In this document: in pieces, positions 1 to 38,582 of the stretch
How the letters are laid out: each line of letters starts with the position of its first letter
How positions within the stretch are numbered: position 1 is the stretch's first letter
Source: an uncultured Gammaproteobacteria bacterium
GTDB taxonomy: Bacteria; Pseudomonadota; Gammaproteobacteria; JABDGN01
DNA: 38,582 nucleotides
NCBI GenBank assembly: GCA_964456955.1
Contig: CAYWDC010000001.1
Location: 1-38,582, forward strand
Direction of reading: 5' to 3'
The notes under the pieces: model-generated
The model's input: only the letters and a program-made list of their open reading frames with translations
Told to the model about the DNA's origin: nothing
The model's database searches: none
Position numbers and translations under genes: made by a program

Positions 1-258
1 AAGGGTCGGGAGAATAACAGCTGTATACGGATGTTTTGCCGCGTAAGGAATGGTGATAGTGGTTGGAGCTTGACGGAATCATTAAAAGTCAAACAACTTA
101 ATTTTCTATTCCTAAAAATATTCAAGGTGTGTATTTAAATTTCAAGTACCATGCATAAGCATTAACAAGAAGTGAAAAACTGTATCAAATTGTGAGAGTC
201 CATTCTTTAGTCAGAAAGACGTAAAGAACTAGGCAGCTAAATGAAAATTGTCTAATAG

Positions 259-381
259 CTAGATTCCATGAGAGATCCCAGAAGCATTTTTGAGTTTATG
301 CATCAACCATATTTGAGGGAGCATCACTAAAGAGGCTTCTGCGCCTGCAATCCAAGCAAGAATATCAGGCCATATTGTCAC
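259..381 (-). pseudogene. Possible relic of a PQ-loop / SemiSWEET-type membrane protein (first TM helix plus PQ motif only)
   Basis: Hand translation of the minus strand gives VTIWPDILAWIAGAEASLVMLPQIWLMHKLKNASGISHGI-stop. A hydrophobic helix is followed by PQ, then 11 residues, then GIS. This is the same spacing I recall for bacterial SemiSWEETs (E. coli ...APQSIKTIRTRNTEGIS...). There is no ATG (only GTG at 381), the frame closes after 40 codons, and no convincing continuation exists in the other frames. Confidence 0.25.
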
Positions 382-491
382 TTTTTTCTCCGAATATTTT
401 GGTTTTTTTGAAGATGATAATTGATCATTTTTGCAAATATAATATTTTAAATTGCTTTATTTCCAGCATATAGGTAAATTTTTTAATTATT

Positions 492-1301
492 TTATCTAAT
501 TGTAAAGAAATGTTCCACCGGGCCATGACCTTTTCCTAAATGCTGTTTTTTTGCAGCGGCGATGGCAGCACTGAGATAACGCTTTGCGTTGCGAATTGCC
601 GTAGCAAGATCCTTACCTTGTGCTAAATGTGCGGCGATCGCGGCAGATAAAGTACAACCAGTGCCATGCGTATTTTGCGTGGCAATGCGTGGGTGCTGCA
701 GCATCGTGCAACTATTGGTATTATTATCAAAAAACACATCATTTGCTTCCGACGTTGCTAAATGTCCACCCTTTAGTAACACATTGCTTTGATAGGCTTG
801 TCCGAGTGTACGTGCCGCATGTTGCATGGCATCGAGCGAAGCAATATTGTTCGTCCCTAGTAATGCATTTGCCTCTGGAATATTGGGGGTGATTAAAGTC
901 GCCAGCGGAAACAATGTTGGCAGCGTTTTTATTGCTGCAGTATCAATCAGTGGCGCGCCACCTTGCGCCATCATCACAGGATCCAGGACGATATTTTTTG
1001 CTTGCCAATATTGCAAGCGTTGCTTAACAACGAGCATGATGTCGCGACTATAGAGCATGCCAATTTTTACGGCGTGGATTTTTAGATCGGCAAAGATGGC
1101 GTCGATCTGTGCCGCGATCATCGCGACTGGCAAAGCAAAAATATCGTTAACACCTTGCGTATTTTGTGCAGTTATCAGCGTGACTGCCGTTGCCGCATAG
1201 GCGCCGTTAGCGGCAATTGCTTTCAGATCCGCTTGGATGCCGGCACCAGCAGAACTGTCGGAACCGGCGATGCTGAGGACGCCGCTTCTTTCACTGTGCA
1301 A
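492..1301 (-). CDS. thiD: Hydroxymethylpyrimidine / phosphomethylpyrimidine kinase ThiD
   Basis: The ORF-track protein has IAGSDSSAGAGIQADLK near the N-terminus and NTHGTGCTLSAAIAAHLA near the C-terminus, and is collinear with E. coli ThiD. I place the start at TTG 1301 because AAGGAG (plus-strand coordinates 1309-1314) lies 7 nt upstream. The longer ATG-1358 ORF would overlap thiE by 68 nt. Confidence 0.9.
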   Translation of the reverse strand: MHSERSGVLSIAGSDSSAGAGIQADLKAIAANGAYAATAVTLITAQNTQGVNDIFALPVAMIAAQIDAIFADLKIHAVKIGMLYSRDIMLVVKQRLQYWQAKNIVLDPVMMAQGGAPLIDTAAIKTLPTLFPLATLITPNIPEANALLGTNNIASLDAMQHAARTLGQAYQSNVLLKGGHLATSEANDVFFDNNTNSCTMLQHPRIATQNTHGTGCTLSAAIAAHLAQGKDLATAIRNAKRYLSAAIAAAKKQHLGKGHGPVEHFFTIR

Positions 1302-1929
1302 ATTGATACTCCTTAATAAAAGTGTGTAGTTTCCGACAGGCTTGTGGTGGGTTTGCATCTGCTAAGATTGCCGATACTGTAGCAATACCATCGACACCGG
1401 TTTGTAGTACACTGTTAACGTTTTTGTGGTGAATGCCGCCGATGGCAACTAATGGTTTGTCGATTAAATGGCGAAAATCGCGCAAAGCATCAATGCCGAT
1501 TGCTGGTGCTGCAAAAGCTTTGGTTGTCGTCGGAAAAATTGGACCGATGCCAAAATAATCAACATCAGCGTTGGCAAATTCTTTTGCTTGTTGCAGGTTT
1601 TCTAATGATAAGCCGACAATTTTCTTTGCGCCTAAGATCGCACGTGCCTCACTAATGCTGGCGTCGTCTTGTCCTAGGTGCACACCATCCGCGTCGAGTT
1701 GTTTGGCAATGTCGATATGATCATTGATGATTAATTTTATAGGATGCGCGTTGAGCAATGTTTTCAACGTATAACCTACTGCCAATAGGGTTGTTGTGGA
1801 TGCCTCTTTCATGCGCAATTGCACGCAGCTAATACCATGTGGAATTAGTGATGCAACCACAGTAGGGATACCTTGTGGTGCACACATTGCCGTGTCGGTC
1901 ACCAAGTAAAGTGAATAATCCTTGGTCAT
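1291..1929 (-). CDS. thiE: Thiamine-phosphate synthase ThiE
   Basis: 212 aa. It has the LYLVTD N-terminal motif, VQLRMK, and the glycine-rich C-terminal phosphate-binding region VAIGGI. Its ATG overlaps the thiM stop in TAATG. Confidence 0.9.
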   Translation of the reverse strand: MTKDYSLYLVTDTAMCAPQGIPTVVASLIPHGISCVQLRMKEASTTTLLAVGYTLKTLLNAHPIKLIINDHIDIAKQLDADGVHLGQDDASISEARAILGAKKIVGLSLENLQQAKEFANADVDYFGIGPIFPTTTKAFAAPAIGIDALRDFRHLIDKPLVAIGGIHHKNVNSVLQTGVDGIATVSAILADANPPQACRKLHTFIKEYQFAQ

Positions 1930-2732
1930 TAGGCGATGCGCAAAATATCGAGATCCACAGCGCTCAATGCATGCAATTTATCAATCAAACTGGCGTAGAA
2001 TGAGCCTGGTCCTGCAGTGTTACTTGCTGCGTGTTGCCCCGCAATGCTGAAGACGCTCATTGCATACGTTGCTGCGATCCGATAATTATCCTCAATGGCA
2101 GCAAATGCGCCAACCACAGCAGTTGCCGCGCAGCCCATGGCTGTGACGTGAGTAAACAAGGGGGTCCCATTGCTTAGCTTGCTAGTATTTTCTTGCGCAA
2201 CGATAAAATCATCCCTACCACTGATGATGACGACACATTGATTTGTCGTCGCTAATTGTTGCGCGGCAACAACTGCATGCTCGCTGTCTACTAACGAATC
2301 AACTCCCTTGCTATTTGCACAGTAATTTGCCAGTGACATGATTTCTGCCGCATTACCGCGAATGATATCGACGCCGTCAGCAATAATAGTTTTTGCCGTT
2401 TGGGTGCGCAACCTCGATGCACCGGCGCCAACAGGATCAAGAATGATGGGTATTTTTTTCTCCCGTGCACAGCGCTGTGCCGCTTGCATCGATGCGATCC
2501 ATCTTTTATCTAACGTGCCGATATTTAGCACTAACACATTGGCGATGTGAATAATTTCCATCAATTCTTCTGGCGCATGGGCCATTAATGGCGATGCCCC
2601 AAGTGCCAATAAAACATTAGCGCTGCTATTCATCGCTACCAAATTGGTGATGTTGTGCACTAATGGCTTACGTTCACGTAATGTTGTTACCGCAGAAAAA
2701 ATAGCTTGTGAAGTGATAATTTTATTATGCAT
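1929..2732 (-). CDS. thiM: Hydroxyethylthiazole kinase ThiM
   Basis: 267 aa. VHNITNLVAMNSSANVLLALGASPLMA and ILDPVGAGAS are typical ThiM motifs. Confidence 0.9.
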   Translation of the reverse strand: MHNKIITSQAIFSAVTTLRERKPLVHNITNLVAMNSSANVLLALGASPLMAHAPEELMEIIHIANVLVLNIGTLDKRWIASMQAAQRCAREKKIPIILDPVGAGASRLRTQTAKTIIADGVDIIRGNAAEIMSLANYCANSKGVDSLVDSEHAVVAAQQLATTNQCVVIISGRDDFIVAQENTSKLSNGTPLFTHVTAMGCAATAVVGAFAAIEDNYRIAATYAMSVFSIAGQHAASNTAGPGSFYASLIDKLHALSAVDLDILRIA

Positions 2733-2842
2733 TTTATTTTGCTAGTTAAGTATAGAGAAAACAATGCGCTGACCAATGAGTAATAGATGGGTGTTAGCCA
2801 ATACTTTAGTGTTAACTAGATTAAAAAAGAAATTTTAAATAA

Positions 2843-3853
2843 TTAGGTAACTTTTGTAAAGTGCAACCATCGCGCTAGATCTTTAGCGAAGTAAGTAATT
2901 ATAAAATCAGTACCAGCTCGTTTGAGAGCAAGCATATTTTCAATGACCACACTTTTTTCATCAAGCCAACGCCTTTCTGCAGCTGCCTTAATCATCGCGT
3001 ATACACCGCTGACATCATAAGCAGCAAGTGGCACTTGCGGAAACTTTTGTTTAACACGATGGATGATATCTAAATTGGTGATTGCAGGTTTTATCATAAT
3101 GATATCTGCACCTTCGGCAATATCAAGCTCAGTTTCACGCAAGGCTTCATTGGTATTGGCCACATCCATCTGATAGCTTTGTCGATCGCCGCGTTGTGGC
3201 CCACTATCGGCAGCGTCACGGAATGGACTATAGTAGGATGACGCATATTTGACGCTGTAACTTAAAATGGGTACGTGTTGATAATTTGCTTGGTCCAAGG
3301 CACGACGAATTACTTGCACCATTCCATCGATCATGCCGCTTGGCGCAAGCATATCGACACCCGCATTAGCATGTGCAAGCGCTTGTTTTTTCAGGATTTC
3401 TAAGGTTTTATCATTGTTGACATCTAACCTGCTCACGGTTTCGTCAAGGATGCCGCAGTGTCCATGATCAGTAAACTCACAACAACAAATATCGCTGATT
3501 ATCAGTAAATCGGGTGCCATGCTTTTTATTTGGCGAATCGCCTGCTGCACAATACCGTTATCACTGTAAGCATCTGAACCGTAGCCATCTTTTTTTTGTG
3601 GAATGCCAAACAATAACACCGCAGGGATATTTAAGGTCTGGATGTTATTAATTTCAACAGACAAATTTTCTAGGGTAATTTGATACTGTCCTGGCATGCT
3701 AGCGATAGGAGTGTTTGCGCCTCGAACATGCTTGATAAACAGTGGGTAAACGAAATCATTGATGCTAAGGTGCGTTTCACGTACCAAGTCACGCACTTTT
3801 GGGTGATAGCGTAAGCGGCGTAGTCGTGTTGTTGGAAAAGAGGTGTTAGTCAT
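2843..3853 (-). CDS. hemB: Porphobilinogen synthase (delta-aminolevulinate dehydratase), Zn-type
   Basis: Motifs are the N-terminal TTRLRRLR, the cysteine-rich metal site DICCCEFTDHGHCG, and the active-site Lys region IMIKPA. I place the start at ATG 3853 (MTNTSFPTTRLRRLR), which overlaps the tolC stop in ATGACTAA. The track ORF extends 11 codons further, to 3886. Confidence 0.9.
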   Translation of the reverse strand: MTNTSFPTTRLRRLRYHPKVRDLVRETHLSINDFVYPLFIKHVRGANTPIASMPGQYQITLENLSVEINNIQTLNIPAVLLFGIPQKKDGYGSDAYSDNGIVQQAIRQIKSMAPDLLIISDICCCEFTDHGHCGILDETVSRLDVNNDKTLEILKKQALAHANAGVDMLAPSGMIDGMVQVIRRALDQANYQHVPILSYSVKYASSYYSPFRDAADSGPQRGDRQSYQMDVANTNEALRETELDIAEGADIIMIKPAITNLDIIHRVKQKFPQVPLAAYDVSGVYAMIKAAAERRWLDEKSVVIENMLALKRAGTDFIITYFAKDLARWLHFTKVT

Positions 3854-5327
3854 CAGGTGGTTTTTTAGTGATTTCTTTTGCCGCATCTTGTTCTAGCACC
3901 ATAGACTCTTCATTGCTGTTATCTTGTTGTAATAATTTATTTTGCACAAGGAGGTTTTGCTGTTTTTTTAACTCGGATGTTGCTTCATGCTTAGTATTAT
4001 GCGCCTCGCTGTTTGGCACATTGGTGAGATAAAGGTTGACTTGCCGTAAGTCATTGACGCCAAGGATGCCGACAGCTTTTTTCAGTTTAAAGGTGTTAAT
4101 GATATGATCAAACAGATCACTGGTATAGTTTTGTTGACTCTGGTAAAGTTTTGCTTGTGCGCTCAATACATCAGCGATGGTTTTTGTACCAACTTGATAA
4201 CTTGCTTCATTACTTGCTAAGGATGCCTTTGCCGAGTTGATTGCTAGTTTGTCGGCTTTAATTTTGCTGATGTCTGCAGACAACTCCAAGTAGGCATTAC
4301 GAGCCTCAGCGAGGATTTTCCGATGGGTCTGATCTGTGGCAGCGACGGCGATTTGGTAATTGTATTCAGCCGTCTTGGTTTCAGCGCTGTACAAGCCACC
4401 TTGATATAGTGGTACATTTAATGTGACGCCGATTGTTGAATTATAGTACTCTGATTTTCTAAAATAATCATGAGTGTAATTATAATTGCCATTTAAGCGG
4501 AGGGTGGCCATTTTTCGTGCAGATGTTGCTTTAATATTCTCTTTTGTTGCTAGTGCATGATAGCGAGCTGCCATCAGGCTTAAATTATGTTGTTCTGCTG
4601 CTTTAGCCCATTCATCGATGCTTGCCGGGGCTGGTTTTACTAACGGAAAACTCTCTTTGAGCTTGGCGAGGGAACGATAAAACTGTCCAGTGATTTGCCA
4701 TAGCGCTTCCTTATCACTGGCTAATTTATTTTCCGCAGCAAGGTAAGATGCTTTTGCCAAAGCATAGCTGGAGCGTGCATCGTAAACGGACGTAATGGTA
4801 TCTAAGCCAACCTTATAACGTTGCATCGCTATTTGCAGTGAACTGTACAATTGTCGTACATTAGCCATAGAATAATCGAGTACGGCCAGGTCTTTTAATA
4901 TGGTAAAATAAGCGGTTGCAGTGCGCATGATAAGACTTTCCATTGCAACACCGTAATCGGCAGCTGCCGATTTAACATCGAGCTTTATCTCTTTATAATT
5001 TTTCAACTTACTCAAATCGAATAAACTTTGATTCAATGACAAGGTGGCGTCAAACTGGTTAGTCGGACTGAGATAACGCCTACTTCTATCCACGGTCTTA
5101 TTCTGACTACTTTCTAGGTTCAAGTTGGGTAAAAAAGCGGCGCGTGCTTGTGGCAGTTTCGAACGTGCGCTCATATAAGTTGATTTTGCCCGCTTATAGG
5201 TGGGATCACTGGCTTGTGCTTGTCGGTAAACTTGCAGCAGATTAGTGGCCGGGGCTTTGGTAATGTTCCCCACTAATATCATGATGCAAAATAAAAGTGT
5301 TAGTTTTTTTACTGTCTTTATTGTCAT
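3846..5327 (-). CDS. tolC: TolC-family outer membrane efflux channel
   Basis: 493 aa. There is an N-terminal signal peptide (MTIKTVKKLTLLFCIMILVGNITKAPA). The TolC-like repeat begins LLQVYRQAQASDPTYKRAK...LPNLNL, and a second repeat half and a hydrophilic C-terminal tail follow. Confidence 0.85.
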   Translation of the reverse strand: MTIKTVKKLTLLFCIMILVGNITKAPATNLLQVYRQAQASDPTYKRAKSTYMSARSKLPQARAAFLPNLNLESSQNKTVDRSRRYLSPTNQFDATLSLNQSLFDLSKLKNYKEIKLDVKSAAADYGVAMESLIMRTATAYFTILKDLAVLDYSMANVRQLYSSLQIAMQRYKVGLDTITSVYDARSSYALAKASYLAAENKLASDKEALWQITGQFYRSLAKLKESFPLVKPAPASIDEWAKAAEQHNLSLMAARYHALATKENIKATSARKMATLRLNGNYNYTHDYFRKSEYYNSTIGVTLNVPLYQGGLYSAETKTAEYNYQIAVAATDQTHRKILAEARNAYLELSADISKIKADKLAINSAKASLASNEASYQVGTKTIADVLSAQAKLYQSQQNYTSDLFDHIINTFKLKKAVGILGVNDLRQVNLYLTNVPNSEAHNTKHEATSELKKQQNLLVQNKLLQQDNSNEESMVLEQDAAKEITKKPPDD

Positions 5328-5782
5328 CAGCAGAGCTTACGTATCTCGTACACTCAAGTATTGGATATAAAATGTTTTTTTACTCAACTTACTGCCTGCG
5401 CCGGAACCTGTGATGAATCATCACCTGCTTTTTTGCTGTTTCACCTATACTTGTAGTGAATAAATGCTCATGTCAATTACGTATGCTGATATTCCTGGCA
5501 GCATGCGCAAGATACATGCAAGATGAGATTTTGCCGGTCAACTGACCAGGGTTTCCGGGCAATATTGTCGTTCATCTACATCTTTTGATTTTTATTGTCT
5601 GTTAAAGTATACACGAATATAATGCAAATAAAATAAAAAATCATGGTGGTTACCCGCGGCGAAATCCAACTCTGAATGTAGGGTTAGTGTTGCGTCGTAG
5701 GATAAGTATCAATAAGTCCTACAACAAAGGAGCTGCGCTTAACATAGGTGTACAATACGCGCCTGTCCAGTATAATGATATT

Positions 5783-6529
5783 ATGAAAATAAATGTACTA
5801 CAAATTACTGACTGCCATCTATTTGCTGACTCGACCCAGCAGCTAAGAGGTGTCGATACCGAGCAAAGTTTTTTACGGGTATTAGCAGCAATTTGTGCGA
5901 CCACAAGAACCCCAGACCTTATTTTATTAACTGGGGATTTGGCAGATCTGGGCGAAGCCGATGCCTATCGTCGTTTGCTGACACATTGTCAGCGATTGAC
6001 TTGTCCGGTTTTTGCAATCCCGGGTAATCATGACCAAGTGGCTGTGATGAAGCAAATATTCAAAGATAGCAAAATTTCCATGAATCCATCCTTTGTCCGA
6101 GGTGGCTGGCATGTTATTTTGTTGAATTCGGTAGTGCTAGGCGATGACGAAGGCACGCTTGCCCCGAGTGAATTACATTTTCTGCAAACAGCATTGACAC
6201 ATTATGCTACATTGCCAACATTGATTGCCTTGCATCACCACGTGAAACCCGTTCATGGTTATATGGATACGATGATGTTAACCAATGCTGATCTGTTTCA
6301 TGAGATTATCACAGCGCATAAGAGTGTACGTGTGGTGCTGTCTGGCCATGTGCATCAAGCTTTTGAGGAATCATGCAATCATGTAAGGTATCTCGCCAGT
6401 CCATCCACTTGTTTTCAAATTAAAGTCAATATTCCCGAATTTACCAAAGATGAAACATCGATGCCTGGCTATCGCTGGTTAGCATTATATGACGATGGTA
6501 AAATCGAAACCGAAGTGGTTAGGGTTTAA
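5783..6529 (+). CDS. cpdA: 3',5'-cyclic-nucleotide phosphodiesterase CpdA (metallophosphoesterase)
   Basis: Metallophosphoesterase motifs are present: ITDCHL, LTGDLAD, GNHD and SGHVHQ. I use ATG 5783 (MKINVLQITDCHLF). The track ORF starts at GTG 5687 and adds a basic, non-conserved 32-aa extension. The position after tolC matches the E. coli tolC / nudF-yqiB-cpdA-yqiA-parE neighbourhood. Confidence 0.85.
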   Translation: MKINVLQITDCHLFADSTQQLRGVDTEQSFLRVLAAICATTRTPDLILLTGDLADLGEADAYRRLLTHCQRLTCPVFAIPGNHDQVAVMKQIFKDSKISMNPSFVRGGWHVILLNSVVLGDDEGTLAPSELHFLQTALTHYATLPTLIALHHHVKPVHGYMDTMMLTNADLFHEIITAHKSVRVVLSGHVHQAFEESCNHVRYLASPSTCFQIKVNIPEFTKDETSMPGYRWLALYDDGKIETEVVRV

Positions 6530-6586
6530 TCGTTAATGCACCTGCGTGATATGGCCATGAAGTGGTAGAGTCAAATAGGAAGACTC

Positions 6587-6663
6587 ATGGCAAAAAATTA
6601 TAGTGCTAAGATATTGTAGTATTAAACGGTCTTGAACTGGTACAATGTCGTACTGGGTATGTG
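6587..6663 (+). pseudogene. parE: parE (topoisomerase IV subunit B) 5' stub, frameshifted and truncated
   Basis: Hand translation gives ATG 6587 MAKNYSAK, then a stop after two more codons. A shift of +1 at about 6610 gives DIVVLNGLELVQCRTGYV. Joined, MAKNYSAK/DIVVLNGLELVQCRTGYV matches the ParE/GyrB N-terminus (E. coli ParE MTQTYNADAIEVLTGLEPVRRRPGMY) at 11 of 23 aligned positions. No similarity continues past about 6663. The stub lies 58 nt after cpdA, where parE normally sits. Confidence 0.6.
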
Positions 6664-6700
6664 CTTCGACGCATCCAAATGTTCTTATGGCTACCCAGTT

Positions 6701-6718
6701 ATTTGTGAAGTCACAAAT
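6701..6718. promoter_or_regulatory. Perfect 18-bp palindrome ATTTGTGA-AG-TCACAAAT, a candidate operator upstream of the MFS gene
   Basis: Read directly from the sequence. The 8-bp arms are perfect reverse complements and lie 46 nt upstream of ATG 6764. An extended -10-like TGgTACAAT lies at 6638-6646. Confidence 0.35.
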
Positions 6719-6763
6719 CAGTTCATAATATTTTTATCTTGTAAAATCTAACAAGTCTATTTT

Positions 6764-8002
6764 ATGTCAATTAAAATGATAATCATTAGTGTCGCTGTTT
6801 GGCTTGTTGCCACAGTGTTTTATTCGTTGGATTACTTCCAGCATGCCTCCCCCAGTGTATTGTTAATGCCGATTGCCGTGTCGATGCATATGGATGTGAA
6901 TACTGTTGTCGGCGTCATGGCGATTTATTGGCCTGTGTATGCGATATCGCAGCTCCCGGTAGGTTGGTTGCTTGATCGATATGGTTACCAATGGGTCTTG
7001 CCGATTTGCTGCACGATTATGAGTGCGGCTATCGTTATATTTTCGCACATTCCGGTGCTACCTATCATGTGGTTAGCACGAATATTTATCGCCATCGGTT
7101 CTGCCGCCGCTTTTTTAGGGGTATTGAAAGTTGCTGCGATGATGCTGCCCAACTCTATTTTCCCTGTGGCGGTGGGGTTAACCAATACCATTGGCACGTT
7201 GAGTGCCATATTTGGCCAAGTGTTGCTAAGCTATGGTATTACACATTTGGGTTGGCAAAACGCATTGTCGTTGATTGGTTATTTTGGCTTAATATATGGT
7301 GTTGTGCTGTATCTTTGCTTGCGTATCAAGACGCAGACCAAGCATAGTAATATTTCGCGCAAATTATCTTTACAACATTTGGGTGTATTGCAGTCAAAAG
7401 AACTCTGGTTTATTGCCCTTTATGCGGGTCTTATGGTTGGCACGGTTGTTAATGCGTTTTCTGAGCTTTTTGATGTTGTTTTTTTACAATATACTTACCA
7501 CTTAACCGCTATAAAAGCCGCGTCAATCAGTTCCACTATATTTATTGGCATTGCAGTTGGCGGACCCAGTCATGGTGTGATTAGTGCGTTGATAGGTGGC
7601 AAAAAGCGATCGATGATCATTGCAAATCTGTTAACGATTGTCATTTTCGGTATCATTGTATTATTGCCTGCTGCACTGAGTGTGCTTTCTTTATATGTGC
7701 TCTATTTTTCTTTAGGCTTTTTTATTTCCAGTATGTTACTGGCTTTTTCAGTGGTCAATGATATTTTTCCCAATGAAATGCAAGGAACGGTGTTGGCAAT
7801 CGTGAACATGGTTATTGGTTTGTGTGCCGCTTTTTTTCAGCGCTTCATTGGTCATGTCAGTGCCTGCATCAATGGCGGTGACATTAAAATGATAAATAAT
7901 CCCCATGTTTTCACTTTATCGTTTATTTTCTTGTTATGTCCATTGATGTTAAGCTTTGTTTTATTATTATTTACGCGTACGCGTTATAAGGTCATGATTT
8001 AA
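6764..8002 (+). CDS. MFS transporter (12-TM type), substrate unknown
   Basis: 412 aa and highly hydrophobic, with about 12 predicted helices. The loop 2-3 region LLDRYGYQWV resembles the MFS signature. The specific subfamily was not recognised. Confidence 0.7.
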   Translation: MSIKMIIISVAVWLVATVFYSLDYFQHASPSVLLMPIAVSMHMDVNTVVGVMAIYWPVYAISQLPVGWLLDRYGYQWVLPICCTIMSAAIVIFSHIPVLPIMWLARIFIAIGSAAAFLGVLKVAAMMLPNSIFPVAVGLTNTIGTLSAIFGQVLLSYGITHLGWQNALSLIGYFGLIYGVVLYLCLRIKTQTKHSNISRKLSLQHLGVLQSKELWFIALYAGLMVGTVVNAFSELFDVVFLQYTYHLTAIKAASISSTIFIGIAVGGPSHGVISALIGGKKRSMIIANLLTIVIFGIIVLLPAALSVLSLYVLYFSLGFFISSMLLAFSVVNDIFPNEMQGTVLAIVNMVIGLCAAFFQRFIGHVSACINGGDIKMINNPHVFTLSFIFLLCPLMLSFVLLLFTRTRYKVMI

Positions 8003-8120
8003 ATACGCCAGATTAATTAAATGATCGGTTGGTTAACATTTTTAACTAAGATTGCAGATTTAAGTTTGGCTAAGTCTCGTTGTTAAATTGACTAGTATGA
8101 ATATATAAGACAAGGTTACT

Positions 8121-8470
8121 ATGACAGAATCGCAGCCGTTGCACCTGTTCACTGAGAAGGCGTATCTTAACTATTCCATGTATGTGTGATCCTCGATCGC
8201 GCCTTACCTCACGTTGGTGATGGCTTAAAACCGGTCCAGCGTCGCACTATCTATGCCATGTCGGAATTAGGTTTAAATGCGTCGGCAAAATATAAAAAAT
8301 CGGCACGCACCATCGGTGATGTGTTGGGTAAATTTCATCCGCATGGTGATAGTGCTTGTTATGAAGCCATGGTACTGATGGCACAAGATTTTTCCTATCG
8401 TTATCCTTTAATCGATGGACAAGGCAATTGGGGTTCACCCGATGACTCAAAATCATTGTCAACGGAATAG
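8121..8470 (+). pseudogene. parC: parC (topoisomerase IV subunit A) 5' fragment with a +2 frameshift, truncated
   Basis: ATG 8121 gives [22 protein letters not shown] then TGA. The frame starting at 8186 continues [89 protein letters not shown]. This is nearly identical to the E. coli ParC N-terminus, including the QRDR. An extra TG in GTGTG (8184-8188) breaks the frame. The fragment ends ...KSLSTE-stop, where ParC and GyrA carry KSxAAMRYTE with the catalytic Tyr. Confidence 0.85.
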
Positions 8471-8487
8471 ATAGGCAGTGGTAGTAG

Positions 8488-8516
8488 TTGACATTAGATG
8501 CCAGTAATCCTATTTT
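8488..8516 (+). promoter_or_regulatory. Candidate sigma70 promoter for ppc (TTGACA, 17 nt, TATTTT)
   Basis: TTGACA lies at 8488-8493, followed by a 17-nt spacer and TATTTT at 8511-8516, about 70 nt upstream of the ppc ATG. This is a sequence match only. Confidence 0.3.
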
Positions 8517-8586
8517 ACTATATTAACTGTTTTAGGGATTAACTAAATATTATAGTGGCAATTGAATAGAAAGGGAAAACCTTATC

Positions 8587-11205
8587 ATGGCAGCAATAAA
8601 ACGCACAATAAGCGATGACATCCATATCTTAGGCGATTTATTAGGACAGATACTGAGGCTGTATGAGGGAGAATCGACTTATGCCTTAGTAGAAAAAATT
8701 CGTATTTTATCAAAATCTTCGCGAGAATCTGAGAAAGATTTACAGACGTTGCATCGTCTCATTCATGATGTGCCAGACGACCTGACACCCCAGTTAGCAA
8801 GGGCGTTTGGCCAGTTTCTACATTTAGCTAATATTACTGAATCTTATGATAATCAACGGCAGTTACGCCAACAACCAGAACCTCTGATGGCTATGTTGCC
8901 TAAGCTGTTAAAAAAGAAACTCTCTGCTAAAAAGATTGCTAACGCCTTACGTGAGCAACAAATCGAATTAGTATTGACTGCACATCCTACAGAGGTCAAA
9001 CGTCGTACTTTGATTCAAAAGTATAGTTATATTGCTGGTTTATTAGAGCAACGTGATCGTATAGAAATGACGAAAGATGAGATTGCACATTGGCAAGATA
9101 AACTGAAAACAACAGTGAATGCTATTTGGTTAACCGATGAAATTCGTCGCGTTCGTCCCACCCCAGTTGAAGAAGCTAAGTGGGGATTTGCCATCATCGA
9201 GGATACGCTTTGGCATGCTATACCACAATATTTTCGGCAACTTGATGCTGCTATGCAAAAGTACTTAGGAGAAAATTTGCCGTTAGATTGCACCCCTATT
9301 CGAATAGGGTCTTGGATGGGTGGTGATCGTGATGGTAACCCTCACGTTACGGCGGCAGTGACTCAGGAAGTATTGCTACTCGCGCAATGGGTGGCTATGG
9401 ACCTTTATACACGAGAGGTTAATCACATGATACAGCATTTGTCGTTGCATGCATGTAACGAATCATTGCGCCAAAGTGTGGGAGAAACCTCTCAACCTTA
9501 TCGAGCGTGTCTGCGTATTTTACGCGATCGTTTAAAAGCAACAGGTGCTTGGTTACAATCCCAATTGGCTGGCCATACAATTGAGCCTAAGATGTCGTTG
9601 ATATTATGTCGTGAAGATTTATTGCAGCCTTTGATGCTTTGCTATCAGTCATTGTTAGATTGTAATGCAAGTGCTATTGCCAATGCTGACCTGTTAGATT
9701 TAATTCGTCGCGTACATGTATTTGGTATCTCGTTGATGCGTTTAGATATCCGCCAAGCAGCTGATTATCATACGGAAGCTATCGCTACCATTACAAATTA
9801 TTTTGGCTTAGGTAACTATGCAAACTGGTCAGAACAAGAGAGATGTTTATTTCTGCAACAAGAACTAGGCAACAAGCGATCTTTACCGTTAGCTGAGTTA
9901 ACCGTTAGTGAAAACGTTCAGGAGGTATTTGACACTTGCCTATGTATTGCAGCACAAAATCCTGACATCATGGGTGCTTATGTAATTTCTATGGCCAGTG
10001 CAGCGTCGGATGTTTTAGCCGTACATTTGCTGCAAAAAGTGGCGGGTGTGAAACAGCCAATGCGTGTGGTTCCGCTCTTTGAGACACTTGATGATCTAAA
10101 TCATGCTGCCGGTGTGATGCAAGCGTTATATAATATGCCGATTTATAAGAACATGCTAAATGGCCAACAGGAAGTTATGATTGGCTATTCAGACTCAGGT
10201 AAAGATGCCGGCAAGTTAGCCGCTAGTTGGGCACAATATGAAGCACAAGAACAGCTACTTCATGTATCGCAACAAGCAGACATACAATTGACTATATTTC
10301 ATGGTCGTGGTGGTTCAGTTGGTAGAGGTGGCGGGCCAGTGCATGCTACCTTACTGTCTCAACCGCCAGGTTCTGTACAAGGTCGCATGCGCGTAACCGA
10401 ACAGGGTGAGGTGATCCAACAGAAATATGGGTTGCTTACTTGGGCACAGCACAATCTCATGTTGTATAGTGTTGCGATGTTAGAGGCAACACTCATACCA
10501 CCGCCAGAGCCTAAACCAGAATGGCGTGAAATAATGGCTCAAATATCAGAAATTTCATTACATGTGTATCGAAAAATAGTGAGGGAGAATCAAGATTTTG
10601 TCACGTACTTTCGACAGGTAACGCCAGAACAGGAATTAGGTCGATTGTTAATTGGTAGTCGACCCAATAGACGTAAAGCAAAGGGTGGTATTGAAAACTT
10701 GCGTGCCATTCCTTGGGTATTTGCCTGGACACAAACACGCTTGATGTTACCAACCTGGTTGGGTATCGGCGAAGCATTAGACGCGTTATGGTCTAAGCAA
10801 AAAGATATGTTGTGCGATATGCTCAATGACTGGCCATTTTTCTCTGTGTTAATAGATATGCTTGACATGACGCTAACTAAGACTGACATTGATATTGCTG
10901 CTTATTACGATGCTTGTTTAGCAAGCCCGGAGACCAAAACATTTGGTGCCGATCTGCGTCGCCGGTTAAAACAGACCGAGGAGATAGTACGAGTCATTGC
11001 TGCCAATCAGACTTTTCAGGAACCGCAGCAGAACTTATATAAGTCTCTTAAGGTGCGTAACACTTATGCGGATCCGTTGAATTTCTTACAGGCGGAAGTT
11101 ATGAGGCGATTACGTCAAGGAAGGGTACATAATAAGGCAGCTTTGGAGGACGCATTGGTTTTGTGTGTCGCTGGGATTGCGGCAGCAATGAAGAATACGG
11201 GTTGA
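8587..11205 (+). CDS. ppc: Phosphoenolpyruvate carboxylase
   Basis: 872 aa and intact. Motifs are VLTAHPTEVKRRT, GYSDSGKDAG, FHGRGGSVGRGGGP and the C-terminal ...AAMKNTG, the canonical Ppc terminus. Confidence 0.95.
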   Translation: MAAIKRTISDDIHILGDLLGQILRLYEGESTYALVEKIRILSKSSRESEKDLQTLHRLIHDVPDDLTPQLARAFGQFLHLANITESYDNQRQLRQQPEPLMAMLPKLLKKKLSAKKIANALREQQIELVLTAHPTEVKRRTLIQKYSYIAGLLEQRDRIEMTKDEIAHWQDKLKTTVNAIWLTDEIRRVRPTPVEEAKWGFAIIEDTLWHAIPQYFRQLDAAMQKYLGENLPLDCTPIRIGSWMGGDRDGNPHVTAAVTQEVLLLAQWVAMDLYTREVNHMIQHLSLHACNESLRQSVGETSQPYRACLRILRDRLKATGAWLQSQLAGHTIEPKMSLILCREDLLQPLMLCYQSLLDCNASAIANADLLDLIRRVHVFGISLMRLDIRQAADYHTEAIATITNYFGLGNYANWSEQERCLFLQQELGNKRSLPLAELTVSENVQEVFDTCLCIAAQNPDIMGAYVISMASAASDVLAVHLLQKVAGVKQPMRVVPLFETLDDLNHAAGVMQALYNMPIYKNMLNGQQEVMIGYSDSGKDAGKLAASWAQYEAQEQLLHVSQQADIQLTIFHGRGGSVGRGGGPVHATLLSQPPGSVQGRMRVTEQGEVIQQKYGLLTWAQHNLMLYSVAMLEATLIPPPEPKPEWREIMAQISEISLHVYRKIVRENQDFVTYFRQVTPEQELGRLLIGSRPNRRKAKGGIENLRAIPWVFAWTQTRLMLPTWLGIGEALDALWSKQKDMLCDMLNDWPFFSVLIDMLDMTLTKTDIDIAAYYDACLASPETKTFGADLRRRLKQTEEIVRVIAANQTFQEPQQNLYKSLKVRNTYADPLNFLQAEVMRRLRQGRVHNKAALEDALVLCVAGIAAAMKNTG

Positions 11206-11349
11206 GGGCGGTAGTTGAGAAGGGAATATAATATTGTGTCCATATACCTCGATTTAAACTCATAGTTTCCAGTTTCGCTAAATAACATGCGATTTTATAG
11301 AGAATTGCTTCTGGTTAATAATATAAGCAAAAATACACCATAATAATGA

Positions 11350-11862
11350 GTCCGCAGTAATCTTAAATGGGGGCTGTCGATTATTGTTTACTCTAAAATC
11401 AGTTTTGCAAGGCACCCTGTATTGACCTCCATTACCCATTTAACTCAGAAAGTAAAAAGCATGACTTTACAAAATTTCAGGTTAACTCGTTTGGATAGCT
11501 AAATAAACCGACAAAGCCTAAATGTGATGAATCTAAATCTAGTGAATAATTACTCTAATCGTGTGGTGGTCACCAACACGGGATATTTGTTGCTGTTCGC
11601 AGTCAATGAACTGCCGCAATTGGCCAAGGGTAAAGGGAATAAGATGATCAATATTCCGATGGCAAAATACAAGGACAAAGAAGAATACATTGTCGATGTT
11701 GCGGTGTTGCACAGTAAGCAAGCATGAGTATTTTATTCTTGGAAACGGCAAATCACCTTAAAAGCAAAAGATCTGGCTCGTTATCTTGGGAAGCGTGGAC
11801 AACGTGGCAGCAAATTACCGCGCGGTTACCAGCGCGTAAGCCGCATAGCGGTCGTTGTGTAA
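11350..11862 (+). pseudogene. parC: parC 3' relic in a single frame with two in-frame stops
   Basis: The frame of ORF 11524..11727 reads NRVVVTNTGYLLLFAVNELPQLAKGKGNKMINIP. E. coli ParC has ITQAGRMLMFPVSDLPQLSKGKGNKIINIP. After TGA at 11725-11727 the same frame continues ITLKAKDLARYLGKRGQRGSKLPRGYQRVSRIAVVV-stop at 11860-11862, matching the ParC tail KLRPEELQKVTGERGRRGTLMRGLQRIDRVEI. Upstream, the same frame carries TAA at 11500-11502 and weaker ParC-like sequence back to the triple stop at 11341-11349. Confidence 0.8.
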
Positions 11863-11996
11863 AAAATGCCATAGTTGGGTTAATAAATCAGCATATGGCC
11901 ATTCAATGGGTTACTGTGAACGCTCATTATACTAAAGGCGATGGAAAAAAGTGATTATATTGCGTTTAAACAGACCATGTGTTAAATTGCACTGCT

Positions 11997-12019
11997 ACCT
12001 TGCAATGACAAGGTTTTTT
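11997..12019 (+). terminator. Rho-independent terminator-like hairpin (ACCTTG-caatga-CAAGGT plus T6)
   Basis: A 6-bp perfect stem and 6-nt loop run directly into TTTTTT. It lies 135 nt after the parC relic stop and only about 25 nt before the ilvE ATG. Confidence 0.4.
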
Positions 12020-12044
12020 ATTTTCATCTAGAGGATGACGGGTG

Positions 12045-12965
12045 ATGCAGCCGACAGCACATATTTGGCAAAATGGACAGTTTGTTCCTTGGCAAGAGGC
12101 CAACACACATGTGCTGAGCCATGGATTGCATTATGGTAGTGGCGTATTCGAAGGTATCCGTTGCTATGAAACCCCACAAGGTAGTGCCATCTTTAAGTTA
12201 GCTGCCCACGTGGCCCGATTAGTCTATTCAGCTAACGCCTTGGGCATGCAATTACCCTATAGTGAAGCTGAGCTGTGTCAAGCCATAACAGACACCGTGG
12301 CTAAGAACCGATTGCAGGCTGGGTACATCCGTCCGTTAGCCTATTATGGTTATGGTGCGTTGGGGGTCATGCCGAGTAAAGAGTTACCGATTGAAGTGGT
12401 TATTGCCTGCTGGCCTTGGGCAGACTACCTAGAAGCACCAGCCGTGGATATTAAGATCAGTGATTTTATTCGTATTCATCCACAATCAAGTGTTGCCGAC
12501 GCAAAAATTTGCGGTCACTATGTCAATAGCCTGTTGGCCCGCACTGCGCTTCGTGATACTCATTACCATGAAGCCTTACTGCTCGATCATGACGGTTTTG
12601 TTGCTGAAGGCAGTGCAGAGAATATCTTCATTGTCCGTGAAGGTCACCTGATCACCACGCCATTGGGCACCATTTTACCGGGTATCACCCGCGCCACGGT
12701 CATGGAGATGGCAGCAAACAGGGGATATGCGGTGAGTGAAGAGCGTTTCACACCCGCGGCGGTGCTGGCAGCCGATGAAGCCTTCTTCTGTGGTACCGCA
12801 GTAGAGATTGTGCCGATCCGCTCGCTCGACGACCAATTGATCGGCAATGGTGAGCCAGGACTCATTAGTCAGCAATTGCAACAGGCGTATCAAGCCATTG
12901 TCCATGATAAAGATGCCGATTTCATGGACGCCTTAACCAGGGTTAATTTCGTAGCAGGAGTATGA
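12045..12965 (+). CDS. ilvE: Branched-chain amino acid aminotransferase (fold type IV)
   Basis: 306 aa from ATG 12045, with GAGGA 9 nt upstream. The N-terminus IWQNGQFVPWQEANTHVLSHGLHYGSGVFEGIRCY, the later EGSAENIF and GITR are typical of IlvE. Confidence 0.9.
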   Translation: MQPTAHIWQNGQFVPWQEANTHVLSHGLHYGSGVFEGIRCYETPQGSAIFKLAAHVARLVYSANALGMQLPYSEAELCQAITDTVAKNRLQAGYIRPLAYYGYGALGVMPSKELPIEVVIACWPWADYLEAPAVDIKISDFIRIHPQSSVADAKICGHYVNSLLARTALRDTHYHEALLLDHDGFVAEGSAENIFIVREGHLITTPLGTILPGITRATVMEMAANRGYAVSEERFTPAAVLAADEAFFCGTAVEIVPIRSLDDQLIGNGEPGLISQQLQQAYQAIVHDKDADFMDALTRVNFVAGV

Positions 12966-13026
12966 ACGTATCAACAGAGTAGATTACGATTCTTGTTACT
13001 AGTAGCCTTGATAGAGATATAAGTAC

Positions 13027-14427
13027 TTATGGCCCATTGTTAGACAATTTGCTACGATTTTCTTCTAGGTAGGATAATAGTTTTGCCGTTGTAATGCTTA
13101 TTAATGCAATTAACGTAAATAATGAGCACATCAGTAAAACGTGGATAAGATTCGCCTGTGAAATTTTATAGATGGTATCATTTTTCACAATAGTGGTAGA
13201 TAATATGACACCGACTAAACTGCCTATTAAAGTACTCATATAAAATATTCCCGCCGCCATTCCTGAATGTTCTTTTTTCACTTCTTTGAGCGCTAAAATT
13301 ACTAGCGCTGATGATAGCAGACCGTAACATAGACCTGGGAAAATAAGTAACAGCATAATCTGATACGCCGATATATTGTGAGCAAAACTGAACACAAGAT
13401 ATAATATCGAAAAGCACAGGCAACTTGTAATAATAAAAGGCAGCTCTCCATATTTTTTAATTAAATGTCCACTGGTTGGGGCTATTATTCCTACGACAAT
13501 CGACATAGGAAATAGTAACAACCCTGATTTGATGAGTGAGAATCCCATATTGTTATTTAAGTACAAACTGATGATGTAAATAAAACTATAGAAACTCAAA
13601 TTAGTTAATATCCTCAATGCACAGCCTAAAAGAAAGGGCCTATTGGTTAAAATAGAGATGTCAAACAAAGGAGCTTTTGTTTTTTTCTCAGAGACGAAAA
13701 ATAGTACAAACAAAATAATCGATGCGGATAGCAGTAAAAATGCTACCAGCTTTCCGTGAGTCATTTGACTAGTAGTTAATATAGCCATGATTAATAAACA
13801 CAGTGATACGGCGAAAAGCATGAATCCAACAATATCAACCTGTTTTTCTGCTACCGTTTTTTTTATTTTAGGGCATACATAAACAGAAATAAGCATTAAT
13901 ACAGCCAAAGGGGCATCTATTAAGAAGAACCAGCGCCAACTGAAATAATTTACTAGAAAACCGGCGATTGCCGGCCCTACCGTCATGGAAATTCCCACCA
14001 TCCCAGTTAGTATGCCAAGTAAGAAGTGTTTCTTTTCCTCGGAAGCACTTTTGAGAATCACGGCCGTTGCATTTGGCAAGATCATACCGGCAGCCAATCC
14101 TTGCATTAATCGCGATATTATTAACTCACTATAAAGATAGCTGATACCAATAACAAAAGACGCAATGCCAAATGCCGCTAAACCAAGCGCAAGAAGTTTC
14201 TTGTTGCCATGAATATCGCCAATTTTCCCGGTCAATGCGATCGACACCGAGAATGTTAACAAGTAGCTTATATTGACCCATTCTATTTGTAAAAATGATA
14301 AAGCTAGTTCTTTCCCTAACGGCTGAATGATGATAGGCATGCCAGTGTAACCAATGCCGACAACTAAAATGGCGAGGAGCATTGAAAACAGCACGTAAAA
14401 ATAGGATTTTTTAATCATAATTAACAT
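13027..14427 (-). CDS. MFS drug/H+ antiporter, DHA2 (EmrB/QacA-like, 14-TM) family
   Basis: 466 aa with about 14 hydrophobic segments. The motif-A-like GKIGDIHGNKKLL after TM2 and the length fit DHA2. It is markedly AT-rich: a hand count of line 13501-13560 gives 33% GC, against 47% for a metK line. Confidence 0.7.
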   Translation of the reverse strand: MLIMIKKSYFYVLFSMLLAILVVGIGYTGMPIIIQPLGKELALSFLQIEWVNISYLLTFSVSIALTGKIGDIHGNKKLLALGLAAFGIASFVIGISYLYSELIISRLMQGLAAGMILPNATAVILKSASEEKKHFLLGILTGMVGISMTVGPAIAGFLVNYFSWRWFFLIDAPLAVLMLISVYVCPKIKKTVAEKQVDIVGFMLFAVSLCLLIMAILTTSQMTHGKLVAFLLLSASIILFVLFFVSEKKTKAPLFDISILTNRPFLLGCALRILTNLSFYSFIYIISLYLNNNMGFSLIKSGLLLFPMSIVVGIIAPTSGHLIKKYGELPFIITSCLCFSILYLVFSFAHNISAYQIMLLLIFPGLCYGLLSSALVILALKEVKKEHSGMAAGIFYMSTLIGSLVGVILSTTIVKNDTIYKISQANLIHVLLMCSLFTLIALISITTAKLLSYLEENRSKLSNNGP

Positions 14428-14573
14428 TATGGATTATAGCTGGTATTGATTCGATTGACAAAAGTCAGTGAATGAATAATTATGACTATTTTACCACTAT
14501 CTTGAACAACGGCATCCTACTAATGTAGGCAAAAAATACGGTATAATCTTGAAAAAATTGCTAGGAGTTGCCT

Positions 14574-15731
14574 TTGGTCAACTATCAACTGTTTACGTCG
14601 GAGTCAGTGTCCGAGGGGCATCCTGACAAGGTTGCCGATCAAATTTCCGACGCTATTTTAGATGCCATTATCGAGCAAGATCCGCAAGCACGCGTTGCCT
14701 GCGAAACGTTTACCAAGACGGGCATGGTGGTTGTTGGTGGTGAGTTATCGACCTCTGCCTGGGTGGACCTAGACGAGTTAGTACGTGATGTAGTCAATAA
14801 CATCGGTTACACTAGAGCAGAATATGGTTTAGATGCGATGTCTTGCGCCGTATTATCGGCGATTGGCAAGCAGAGTGATGATATTGCCCAAGGTGTCGAT
14901 GCCACGACATTACAGGGTATGGGCGCGGGTGATCAAGGCATGATGTTTGGCTATGCCAGCAACGAAACCGACGTATTGATGCCAGCACCGATCACCTATG
15001 CACATCGCTTAGTTGCACAACAGGCCAAGCTACGTCATCGGGGTGATCTTGCCTGGCTGCGTCCAGATGCAAAAAGCCAAGTCACTATCCGTTATGTTGA
15101 TGGCCAGCCAGTTGCCATCGATACGGTGGTATTATCGACACAACATGATCCCAATATTAAACAAGCGGAGCTGGTCGAAGCGGTGCGCGAAGAGATCATT
15201 AAGCCAGTGTTGCCAGAAAGATGGCTCACCACAGCAACCAAGTATTTTGTCAATCCGACCGGTCGTTTTGTTGTTGGAGGGCCACAAGGTGACTGCGGTT
15301 TGACCGGACGTAAGATTATCGTTGATACCTATGGCGGTATGGCTCGTCACGGTGGCGGTGCATTCTCTGGTAAGGATCCGTCAAAGGTCGATCGCTCAGC
15401 CGCTTATGCTGCCCGCTATGTGGCAAAAAATATTGTTGCCGCGGGACTTGCCGATCGATGTGAGATTCAATTGTCTTATGCTATCGGCATGCCAGAGCCG
15501 ACATCGATTAGCGTTGATACCTTTGCTACCGGAAAAATTACTGATGAGCAAATTGTCGAGTTGGTGCGAGAAAATTTCGATCTGCGCCCTGGTGGTATCA
15601 TTACCATGCTCGATTTATTAAAACCAATTTATCGGCCGACCGCAACCTATGGTCACTTTGGTCGTGAGCAAACGACTTTTACCTGGGAAAAAACCGATAA
15701 AGCACAAATCTTGCGTAACGCAGTAAAGTAA
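14574..15731 (+). CDS. metK: S-adenosylmethionine synthase
   Basis: [33 protein letters not shown] and the [23 protein letters not shown] motifs are present. I place the start at TTG 14574, 6 nt after AGGAG (14563-14567), which gives an N-terminus of the same length as E. coli MetK. The track ORF starts at TTG 14568. TATAAT lies at 14542-14547. Confidence 0.95.
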
Positions 15732-15739
15732 CATAAACG

Positions 15740-15760
15740 GTACCAATGGGTTATTGGTAC
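15740..15760. terminator. Hairpin between convergent metK and the methyltransferase gene (GTACCAAT-gggtt-ATTGGTAC)
   Basis: An 8-bp perfect stem with a 5-nt loop lies 9 nt after the metK stop and 16 nt before the opposing stop. There is no clean T-tract on either side, so termination efficiency is uncertain. Confidence 0.4.
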
Positions 15761-15775
15761 ACATGTATGGTTTGT

Positions 15776-16516
15776 TTAGAAGAATTGATATAATCGTGTT
15801 TGATATCTACTATCATGTGTATCATATTGGTATATAATATCGTTTTTCTTGACTGACAGATTAAAGGGGGGCGATGTTAGTTCAACTCCACTATCAATAC
15901 AAAAGCGTGTACTAGGGCCGGTGATAATATCAATGTTGGCTATGAAGTGGTCTTTTGGTAGACATTCCGTAAAAATAAGATAGCGATATTGTTCAAGTTT
16001 TGGGATAATTTTTTGGATATCTTGGTTGGACAGATGCTGTAGTACTTGCCGTAAGCATACGACATCTCCTTTGGGCAGTGGATCTTCAATGATATTTAAC
16101 ACTCGGAAATCTACATCAGTACCCTTAAATTTTTCTTGATTTCGTTTAATAAGAGACTCAACAATGTCGCAAGCGATATATTCTTTACAGAAAGGGTAAA
16201 TTTGTAAACCAACAGCGAAATCACCACAGCCAAGATCGACTAGTTTTACTTTTTTATCGAATTTCCTCAGAAAATTTTTAACAGAATTTACATATCCGTT
16301 TACCAATATGGAGTCATGGGAACCTGGTCCAGAATAAAAATCTTTTTTAGAAGTGGGTTTTCCCCAAAAATTTTCTTTGTATATTTTTGTAAAAACTTGT
16401 TGTGTACTAAGTTTCTTAAATTTCCTAAAATTATATTTAGTTATAAGTACTCTTATAATTTCTGCAACCCAATTGGGCAAGATTCTTTTTGCAAGTTTCC
16501 TAATATCCCATTTCAT
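15776..16516 (-). CDS. Class I SAM-dependent methyltransferase, orphan, substrate unknown
   Basis: 246 aa. Motif I is VDLGCGDF, followed by an acidic residue after beta-2 (ACDIV) and then VVCLRQVLQHL (motif IV-like). It is very AT-rich: sampled lines gave 18% and 42% GC. Confidence 0.7.
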   Translation of the reverse strand: MKWDIRKLAKRILPNWVAEIIRVLITKYNFRKFKKLSTQQVFTKIYKENFWGKPTSKKDFYSGPGSHDSILVNGYVNSVKNFLRKFDKKVKLVDLGCGDFAVGLQIYPFCKEYIACDIVESLIKRNQEKFKGTDVDFRVLNIIEDPLPKGDVVCLRQVLQHLSNQDIQKIIPKLEQYRYLIFTECLPKDHFIANIDIITGPSTRFCIDSGVELTSPPFNLSVKKNDIIYQYDTHDSRYQTRLYQFF

Positions 16517-16759
16517 AAATAAAAAATTCCTCTATCATACGTTTAATGATCAGGTTTTTATTGATTATACACACCTTACATGCCCACAGCAATTGGGCTT
16601 GGCTGCGGAGCAGTCCGCAACACGGCATAGTAAGCAGCGCCGTTGTTACCCAACATGGCTTATTTAATTTTGCGATAACCGATAACTGCGGTGAGCACCG
16701 CGCCGAACATTACTAGGATGGTGTCAATCTAGGTAACCAGGACAAAGTTTGTCCCCGTA

Positions 16760-17710
16760 TTATTTGCTCTGTAACTGCTGCAAATTGTTATCCTCAGTTG
16801 GATCGACTCGAGATATGTTTTTACTAATCAGCTGCTCTTTCTTTTCCCACAAACGGTTTAACCAGGCTTGAAAATGGATACGAAATGCACGATTGTTTTG
16901 GTAATCACCACGTAGATCTGCGGGGATTTTGATTATCTCTATGTGCACGATGATATGTTTCATTTTTCCTTGTAAAAATGTCCAGCTAATGTGCTTGGGT
17001 TGTGAATAAATAATGGTAACATTTAAAATGGTATCGATCTGTTCTGCCATGCTTGCAACAACCTGAGCAATACCAGAAGCTTTTGGTTTTAACAAGTGTT
17101 TGTAAGGAGATCGTTGTTGCTGTTGTTTTTCTGCAGTAACGCGTGTGCCTTCAACGTAATTGATCAAGGTGACAGGCTTACCACGAAAACGCTCACAGGT
17201 TTTGCGGGTGGTGTCCAAGTCTTTATTGCGTTGTCGAGGATGCTTTTTTAAATAAGTTTTACTGTGTCTTTGCATGAAAGGATAACCCATAATCCAACAA
17301 GCTTGTCCGATTATCGGTACCCATAATAATTCTTTTTTCATAAAGTAACGCAACTGCGGAACAAGACGATCCAATACCTTTTGCAATACAAGAATATCGA
17401 GAAAACCCTGATGGTTGGCGATGAGTAAATACGACTGTTTTTTGCTCAGGGGTTCTGTACCTGTCACATGCCATTGCGTGCGTGTGGTTAAACATATTAC
17501 CCAACGTAATGTTTCACTCCACAGCGATGGTATTTTAAATAACCGATTGGTGATTTGTTGGCGCCATGCTGGTATTGGCGTAATTAACCATAATAACATC
17601 ACCATGAAAAAAATGATTGCTAACAATACGCTAAACCCAACATAAAGCAAGAATGCAATGATGGCGAGTAGCGGACCGGGTAGAAGAGCTAACATACGTA
17701 TCTTTGCCAA
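16760..17710 (-). CDS. yihG: YihG-like lysophospholipid / 1-acylglycerol-3-phosphate acyltransferase
   Basis: 316 aa. An N-terminal TM segment, the HX4D motif NHQGFLD and the motif NYVEGTR are present. The protein is collinear with E. coli YihG over its whole length (WVPIIGQACW, FMQRHSK, HPRQRNKDLDTTRKTCERFR, LLKPKASGIA, GDYQNNRAFRIHFQAWLNRLW). The start could be TTG 17710 or ATG 17695. Confidence 0.85.
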   Translation of the reverse strand: MAKIRMLALLPGPLLAIIAFLLYVGFSVLLAIIFFMVMLLWLITPIPAWRQQITNRLFKIPSLWSETLRWVICLTTRTQWHVTGTEPLSKKQSYLLIANHQGFLDILVLQKVLDRLVPQLRYFMKKELLWVPIIGQACWIMGYPFMQRHSKTYLKKHPRQRNKDLDTTRKTCERFRGKPVTLINYVEGTRVTAEKQQQQRSPYKHLLKPKASGIAQVVASMAEQIDTILNVTIIYSQPKHISWTFLQGKMKHIIVHIEIIKIPADLRGDYQNNRAFRIHFQAWLNRLWEKKEQLISKNISRVDPTEDNNLQQLQSK

Positions 17711-18083
17711 CTAACCAGCAGAATAACGTCGGTACGGTAGTTGGTTAATATTGCAGAGCAGTGTCAATAATATCGTACTTAGCATGTTAGTATTCTTGAT
17801 CAGGTTTTTTCATCTTGCAAATAACGCGGTTACGGTTTCACGTGAGTGTGCCAAAGATAATGTATCTTTGATAGATTATGACTTTTGCAATACGTGGACG
17901 CGAATTGTAGTAGACACTCATGACAAAACCTTATGTCTCGTGCTTATAGTCAGCAGCCCACCAATTTGTACAGCAAGCTTGCGCTTTTTGCAGTAAAATC
18001 GCCGTTCTCACGTATTGGGCCAAAAACCGGTAGAGCAATGTCTGCTGCGTATAATGTATTATTGCGATACAGAAAAGAATCCA

Positions 18084-18215
18084 TTACGATCTTGACGCAG
18101 GTTTGCTAGGCTGTTTTGACAGTAAATACAAAGGACCGCTTTGCCCACAACTGATCAGACTAATGCCAGCAGCAAATAAAAGCAATGTCAACGTAATGTT
18201 AGCAATGGTTTTCAT
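18084..18215 (-). CDS. lptM: Small lipoprotein LptM (YifL/LppL family)
   Basis: It is absent from the ORF track because it has only 43 codons. Hand translation gives MKTIANITLTLLLFAAGISLISCGQSGPLYLLSKQPSKPASRS. A signal peptide ends in the lipobox LISC, followed by the family signature CGxxGPLY (E. coli YifL ...LTGCGLKGPLYFP). Confidence 0.6.
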   Translation of the reverse strand: MKTIANITLTLLLFAAGISLISCGQSGPLYLLSKQPSKPASRS

Positions 18216-18277
18216 ATGTTGAAGTCTATCAAATTAACAGTGGTAATGAAACTGCAAATCGTTTAGCATTCTTAATT

Positions 18278-18943
18278 ATGACAGAAAAATTGGAAACTAT
18301 AGCGTTTAATACCGCGCCAACCCCACAGGCGTGTGTGATTTGGTTACATGGTTTGGGTGCGAGTGCCGATAATTTCGTACCTATGGTGTCACAATTGCAA
18401 TTGCCGCAACGCTTAGCAGTGCGTTTTGTGTTTCCGCAAGCGCCTGTGCAACCGGTAACTATTAATCTTAAGCATAGTATGCCAGCATGGTATGATGTGT
18501 TTGGTCTTGCATTAACCAGCAAGCAAGATGAAGCTGGGATCCGTCGTGCCGAGGCACAGCTTAGACAATTAATTCAATCGGAAATTGCGGCTGGCATCTC
18601 AAGTGATAAAATTATATTAGCAGGATTTTCGCAAGGTGGTGCGTTGGTGTTACACACGGCGTTGCGTTATTCGCAAAGATTAGCTGGGGTGATAGCCTTG
18701 TCGGCATATTTACCGCTTGCGGATTTGCTTGCTGATGAGATCAATAATGCAAATCGATACCTACCGGTTTTGCTTGCTCATGGCAATGCCGATAGTGTAT
18801 TGCCGCAAGCAGCAAGTGAAATGAGCCGAGCTTATCTAGAAAAACTGGGATGTTCTGTAACATTTAAAACCTATAATATGGCGCACCAAGTCTGCGATGA
18901 AGAGATTATTGATATTGCTATTTGGATGCAGCAAGTTTTGTGA
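18278..18943 (+). CDS. Carboxylesterase / lysophospholipase-type alpha/beta hydrolase (Pseudomonas carboxylesterase II / APT1 family)
   Basis: 221 aa. ACVIWLHGLGAS, RFVFPQAPVQPVTIN, the nucleophile elbow GFSQGG and the late HG/H residues match the phospholipase/carboxylesterase family. Confidence 0.85.
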   Translation: MTEKLETIAFNTAPTPQACVIWLHGLGASADNFVPMVSQLQLPQRLAVRFVFPQAPVQPVTINLKHSMPAWYDVFGLALTSKQDEAGIRRAEAQLRQLIQSEIAAGISSDKIILAGFSQGGALVLHTALRYSQRLAGVIALSAYLPLADLLADEINNANRYLPVLLAHGNADSVLPQAASEMSRAYLEKLGCSVTFKTYNMAHQVCDEEIIDIAIWMQQVL

Positions 18944-19060
18944 ATTTTGTTAAACGTTTAGCAATATCAGTATCGTACTCAATATGTTTTAGGACTATTG
19001 ATAAAAATTGATCAGCGACTTTTCCGTGCGCATTTTTTATTTATGGTTATGCTATGACAA

Positions 19061-19543
19061 TCAATCTCTAAAATTCTCAAACTGCAACGGTAAGCTGAAA
19101 TTTTTTTCTTTTAATGCGACTATTACACCTTGCAAATCATCACGCTTTTTGCTACTGACGCGAATTTTCTCACCCTGGATGGTCGCTTGCACCTTGAAAT
19201 TCGCATCTTTAATGAACTTAACGATTTTTTTTGCTGTGACGTGATCTAAACCTTGTTTCACTTCGAGAATCAATTTGGCCTGCGCTAGATTTTTATCCAA
19301 TGGTTGTGCATGCAGCGCACTGATGTCGATACCGCGCTTGATGAGTTTAGCATCAAGAATATCTTTCATTTGTGTTGTTTGAAATGCTTCTGGCGCATTG
19401 ATGATAACGGTGTTATCCGTAAATGCAAACGTTGCTTCGATGCTTTTAAAATCGAAACGGTTCTTCAGTTCACGCTTGGCCTGATCGACGGCATTCATTA
19501 GCTCATGGGTATTGACGGTTGATTCGATGTCAAATGATGGCAT
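19061..19543 (-). CDS. yajQ: YajQ-family nucleotide-binding protein (UPF0234)
   Basis: 160 aa. MPSFDIESTVNTHELMNAVDQAKRELKNRFDFK is the canonical YajQ N-terminus. Confidence 0.9.
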   Translation of the reverse strand: MPSFDIESTVNTHELMNAVDQAKRELKNRFDFKSIEATFAFTDNTVIINAPEAFQTTQMKDILDAKLIKRGIDISALHAQPLDKNLAQAKLILEVKQGLDHVTAKKIVKFIKDANFKVQATIQGEKIRVSSKKRDDLQGVIVALKEKNFSLPLQFENFRD

Positions 19544-19550
19544 AGCACTC

Positions 19551-20048
19551 CTATTTTGGTACGATGGTTAATATATCAGTAAACAGTTTCTTGTTTGGCA
19601 CTAGATGGGTTTTTCCTTCAAAGATAAGGGTAGTGTGGCGCAATTCAATTTTTTCGACCACACCTTCTACACCACCGACAGCGATGTAATCGCCTTTTTG
19701 AATGGTATTATTAAACAATAAAAATGCCCCAGAAACTATATTGCTGAGCAAATCTTTTAATGCATAACCGACAGTAAAGCCAAGTAAACCGGCGCTGGCA
19801 ATCAGTGCGCCGAGGTTAACACCTCCGGCACCTAATGCAGCGATTAGGCCAATTAAGAGAATGCTATTGCGCATGACTTTACGGGTTAACTTCAGCATTT
19901 GCTGATGCTGAGTGCCAATGATTTTGTGCAACATGCGGACAGCGATCTTTGCTATCAGCCAAAAAATAACAAAGACGATAACGGCGTAGATAATGTGTTT
20001 TATCATTATTGGCACTTGATTCCACAAATCCATCAAAGGTTGCTGCAT
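19551..20048 (-). CDS. Short MscS-family mechanosensitive channel-like protein (TM region plus beta domain only)
   Basis: 165 aa. The pore-helix-like LIGLIAALGAGGVNLGALIASAGLLGFTVGYALKDLLSNIVSGAFLL is followed by the beta domain IQKGDYIAVGGVEGVVEKIELRHTTLIFEGKTHLVPNKKL. These correspond to MscS TM3 and the middle beta domain. The protein ends where the MscS C-terminal alpha/beta domain would begin. Confidence 0.7.
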   Translation of the reverse strand: MQQPLMDLWNQVPIMIKHIIYAVIVFVIFWLIAKIAVRMLHKIIGTQHQQMLKLTRKVMRNSILLIGLIAALGAGGVNLGALIASAGLLGFTVGYALKDLLSNIVSGAFLLFNNTIQKGDYIAVGGVEGVVEKIELRHTTLIFEGKTHLVPNKKLFTDILTIVPK

Positions 20049-20223
20049 GTTGTTCCTATAACTATTTATCGCTAATATTAAATAACTTTTTATACTTTAT
20101 GGATCGTAATTTCATTTGCGTGTACCATTGTTTGTTAGCAAATATGTGTCTATTTTAGGCCTATAGAGGGTGAAATGCGCACACACCAGAGTGGTTCGAC
20201 CTCTGCATAAAAAAACCAGTTGC

Positions 20224-20775
20224 CTAACCCCAACCAAATACCATCAGCGGTGTGGCGATGAAGCGGATAAAGAATTGTAATAGAATTAGCACTGGAATAG
20301 GTGAAAGATCGATACCACCGATAGGTGGAATGATGTGCTGAGCAGGGCTCAATAATGGTTTTGTTAAATAGTATAGTGCTTCTTGCAATGGCGTAGTACT
20401 GTGGTTTACTATCGAAATCCAGTTTAAAATCACATAGGCAATGATTCCCCAGAAGAAAATCCTTGCTGTTAAGTAACACAAATTACCAACAACGGCAATT
20501 GCCAAATGACCGATGTTTGGTAATGTTTGCTTGTTTATCCATATGAGTAACAGCAATTGCAGCGTACTGATTAAGACAATAACCAGCAAACATGACCAAT
20601 TGAAATGACCTTTGCTAGTGAGGATCGATTGCAGTGGTTGTAGCACTGGTTGGGTAAATTTTACTAACCAATGGCAAATAAGGTTGTGCCCACTAGCTCC
20701 AGTCCATTCCAGGAGCAGGCGCAACATCAAAATGATTAAATAAAATTGTGAAATAAGATTTATGACAGACAACAC
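20224..20775 (-). CDS. yggT: YggT-family inner membrane protein
   Basis: 183 aa with two YGGT repeats (LIILMLRLLLEW...FTQPVLQPL and a second half ...LTKPLLSPAQHIIPPIGGIDLSPI). The size matches E. coli YggT. The start is GTG. Confidence 0.8.
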   Translation of the reverse strand: MLSVINLISQFYLIILMLRLLLEWTGASGHNLICHWLVKFTQPVLQPLQSILTSKGHFNWSCLLVIVLISTLQLLLLIWINKQTLPNIGHLAIAVVGNLCYLTARIFFWGIIAYVILNWISIVNHSTTPLQEALYYLTKPLLSPAQHIIPPIGGIDLSPIPVLILLQFFIRFIATPLMVFGWG

Positions 20776-21251
20776 GTAACTTTATTACTCCTTAAAATTA
20801 AATAGCGTTAATTTACCCCAGGCTTATAGTCTGTAGAAAAAAATGCATGAAAAATACATACTACGATGGTACCTCTAGCAAACATTGTACTAAATTTGTG
20901 CCGACAAGGTGTCTAATGTAAAATGTTCTTGTTTAGTTGTTAACATACGATGTTGCTTTGATCATAAATAACTATTTCTACTTTGTGCAAGATTAACGTA
21001 TTTTTACAAGATTGTCATTAAATCGAATAATTTTATGGCGTTAATTACCTGATACATATTGCTAGAGCCTAGATCATGACCGCTGCAACTTGGCTTTGCA
21101 TCGATCGGTATCAATGTTAACTTATGCCAGCTTTAGTATTAATGCAACAAAATATGTCTTAAATCTTATTAATTAATTACAATGAAGACATTTAACTCTA
21201 TAGGCTACATTAAGTTAGTTGTTACCTGTGTAGTTTTTTAAGGAGCCGATC

Positions 21252-21674
21252 ATGGAAAGTCAAAAAATCATCGACAAATTAAACGGTATGCTAGAACAAG
21301 AACTTGCCTGTGCAATTCGCTATGCTACGCACGCGGCAGTTATTACTGGTCCCTATGCGGAAACGGTGGCGGAGCGTTTAGCAGAAATAGCCACTGATGA
21401 GATTGAGCATGCGAAAAAATTACGTGAACGAATTACCGCTTTAGGTGCAAAACCAAGCATGAATGTTTCCACCGCTGGTCTAAAGTATGCTGATAAACTT
21501 GATGAAATTTTACAAATCAACATCGATGAGGAAAAACACGCTGTTGCTGGATATATTGATATTCTCGCAGAGATACCTGAAGAAAATGTCATTCTTTATC
21601 GTACCGTAGAAGATATCATTCAAGACGAACAAGAACATCTTGAAGAATTAGAAGTGTTAATTACTACGCATTAA
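21252..21674 (+). CDS. Ferritin-like di-iron protein of the bacterioferritin fold (no heme-ligand Met)
   Basis: 140 aa, with AAGGAG 6 nt upstream. It shows a Bfr-like pattern: IIDKLNGMLEQELACAIRY, then the ExxH pairs DEIEHAKK and DEQEHLEE, plus DEEKHA. At the position of the Bfr Met52 heme ligand (DEMKH) it reads DEIEH. Confidence 0.7.
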   Translation: MESQKIIDKLNGMLEQELACAIRYATHAAVITGPYAETVAERLAEIATDEIEHAKKLRERITALGAKPSMNVSTAGLKYADKLDEILQINIDEEKHAVAGYIDILAEIPEENVILYRTVEDIIQDEQEHLEELEVLITTH

Positions 21675-21812
21675 GTATTATTATATATCCCTAAAATACC
21701 TATTGACTAATGTGTGCAAGGCCAATGCTTTAATTATGATTGTAATATAGATGCACTGTTGCATTCAACGGTCAACTTAACAATGTGACACTTCGGACAA
21801 GTGAACATGGTA

Positions 21813-22847
21813 ATGAATGTAGTCAGCCTATTGAAACAGGCAAGTTTGCAACACGCTTCAGATGTGCATTTTGCTACCGGACAACCACCGTGGTTGCGAG
21901 TCGATGGGCAATTACGCGCCCTTGAGCCAGCGGCATGTAGTGATGAGGACATGAAGATATTGTTGCAGACGGTGATGAGCACCGAGCAACAACAGAAATT
22001 TACTCAAAGGCGTGAGCTCGATTTTGCATTTACTATCGAAGATGGTATGCGCTTGCGTGTAACTGCTTTTCAACGGCAAAGTGGTAGCGCAGTGGTATTT
22101 CGTTTGTTGCCACGACAAATTCCCTCATTAGTGAAACTGCATTTATCACCAGTTTTTACAACGGTTTGCCAATATACACAAGGATTAGTATTGGTCACTG
22201 GCGCGACCGGTTCAGGCAAGAGCACCACGTTAGCGGCGATGCTGGATTATATTAATCAAACGCAGGCAAAACATATTATTACCATTGAGGATCCCATAGA
22301 ATTGGTGCATACGGTAAAACGGTCATTGATTAATCAGCGTGAAGTGCACACGCATACGTATAACTTTAGCCATGCTTTGCGCAGTGCCTTGCGCGCAGAT
22401 CCAGATGTGATTTTAATCGGTGAATTGCGTGATCTAGAAACCATTCGTTTGGCATTGACTGCTGCAGAAACCGGACATTTAGTCTTCGCTACTTTGCATA
22501 CACAAAGTGCGGCGAAAAGTATTCATCGCATCGTTGATGTTTTTCCTGGGGGAGAAAAGGAATGGGTACGTTCCATGTTGGCAGAAAGTCTCCGTGCCAT
22601 CATGGCACAAACATTGTTGCCCAAGATGGGTGGGGGACGTGTTGCTGCACAAGAAATATTATTATGCAATTCGGCCGTACGTAATCTTATTCGTGAAAAT
22701 AAAAGCGCGCAAATCTATTCGCAAATGCAAACTGGTGCTCGCGACGGCATGCGTACGCTAGAGATGCATATCAAAGAATTGCGCACAAAGCAACTTATTA
22801 GTGCGGCTACTGCCCAGCAATACATAACTGATGTTGCAGGTTATTGA
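21813..22847 (+). CDS. pilT: Type IV pilus retraction ATPase PilT
   Basis: Walker A is GATGSGKST. The Asp box, Walker B (DVILIGELRD) and His box (TGHLVFATLHT) are present. The protein is collinear with P. aeruginosa PilT. ATG 21813 gives 344 aa, the same as PilT, whereas the track ORF begins at GTG 21801. Confidence 0.9.
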   Translation: MNVVSLLKQASLQHASDVHFATGQPPWLRVDGQLRALEPAACSDEDMKILLQTVMSTEQQQKFTQRRELDFAFTIEDGMRLRVTAFQRQSGSAVVFRLLPRQIPSLVKLHLSPVFTTVCQYTQGLVLVTGATGSGKSTTLAAMLDYINQTQAKHIITIEDPIELVHTVKRSLINQREVHTHTYNFSHALRSALRADPDVILIGELRDLETIRLALTAAETGHLVFATLHTQSAAKSIHRIVDVFPGGEKEWVRSMLAESLRAIMAQTLLPKMGGGRVAAQEILLCNSAVRNLIRENKSAQIYSQMQTGARDGMRTLEMHIKELRTKQLISAATAQQYITDVAGY

Positions 22848-22997
22848 TTCGGATATCTACCCACTGTAATAACTGTAATTAAGCTGCAGTATTTTCACTT
22901 GACTACAAGGGATAACACATTGACAATGAATTCGTTGCTGATGTCGCGCTATTGCGTGAATGCTACTTATTTTCTCTGCAATTGCTAAAGACATGCA

Positions 22998-23026
22998 TTG
23001 CTTATCTCCTTATAAAAGATTATACT
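22998..23026 (+). promoter_or_regulatory. Candidate sigma70 promoter of the atp operon (TTGCTT, 17 nt, TATACT)
   Basis: The -35 TTGCTT lies at 22998-23003, followed by an exact 17-nt spacer and the -10 TATACT at 23021-23026, 85 nt upstream of atpI. This is a sequence match only. Confidence 0.35.
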
Positions 23027-23110
23027 GCGAACGAAATTACACATCAAATCCTTGAGGCTAGAGCAGCAACTCCTGGAAAAGTCTAAGGATTGTTTATTAC
23101 AGGGTGACAG

Positions 23111-24629
<1,519 letters not shown>

Positions 24630-24731
24630 TTTGGGTGTGTGACTATGTACAATTTGCAATGTCTGTTCAGAGTAAGCAAGCGATATTTTTTGTTAGCAAT
24701 CACTATCGATAATTGAGGATGCGTGGGGCCG

Positions 24732-25205
24732 ATGTCAATCAATGCTAGTTTAATCGGACAAATACTTACCTTTGCCATCTTCGTATGGTTTTGCATGAAA
24801 TTTATTTGGCCGCGCCTAATGCATACAATAAAAGAGCGACAGAAAACCATCGCTGATGGCTTGGCGGCGGCAGACAAGGGCCACCGCGAATTGGCAGCAG
24901 CCGAACACAAGGTATCGGTGATGATCGATGAAACAAAACAAAAAGCTGGAGATTTACTGGCGGCAACACAGCAACGAGCAGATCGCATCATTGAGGAAGC
25001 AGAGGCGCAAGCCCGCAAACAGCAGGCACGTATTGTCGCACAGGCACAGGCCGACATTGACCAACAGATGGATGAAGCGAAACGCAAGCTTTATGCAGAG
25101 ATAGGTGAATTAGCGGTGTTAGGCGCAGAAAAAATCATTGCGCGTAATATTAATGCGGGTGACGAGGAGCAACTGCTCACTGAATTGCTGGCCGAGCGTG
25201 GCTAA
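24732..25205 (+). CDS. atpF: F0F1 ATP synthase subunit b
   Basis: [44 protein letters not shown] parallels E. coli AtpF [44 protein letters not shown]. The track ORF starts at GTG 24723. Confidence 0.95.
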
Positions 25206-25206
25206 T

Positions 25207-25743
25207 ATGCTACACACTATGACGTTAGCAAGACCCTATGCACGCGCAGCTTTTGCCTATGCGCACGCGCATAGGCTAGTAGATCAATGGGCAGAAGCAC
25301 TACATGATATCGCTTTGCTTATTGCCCATGAAATCGTTGCCGAATATTTAGCGAATCCTAAAGTGTCGTCGCAGCAGGCAATGCACTTACTAAAAGAAAT
25401 TTTTGCTGACATTATCGATAAACCCTTAGAAAACTTTTTACGCTTATTAGCAGTAGCACGGCAATGGGATTTGTTACCTAATGTGTTCAAGCTATTCGAA
25501 CAGTATGCTAATGATGATCGACAAACAGAAACGGTAAAAGTTTATGCGGCAAGAACGTTGTCTATAGCGCAGCAAAAAAAATTGCAGCGTGCTTTAACAC
25601 ACCGTTTAAAAAAACAAATGAAACTGGATTGTAACATTGTTCCAGAATTAATTGGCGGTGTTGTGATTGTTACACAAAGGTGGATTTTAGACGCCTCGGT
25701 GAAAGGTCGGTTGCAACAATTAAAAGCAAGATTAGTGGGATAG
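25207..25743 (+). CDS. atpH: F0F1 ATP synthase subunit delta
   Basis: ATG 25207 lies 1 nt after the atpF stop. [14 protein letters not shown] matches the OSCP/delta N-terminus (E. coli ITVARPYAKAAFDFA). 178 aa. Confidence 0.9.
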
Positions 25744-25747
25744 AATA

Positions 25748-27292
25748 ATGGCATTGAATGTGGCAGCAATAAGTCAGATTATTAAAGAACGGATTGAAAC
25801 ATTTGATGCGATCACAGTAGCACGTTCTGCAGGGACCATTGTCAGTATCAAGGATGGTATTGTCTCTGTTTATGGCTTGACAGATGTGATGTATGGTGAA
25901 ATGGTTGAATTTACCACTGGCGAATTTGGACTTACACTCAATTTAGAGCGTGATACGGTTGGCATTGTGGTGTTGGGAGCAACCGCAGGTATTGTTGCAG
26001 GACAAAGCGTCAAATGTACCGGGCGGGTGCTGCAAGTGCCGGTCGGCAAAAGCTTACTGGGTCGTGTGGTCGATGCCCTTGGCAATCCCATTGACGGTAA
26101 GGGGCCAATAGCAACCACCGAAAGCTTACCGATTGAAAAGATCGCACCAGGGGTGGTGGAACGCGAACCGGTGACACAACCATTACAAACAGGTTTAAAG
26201 ATTGTCGATACGCTAGTGCCAATCGGCCGAGGACAACGTGAGTTGATCATCGGTGATCGGCAAACTGGCAAAACCACGGTGGCGCTTGATACATTTATTA
26301 ACCAAAAACATACCGGCATAAAGTGTATTTATGTCGCTATTGGGCAAAAAGCTTCATCTGTTGCTGCGTTGGTGGAAAAGCTTAAAAAACACGATGCATT
26401 AGAGCATACCATTATCTTGTGTGCCAATGCCGCAGATTCGGCAGCATTGCAATTCATTGCACCTTATGCTGGTTGTGCCATGGGAGAGTATTTTCGCGAT
26501 CGTGGTGAAGATGCGCTGATCGTTTACGATGATCTTACAAAGCAAGCGTGGGCATATCGACAAATTTCTCTATTGTTACGTAGACCACCAGGTCGCGAGG
26601 CCTATCCTGGTGATGTGTTTTATGTTCACTCGCGTTTGTTAGAACGTGCAGCACATGTCAATGCGGAATACGTAGAGAAAATGACAAATGGTGAAGTTAA
26701 GGGCAGGACTGGTTCATTGACCGCCTTACCGATCATTGAAACGCAAGCAGGTGATATTTCCGCGTTCGTACCGACCAACGTGATTTCCATCACCGATGGA
26801 CAAATGTTTATGGAAAGCAATTTATTTAATGCCGGTATTCGTCCGGCGCTTACTGCTGGTTCTTCGGTATCGCGGGTAGGGGGGGCGGCACAAACCAGTA
26901 TCATTAAGGAACTCGGTGGTCAGATGCTCCGCCTAGCCTTGGCACAATATCGCGAATTAGAAGCCTTTGCACAATTTGCCTCCGATCTTGATGAAACTAC
27001 GCGCAAACAATTGCAACATGGGCAACGTAGCAGGGAAATTTTGAAACAGCCAGCGTATTCGCCGTTGAGTGTGGCACAAATAGCACTAACGCTATTCGCT
27101 GCAAATCGCGGTTTTCTCGATGATATCGCTGTCGATAAAGTGGTTGATTTTGTGGCAGCGCTACAATATTACGGTCATGATAAGTATCAAGCTCTGCTCG
27201 ATAACATCAACGATAACCCGGTGCTCGATGCAGAGGTTGAAAAAAATCTGCACCATATCCTTAGCGAATTTAAGCAAACGCAAACCTGGTAA
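25748..27292 (+). CDS. atpA: F0F1 ATP synthase subunit alpha
   Basis: 514 aa. Walker A is GDRQTGKT, with typical alpha motifs throughout. Confidence 0.97.
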
Positions 27293-27301
27293 GTATATAC
27301 T

Positions 27302-28165
27302 ATGTCGGTGGCAAAGGAGATTCGAGGTAAGATTGGTGTAATTAGAAATACGCAAAATATCACTAGTGCCATGCAAATGGTGGCAGCGAGTAAAATGCGT
27401 AAAGCCCAGGATCGCATGTATAAATCGCGTCCCTATGCGCAACGTATTCGCCAAGTAATCAGTCACATACTCAACAGCCATCCCGAATATTTGCACCCGT
27501 TTGTCAAAAAGCGAGAAATCAAGCGTGTCGGCTATATTATTGTTTCTTCTGATCGTGGTTTATGTGGCGGTTTGAATACCAACATCTTTAAAAAAGCGAT
27601 CGCTGCGATGAAAGTATGGGGTGATACAAACACCCCGATCGATTTGTGTCCACTCGGTATCAAGGCGGAATATTTTTTTCGGCGTGCAGGTGGTAATATT
27701 ATTGCAAAAGCTGCACCGCTTGGTGAAACACCACAGATTCAGGATTTAATCACCGTTGTCAACAGCATGCTTGATGCTTATCGTGAAGAAACCTTAGATG
27801 CGATTTTTATTGTTTCGAATAAGTTTATTAACACTATAAAATTCGATCCCGAAATACAACAATTGTTGCCAGTCAAGCAAATCGAAGGTGAGAGTGAAAG
27901 CGGACGTTGGGACTATATTTATGAACCTGATAACGCCCGCGCGTTATTGGATATATTGTTGGAACGTTATATCAAATCACAAATTTATCAAGCGGTGGTG
28001 GAAAATATTGCCTGTGAGCAAGCATCGCGTATGGTGGCGATGCAAAATGCAACTGAGAATGCGGCAAAATTGATTAATGAATTTCAATTAGCATATAACA
28101 AAGCACGGCAAGCAGCGATCACTGCAGAATTAGCAGAAATTGTCGCCGGCGCCGCAGCAGTGTAA
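27302..28165 (+). CDS. atpG: F0F1 ATP synthase subunit gamma
   Basis: 287 aa. The N-terminus is [32 protein letters not shown] and the C-terminus [15 protein letters not shown]. Confidence 0.95.
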
Positions 28166-28174
28166 TGCAGTTGA

Positions 28175-29572
<1,398 letters not shown>

Positions 29573-29575
29573 GCC

Positions 29576-30010
29576 ATGGATAACGAAATCAAAACCTTAC
29601 ATATCGACATCGTGAGCGCAGAAAAAGCAATCTATTCCGGTGATGTTGCACAGGTGATCGCTAGCGGTCAATCGGGTGAATTGGGTATCATGCCAGGGCA
29701 CACGGCGTTATTAGCCAAATTAAAACCCGGTGCAATCACTTTAGTGAAACACGACGCAACGGATCTGTTTTATATATCGGGAGGGATATTAGAAGTACAA
29801 CCCTATTTGGTGACGGTGCTCGCAGATACGGCAGCACATGCTAGCGATCTTGATGAAATGCAAGTCATTAAAGCGGCAGAGCAAGCGGAAAAAGCACTTA
29901 AAGACAAGCAATCGACCCGCGATTCTATCGCTGCCTCAGCAGAACTGAATAAAGCGATGGCAAAATTGCGCGTTATTTCCAAGCTGCGCCATCGTTTACG
30001 GATGCACTAG
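29576..30010 (+). CDS. atpC: F0F1 ATP synthase subunit epsilon
   Basis: 144 aa. It occupies the last position in the operon, and LHIDIVSAEKAIYSGDV is a typical epsilon N-terminus. Confidence 0.9.
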   Translation: MDNEIKTLHIDIVSAEKAIYSGDVAQVIASGQSGELGIMPGHTALLAKLKPGAITLVKHDATDLFYISGGILEVQPYLVTVLADTAAHASDLDEMQVIKAAEQAEKALKDKQSTRDSIAASAELNKAMAKLRVISKLRHRLRMH

Positions 30011-30095
30011 GTTTTATTTCATTCGCAGTAATTATCTGCAGCGTCGTCTACATTTTTTCTCGAAACACTTTATAATATTTTTTAAGGTAATCGGC

Positions 30096-31460
30096 ATGTC
30101 ATTAAAAGTTGTTATTCTCGCAGCAGGGCAAGGTACACGTATGCGCTCGCAATTGCCTAAGGTATTGCATCAACTTGCTGGCAAACCTTTGTTGCAATGG
30201 GTTTTAGATACCGCCGCGCGTATTCATCCCGTAGAAACATTAGTTGTTTGTGGATATGGTAGTGAGCAAGTCCAGCAAGCATTTGCTCATCTAGACGTTA
30301 CATGGATAGAACAGATTGAGCAGCTAGGCACAGGACATGCGTTGCAGCGAGTATTGTCACAATTGCGGGATCATGATCGTATATTAGTATTGCTTGGTGA
30401 TACACCGTTGATCACCGATAACACCTTAATGCAATTAATCGATAACACCACTGCCAATCAAGTTGGCATCGTCACGGCAAACGTTGACGATCCAAGCGGT
30501 TTAGGTCGCATCTTGCGTGATCATAACCACAACGTTATCAGCATTATCGAAGCAAAGGATGCGGATGCAAACCAGCAAGCGATTACTGAAATTAATACTG
30601 GCATCATGTTGTTGCCGGTACGACCATTAAAGAAGTGGTTACAGCAATTGCAACCCCATAATGTGCAAGGTGAGTATTATCTAACCGATGTGATAGCTCT
30701 TGCCGTTGTCGATGGTGTTGCTATCAAGACGGTACAACCCTTATTCAAAGAAGAGGTTATTGGCGTCAATGATCGCCAACAACTGGCAAGATTAGAAAGG
30801 CTTTATCAGGCATTGATGGCAAAAGAACTAATGCTTGATGGTGTGACTTTGCACGATCCGGCACGTTTTGATGTGCGTGGTGAGCTCGATGTCGGCGAAG
30901 ACGTAACTTTTGACGTTAATGTGATCATCGCAGGTAAGGTAACAATCGGGGGAAGTAGCGCCATCGGTGCAAATGTGATGCTAAAAAACGTAACTATCGG
31001 CAAAAATGTGACAATTTTACCCAATTGTGTTATAGAAGGCTCGGTTATCGGTGATGATTGTACTATTGGCCCATTTGCGCGTTTACGTCCAGGCACGCGA
31101 TTGGCGAATGAAGTCAAGGTGGGTAACTTTGTTGAAACCAAACAAGCTACCCTAGGTGAGAGTTCGAAGTTGCCACACTTGTCATATATTGGCGATGCCG
31201 AAGTAGGCAAACGCGTTAACATTGGTGCTGGCGTGATTACCTGTAACTATGATGGAGTGGAAAAACACAAAACCAACATCGGCGATAATGTTTTTATCGG
31301 TAGCGACAGTCAATTGATCGCACCCGTGGCCATTGGTAAGGGCGCCTACATCGGTGCTGGTTCGAGTATCAGTAAAGACGCTCCTGCTGGTAAACTCACC
31401 GTTGCTCGCGGGAGACAAAAGACGGTTGGGCATTGGGCACCGAAGCAGAGAAAAAAGTAG
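30096..31460 (+). CDS. glmU: Bifunctional UDP-N-acetylglucosamine pyrophosphorylase / glucosamine-1-phosphate N-acetyltransferase
   Basis: 454 aa. The N-terminus is VVILAAGQGTRM, and the C-terminal half is built from hexapeptide (left-handed beta-helix) repeats. Confidence 0.95.
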   Translation: MSLKVVILAAGQGTRMRSQLPKVLHQLAGKPLLQWVLDTAARIHPVETLVVCGYGSEQVQQAFAHLDVTWIEQIEQLGTGHALQRVLSQLRDHDRILVLLGDTPLITDNTLMQLIDNTTANQVGIVTANVDDPSGLGRILRDHNHNVISIIEAKDADANQQAITEINTGIMLLPVRPLKKWLQQLQPHNVQGEYYLTDVIALAVVDGVAIKTVQPLFKEEVIGVNDRQQLARLERLYQALMAKELMLDGVTLHDPARFDVRGELDVGEDVTFDVNVIIAGKVTIGGSSAIGANVMLKNVTIGKNVTILPNCVIEGSVIGDDCTIGPFARLRPGTRLANEVKVGNFVETKQATLGESSKLPHLSYIGDAEVGKRVNIGAGVITCNYDGVEKHKTNIGDNVFIGSDSQLIAPVAIGKGAYIGAGSSISKDAPAGKLTVARGRQKTVGHWAPKQRKK

Positions 31461-31515
31461 TGAGCAAAAAATCTGCTATAATCAATATTACTTTGAATTG
31501 TAGTGATAAGTCACC

Positions 31516-33339
31516 ATGTGCGGCATCATTGGCGCGGTAGCGCAACGAGACATTGTGCCTATTTTATTAGCAGGATTAAAGCGCTTGGAATATCGCGGCT
31601 ATGATTCTGCCGGGATGGCGGTGCTCAATGCTGCGGCACGCATTGAGCATATTCGGCGCGTGGGTAAAGTTATGCAGTTGACAACGGCACTGCAGCAGTC
31701 GCCATTACAAGGCAATACCGGTATCGCACATACGCGTTGGGCAACTCATGGTATGCCGTCTGAAGTCAATGCACACCCACACACCTCACAAAATGAGATC
31801 GCCATCGTCCACAATGGCATTATCGAAAATTATATGGAACTGCGACAGCAGTTATCCGAGCACGGTTATCTTTTTACCTCTGAAACTGATACCGAAGTCG
31901 TTGTCCATCTGATTCATTATTACTTACAACAACATAATTTGCTTGCTGCGGTGCAAACGGCAACCACAAAACTTAAGGGCGCTTATGCATTGGGAGTTAT
32001 CGATTGCAAACAGCCACAACGTTTAATCGCTGTACGTTGTGGCAGTCCCTTGATCATCGGCGTCGGTAGCGGTGAGCACTTTATTGCCTCCGATCAGGTA
32101 GCGTTGTTGCCGGTAACACAGAACTTTATCTTCTTAGAAGATGGTGATCTTGCTGATCTTAACCAACGCGGTTTTTCGATTTATGATATTCATGGCAAAA
32201 AAACAACACGTGAAATGCACCAGTCACGGCTATCTGCACAACAGATCATGAAGAATGGTTATCGTCATTTCATGTTAAAAGAAATTTACGAACAACCACA
32301 GGCAATCATTGATACCTTAGAGCATCGTATTCTCGGTGAAAAGATAGTCATGGAGAGTTTCGGTAATCAGGGGGCTGATATTTTTACGCGGTTAGAACGC
32401 ATCCAAATTGTTGCTTGTGGCACTAGCTATCATGCTGGCATGATAGCAAAATATTGGCTAGAAAGTTTGGCAAACATTCCTTCTCAAGTAGAAATTGCCA
32501 GTGAATTTCGTTATCGGGATAATGTCGTTGAGGATAATCAGTTATTTATTACACTTTCACAATCGGGTGAAACCGCAGATACGTTGGCGGCCCTACGCAA
32601 GGCAAAAAACAGCAACTATTTGGCGACGTTGGCAGTTTGCAATGTCGCTGAAAGTTCCTTGGTAAGAGAGTCCGATCTCTATCTTGCGACACGTGCCGGT
32701 GCGGAAATTGGAGTTGCGTCGACCAAGGCGTTCACTACTCAATTGAACGCATTGTTACTATTGACTGCTGCACTGGTGCAACAACGGAAGATAACTTTAC
32801 CGTTTTCGTTGCCAAACGTGTTACGGGAAATTCCACAGCATGTTGAAAAAGTATTGGCATTAAATGATATCATTGTGCAACTTTCTGAAACTTTTGCCAA
32901 CAAATATAATACCTTGTTTTTAGGGCGTGGGATGCAATATCCGATCGCGTTAGAAGGTGCGTTGAAGCTGAAAGAAACTTCCTATATTCATGCCGAAGCC
33001 TATCCTGCCGGGGAATTAAAGCACGGTCCATTAGCGCTGATCGACGAAGACATGCCAGTGATTGCTATTGCGCCAAACAATGCATTATTAGGAAAACTGC
33101 TATCCAATTTGCAAGAGGTCAAGGCGCGTGGCGGCAAATTGATTATTTTTGCCGATCAACAGTTAGATTTGCCGATAGACAAGAATGTTACTATTATTAC
33201 TATGCCGGAAGTCAATGATATCATTGCACCGATTATTTATGCTGTGCCGTTACAGCTATTGGCGTATCACGTAGCCATCATTAAAGGCACCGACATCGAT
33301 CAACCACGTAATCTGGCAAAATCGGTTACTGTAGAATAG
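31516..33339 (+). CDS. glmS: Glutamine--fructose-6-phosphate aminotransferase
   Basis: 607 aa. It has the MCGIIGAV Ntn nucleophile Cys, two SIS domains, and the C-terminal KSVTVE. Confidence 0.97.
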   Translation: MCGIIGAVAQRDIVPILLAGLKRLEYRGYDSAGMAVLNAAARIEHIRRVGKVMQLTTALQQSPLQGNTGIAHTRWATHGMPSEVNAHPHTSQNEIAIVHNGIIENYMELRQQLSEHGYLFTSETDTEVVVHLIHYYLQQHNLLAAVQTATTKLKGAYALGVIDCKQPQRLIAVRCGSPLIIGVGSGEHFIASDQVALLPVTQNFIFLEDGDLADLNQRGFSIYDIHGKKTTREMHQSRLSAQQIMKNGYRHFMLKEIYEQPQAIIDTLEHRILGEKIVMESFGNQGADIFTRLERIQIVACGTSYHAGMIAKYWLESLANIPSQVEIASEFRYRDNVVEDNQLFITLSQSGETADTLAALRKAKNSNYLATLAVCNVAESSLVRESDLYLATRAGAEIGVASTKAFTTQLNALLLLTAALVQQRKITLPFSLPNVLREIPQHVEKVLALNDIIVQLSETFANKYNTLFLGRGMQYPIALEGALKLKETSYIHAEAYPAGELKHGPLALIDEDMPVIAIAPNNALLGKLLSNLQEVKARGGKLIIFADQQLDLPIDKNVTIITMPEVNDIIAPIIYAVPLQLLAYHVAIIKGTDIDQPRNLAKSVTVE

Positions 33340-33405
33340 TAAGCGTTTCCATCATGAGTGCATTTCTGACTTTATTTTCAAAAATACAAAGTGTTATAGG
33401 TTTGA

Positions 33406-33437
33406 TTGCCTGCATCGAATACCAAGGCAAATTTTTT
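33406..33437 (+). terminator. Weak terminator-like hairpin between convergent glmS and prlC
   Basis: TTGCCT (33406-33411) pairs with AGGCAA (33425-33430) across a 13-nt loop, followed by A and T6 (33432-33437). The stem is short and the loop large. Confidence 0.3.
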
Positions 33438-33456
33438 GCTCGATAGGCTGGCGCTT

Positions 33457-35469
33457 TTATGTGGTCTTGATTCCGTAATAATCCAACAACGCAGTATTAT
33501 GTAGTGCACGTCCCATAAATTCGATAAAGAGTTTTTCGGGAGTAACACTGCCGCCTTTGGCGAGCACGGTGTTTTTAAATTGTTCCCCGAGTTGGCGATT
33601 GAAGATGCCATGTCGTTTGAAGGTAGAGAAGGCGTCACGTGCCAATACCTCCGCCCATAGATAGCTATAATAACCGGCGGCGTAGCCACCAGCAAAAATG
33701 TGCTCAAAACTGTGTGCGAAACGATGATAATCGGGTATTGGCATGATGGCAACAGCATTGCGTATCAGTTGCAGCGTTTTTTGTACGTCTTCTTTTGTGC
33801 ACTTATGGTCGATATGTAAGCGCATATCGAATAGTGCAAACTCTAATTGGCGAATGAGAAATAATGCGGCTTGAAAATTTTTCGCTGCGATCAGTTTGTT
33901 AATTAATTCGTCTGGTAGTGGTTCTCCGCTATTATAGTGCGAAGATAATAAGCGCAAACTCTCGGGTTGCCAGCACCATGCTTCAAAAAACTGACTGGGA
34001 AATTCTACCGCATCCCAAGGTACGTTGTTTAGGCCAGATACATTAACATGGTCAATTTTTGTCAATAAATGTTGCAGGCAGTGGCCAAATTCATGAAATA
34101 GAGTGATTATATCTTCGTGTTTAAGCAATGCTGGTTGTTGTTCGGTGGCATTAGCAAAGTTACAATTCAATAAAGCAATGGGTAATTGCACTTTACCATC
34201 GGCAAGCTTACGCCGCGAGACGAGTTCATCCATCCATGCGCCACCACGCTTGTTTGCTCGCGTGTACAAGTCAAAGTAGATACCACCGAGTAATGCATCG
34301 TCTTCATCATAGAGTTCATAAAAAATTACATCAGGATGCCAAACACAGGCCTGCTTTTGCCTAAACGAAATGCCATAGAGTTTGTTAGCGATGGTAAATA
34401 ATCCGCTGATAACCGTGGTCACAGGAAAATAAGCGCGTACGGTTTCACTGTTGATAGCATATTCTTTCTGGCGCAATTTTTCGCTGTAGTAAGCGACATC
34501 CCAAGGATGTAATGTTGATTGTGAAGTTTGTGTAAAGTGCTGCAAGTTTTCCAGTTCCGCCTTAGCTGCCGGTTTGACTTTTAATACCAGATCTTGCAAA
34601 AAATCAAGCACCTGTTGCGATGAATTTGCCATTTTTGGTTGTAGTGATAATTCCGCGTAGTTGGCAAACCCTAACAGTTCTGCTAGCTCATGGCGCAGTT
34701 GTAGGATCTCTTGTATTGGTACCGAATTGTCATATGCTGCTGCATGTGGGCCTTGATCGGAAGCGCGTGTGCTAAACGCGTGGTAGAACTCTTCACGCAA
34801 TGTGGTTGAATCTGCGTACGTAATCACATCGTGATAACAAGGATAATCGAGTGTCAATAACCAACCGGACATGCCTCTTGCTGCTGCGGCTTGTTGTGCG
34901 GCGTGCCGGCGTTTTTCTGGTAAGCCAGCCAGCTTATCGACATCGGTAAGATGTTTTTCCCAAGCTTTGGTGCTGTCGAGAACGTTTTCCGAAAATTTAC
35001 TACTCAGTGCTGACAATTGAGTGCTAATCGTCTTATAGCGTTGCTGTTGCTGCGATGGCAAGTTTATCCCTGATAAACGAAAGTCGCGCAATGCATAGTC
35101 GATGCAAGCTTGTTGTGCTTTATCAAAGTCTTTGAATGCTTCGCTCTCTTTAATGAGTTGATAAGCGGCAAATAGCTGTTTATTCTGTCCTATCTCGGCG
35201 GCATAATTGCTTAACAATGGCAAGCAGGAATTATAGGCCACTCGCAGCTTATCGTTGTTGCTGACGGCATTCAAATGACTAATCGGCGCCCAAAATTGAT
35301 TCAGGCGATCATCTAAATCATCTAATGGTGCAATAAGGGTTTCCCAGGTTGGCTGCGGGTTTTCTAGGTAACTTGCCAATTTTTGGCGATTATCATTTAA
35401 TAGCTTCTTTAGATCAGCAACAACGCGGCTGTGATCAATAGTAAAATCAGGGATTTTTAGGATATTCAT
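33457..35469 (-). CDS. prlC: Oligopeptidase A (M3 family zinc metallopeptidase)
   Basis: 670 aa. The zinc motif is HEFGHCLQH, followed downstream by EFPSQFFE. The length is typical of PrlC. Confidence 0.9.
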   Translation of the reverse strand: MNILKIPDFTIDHSRVVADLKKLLNDNRQKLASYLENPQPTWETLIAPLDDLDDRLNQFWAPISHLNAVSNNDKLRVAYNSCLPLLSNYAAEIGQNKQLFAAYQLIKESEAFKDFDKAQQACIDYALRDFRLSGINLPSQQQQRYKTISTQLSALSSKFSENVLDSTKAWEKHLTDVDKLAGLPEKRRHAAQQAAAARGMSGWLLTLDYPCYHDVITYADSTTLREEFYHAFSTRASDQGPHAAAYDNSVPIQEILQLRHELAELLGFANYAELSLQPKMANSSQQVLDFLQDLVLKVKPAAKAELENLQHFTQTSQSTLHPWDVAYYSEKLRQKEYAINSETVRAYFPVTTVISGLFTIANKLYGISFRQKQACVWHPDVIFYELYDEDDALLGGIYFDLYTRANKRGGAWMDELVSRRKLADGKVQLPIALLNCNFANATEQQPALLKHEDIITLFHEFGHCLQHLLTKIDHVNVSGLNNVPWDAVEFPSQFFEAWCWQPESLRLLSSHYNSGEPLPDELINKLIAAKNFQAALFLIRQLEFALFDMRLHIDHKCTKEDVQKTLQLIRNAVAIMPIPDYHRFAHSFEHIFAGGYAAGYYSYLWAEVLARDAFSTFKRHGIFNRQLGEQFKNTVLAKGGSVTPEKLFIEFMGRALHNTALLDYYGIKTT

Positions 35470-35588
35470 GCGTCAAGCTATTCTATTTAATTAAGCAGTG
35501 TCATAACCTTATAGCAGATGCTATTGTTTCCAGCTGCTGTGCCAGAAGAACTGCCTTCCGGGAAAATACAGTGATCCGCATACTAAAT

Positions 35589-37202
35589 CTATTCCACAAT
35601 CGATTGCTTGTTATATGCCTCGGGAAATAAATAGCGTTCTCGCTCGAGCTGCTCTTGCGTTGCTGAGGCCGATAAACGTTGCGCTAGGGCAATAAAGAAG
35701 ATGGCCACACTGAATATGGTTAAAGCAATCATGTCGATGCCAAATGGCAAGCGCCCTTTACCGCCGCCAAAGTTACCGTAGTAAGAAAATAATGCCATTC
35801 CAGCAAGGTAGAGCGCCAACCACCATGCCTGTTTAAGATGCAATGCTGGTTTTGGTGGTCGTTGTTGTAGACGATAAATCATTAACAATAGCAAGCCAAT
35901 GAGTATAACAACTAGCATTTCCCACATCGTTTGCCAGCCAGCCCAGTAAGCAATTAAACTTAAAATTACAAAACTTAATAGCGACAGCAAAGTTGCTGCT
36001 GGCAGGCGAAATGGTCGATATATGTTGGGGACTTGTTTACGCATGGCGACTAACGTAATCGGTACGATGGCATGTGAGATTACTAATGCAGTGATAACAA
36101 AGCCGACTAATTCTTTCCAACCTGGAAGTGGGGCTAATAGAATCAAGCCGACGATCAGATTGACGATAATCGCTACATAGGGCACTTTCTGTCGACTCAA
36201 TTTGAGCATGCCTTGTGGTGCGTAACCATTTTTGCTCATTGCGTAGTTCACCCTTGCTGTGGTAGTGACGATCATTAAAGCACTGCCAAAGGCTGAAATG
36301 ATGGCAGCAGTATATATGAGCGCAATTAACCACGTTAGGCCGATTTTTGCAGCAATGCCGACAAAAGGACCGCTATCACCAGCAAAACGCAATGCGGCCC
36401 AACCGTTTGCTAAGGCGTTAGCTGGTATGGCGACAATAAAAGTATATTGAATGAGTACATACAGCAGCATGCAAATGACCAGCGAACCAATGATTGCTAG
36501 AGGCAATGCTACTTGTGGGTTTTTTGCTTCACCACCAAGTTCCACCGAAATACGAAAGCCAAAAAAGGCAAAGATGACTCCTGCTAATGGCAACGACAGC
36601 AGCACACCTTTAATACCATAAGGGGCGAAACCACCATGGCCAGTAAAATTGTTAGGATGGAAATCGACCAACAGTAGTGTAGCAACAATAATGAGCGGTA
36701 AGAGTAATTTTAGTGCCACCAATAGATTATTGAATTTTATTACTAAACGAATACCGTAGATATTAATTGTGCTCATTATAATGAGCAACAATGCGGCGGC
36801 CAGATAGCCTACGACCGATAAGCCGATGTCATTGTGCCCATGGTAGGCAACCAACTCTGGAAAATACGATCCGAGGTATTGAAGCAAAGTTTGCACCTCT
36901 GTTGGTGTGATAAGTGAATAAGCGATCCAGGCGATCCAGGTCATGATATAGCTGACTAGAGAACCATGGCTAAATTGTGGAAAGCGCGCAATACCTCCAG
37001 CGAGCGGTATCATGGCGGAAAGCTCGCTAAAGGTTAATGCGACGATGATAATTATGGCACCACCCAATAACCAACTACAAATCGCCGCAGGTCCAGCCAG
37101 TTTGGCGGTATATAATGGTCCAACTAACCAGCCAGCACCCAGCACTCCGCCGATTGACACAAACAGTAAGCTGATATTGCCGATAACACGTTGTACTTGC
37201 AT
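35589..37202 (-). CDS. APC-superfamily amino acid permease with an extended C-terminal TM region
   Basis: 537 aa, polytopic. The N-terminal GGVLGAGWLVGP resembles the APC consensus region. The substrate was not recognised. Confidence 0.7.
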   Translation of the reverse strand: MQVQRVIGNISLLFVSIGGVLGAGWLVGPLYTAKLAGPAAICSWLLGGAIIIIVALTFSELSAMIPLAGGIARFPQFSHGSLVSYIMTWIAWIAYSLITPTEVQTLLQYLGSYFPELVAYHGHNDIGLSVVGYLAAALLLIIMSTINIYGIRLVIKFNNLLVALKLLLPLIIVATLLLVDFHPNNFTGHGGFAPYGIKGVLLSLPLAGVIFAFFGFRISVELGGEAKNPQVALPLAIIGSLVICMLLYVLIQYTFIVAIPANALANGWAALRFAGDSGPFVGIAAKIGLTWLIALIYTAAIISAFGSALMIVTTTARVNYAMSKNGYAPQGMLKLSRQKVPYVAIIVNLIVGLILLAPLPGWKELVGFVITALVISHAIVPITLVAMRKQVPNIYRPFRLPAATLLSLLSFVILSLIAYWAGWQTMWEMLVVILIGLLLLMIYRLQQRPPKPALHLKQAWWLALYLAGMALFSYYGNFGGGKGRLPFGIDMIALTIFSVAIFFIALAQRLSASATQEQLERERYLFPEAYNKQSIVE

Positions 37203-37504
37203 CGATAAAAAATCCTTAATATAAATTGCTACTAAAATTAATTAAACTGAGAGAAGAATAAAGAATCTTAAAAAATAATAGTCGATGATCCTACTATGAT
37301 GCGAACAAATAAGCCGTGAAAAATTCAATCGCAGCGTTAACTAGAACAATAGAAGCCGTTAGCAATGCTAAGATTTTCGTTGTCATAATAGTCAACATTT
37401 ACATAATGAAAAATACTATTGCAAAAAAATTCGTCCATGTCAAGTGTGACACATACACTACAAGCTACGATATAGCGGTTCAATTTCGTTATGCTGGCAA
37501 TAAT

Positions 37505-38428
37505 TCAGAATTTTTCATGTTGTAATCGATCCATGGCTTTTTGCCAGCGCATATCATAAGGCGCTTCGGCACGGATCCACTGTTTATTGAGTCTAAGAAC
37601 TATTTTCTGTGCATGTAGGAATAAGCGTTTGATGCTGTAATGTTTAGCGTAGTATCGATTGCTGAGTTTGTCATTATAACGGTTATCACCAATAATCGCA
37701 TGCCCTGCATGTTGGCAATGTACTCGAATTTGATGCATGCGGCCGGTTTGTGGGAAAGCCGCTAACAAAGTGGCATCCTTAAATCTGCGCAACACATAAA
37801 AGGAGGTACATGCTGTTTGTCCTTTGCTGTTCACTTGCACATGGCGCTCGCCAGAAACACGTTCATGTTTATATAGCGGAGCGTCGATTTGGCTGACTTC
37901 TTTCGGCCATTTTCCGCTCACCAATACATGATAAGTCTTGCACACTTGTTTTGTACGCCATAGCTCATGGCACTGTTTCAATACCGCACGATTTTTAGCA
38001 ATTAATACACAGCCTGAGGTATCTCGATCGATACGATGAGCCAATGCCAGTTGCTTTTCTTGCGGTCGTAATGTTCGTAGCGCTTCAATTAAGCCACTCT
38101 GAACCCCGGTGCCGCGATGTACCGCTAAGCCAGAAGGTTTATTCACTATCAATACCTCCGTATCTTCAAACAGCACTGCTTGTTGTAAATAATCACGTAA
38201 GGCGTCACTTATTACATCCAATGTTTGCGGTTTAGCCATACGAATTTTTGGCACATATAATCGATCACCGTCCTGTAGCCTATATTCCACTTTGACGCGT
38301 TTGCCATTGATTCTAATGGCACCGGTACGCAACAAACGATAGAGCAAACCCTTGGGTACGCCTTTTAACTCGCGCAACAAATAATTATCTAAGCGTTGTT
38401 GTTGGTAAGGAGCATCAATAATGATCAT
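37505..38428 (-). CDS. rluC: 23S rRNA pseudouridine synthase, RluC-like (RluA family with an S4 domain)
   Basis: 307 aa. The N-terminal S4-like RLDNYLLRELKGVPKGLLYRLLRTGAIRINGKRVK parallels E. coli RluC, and the catalytic motif HRIDRDTSG is present. Confidence 0.85.
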   Translation of the reverse strand: MIIIDAPYQQQRLDNYLLRELKGVPKGLLYRLLRTGAIRINGKRVKVEYRLQDGDRLYVPKIRMAKPQTLDVISDALRDYLQQAVLFEDTEVLIVNKPSGLAVHRGTGVQSGLIEALRTLRPQEKQLALAHRIDRDTSGCVLIAKNRAVLKQCHELWRTKQVCKTYHVLVSGKWPKEVSQIDAPLYKHERVSGERHVQVNSKGQTACTSFYVLRRFKDATLLAAFPQTGRMHQIRVHCQHAGHAIIGDNRYNDKLSNRYYAKHYSIKRLFLHAQKIVLRLNKQWIRAEAPYDMRWQKAMDRLQHEKF

Positions 38429-38582
38429 CTACACTGATAGCTTAATAAAATTAAACATAGATGCTAGCATGCAAAGCACAACCATGACTAGTGGGAGACG
38501 CAAAGCAATATTCAATATCTGACCAATGGCTAAACCTGTCACTAGAAAAGACAGTCTTTGAAATAACTGTACAGTACTAATT

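Follow-up and report, generated by a model that had tools for sequence, protein, structure and literature searches.

The ancestral topoisomerase IV (topo IV) locus of an uncultured marine gammaproteobacterium, with the original gene order tolC-cpdA-parE-MFS-parC, now holds only dead remnants of both subunit genes, and the organism, known from one 38.6-kb contig, has probably undergone a genuine loss and would now be without topo IV. The whole contig of 38,582 nucleotides was analysed and is referred to below as the window. The present order is tolC, cpdA, a parE remnant, an intact MFS transporter gene, an N-terminal fragment of parC, an intact ppc gene and a C-terminal fragment of parC (Table 1).

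Table 1. Position and identification of the features at the topo IV locus.
Feature	Coordinates	Strand	Remarks
tolC	3846..5327	-	NF007002 TolC, E=2.8e-93; left-hand anchor, conserved
cpdA (3',5'-cAMP phosphodiesterase), intact	5687..6529	+	NF008359, E=5.8e-63
parE remnant	6587..6665	+	ATG at 6587 and ~26 codons
Spacer, ~100 nt	6666..6763	.	without detectable homology
MFS transporter gene, intact	6764..8002	+	PF07690; 412 aa
parC N-terminal fragment, ~113 codons	8121..8461	+	TIGR01062 positions 2-111 of 735, E=1.5e-64
Inserted segment, ~3.09 kb	8462..11550	+	takes the place of about 1.56 kb of parC (codons ~122-640)
ppc (phosphoenolpyruvate carboxylase), intact	8587..11205	+	same orientation as parC; NF000584
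parC C-terminal fragment, ~103 codons, single frame	about 11551..11862	+	TIGR01062 positions 630-691, E=4e-12
Terminator-like hairpin followed by T-run	11997..12014	+	consensus scan; 3' of the old parC stop; putative function

The remnants lie at the ancestral position of parE and parC

The window was compared with six related metagenome contigs (L009, L010, L011, L105, L107 and L108) and with E. coli K-12. The related contigs originate from sea water (Tara sample) and from a shipworm-gill metagenome; JGI 3300000111 (L011) is part of the shipworm-gill metagenome set (PMC7329324). In five of the six, cpdA adjoins an intact parE. The closest relative, L009, has the order hemB-pckA-tolC-cpdA-parE(628 aa)-MFS-parC with parE and parC both intact. 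L011 reads cpdA-parE-...-parC(748 aa)-metK, three unrelated genes separating parE and parC, and cpdA-parE is also found in L105, L107 and L108. In E. coli K-12 (b3019-b3035) the order is tolC|nudF-yqiB-cpdA-yqiA-parE...parC, with the same anchors and the same relative positions of parE and parC as here, and cpdA is the gene upstream of parE in the relatives and in E. coli alike. Whereas parE is intact beside cpdA in the E. coli neighbourhood and in these five relatives, the window retains 26 codons of it, and its parC is split by ppc. As the relatives and E. coli share the syntenic order, the fragments are the original copies and not a duplicated segment. An earlier note on this DNA had described the layout parE'-MFS-parC'-ppc-'parC and placed it at the ancestral site downstream of tolC/cpdA; the five elements were recovered in that order and at the same coordinates, and the synteny bears out the site and shows the fragments to be decaying originals.

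The window CpdA is 70% identical to that of L009 (window 5795-6526). On the other side of the anchor, hemB (2843-3886) directly adjoins tolC; neither pckA nor a remnant of it was found in the window by tblastn, and hemB-pckA-tolC is the order in four relatives (L009, L010, L011 and L107). The sixth contig, L010 (ENA ERZ26051057 contig_40), resembles the window in having cpdA without parE after it and no parC nearby. It differs in having no remnants, in carrying transposase genes (IS1595, DDE_Tnp_1) and in its gene order, which fits IS-mediated rearrangement or relocation and not decay in place. Such rearrangement and relocation do happen in the clade, an observation that speaks against outright loss.

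Apart from the three topo IV remnants the window has ordinary gene density, with 85% of it coding, and an Rfam scan of the window returned no matches and hence no RNA genes. The term 'gene graveyard' used in the earlier note is too strong. General decay is absent from the rest of the window, as is any sign of the reductive evolution usual with core-gene loss, and this too is a point against outright loss.

parE was deleted and the MFS gene is an ancestral neighbour

The parE remnant gave no NCBIfam match. In a four-way DNA alignment it matches the parE 5' ends of L009, L011 and L107, and window 6578-6656 corresponds to L009 10789-10868 at 78.8% identity (blastn). It has lost 1 nt at one point and gained 1 nt at another, and a GAA codon has turned into the nonsense codon TAG. 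Homology to L009 breaks off at window 6656 and restarts at 6761, about 104 nt standing here for about 1.97 kb in L009 (1,967 bp, 10869-12835). ParE of the intact relatives is 628-630 aa long and contains all four Pfam domains; the GHKL ATPase, transducer and Toprim domains (about 630 aa) are missing from the window. These alignments show a single plain deletion without insertion, by which ~1.9 kb of parE went and ~26 codons were spared. The earlier description of both subunits as reduced to fragments is right in that both genes are dead, but what is left of parE is far smaller than 'fragment' implies.

The product of the MFS gene is 84% identical in amino acid sequence to the 413-aa MFS protein of L009, and dN and dS between the two genes are 0.086 and 0.54. 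In the sister lineage parE and parC are intact with this gene between them, which makes it an ancestral neighbour and not an insertion.

The middle of parC is replaced by a ppc-bearing segment

The two parC fragments score 218.4 (N-terminal) and 45 bits (C-terminal) with TIGR01062 (parC_Gneg), against a curated cutoff of 628.9, and no full-length ParC match was obtained. The N-terminal fragment, which shares 89.6% identity with L009 ParC over residues 27-122, carries a 2-nt insertion in a TGTGTG run (8183-8188) that shifts the frame and brings in a TGA at 8187-8189; its TIGR01062 match was obtained after removal of this insertion. The C-terminal fragment shows 74% identity to residues 647-746 of L011 ParC. 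Aligned to six ParC sequences, it has an in-frame TGA (11725-11727) in place of a conserved Leu and a Trp at the site of a conserved Gly, and it keeps the natural parC stop, TAA, at 11860-11862.

ParC model positions ~112-629 are missing. ParC homology stops at ...SPDDSKSL, directly ahead of the catalytic-tyrosine motif AAMRYTE, which is deleted here and is present in L009, L011 and 80/80 other ParC sequences. Its tyrosine corresponds to Tyr120 of E. coli ParC. At the DNA level, parC homology to the relatives breaks at 8457-8461 and restarts at about 11551. From these alignments the middle 1.56 kb of parC, catalytic tyrosine included, has evidently been replaced by the 3.1-kb ppc-bearing segment.

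Within the insert, ppc is preceded by 125 nt of DNA and followed by about 345 nt. Ppc gave a full-length match to NF000584 (1023.7 bits, cutoff 815; residues 9-872, model positions 2-898), and residues 9-872 align end to end with residues 9-883 of E. coli Ppc (PDB 1FIY). A consensus scan finds a promoter-like site ahead of the gene (8488-8516, TTGACA-17-TATTTT), and either this site or read-through from the promoter of the old parC may drive ppc transcription. The claim that each gap had been filled by a functional gene thus holds for ppc, intact in the gap in parC, and fails for the MFS gene, beside which parE was merely deleted.

In the other genomes that carry the nearest ppc homologues (74% and 59% identical), the gene is located downstream of tsaB. 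The DNA flanking ppc within the insert had no match in the ppc loci L004-L008, and no tsaB remnant was found in the window. L004 (tsaB-ppc, with the 74% identical ppc) was rejected as a sister genome, its GC content being 48% against 42% in the window and in L009; a move of ppc from beside tsaB is therefore no more than a possibility. GC3 of ppc is 0.37, compared with ~0.39 in the host and 0.58 in the 48%-GC genomes that carry the nearest homologues. The source of ppc would be a compositionally similar genome, most simply another place on the same chromosome.

Decay and timing of inactivation

All three remnants bear frameshifts or nonsense codons of their own. Over its 113 codons the parC N-terminal fragment has 5 lineage-specific replacements versus 0 in L009, and three of them (I->T, P->S, F->L) fall at sites invariant in 80/80 gammaproteobacterial ParC. 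Because of the frameshifts, the nonsense codons and the replacements at invariant residues, the remnants are considered non-functional and to be evolving without constraint.

Between the window and L009, dS is 0.49 for the parC fragment, compared with 0.54 for the MFS gene. In a rough calculation, setting ~0.019 nonsynonymous changes per site against a branch length of ~0.245 yields neutral evolution over roughly 8% of the branch (Poisson range 3-19%). Comparison of the locus across relatives, put forward in the earlier note as a means of dating the loss, thus suggests that the genes were inactivated within the final 3-19% or so of the branch that began at the split from the sister lineage. 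The event would be recent relative to that split, yet common to all sampled populations. Loss of one subunit would have left the other without use, and this may be why both parC and parE are dead.

Assembly support

One continuous JGI contig spans the region, and all junctions are covered by this contig and by pieces of independent ENA/Logan assemblies at 99.9-100% identity. ENA contigs match window 5988-8555 exactly and ENA/Logan contigs begin at 8547; other assemblies show 0-5 SNPs relative to the window. The pieces overlap by 9 nt beside a Nextera adapter. Tn5 duplicates its target over 9 nt, so that such an overlap is what one cut in a single molecule would leave. Every junction is borne out by a second sequencing dataset, and the structure of the locus is therefore not a misassembly.

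Searches for a second topo IV

A protein search was carried out with the repaired ParC N-terminus. The best 120 matches listed were generic partial ParC sequences, 82-89% identical, the region being highly conserved; L009 ParC is absent from the matches listed, though it is worth 230 bits compared with 223 for the top one. A scan of genome contigs with L009 ParC used a universal pattern (CYEAMVLM) and gave at least 600 rows. Among the matches listed the best are 64-69% identical and taxonomically scattered, and include neither the genome of the window nor close relatives. Metagenome contigs were scanned with a chimeric alignment of lineage-specific ParE and ParC segments with MFS as positive control. 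Two ParE patterns were in use, the matches were 26-47% identical, and the known positive L011 JGI contig, which holds both patterns, was missed. A literature flag of parC/parE in a sponge symbiont paper proved to be chance word matches only.

Alternative explanations of the locus

The structure could in principle stem from assembly or binning, for instance from a chimeric contig joining ppc into parC: the contig was assembled from short metagenome reads, and two public assemblies break at 8547-8555, between the parC N-terminal fragment and ppc. The break is, however, a library artefact, with the Nextera adapter at the contig ends and the 9-nt overlap marking one Tn5 cut in a continuous molecule. 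The parC fragments stand around ppc in the correct order and orientation, each inactivated by a separate mutation that lies clear of the junctions, and the independent assemblies agree at every junction. The artefact reading has hardly any chance of being right and is already effectively refuted. Another explanation is that ppc, together with the MFS gene, likewise called cargo in the earlier note, is a mobile insertion that killed topo IV, with an integrative element or composite transposon using the locus as its landing pad. ppc is indeed foreign to this position, the neighbourhood is patchy in composition (ilvE 50% GC, a DHA2-family MFS gene 37%, a methyltransferase 33%), and transposases of the IS1595 and IS4 types occupy this place in L010. 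The flanks of ppc, in contrast, carry no direct or inverted repeats beyond chance level, no IS ends or target-site duplication, no integrase or transposase, whole or as a remnant, and no tRNA; tblastx of the flanks found nothing in any sequence compared. The MFS gene, being ancestral, drops out as cargo, the codon composition of ppc is host-like, and parE went by deletion alone with nothing inserted. We consider mobile cargo improbable.

A weightier alternative is that topo IV is still present, either as a second parC/parE (a duplicate made before the decay, or a chromosomal or plasmid xenologue) or in the form of another decatenating type II enzyme, this locus being the decaying original. In those gammaproteobacteria that have been studied, topo IV is an essential enzyme, and its loss must have been preceded by some compensation. 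It is retained even by Buchnera and Wigglesworthia (PMC6547408), and on these grounds the prior for outright loss in Gammaproteobacteria is not high. The clade rearranges the region, with IS elements in place of parE/parC in L010 and three unrelated genes in between in L011, and the database searches leave room for another copy, having missed L009 ParC in the one case and L011 in the other. On the other hand, no candidate second copy appeared among the matches listed: the best are generic gammaproteobacterial ParC, 86-89% identical and without the lineage-specific residues, whereas a recent duplicate is expected to be at least 93% identical to the N-terminal fragment. This argues weakly against a second copy. 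Duplicated or xenologous parCE pairs are uncommon. Outright loss, by contrast, has occurred many times (PMC2647321). A surviving topo IV is a serious possibility, though an unlikely one, and genuine loss is the preferred reading.

Implications

Loss of topo IV is already known in other phyla; some bacteria are documented as naturally without the enzyme, and it has been lost independently more than once (PMC2647321, PMC6547408, PMC3325230, PMC8216471). As in Mycobacterium tuberculosis, Helicobacter pylori, Campylobacter jejuni, Corynebacterium and Deinococcus, in which gyrase is the sole type IIA enzyme, there is no functional parC/parE at the locus studied here. The consequence would be shared with those bacteria, namely that gyrase must decatenate and that fluoroquinolones have a single target (PMC6547408, PMC3325230, PMC8216471, PMC2647321). 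Those bacteria have no remnants and the absence is known from complete genomes, whereas here readable remnants persist at the syntenic site on one contig. Unlike the known topo IV-less lineages, the host belongs to Gammaproteobacteria, a class that normally keeps the enzyme. The course of decay, with large internal deletions first, small indels and nonsense codons next and changes at invariant sites last, resembles that of pseudogenes in host-restricted bacteria such as Mycobacterium leprae and insect symbionts. It departs from theirs in that the surrounding 38 kb are uneroded, and with related contigs from sea water as well as from shipworm gills a host-restricted lifestyle is at most a possibility.

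On balance, it is somewhat more likely than not that an otherwise ordinary-looking marine gammaproteobacterium has recently given up topo IV, leaving gyrase as its only type IIA topoisomerase for chromosome segregation. As in Mycobacterium, Helicobacter and Campylobacter, DNA gyrase would then carry out decatenation, perhaps aided by topo III or XerCD-FtsK. Should there be a second copy, the locus records the mere decay of a redundant original and is of minor interest. Either way, the cargo-gene reading is corrected, one of the two supposed cargo genes being an ancestral neighbour. In Gammaproteobacteria topo IV, which normally disentangles the daughter chromosomes, is regarded as an essential decatenase and as a primary or secondary fluoroquinolone target. 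If the loss is true, the list of bacteria with a single type IIA enzyme gains a new class, and a recent loser with an intact sister would provide a natural before-and-after pair in which compensating changes could be compared, in GyrA/GyrB (e.g. the gyrase C-terminal domain), in growth strategy and in Xer/FtsK.

Remnants of parC and parE in the window

The window corresponds to metagenome contig JGI 3300033127 Ga0326847_10000102; 85% of it is coding, and outside the topoisomerase IV (topo IV) locus it is without erosion.

Features of the topo IV locus and its surroundings (window positions)
Feature	Position	Strand	State
thiD-thiE-thiM-hemB-tolC	ends at 5327	-	
cpdA	5687-6529	+	
parE remnant	6587-~6665	+	
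MFS transporter	6764-8002	+	intact
parC N-terminal fragment	8121-8461	+	
ppc	8587-11205	+	intact
parC C-terminal fragment	~11551-11862	+	
ilvE, DHA2-family MFS, metK	from 12042	+, -, + respectively	
ATP synthase operon	farther along, beyond metK		

In profile searches the repaired N-terminal piece of parC matched TIGR01062 positions 2-111 of 735 (E=1.5e-64) and the C-terminal piece positions 630-691 (E=4e-12). With the central part of parC gone, both pieces score far under the family cutoff. A 2-nt insertion in a TGTGTG run (8183-8188) shifts the frame of the N-terminal piece, which ends directly before AAMRYTE, the ParC motif bearing the catalytic tyrosine. The C-terminal piece remains in a single frame, in which a conserved leucine aligns with TGA (11725-11727). 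At parE, the start codon and ~26 codons are left, disrupted in the alignment by two 1-nt indels and a TAG. By these lesions the topo IV copy in the window is shown to be dead in both subunits, as the earlier note had read.

Gene order in related contigs

Six related contigs were found via their CpdA homologues.

Topo IV locus in related metagenome contigs
Contig	CpdA identity	Locus
L009 (closest relative)	70%	hemB-pckA-tolC-cpdA-parE(628 aa)-MFS(413 aa)-parC
L011	61%	cpdA-parE-(three unrelated genes)-parC(748 aa)-metK
L105	60%	cpdA-parE intact
L010	58%	parE/parC and remnants absent; transposase genes
L108	53%	cpdA-parE intact
L107	51%	cpdA-parE intact

L009 has 42% GC, like the window, and the two share 84% identity in the MFS protein and 85% in HemB. 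The order in E. coli K-12 is tolC/nudF-yqiB-cpdA-yqiA-parE...parC. From the gene order in the relatives and E. coli, the window fragments are therefore ancestral copies at the ancestral site, and the dead copy is shown to be the ancestral one; the position proposed in the earlier note is thus upheld by synteny. Its further proposal, that each gap had been filled by a cargo gene, fails: the parE-MFS-parC order of L009 makes the MFS gene an ancestral neighbour, and no mobile-element marks were found on the ppc insert in flank homology, repeat and Rfam searches of the window.

In nucleotide alignments, window 5784-6656 corresponds to L009 cpdA and the first ~70 nt of parE, and 6761-8457 to the L009 MFS gene through parC codon ~121 (84% identity). 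Hence ~104 nt in the window stand for ~1,967 bp of L009 (parE), and ~3.09 kb with ppc lies in place of ParC codons ~122-640. The cpdA reading frame opens with a GTG 36 codons upstream of 5795, where the CpdA alignments of all relatives begin, leaving 5687-5794 unaligned; the true start is probably downstream of this GTG.

At L010 10844-16612 (ENA ERZ26051057 contig_40), cpdA is followed by neither parE/parC nor remnants; in their place are an HTH transposase-like gene, transposases of the IS1595 and DDE_Tnp_1 types and, after these, mnmE-yidC-rnpA-rpmH. Within the clade the locus has been disrupted independently a second time, by loss or move of the genes. Clade members L011/L012 (JGI 3300000111, ENA ERZ508542) belong to a shipworm-gill metagenome set (PMC7329324), and L105 comes from a Tara Oceans water sample (Tara SAMEA2611378). 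ParC of the clade is 64-69% identical to that of named gammaproteobacteria, the best among the matches listed, and on this measure the lineage appears deep-branching.

Integrity of the assembly

The tolC-cpdA-parE'-MFS side is also present in ENA ERZ23486806 and the ppc-'parC-ilvE side in ENA ERZ27295575 and Logan SRR10694899, while two ENA contigs match window 5988-8555 exactly; the assemblies are 99.93-100% identical to one another, with few SNPs. In two assemblies the sequence is interrupted between parC' and ppc: one piece ends at 8555 and the other starts at 8547, an overlap of 9 nt. The piece starting at 8547 is directly preceded by a Nextera adapter. When Tn5 cuts an unbroken molecule once, a 9-bp duplication results; the overlap has this pattern, which marks the break as a library artefact and favours contiguity. 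Moreover, every fragment has inactivating mutations distant from the junctions, which a chimeric assembly would not yield. The fragmentation of topo IV is thus confirmed as real.

Untrimmed Nextera adapter is seen at the ends of public MEGAHIT contigs matching the window (L002 1-42, L103 1-21; ENA ERZ27295575). Contigs of ERZ27295575 and ERZ27234785 share the end points 5988 and 8555, pointing to a library of low input or to duplicate runs that were re-assembled.

The ppc insert and neighbouring rearrangements

At this locus ppc is absent from all six relatives compared. The homologues closest to it (74% and 59% identical) lie directly downstream of tsaB on contigs of 48% GC, a value that rules these out as a sister genome. 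The GC3 of ppc is 0.37 in the window versus 0.58 in L004, a tsaB-ppc contig. The host-like codon composition of the window gene argues that ppc was resident in this or a compositionally similar genome before landing in parC; relocation and horizontal transfer fit the data equally. The strongest promoter-like site of the region by consensus match, TTGACA-17-TATTTT (8488-8516), lies just within the insert, upstream of ppc. Beyond the small clade to which the window Ppc belongs, the closest Ppc proteins (~55% identical) are from Kiritimatiellota (Pontiella), Verrucomicrobia bacterium S94 and Lentisphaera, with Pseudomonas slightly farther (51%), a ranking that hints at gene transfer long ago between this gammaproteobacterial lineage and those groups.

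In L009, L010, L011 and L107, hemB and tolC are separated by pckA, the gene for ATP-dependent PEP carboxykinase. At the window hemB/tolC junction (3846-3886; genes 2843-5327) neither pckA nor a remnant is present, and L108 likewise lacks it at this site. The absence of pckA together with the arrival of ppc 4 kb away suggests a rewiring of PEP/oxaloacetate metabolism. At the same junction, tolC has a ~37-aa C-terminal extension overlapping the hemB start. In L011 metK directly follows parC; in window 12042-16516, ilvE (50% GC) and the DHA2-family MFS efflux gene (37% GC) intervene, and the methyltransferase after metK has 33% GC and a GC3 of 0.26 (background 42.5% GC). The locus looks like an insertion hotspot, some of the inserts probably being horizontally acquired.

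Age of the lesion

When L011 serves as outgroup, five amino-acid changes in the ParC N-terminal fragment are specific to the window and none falls on the L009 branch; the corresponding counts are 15 versus 7 for HemB and 22 versus 18 for CpdA. Three of the five fall at residues invariant in 80/80 gammaproteobacterial ParC. At synonymous sites the parC fragment has diverged from L009 by 0.49 and the MFS gene by 0.54. Taking the surplus replacements as neutral, our own rough estimate would put inactivation in the final ~8% (3-19%) of the branch that began at the L009 split. On that scale the lesion is recent, but all sampled populations have it.

Loss of topo IV or a second copy

The dead ancestral copy, seen on one contig, makes it fairly probable that the organism is without topo IV and relies on gyrase, as do Mycobacterium, Helicobacter, Campylobacter and further bacteria that have just one type IIA enzyme. 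Many topo IV losses have been inferred across bacteria (PMC6547408, PMC3325230, PMC8216471, PMC2647321). Against loss, Gammaproteobacteria normally keep topo IV, reportedly even Buchnera and Wigglesworthia (PMC6547408), and the rest of the window is uneroded. A second or substitute enzyme elsewhere in the genome, the other reading, we hold to be possible but rather unlikely. The searches for such a copy used highly conserved proteins, and their negatives are not readable as absence: the protein search did not return the L009 ParC, which would rank top, and the metagenome contig scan did not return the L011 JGI contig carrying both search patterns. Little room is left for explanations other than these two. 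If outright loss is true, it would be a lineage-specific loss of topo IV, a known type of event, here with remnants and in a gammaproteobacterium.

Follow-up and report, generated by a model that had tools for sequence, protein, structure and literature searches.

A truncated parE remnant behind cpdA and the probable loss of topoisomerase IV in an uncultured gammaproteobacterium

Introduction

Topoisomerase IV is essential in E. coli. In the window studied here (the whole stretch of DNA analysed, 38,582 nucleotides from an uncultured gammaproteobacterium), the 77 bases at positions 6587–6663 look like the first codons of parE, which encodes one subunit of this enzyme. Their reading is broken by a frameshift, and an intact gene for an MFS transporter begins shortly downstream. 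Are these bases really a relic of parE? If so, what removed the rest of the gene, and does the organism still possess a working copy elsewhere?

To answer these questions, we compared the locus with its relatives and with the remainder of the assembly to which it belongs, a metagenome-assembled genome (MAG) of 970,434 bases in 193 contigs that is estimated to be 82% complete. We conclude with high confidence that the segment is a non-functional 5′ remnant of parE (the start codon and about the first 26 codons). A deletion of about 1.85–1.9 kb, probably a single event, took away the rest, and topoisomerase IV has probably been lost.

Results

Sequence of the stub and its closest intact counterpart

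A large protein search revealed one 16.4-kb ENA contig (L076, hereafter the sister) that carries both a 70% match to cpdA and an 84% match to the MFS gene. Its gene order is hemB-pckA-tolC-cpdA-parE-MFS-parC. The parE gene of the sister is intact and encodes 628 aa with all four domains and the N-terminus MAKNYSAGDIEVLRGLEPVQRRPGMY; its parC encodes at least 621 aa and runs off the contig.

In the window, the stub opens with an ATG at 6587–6589. Frame 1 yields MAKNYSAKIL, a 10-codon ORF ended by TAG at 6617–6619, and the frame from 6610 yields DIVVLNGLELVQCRTGYV (6610–6663) and stays open until a stop near 6709. The original prediction, in which MAKNYSAK is followed by a continuation in a shifted frame, thus agrees with both the sequence and its frames, and the predicted survival of about 25 codons is close to our count of about 26 out of about 628. 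The nature of the lesion had to be revised. What was described as a '+1 shift' is, in the alignment to the sister, a 1-nt deletion inside codon 8 (GCC GGA GAT in the sister, GCT A-A GAT in the window). Since AAG of codon 8 shares its G with GAT of codon 9, a single base is missing, which differs from the usual '+1 shift'.

The first seven residues of the stub are identical to those of the sister ParE, and identity extends to 18 of the 25 comparable codons/residues. At the DNA level, window positions 6480–6685 align with positions 7848–8063 of the sister at 69% identity. Beyond this region, which runs from the 3′ end of cpdA across the spacer and the ATG to about codon 26 of parE, the similarity ends. 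The AGGAAG motif in front of the stub, a candidate for the former ribosome-binding site, lines up with GGAAAA ahead of the sister's parE ATG. Coordinates of all features are collected in Table 1.

Table 1. Features of the parE–parC region of the window
Feature	Position	Strand	Remarks
cpdA (3′,5′-cAMP phosphodiesterase), intact	5783..6529	+	NF008359, E 1e-62; 70% aa identity to sister cpdA
AGGAAG, candidate former parE ribosome-binding site	6577..6582	+	4 nt before ATG; read from sequence
parE relic, codons 1–8	6587..6609	+	MAKNYSA as in sister ParE; 1-nt deletion in codon 8
parE relic, codons 9–26 (DIVVLNGLELVQCRTGYV)	6610..6663	+	shifted frame; E>V, P>L, R>C, P>T; 3-nt deletion near end
Deletion scar and remaining parE–MFS spacer	6664..6763	+	not alignable to parE
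MFS transporter, intact	6764..8002	+	PF07690; 84% identity to sister MFS
parC 5′ stub (ParC residues ~8–122)	8115..8461	+	TIGR01062, E 1.5e-64; 2-nt insertion at 8187–8188; truncated
ppc (PEP carboxylase), intact	8587..11205	+	PF00311; sits where the middle of parC is expected
parC 3′ stub (ParC residues ~650–748)	11563..11859	+	in-frame TGA

The stub derives from parE

The original prediction had itself proposed a profile search of the segment, a comparison with shuffled sequences and a search for an intact parE elsewhere in the genome as checks. As the query for a genome-wide scan, we used the ParE N-terminus of G006, a genome of the same family (MAKDYSAQDIEVLSGLEPVQRRPGMY). An 18-mer and an 8-mer from this ParE were slid along all 970,434 bases of the assembly in each of the six frames. 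The 18-mer had its single best match at C1:6610 (score 43, runner-up 29) and the 8-mer at C1:6587 (score 31, runner-up 25). These two top matches are independent of each other and lie 23 bases apart. Dinucleotide-preserving shuffles of 6530–6763 scored far lower: none of 2000 reached the observed scores (z 7.2–8.3).

For the profile search, a stitched peptide in a 26-residue and a 40-residue version was compared with 18,950 NCBIfam models. The matches listed (4 for the shorter version, 3 for the longer) all belonged to ParE or GyrB models, and all fell at their N-termini. As anticipated, the best one was a ParE model, TIGR01055 (parE_Gneg), matched over positions 2–25 with an E-value of 0.003–0.005. 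It scored 15–16 bits, compared with 11–12 bits for the GyrB models. Together with the MAKNYSA start and the location of gyrB on another contig, these scores point to ParE rather than its paralogue GyrB.

The 40-aa stitched peptide had no match in Pfam, because the surviving piece ends before the HATPase_c domain. Given this blank and an E-value of only about 0.003 for the stitched peptide, the strength of the case lies in close relatives and synteny. When the full-length ParE proteins of relatives were compared with positions 5200–8700 by tblastn, residues 9–24 alone were matched, so no 3′ relic of parE survives there. None of the ATPase, transducer, Toprim and C-terminal domains is present in the stub, and PF00204 had no match in the whole assembly.

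The stub occupies the orthologous position of parE

The segment had been predicted to lie in the slot that parE takes after cpdA, also in E. coli. The first part of this claim stands, as the position is orthologous to that of an intact parE in the sister and in three further relatives. In L077, L078 (both with a cpdA of 60%) and G006 (locus L017), an intact parE follows cpdA within 3–17 nt. The order in G006 is hemB-tolC-x-nudF-cpdA-parE-(3 genes)-parC, and its parE begins 3 nt past cpdA. The second part needs qualification. E. coli K-12 has the order tolC / nudF-yqiB-cpdA-yqiA-parE, with parC 7.5 kb off, and the presence of yqiA between cpdA and parE means that the two lineages share a common operon and not a directly adjacent position.

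The intact MFS gene was found where it had been predicted, 100 nt past the stub. The Logan contig L083 contains the 3′ end of parE, an MFS gene (64%) and the 5′ end of parC, in that order. As the sister and this contig both show parE-MFS-parC, the MFS gene already lay downstream of parE in the ancestor of this clade. The same order rules out the idea that the MFS gene replaced parE or is an insert.

Further upstream, the spacer between tolC and cpdA (window 5328–5782) is 455 nt long, compared with 190 nt in the sister. Two genes, nudF and one for a PCMT-like methyltransferase, occupy it in G006, and the window showed no recognisable relic of them. Scanning genome contigs with cpdA gave distant matches alone, most of them actinobacterial.

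The remnant has decayed after a probable deletion

On the 23 safely aligned codons, 7 substitutions fall on the branch leading to the window. Codon positions 1, 2 and 3 received 2, 3 and 2 of them, and most are GC>AT. Judged from these alignments, this spread is the pattern of unconstrained DNA. The replacements E>V, P>L, R>C and P>T affect residues at which all working orthologues agree.

The right-hand breakpoint is not placeable since the spacers between parE and MFS are too diverged; positions 6696–6755 weakly resemble the spacer of L083 in an alignment that is unreliable. Neither a mobile element nor a repeat-mediated deletion is indicated, as no direct or inverted repeats were found flanking the locus. 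The composition profile showed no clear foreign island.

We propose the following course of events. The ancestor of the clade carried tolC / cpdA-parE-MFS-parC. A deletion, probably a single one, then took out everything between about codon 27 of parE and a point beyond its stop, in the spacer before MFS. Afterwards, the remaining piece acquired the 1-nt frameshift in codon 8, a 3-nt deletion and the replacements at invariant residues. Today the stub would be neutral DNA, presumably read through from cpdA to MFS. With parC destroyed as well, topoisomerase IV would have been lost, and the unlinking of daughter chromosomes would fall to DNA gyrase, possibly with help from FtsK/Xer, a solution already suggested for other bacteria without topoisomerase IV.

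Instead of being neutral, the stub could have been exapted and now control the MFS gene, acting as its promoter, as a 5′ leader or through a 10-codon upstream ORF (MAKNYSAKIL with the old ribosome-binding site). We consider this unlikely. It would fit the retention of the ATG and the AGGAAG site, and no terminator was found between cpdA and MFS. Additionally, window-specific substitutions turn CCAGTGCAGCG of the sister into CTGGTACAATG, which creates TGgTACAAT, an extended -10-like sequence at 6638–6646. However, these substitutions are mostly GC>AT, as plain mutational decay predicts, and a promoter scan of the + strand gave 3 sites versus 2.2 expected in shuffles, which is not above background. 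The segment has no Rfam match, the RNA folding of 6530–6770 is not unusual (z -1.39), and the MFS gene of the sister has a separate 155-nt spacer of its own upstream. AT-biased decay accounts equally well for the -10-like sequence and the retained 10-codon ORF, and we saw no sign that the stub serves a function.

Topoisomerases in the assembly and in related genomes

In the search for an intact parE elsewhere, no other parE or parC turned up in the 970-kb, 82%-complete assembly. By contrast with the topoisomerase IV genes, gyrA (contig C107) is open over 852 aa and contains the GyrA box QRRGGKG. The gyrB gene is represented by its C-terminal 414 aa at the start of contig C76, where the N-terminal part is cut off. 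The assembly further contains one type IA topoisomerase, with no topoisomerase III found, and an ftsK gene that is split across two contig ends. No type II topoisomerase other than gyrase was found, and gyrase would then be the enzyme that unlinks daughter chromosomes.

The six other genomes of the family all carry parE: five with one match above the model cut-off, and G003 with one copy split across contigs. A parC gene was seen in at least four family genomes (G001, G002, G003, G004 and G005 are those named), and the parC of G006 runs off its contig at 566 aa. Outside the family, in other families of the same class, we noted two genomes with gyrA and gyrB and with neither parC nor parE: G023 (2.1 Mb, 100% complete) and G030 (0.4 Mb, a single contig). 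Judging by their gene content, both seem to have lost topoisomerase IV independently within the class, so the loss proposed here has precedents nearby.

These data also bear on the idea that topoisomerase IV was retained, with intact parE and parC hidden in the unassembled 18% or so of the genome and the relics representing a displaced or duplicated locus. In its favour, the assembly is just 82% complete, and a contig end interrupts even gyrB. Nevertheless, we regard this scenario as very improbable. The relics occupy the ancestral syntenic locus, and the two subunit genes are ruined side by side. The related genomes carry a single parE, and gyrase-only genomes do occur in the same class.

The ruins of the two genes differ in how far they have diverged. 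The parE stub shows 5 replacements in 23 codons, and the 5′ stub of parC about 6 in 112. Relative to the sister, the parC 5′ stub retains 96% identity at codon positions 1 and 2 and 75% at position 3, a pattern of purifying selection. It is conceivable, though very doubtful, that parE was destroyed well before the constraint on parC ended; the sample is tiny and the changes cluster near the breakpoint. If this were true, ParC would have been maintained for a while in the absence of ParE, implying that it worked independently of ParE or paired with GyrB.

The junction is reproduced in other assemblies

Four other public assemblies contain the identical 77-base stub in the same context. Identity to the window is 99.98% over 13.2 kb in a JGI contig and a 38-kb ENA scaffold, and 100% over 2.57 kb in two short ENA contigs. 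Although the source is a MAG, this agreement across assemblies makes an assembly or binning artefact scarcely credible, and similarity by chance is excluded by the unique best matches in the genome-wide scan together with the shuffle control. The contig ends of L081 and L082 were considered as signs of strain variants and dropped, because the start of L081 is a sequencing-adapter string, as low coverage would explain.

Discussion

Pseudogene remnants of the deletion type are well known, and the stub is a new example of them in a genome that is being reduced. It shares several traits with the remnants known from host-restricted or genome-reducing bacteria: a short stub at the ancestral locus that cannot be annotated, AT-biased decay, and further decayed genes in the same genome. 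It stands out only by the nature of the lost gene, which E. coli cannot do without, and by the intact copy that a sister lineage retains.

The similarity to a working gammaproteobacterial parE (TIGR01055, in the context tolC / nudF-cpdA-(yqiA)-parE) extends to the start codon, the ribosome-binding site, the position after cpdA and the N-terminal motif Y-x-A-x-D-I-x-V-L-x-G-L-E-x-V. In the window, however, only about 26 of some 628 codons are left, and these are frameshifted and mutated.

Other genes of this genome are decayed or absent as well. A PQ-loop (SemiSWEET-like) gene at window positions 125–381 (- strand) is a pseudogene when compared with the intact 86-aa protein of the sister: its frame shifts after residue ~40 and a Ser has become a stop (TLTI*YSF versus TLAISYSF in the sister). 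A homologue of rpiB (LacAB_rpiB; G000:C31:1839-2278) lies in two pieces in different frames relative to the sister protein and is probably frameshifted. The PQ-loop pseudogene, the split rpiB and the missing pckA (see below) fit the picture of genome reduction.

Bacteria that naturally lack topoisomerase IV are known, among them Helicobacter pylori, Campylobacter and Mycobacterium tuberculosis, and gyrase, Xer/FtsK and topoisomerase III have been discussed as substitute decatenases (PMC3325230). The lineage of the window resembles them in that gyrase is the sole type II topoisomerase found in its 82%-complete assembly, with gyrA, gyrB and ftsK all present. It differs from them in that the wreck of both parC and parE can still be read, which suggests that topoisomerase IV was lost recently. 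To our knowledge, no remains of parC or parE have been described in those three groups.

Seen in isolation, this is an ordinary remnant of a pseudogene. What makes the stub valuable is that it provides dated and readable evidence of a recent loss of topoisomerase IV in a gammaproteobacterium. Since the sister has the same gene order and keeps both subunits, the two lineages form a natural comparison pair. Such a pair makes it possible to ask how gyrase, perhaps with FtsK/Xer, takes over unlinking in small and probably slow-growing genomes. It is also worth stressing that short relics missed by ORF callers can be recovered by synteny, which helps to tell gene loss in MAGs from incompleteness.

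The neighbouring genes have histories of their own. The best named relatives of the MFS protein belong to the Francisellaceae (Cysteiniphilum 61%, Facilibium 59%, Francisella ~50%), some of them labelled as MFSD1-like lysosomal dipeptide transporters. Same-family genomes contain MFS paralogues of 31–34% only, and a comparison of the protein with metagenome contigs returned paralogues of 26–28% only. This distribution suggests that the gene was transferred long ago into the ancestor of the clade formed by the window and the sister. In the spacer in front of it, 46 nt before the MFS start, lies a palindrome (TTTGTGA-AG-TCACAAA, 6701–6718).

The ppc gene that sits within the remains of parC is 32–35% identical to the ppc of same-family genomes (G001, G004). 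Its closest relative, at 74%, was found on contig L084 in another context (tsaB-ppc-alkB), where the flanking genes are 32–64% identical, and the next-best named matches come from Pontiella/Verrucomicrobia and Pseudomonas (51–55%). The gene may be a native one that has moved, or it may be foreign. The sister carries pckA (PEP carboxykinase, 519 aa) between hemB and tolC, at positions 4022–5581. In the window, hemB and tolC abut each other (3846–3886), and no pckA was found anywhere in the assembly. The absence of pckA and the presence of ppc inside parC may together represent a swap of PEP/oxaloacetate enzymes.

Follow-up and report, generated by a model that had tools for sequence, protein, structure and literature searches.

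The window, by which we mean the whole stretch of 38,582 nucleotides that was analysed, is the largest contig of a metagenome-assembled genome of an uncultured gammaproteobacterium (970 kb in 193 contigs, 82% complete), and the parC, ppc and parE features described below lie on its + strand. Positions 8121-8470 correspond to ParC residues 1 to about 112, the quinolone-resistance region (QRDR) included. An ATG at 8121 opens the parC frame, in which codons 1-22 are followed by a premature TGA at 8187-8189 (8121-8189; seen in the translation and matching positions 12-37 of an HMM built from the ParC proteins of ten relatives). Codons 23 to about 114 are read in a shifted frame (8186-8461), ending in GSPDDSKS(LS), and the frame that starts at 8186 stops at 8468-8470. 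The stretch 8186-8461 matched positions 33-127 of the ten-relative HMM with 211.7 bits and positions 18-112 of TIGR01062 in the profile search, and tblastn comparisons gave 79-84% identity across 92-96 aa.

An earlier, sequence-only reading had taken this piece for a parC 5' fragment, interrupted by a TG insertion at 8184-8188 that gives a TGA at 8187, and both statements held. Joined across the shift, the 115 residues matched the NCBIfam model TIGR01062 (parC_Gneg) at positions 2-111 of 735 with 218 bits (218.4, E = 1.5e-64), a match that is far beyond chance and that beats every GyrA model. At the slip site the DNA reads ATGTATGTGATC in the relatives and ATGTATGTGTGATC in the window, a difference of exactly one TG, added to a short TG run (GTGTG, 8184-8188), which produces a +2 frameshift. 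The same reading had placed the end of similarity just short of the active-site tyrosine. The alignment with the ParC orthologues of the ten relatives, in which the extra TG and the loss of AAMRYTE are both seen, agrees: the ten relatives go on as DDPKSFAAMRYTE (KSFAAMRYTE), whereas the window has DDSKSLSTE and a stop, diverging after KS. All the coordinates that had been given for the fragment were correct when the sequence was read again.

The left junction (8456-8470), located by DNA and protein comparison with the relatives, consists of the last homologous codons and a non-homologous tail, L-S-T-E followed by TAG, and the divergence point in the DNA falls between AAATCATT and GTCAACGGAATAG. 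The homology breaks 4-5 codons ahead of the catalytic tyrosine of AAMRYTE, Tyr120 in E. coli ParC, and this motif is missing from the window. No significance is evident in the position of the break beside the catalytic residue.

A search of the whole genome with TIGR01062 detected a second parC piece on the same strand at 11518-11847 (model positions 624-734, E = 2.2e-24), with one in-frame TGA. The borders of both pieces were set with the ten-relative HMM, according to which the 5' homology ends at nucleotide 8461 (position 127) and the 3' homology starts at nucleotide 11527 (position 642). So delimited, the 3' relic (11527-11862; ten-relative HMM positions 642-752, 120.3 bits) comprises roughly the final 110 codons of the C-terminal domain, with the in-frame TGA at 11725-11727 and the native stop at 11860-11862, and it is up to 65% identical to the ParC of genomes from the same family. 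No resemblance to ParC was detected in 11206-11530 in any forward frame (z <= 1.3). An extension of the relic back to about 11350 was considered and rejected, with z <= 1.3 in three frames and an HMM envelope reaching only to 11446, and a minus-strand peptide, EAILYKIACYLAKLETMSL, at 11255-11311, which resembles ParC 421-439, was taken as a chance match (E of about 2).

The two pieces are collinear and co-oriented, and between them about 514 central parC codons have been swapped for 3,065 bp (8462-11526). The loss covers model positions of about 113-623, and with them the active-site tyrosine, the tower, the dimer gate and half of the C-terminal domain. Both pieces are homologous to ParC by TIGR01062, but the score of 218.4 bits stands against a cut-off of 628.9, about 220 of the 735 positions are represented (a full-length protein has about 735-750 aa), and the reading frame is interrupted by the +2 frameshift, the 3,065-bp replacement and the TGA at 11725. 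The parC of this genome is a pseudogene with three independent lesions (the extra TG, the central replacement and the TGA at 11725), and it is unable to work as a member of the ParC family. Gene callers annotate a 94-aa 'DNA_topoisoIV' and a 66-aa 'DNA_gyraseA_C' here, and both are pieces of this one pseudogene.

The replacing segment, delimited by the HMM borders, starts with a 125-bp leader (8462-8586), which contains the region's best sigma-70-like site (TTGACA-17-TATTTT, 8488-8516, 10/12 positions, a consensus match only), 70 nt 5' of an intact ppc gene. This gene (8587-11205) encodes a phosphoenolpyruvate (PEP) carboxylase of 872 aa and is full length, matching positions 2-898 of the 898 of NF000584 with 1023.7 bits, above the cut-off of 815. 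The remaining 321 bp of the segment have no recognisable content. Neither direct nor inverted repeats, nor a tRNA, nor IS ends were found at the borders, and the segment has no second copy in the genome. The only Rfam match, to AfaR, reached 22 bits where the gathering score is 100, and is a chance match. The segment is not recognisable as an IS, a transposon, an integron cassette or a genomic island, and the neighbouring genes all have housekeeping or transport functions.

Among 5.8 billion proteins, the nearest relative of the inserted PEP carboxylase (P0006, 74% identical) belongs to a distant gammaproteobacterium, whose FolD, RpiA and InfA are just 57-64% identical to those of the window's genome. 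Further matches were at 58-59%, followed by Pontiella and other Kiritimatiellota at about 55%, and by Pseudomonas at 51%. By comparison, genomes of the same family have FolD proteins that are 61-69% identical, and either no PEP carboxylase or one that is only 32-35% identical. In a maximum-likelihood tree the window protein grouped with P0006 (SH-aLRT 100) and then with P0007 and P0008 (99). All four fall in a clade (97) in which just Pontiella, a Verrucomicrobia isolate and Lentisphaera are named, and which is set apart from that of Pseudomonas/Halieaceae and distant from the PEP carboxylases of the family itself. The latter, from two of the same-family genomes (G004 and G001; loci L022 and L023), form a very divergent pair with a branch length of 2.85, and four other genomes of the family gave zero ppc matches. 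Because it is 74% identical to the protein of a distant gammaproteobacterium and only 32-35% identical to those of its own family, the ppc of the window is, as judged from these comparisons, a xenolog of the family's gene.

At the locus of P0006 (L031) ppc lies between tsaB and a 2OG oxygenase gene, with parC absent nearby, and its flanks have no homology with those of the window ppc except for a few bases past the stop codon. The composition of the window gene equals that of its host (GC 43.2% and GC3 36.8%, against 42.6 +/- 3.4% and 38.3 +/- 4.8% for the long ORFs of the genome), the GC3 of the P0006 gene is 58%, and the terminal branch of the window ppc is long (0.37). Host-like composition together with a long branch is more easily reconciled with a long stay than with very recent transfer, and it sits awkwardly with the fresh parC remnants described below unless the donor had a similar composition or the gene moved within the genome. 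Either ppc came from a compositionally similar donor, or it resided elsewhere in the genome before entering parC.

The structure of the locus was compared with contigs from five other public assembly records, which match the window gap-free and at least four of which cross each junction. Two of them, L032 (JGI 3300033127) and L033 (ENA ERZ23486806), run gap-free across both junctions, differing from the window by 2-3 SNPs; L046 (ERZ27295575) and L047 (ERZ27234785) cover 5988-8555 at 100% identity, the TG included; and L034 (ERZ27295575) and L035 (Logan SRR10694899) begin at 8547 and extend through ppc and the right junction to include the TGA. The slip site is spanned by L032/L044, L033/L045, L046 and L047, and the TG is present in every one. 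As the supporting assemblies may share libraries (the fragment ends of L046 and L047 are identical), they were counted as at least two independent data sets. Three SNPs, at 9561, 9573 and 9588, split the assemblies into two haplotypes; all are synonymous third-position changes in ppc codons 325, 329 and 334, a cluster that could reflect either purifying selection on ppc or a short recombination tract. Whichever the haplotype, every assembled contig that reaches a junction or a lesion agrees in structure.

These comparisons bear on the possibility that the pseudogene is an artefact, with a contig that is a chimera at the borders of ppc or with an erroneous TG, the true parC being contiguous and intact. 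The genome is indeed metagenome-assembled and fragmented, and 8547, a position within the left flank of the insert, is the exact breakpoint of two public assemblies. A candidate alternative left junction at 8547 was nevertheless rejected, as the 42 foreign bases found there are Nextera adapter and, within one library, the partner contig ends at 8555, with a 9-bp overlap. An overlap of 9 bp is the product of a single Tn5 staggered cut, so that the overlap at 8547-8555 supports adjacency rather than a break. The parC pieces, moreover, flank ppc in the correct order and orientation, whereas a chimera would not come back to the same gene; both junctions are crossed by L032 and L033, the left one also by L046 and L047 at full identity, and the TG site is gap-free in all four; the independent nonsense codon of the 3' piece is present in all five sequences; and the composition of ppc is that of the host genome. 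We regard an artefact as very unlikely. The contigs of ERZ27295575, ERZ27234785 and SRR10694899 end at Tn5 cut sites (5988 and 8547-8555), and adapter sequence stands at the starts of two of them (L034:1-42 and L046:1-21); contigs that carry adapters and are limited by fragment ends look like the product of a low-input library.

In the family relative G001 metK directly follows parC, and this metK is 79% identical to the window metK (14568-15731); in the relatives parE lies on the same strand, 0.3-8 kb upstream of parC. The synteny of parC and metK with G001 indicates that the relic stands at the ancestral locus, and the conserved neighbours of a unitary pseudogene are present on both sides, with metK downstream and parE, here a putative relic, upstream. 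The latter is a probable start of parE at 6575-6657, of about 26 codons, located in a 234-bp spacer directly after cpdA: it opens with MAKNYSAK, undergoes a 1-nt shift, and reads DIVVLNGLELVQCRTGYV where the ParE of G001 has MAQDYSAQDIEVLSGLEPVQRRPGMY. Its best single-frame local score was 45, compared with 23.9 +/- 3.5 for shuffled sequences, and this score was reached by 1 of 1000 shuffles and by none of 1500 random pieces of the genome (p of about 0.001); the HMM match had an E value of 0.02 in 746 aa. The remainder of parE is missing, an intact gene for an MFS transporter stands at 6764-8002, and no relic of the parE 3' end was found between this gene and parC (7990-8125).

Between the parC relic and metK (12042-14427) the window carries ilvE (GC 50%, 365 bits) and a DHA2-type MFS efflux gene (GC 36.6%), both absent from this place in G001; the locus has taken up several genes. 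Beyond metK, at 15776-16516, lies a methyltransferase-like ORF with a GC content of 33% and a GC3 of 26%, against 42.6% and 38% for the genome. The parC of another relative, G002, is directly preceded by a gene for 'mobile mystery protein B' (TIGR02613, 251 bits; L014:11047-11661), and the neighbourhood of parC varies across the family.

Among the pre-junction residues that are invariant in the ten relatives, 2 of 76 are changed in the window (I42T and P109S), and the same leave-one-out count gave 0-4 changes for the intact relatives. About 17 of the approximately 19 differences from the relatives, as counted from the alignment, fall in the 35 variable columns. Differences that lie mostly at variable columns are the mark of purifying selection and not of neutral drift, so that the neutral period has been brief. 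In the 3' relic the conserved LP.L.KGKGNK and LPRGYQ blocks are retained, with one invariant Gly changed in addition to the stop. The sequence-only reading had argued for recent inactivation from the near-intact state of the 5' piece, and these counts support it: the inactivation of parC looks recent, and since the remnants are barely decayed, the loss would be recent relative to the divergence of the genus. In the set of 5.8 billion proteins the best matches of the N-terminal fragment were 88-93% identical, which is the usual level of conservation of this region, and the best match of the C-terminal relic in the JGI metagenomes was 60% identical; no genome of the same genus was found in a set of 199,900 species.

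The good preservation of the 5' piece, which has changed at invariant residues no more than the intact relatives have, could also mean that selection keeps the remnants, either because ppc now uses the promoter and 5' region of parC as its own promoter or leader, or because a useful 94-codon peptide is made from the GTG at 8186. It is true that ppc follows the piece directly, on the same strand, and that gene callers annotate a 94-aa product of the piece. A leader constraint, however, would not keep amino-acid identity; the strong promoter-like site lies inside the insert, between the fragment and ppc; the fragment is frameshifted and has neither the catalytic tyrosine nor the tower nor the dimer gate; and the 3' relic is as recognisable in spite of its position downstream of ppc. 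We give such a function very little probability, and prefer the reading in which the remnants are fresh because the loss is recent.

The topoisomerase genes of the 970-kb assembly were inventoried by profile searches. GyrA is full length (1224 bits) and TopA was detected with 817 bits, while GyrB is represented by its C-terminal half only (570 bits, NF011501 positions 395-803), cut by a contig end, which shows that the bin is incomplete. No other parC or parE was found in this 82%-complete assembly: PF00521 otherwise matched only GyrA, and TIGR01055 matched nothing but the GyrB C-terminal half at the contig edge. Likewise, no topB was found in the assembly, TopA being the only type IA topoisomerase detected. 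The TopA and GyrB results concern contigs C128, C76 and C107. The best named relatives of the GyrA protein are a Legionellales metagenome-assembled genome (71%) and Legionella (68%). The GTDB order consists of seven genomes, and all six others have an intact parC.

In most gammaproteobacteria the main decatenase is topoisomerase IV, which is also a target of fluoroquinolones, and in this class the enzyme is normally essential. It might accordingly be thought that the organism retains the enzyme through a second functional parC and parE, duplicate or xenologous, situated in the unassembled portion of about 18%. An assembly that is 82% complete, in which the essential gyrB is just half present, leaves room for such genes, and very fresh remnants are what would be expected if another copy had taken over. 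On the other hand, there is no further ParC or ParE match in the 970 kb, the relics of both subunits stand at the ancestral locus, and the relatives have a single parC each. Among the 5.8 billion proteins, too, the identity of intact ParC to the N-terminal fragment did not exceed 93%, and in the JGI metagenomes, the sample of this very contig included, the identity of ParC to the C-terminal relic did not exceed 60%. We consider a retained topoisomerase IV unlikely; with parC and parE relics both at the ancestral locus, an organism without topoisomerase IV is the simplest reading.

Taken as a whole, we hold it to be highly probable that parC is a recently inactivated pseudogene at its ancestral locus, with three lesions and an inserted ppc, next to a nearly erased parE, and topoisomerase IV would have been lost, with gyrase as its substitute. 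The sequence-only reading, though right, covers one third of this whole. The extra TG may have arisen through replication slippage. The ppc segment would have come by horizontal transfer, or by relocation of a copy acquired earlier, and would have entered via illegitimate recombination, possibly followed by deletions that trimmed it. With parE also cut down to a relic of some 26 codons, topoisomerase IV would no longer be made, and gyrase, possibly together with Xer/FtsK, would unlink the daughter chromosomes, as in other slow-growing bacteria that have no topoisomerase IV.

More tentatively, the genome may belong to a Legionellales-like gammaproteobacterium caught just after the loss of topoisomerase IV, with both genes hollowed out at their ancestral locus and an intact gene now in each gap, an MFS transporter gene in parE and a xenologous ppc in parC; we regard this as a possibility with the balance against it. 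If true, the centre of a normally essential gene would have been replaced in one step, by homology-facilitated illegitimate recombination, or, alternatively, a locus newly free of selection would have served acquired genes as a landing pad. A further consequence would be that unlinking of chromosomes by gyrase only can arise fast in a clade that otherwise keeps topoisomerase IV. A lineage with both subunit genes freshly dead, set against an order that keeps parC, offers a natural before-and-after comparison, which could reveal what allows gyrase or Xer/FtsK to take over unlinking in a shrinking genome.

The pseudogene resembles the ParC family (TIGR01062; PF00521 and PF03989) in its N-terminal 112 residues, the quinolone-resistance region among them, in the last 110 or so residues of the C-terminal domain, and in its position by metK and downstream of parE, as in the family relatives. 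It differs from the family in being frameshifted, in having lost positions of about 113-623, in the nonsense codon of its tail and in a score below the cut-off.

Bacteria in which topoisomerase IV is naturally absent and gyrase is relied on include Helicobacter pylori, Campylobacter and Mycobacterium tuberculosis (PMC3325230), as well as Deinococcus radiodurans (PMC4863600). The genome described here shares with them an intact gyrA (with a partial gyrB), no working parC or parE found in the assembly, a small genome (estimated at about 1.2 Mb, with assemblies of 1.2-2.2 Mb in the family) and probably slow growth. In those bacteria, however, the genes are simply absent, whereas here the wrecks of both appear to be readable at the ancestral locus; parC is kept by the six other genomes of the order; and topB was not found in the assembly, while H. 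pylori has a Topo III homologue (PMC3325230).

A literature search for parC pseudogenes in endosymbionts found nothing relevant. As in the pseudogenes of reductive evolution in general, a decayed parC is accompanied by an intact gyrA, close relatives still have parC and the genome is shrinking; unlike in these, the centre of the gene holds an intact metabolic gene, apparently acquired horizontally, and the remnants are almost undecayed. The decay of parC is ordinary reductive evolution caught early, gene decay and bacteria without topoisomerase IV both being known kinds of event, and the combination of fresh remnants with a gene-for-gene replacement makes this locus a tidy example rather than a surprise.

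Follow-up and report, generated by a model that had tools for sequence, protein, structure and literature searches.

A 38,582-nucleotide stretch of DNA from an uncultured gammaproteobacterium (hereafter the window) contains an intact gene for phosphoenolpyruvate carboxylase (ppc) in the place of the middle of a dead parC gene. The parC locus is a pseudogene of the Gram-negative ParC family and encodes no functional member of it. An earlier note had described this arrangement from the sequence alone, and the description holds: profile searches identify both flanks as ParC, and ppc is full length. The history that we consider probable is that a native ppc moved within the genome and replaced the middle of an ancestral parC by illegitimate recombination. 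The features of the locus are the following:

8121..8461, + strand: parC 5' relic, ParC residues 1 to about 112, with its ATG at 8121
8462..8586, + strand: AT-rich leader, holding the stop codon (TAG) of the relic ORF and the ribosome-binding region of ppc
8488..8516, + strand: predicted sigma-70-like promoter candidate, TTGACA-17-TATTTT, 71 nt upstream of the ppc ATG
8587..11205, + strand: ppc, phosphoenolpyruvate carboxylase, an intact and uninterrupted ORF of 872 aa
11206..11520, + strand: trailing non-coding stretch, 35% GC, including TAATAATGA at 11341-11349
11521..11862, + strand: parC 3' relic, the last CTD blade and the C-terminal tail, with the natural stop TAA at 11860-11862
11997..12024, + strand: predicted terminator-like hairpin and T-run, after the parC stop

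The 5' relic matches positions 2-110 of the 735 positions of TIGR01062 (parC_Gneg; E 2.9e-64, 217 bits), and gyrA models match it more weakly (165-170 bits, 1e-48 to 1e-50). The Pfam model DNA_topoisoIV (PF00521) aligns over 1-85 of 432 positions (E 1e-39), and the ParC of one relative (L090) is 82% identical to the relic by tblastn. The reading frame is broken by a 2-nt insertion in GTGTG (~8184-8188), which causes a frameshift at ~8185 and brings a TGA at 8187-8189 into frame; the shifted ORF spans 8186-8470 and closes with a TAG at 8468-8470. The end at 8470 given in the earlier note for the 5' fragment is therefore correct for the ORF but not for the homology to intact parC, which reaches its limit at 8457-8461 (DNA similarity stops at 8457). 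Compared with 120 ParC sequences, the relic departs after residue 111, where it reads DDSKS-LSTE-stop, and two of ~81 invariant columns are altered (I42T and P109S). The segment carrying the active-site tyrosine (Tyr120 in the E. coli protein, within AAMRYTE) is gone. At the DNA level the best ParC matches (P0122, P0123, P0126, P0168, P0242 and P0245) are only 70-78% identical to the relic; the parC loci of these six lie in unrelated gene contexts. Homology searches with the N-terminal relic were swamped by conserved fragments from many Gammaproteobacteria, and the search with the C-terminal relic returned just 12 partial matches.

The 3' relic matches positions 626-734 of the 735 in TIGR01062 (E 1.8e-23, 82 bits), and GyrA models gave no match to it in the profile search. 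An HMM built from ParC C-termini finds the relic with E 7e-45 (aligned over 11521-11853), and P0242 is 59% identical to it by tblastn. An in-frame TGA at 11725-11727 interrupts the relic, and the ORF called at 11724-11954 is an artefact, out of frame with it. Extension of the relic to 11350, where the earlier note had begun it, was rejected: ParC signal in 11350-11520 does not rise above shuffled sequence (the observed score was reached in 103 of 918 shuffles), so that supported similarity begins only at ~11521. The triple stop TAATAATGA reported just before this stretch is present, yet it has no demonstrable meaning, because what follows it up to 11520 scores no better than shuffles.

Judged by these profile comparisons, both flanks are specifically ParC and not GyrA, and the statistical tests of their similarity, which had been left to be done, are passed on each side. 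Positions 111-625 of parC_Gneg are absent, ~515 codons or ~1.55 kb, in good agreement with the ~1.5 kb first estimated. No single ORF encodes a full-length parC, and the relics score 217 and 82 bits against a TIGR01062 cut-off of 628.9 bits. Beyond the missing middle the relics carry few lesions (one frameshift, one nonsense codon and two changed invariant residues), which suggest that parC was inactivated fairly recently. The frameshift and the in-frame TGA were absent from the earlier note. For annotation, the spurious small genes at 8186-8470, 11524-11727 and 11724-11954 should become one pseudogene.

By contrast with the relics of parC, which it interrupts, ppc is complete, as first described (872 aa with its catalytic motifs). 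Its product covers 2-919 of the 919 positions of Pfam PEPcase (E=0), exceeds the curated NCBIfam cut-off of NF000584 (1023.7 bits against 815, positions 2-898 of 898), and can be aligned over its whole length to E. coli PEPC 1FIY (1fiy_A, E 3.7e-255). The sequences TAHPTE, RxDIRQ, FETLDDL, GYSDSxKDAG, FHGRGGSxGRGG, LRAIPWxFAWTQ and the C-terminal NTG are all kept. In the 1fiy_A alignment, every motif holding what we take to be the catalytic and ligand residues of E. coli PEPC (His138, Arg396, Glu506, Asp543, Arg581, Arg587, Arg713, Lys773, Arg832 and Asn881) is conserved, and the enzyme is presumably functional.

The insert measures ~3.05 kb and consists of the 125-nt AT-rich leader, full-length ppc and 315 nt of featureless sequence. 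The leader (31% GC over 8471-8586) shows no similarity to parC, to tsaB, to the regions upstream of ppc in relatives or to the rest of the window. Its promoter candidate was already pointed out in the earlier note, and it has the top promoter-like score in 7900-12100, with 10 of 12 consensus positions. The trailing stretch contains no Rfam match, tRNA or terminator-like site, its fold is unremarkable (z = +1.3), it is unique in the window, and it has no match in relatives. Neither a tsaB remnant upstream of ppc nor a tsaB gene in the window was detected (nothing below E 0.2); a possible resemblance to the last few tsaB codons upstream of ppc is not significant. Downstream of the 3' relic, 11997-12024 is the sole + strand terminator-like site in 7900-12100. 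It probably once served parC as its terminator, and no other terminator-like site now separates it from ppc.

The earlier note had found no mobile-element signature or repeats at the junctions, and nothing beyond chance emerged here. There is no transposase or integrase ORF or Pfam match in 8000-12100, no tRNA gene in the window and no inverted repeat spanning the junctions; the junctions share direct repeats of at most 7 nt, and 316 of 500 shuffles gave one at least as long. Both junctions recur in other assemblies, the 5' junction in three (L091, L092 and L093) and the 3' junction in two (L002 and L003), although these may share the same or related read sets and are perhaps not independent. 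Related assemblies are ERZ27295575, ERZ27234785 and SRR10694899. The interval 8547-8555 is spanned by the window contig and its JGI twin (3300033127 Ga0326847_10000102) alone, and the MEGAHIT and Logan contigs of the other assemblies all end between these positions, as they would if an assembler had joined a contig with the parC 5' fragment to one starting with ppc. We regard such a chimera as extremely improbable. The broken contig ends share exactly 9 nt (8547-8555) and one of them carries Nextera mosaic-end sequence, which identifies a Tn5 cut in one molecule rather than a structural break. Moreover, the left contigs run from parC into 85-94 nt of non-parC sequence and the right contigs from ppc into the parC 3' relic; each side thus shows parC interrupted, and parC is split even without the join.

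The surroundings of ppc and parC in relatives bear on the direction of the move. The closest Ppc homologues, at 74% identity (L004, a distance at which synonymous sites are saturated) and 58-59%, are without exception encoded downstream of tsaB. The two genes overlap by 25 nt in L004, L005-L008 and L108, an arrangement shared by three related lineages and lacking in the outgroup L109. The synteny comparison proposed in the earlier note accordingly places ppc after tsaB in these lineages and not beside parC, an outcome that favours the reading given there over its stated refutation. In more distant relatives (L090, L098, L100 and L104), parC lies within the tolC/cpdA neighbourhood. Together these contexts suggest that parC was the ancestral occupant of the locus and ppc the newcomer. 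Among 80 loci in the IlvE genome scan (closest 60-66% identical), none has parC or another window gene beside ilvE; in the CpdA metagenome scan, relatives are only 36-41% identical, and they carry parC near cpdA but never in the same gene order. The closest IlvE loci belong to gammaproteobacterial MAGs, one of them labelled Coxiella sp. A close relative with intact parC in the MFS-parC-ilvE context was not found, and the pre-insertion state is therefore reconstructed rather than observed.

As for the origin of ppc, a distance (NJ) tree, which carries no support values and is weak as a test of incongruence, pairs the window Ppc with P0002, places this pair as sister to P0003/P0004, and sets the group apart from the Pseudomonas and Pontiella/Lentisphaera clades. 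A recent horizontal transfer, in which ppc and its flanks came from an unrelated donor and landed in parC, could draw on two observations: once the small clade is set aside, the named Ppc proteins that come nearest belong to Pontiella and Lentisphaera (PVC group; 51-55% identity), with Pseudomonas marginally lower at 51%, and the leader and trailing stretch of the insert match nothing. We consider it very unlikely. The GC content of ppc (43.2%), its GC3 (36.8%) and its codon-usage distance (0.72) all fall inside the spread seen among the 30 other genes of the window, as the first reading of the composition as not foreign had implied. Ppc groups with gammaproteobacterial MAGs, and its identities of 74% and 59% parallel those of the host gene IlvE, whose closest match (66%) lies in the same gammaproteobacterial MAG as P0003. 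No integrase, tRNA or repeat accompanies the insert, and any PVC connection of Ppc would predate the common ancestor of the clade. The native-like composition and the clustering with Ppc of related lineages argue for relocation within the genome and not for recent import. A simple relocation of ppc, or a duplication followed by loss of the original, would fit equally, the tsaB locus being known from relatives only.

Our preferred history, intragenomic movement of a native ppc, would thus begin with an ancestral parC locus in which the ~3.05-kb ppc segment took the place of ~515 central codons, the one for the active-site tyrosine among them. In the process ppc would have left the overlapping tsaB-ppc arrangement and lost its coupling to tsaB. 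Intragenomic illegitimate recombination, either non-homologous or at microhomology, would be the most likely mechanism, by exclusion, as no transposon, integrase or repeat signature is present. Of the other options listed in the earlier note, recent transfer is disfavoured as above, and gene conversion does not fit because the replacing sequence is non-homologous. In its new position ppc probably owes its transcription either to the sigma-70-like promoter of the leader or to the parC promoter, by read-through, and this transcription probably stops at the old parC terminator; the promoter and the terminator are both consensus matches only. The same end state could have been reached in several steps, with parC dying first, its middle being deleted, and ppc arriving later through an unrelated rearrangement in neutral DNA. 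The independent lesions in the parC relics speak for such a sequence, as do the 440 nt of unassignable AT-rich sequence flanking ppc, whose source may be parC in an advanced state of decay, or other DNA. Nothing tells a stepwise course apart from a single event, but the relics show little decay otherwise, which speaks against a prolonged neutral phase, and we think the stepwise course somewhat unlikely.

Pseudogenes formed by deletion or insertion occur in gene-losing bacteria, for example among host-restricted Gammaproteobacteria, including Coxiella-like endosymbionts (PMC4494066). The parC locus resembles these in that a once-conserved housekeeping gene is reduced to its two ends, which a frameshift and a nonsense codon disrupt further, and in that no mobile element is involved. 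It differs in what occupies the gap, an intact metabolic gene that reads in the same direction, and not a simple deletion or an IS; furthermore, coding density elsewhere in the window looks high, with no general decay. Our literature search for parC pseudogenes in symbionts found nothing specific. The locus is also comparable to relocations in which a gene captures a promoter and a terminator, as ppc has apparently left its overlap with tsaB and is now bounded by a candidate new promoter on one side and the old parC terminator on the other, although here the signals are predicted and the donor site is known from relatives only. A metabolic gene would thus have left an overlapping operon and been re-housed inside a dead gene with apparently new expression signals. 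Otherwise the locus is an ordinary product of rearrangement and decay and opens no long-standing question; overall, the case is genuine but fairly unexceptional, gene decay combined with rearrangement.

The wider meaning depends on the state of topoisomerase IV in this organism. E. coli cannot live without this enzyme, and most Gammaproteobacteria have it. No parE was found in the window, nor at its canonical place beside cpdA. One reading, which we hold tentatively and with less than even confidence, is that the lineage has lost topoisomerase IV entirely, that gyrase or another enzyme would be its sole decatenase, and that ppc took over the vacated parC unit. Alternatively, the relic may be a redundant or duplicated parC, with an intact parC (and parE) elsewhere, so that nothing essential was lost and junk DNA was reused as an insertion site. 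The general importance of the enzyme favours this, as does the limited view of the genome: the 38.6 kb of the window lack parE as well, so that both genes could be elsewhere. To our knowledge, however, second copies of parC are uncommon, and the relic lies in the neighbourhood (tolC/cpdA) that houses the single-copy parC of other Gammaproteobacteria (the four relatives named above); we judge this alternative unlikely. Topoisomerase IV is naturally absent from Helicobacter pylori (PMC3325230), Mycobacterium tuberculosis (PMC6066988) and Corynebacterium (PMC12561023). As in those bacteria, if no other copy exists, decatenation here would fall to gyrase or other enzymes. Unlike Helicobacter, Mycobacterium and Corynebacterium, which are not Gammaproteobacteria and from which the genes are wholly absent, the present genome keeps a relic, as expected of a loss in progress. 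If the loss is true, the locus would have been caught in the act of losing an enzyme regarded as essential in Gammaproteobacteria; and if this is the sole parC, topoisomerase IV is dispensable for a gammaproteobacterium, and the locus preserves an intermediate stage of its loss.

The genes around the split parC (topoisomerase IV subunit A) lie in the following order.

3846-5327, minus strand: tolC
5687-6529: cpdA, between tolC and an MFS transporter gene
6764-8002: MFS transporter gene, between cpdA and the parC 5' fragment
from an ATG at 8121: parC 5' fragment, its first 22 codons in frame
125 nt, 31% GC over 8471-8586: leader
8587-11205: ppc (PEP carboxylase), an uninterrupted 872-aa open reading frame
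315 nt, 35% GC, 3' of ppc: trailer
closing on its natural TAA at 11860-11862: parC 3' fragment
12042-12965: ilvE, after the parC 3' fragment
minus strand, between ilvE and metK: second MFS transporter gene
beyond the second MFS transporter gene: metK

The parC 5' relic leaves its frame after 22 codons, where a 2-nt insertion in GTGTG leads to a TGA at 8187-8189, and runs on in the +2 frame as a 94-aa ORF (8186-8470). Corrected for this frameshift, it matches positions 2-110 of the 735 in the NCBIfam model TIGR01062 (parC_Gneg; E 2.9e-64), GyrA models scoring more weakly (E 1e-48 to 1e-50). At the DNA level it resembles intact parC genes (78%) as far as 8457 and, aligned with 120 ParC N-termini, it diverges beyond residue 111: it reads KS-LSTE-stop in place of KSFAAMRYTE, so that the active-site tyrosine segment is absent. 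Upstream of the breakpoint it carries I42T and P109S, both in columns invariant among the 120 sequences. The 3' piece matches positions 626-734 of TIGR01062 (E 1.8e-23) and none of the GyrA models; a profile of ParC C-termini aligns it over 11521-11853 (E 7e-45), with a single in-frame TGA at 11725-11727. As judged from these profile matches, both relics are real, and are ParC and not GyrA. The earlier note had parC split by ppc, an observation that is confirmed, to which the frameshift at about 8185 and the nonsense codon at 11725-11727 are now added; its 3' boundary is corrected, as it placed the start of the relic at about 11350, but 11350-11520, though in the same frame, is no better than shuffled sequence (its score is reached by 103 of 918 shuffles), so that the boundary with support lies at about 11521. 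The part of the model that is absent, positions 111-625, amounts to about 515 codons (1.55 kb). Decay is slight (a single frameshift and a single nonsense codon, with two substitutions at invariant residues), which suggests that inactivation was recent relative to the split from the nearest sampled relative. Of the three small proteins called here, those at 8186-8470 (+) and 11524-11727 (+) are fragments of the pseudogene read in frame, and the one at 11724-11954 (+) overlaps the 3' relic out of frame and has no Pfam match; a single pseudogene annotation should replace all three.

The relics are separated by about 3.05 kb (8462-11520), consisting of leader, ppc and trailer. The candidate promoter proposed from the sequence alone, TTGACA-17-TATTTT, is located in the leader at 8488-8516 and is the best predicted sigma-70-like site within 7900-12100. 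The intact 872-aa ppc with catalytic motifs described earlier is borne out by full-length matches to Pfam PEPcase and to NCBIfam NF000584 (1023.7 bits; cut-off 815) and by an end-to-end alignment to E. coli PEPC (1FIY; E 3.7e-255), in which Ppc keeps the motifs holding catalytic and effector-binding residues. The trailer shows neither a ParC signal nor an Rfam or tRNA match, contains nothing resembling a terminator and folds in no unusual way; the first predicted terminator-like hairpin on the plus strand lies past the parC stop, at 11997-12014. An imperfect 19-nt direct repeat (79%), TGTCAACGGAATAGATAGG at 8457-8475 and TGGCAATTGAATAGAAAGG at 8556-8574, has one copy at the left breakpoint and the other immediately 5' of the ribosome-binding site of ppc, and is probably due to chance.

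Both junctions recur in other assemblies. A JGI metagenome contig (3300033127 Ga0326847_10000102) shows 5 differences from the window in 21,205 nt compared, and NCBI, ENA and Logan assemblies also contain the window's proteins. On the left side, the MFS gene and the parC 5' relic are found on contigs from ERZ27295575, ERZ27234785 and SRR10694899, which extend, identical to the window there, to 8555, 85 nt beyond the relic's ORF stop; on the right, contigs from ERZ27295575 and SRR10694899 begin at 8547, span ppc, its 315-nt trailer and the parC 3' relic, and continue past ilvE. The two sets share exactly 9 nt (8547-8555, ATATTATAG); a Nextera mosaic-end adapter precedes one right-hand contig, and a left-hand contig has adapter at the opposite end. 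Nine shared nucleotides bordered by adapter are what a Tn5 tagmentation cut leaves behind, and the break is therefore a library or assembly artefact, not structural heterogeneity. Each side alone, without the join, has parC abutting non-parC sequence, the read sets being possibly shared. Untrimmed adapter (…AGATGTGTATAAGAGACAG) stands at Tn5 cut sites in the ENA and Logan contigs (L002:1-42; L091:1-21), and such contamination fragments these public assemblies. At 9561, 9573 and 9588, in a 28-nt stretch inside ppc, the window is unlike the JGI contig and two right-hand contigs (L002, L003), always at synonymous third codon positions, a cluster that could reflect strain variation or a short conversion tract; L003, and L002 outside its adapter, are otherwise identical to the window, and the JGI contig differs further only at 143 and 154.

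Gene order elsewhere identifies the tolC/cpdA neighbourhood as a usual home of parC. In locus L090 the order is tolC(-), nudF, yqiB, cpdA, yqiA, parE, one further gene and parC, and in L098, L100 and L104 some 2 kb separate parC from cpdA; most simply, the relic is the orthologous copy. There is no trace of parE, nudF, yqiB or yqiA in the window: between tolC and parC (3846-8121) this canonical gammaproteobacterial set is gone without detectable relic, and an MFS transporter occupies the space between cpdA and parC. The organism's parE is either located elsewhere or likewise lost, and that this lineage has lost topoisomerase IV completely is a real possibility, one that falls somewhat short of probable. 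In an unrelated gammaproteobacterial lineage (L095:1319-3565, L096:1308-3554), parC has an in-frame TGA at codon 379 (KVIAK*HILEGL), the same in ENA and JGI assemblies; apart from this codon the frame is open as far as codon 749. The TGA could represent a nonsense mutation, a case of recoding, or another parC inactivation that arose independently. Another locus, L094 (JGI 3300072073 Ga0612063_18888), has numerous fragmented genes (ftsK, rib genes, parC-pgpA fused by gene calling), which points either to a long-read assembly with many errors or to a genome with many pseudogenes.

Recent horizontal acquisition of ppc is unlikely, given its composition, the Ppc tree, the relative indicated by IlvE and the ancestry of its arrangement. 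The gene has 43.2% GC (GC3 36.8%), and its codon-usage distance, 0.72, falls inside the range of the other 30 window genes (0.63 to 1.18), in agreement with the unremarkable composition noted earlier. The nearest Ppc sequences are P0002 (74%), P0003 (59%) and P0004 (58%), followed by unnamed sequences and Pontiella or Lentisphaera (51-56%) and Pseudomonas (51%). Neighbour joining groups the window's Ppc with P0002 and makes P0003 plus P0004 the sister of this pair, apart from the PVC-group and Pseudomonas clades. P0003 comes from the MAG GCA_964539235.1, labelled an uncultured gammaproteobacterium, which also holds the closest IlvE (66%) among 185,579 species genomes searched, so that two unlinked genes indicate the same relative. 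In all three related lineages (L004, L005-L008, L108) ppc starts 25 nt within the 3' end of tsaB (L004:10001-10025, L005:5446-5470, L108:1694-1718; the start codon in L108 is GTG), suggesting a translational coupling since lost by the ppc of the window. In L109, the next outgroup, the context of ppc is different; by parsimony, tsaB-ppc is the arrangement of the clade's ancestor and that of the window is derived. The window has no tsaB, and upstream of ppc there is no significant remnant of it. The best reading is that ppc moved within the genome, and the ParC flanks and the tsaB-ppc order of relatives support the earlier interpretation of an intact ppc in a dead parC.

As to mechanism, the earlier note offered illegitimate recombination, gene conversion or horizontal transfer, the last now disfavoured. 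Gene conversion is rejected as inapplicable, since what came in has no homology to parC. The earlier note's report of no transposase, integrase, inverted repeats or obvious direct repeats holds: the segment and its surroundings contain no transposase or integrase, no inverted repeats bracket the segment, and the leader and trailer on either side of ppc match nothing else in the window. The microhomology check it proposed gave, as the longest direct repeat common to both junction regions, 7 nt, a length equalled or exceeded in 316 of 500 shuffles. By exclusion, illegitimate recombination would have placed the ppc segment in parC, either in one replacement event or in several steps.

In bacteria undergoing gene loss, pseudogenes cut down to terminal fragments are common (for example PMC4494066), and topoisomerase IV is wholly absent from several bacterial groups, among them H. 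pylori (PMC3325230), M. tuberculosis (PMC6066988) and Corynebacterium (PMC12561023). In contrast to known gene-loss pseudogenes, an intact, co-oriented housekeeping gene here fills the gap in the relic of a gene that is essential in model Gammaproteobacteria. The kind of event is already known, and what is unusual is this combination.
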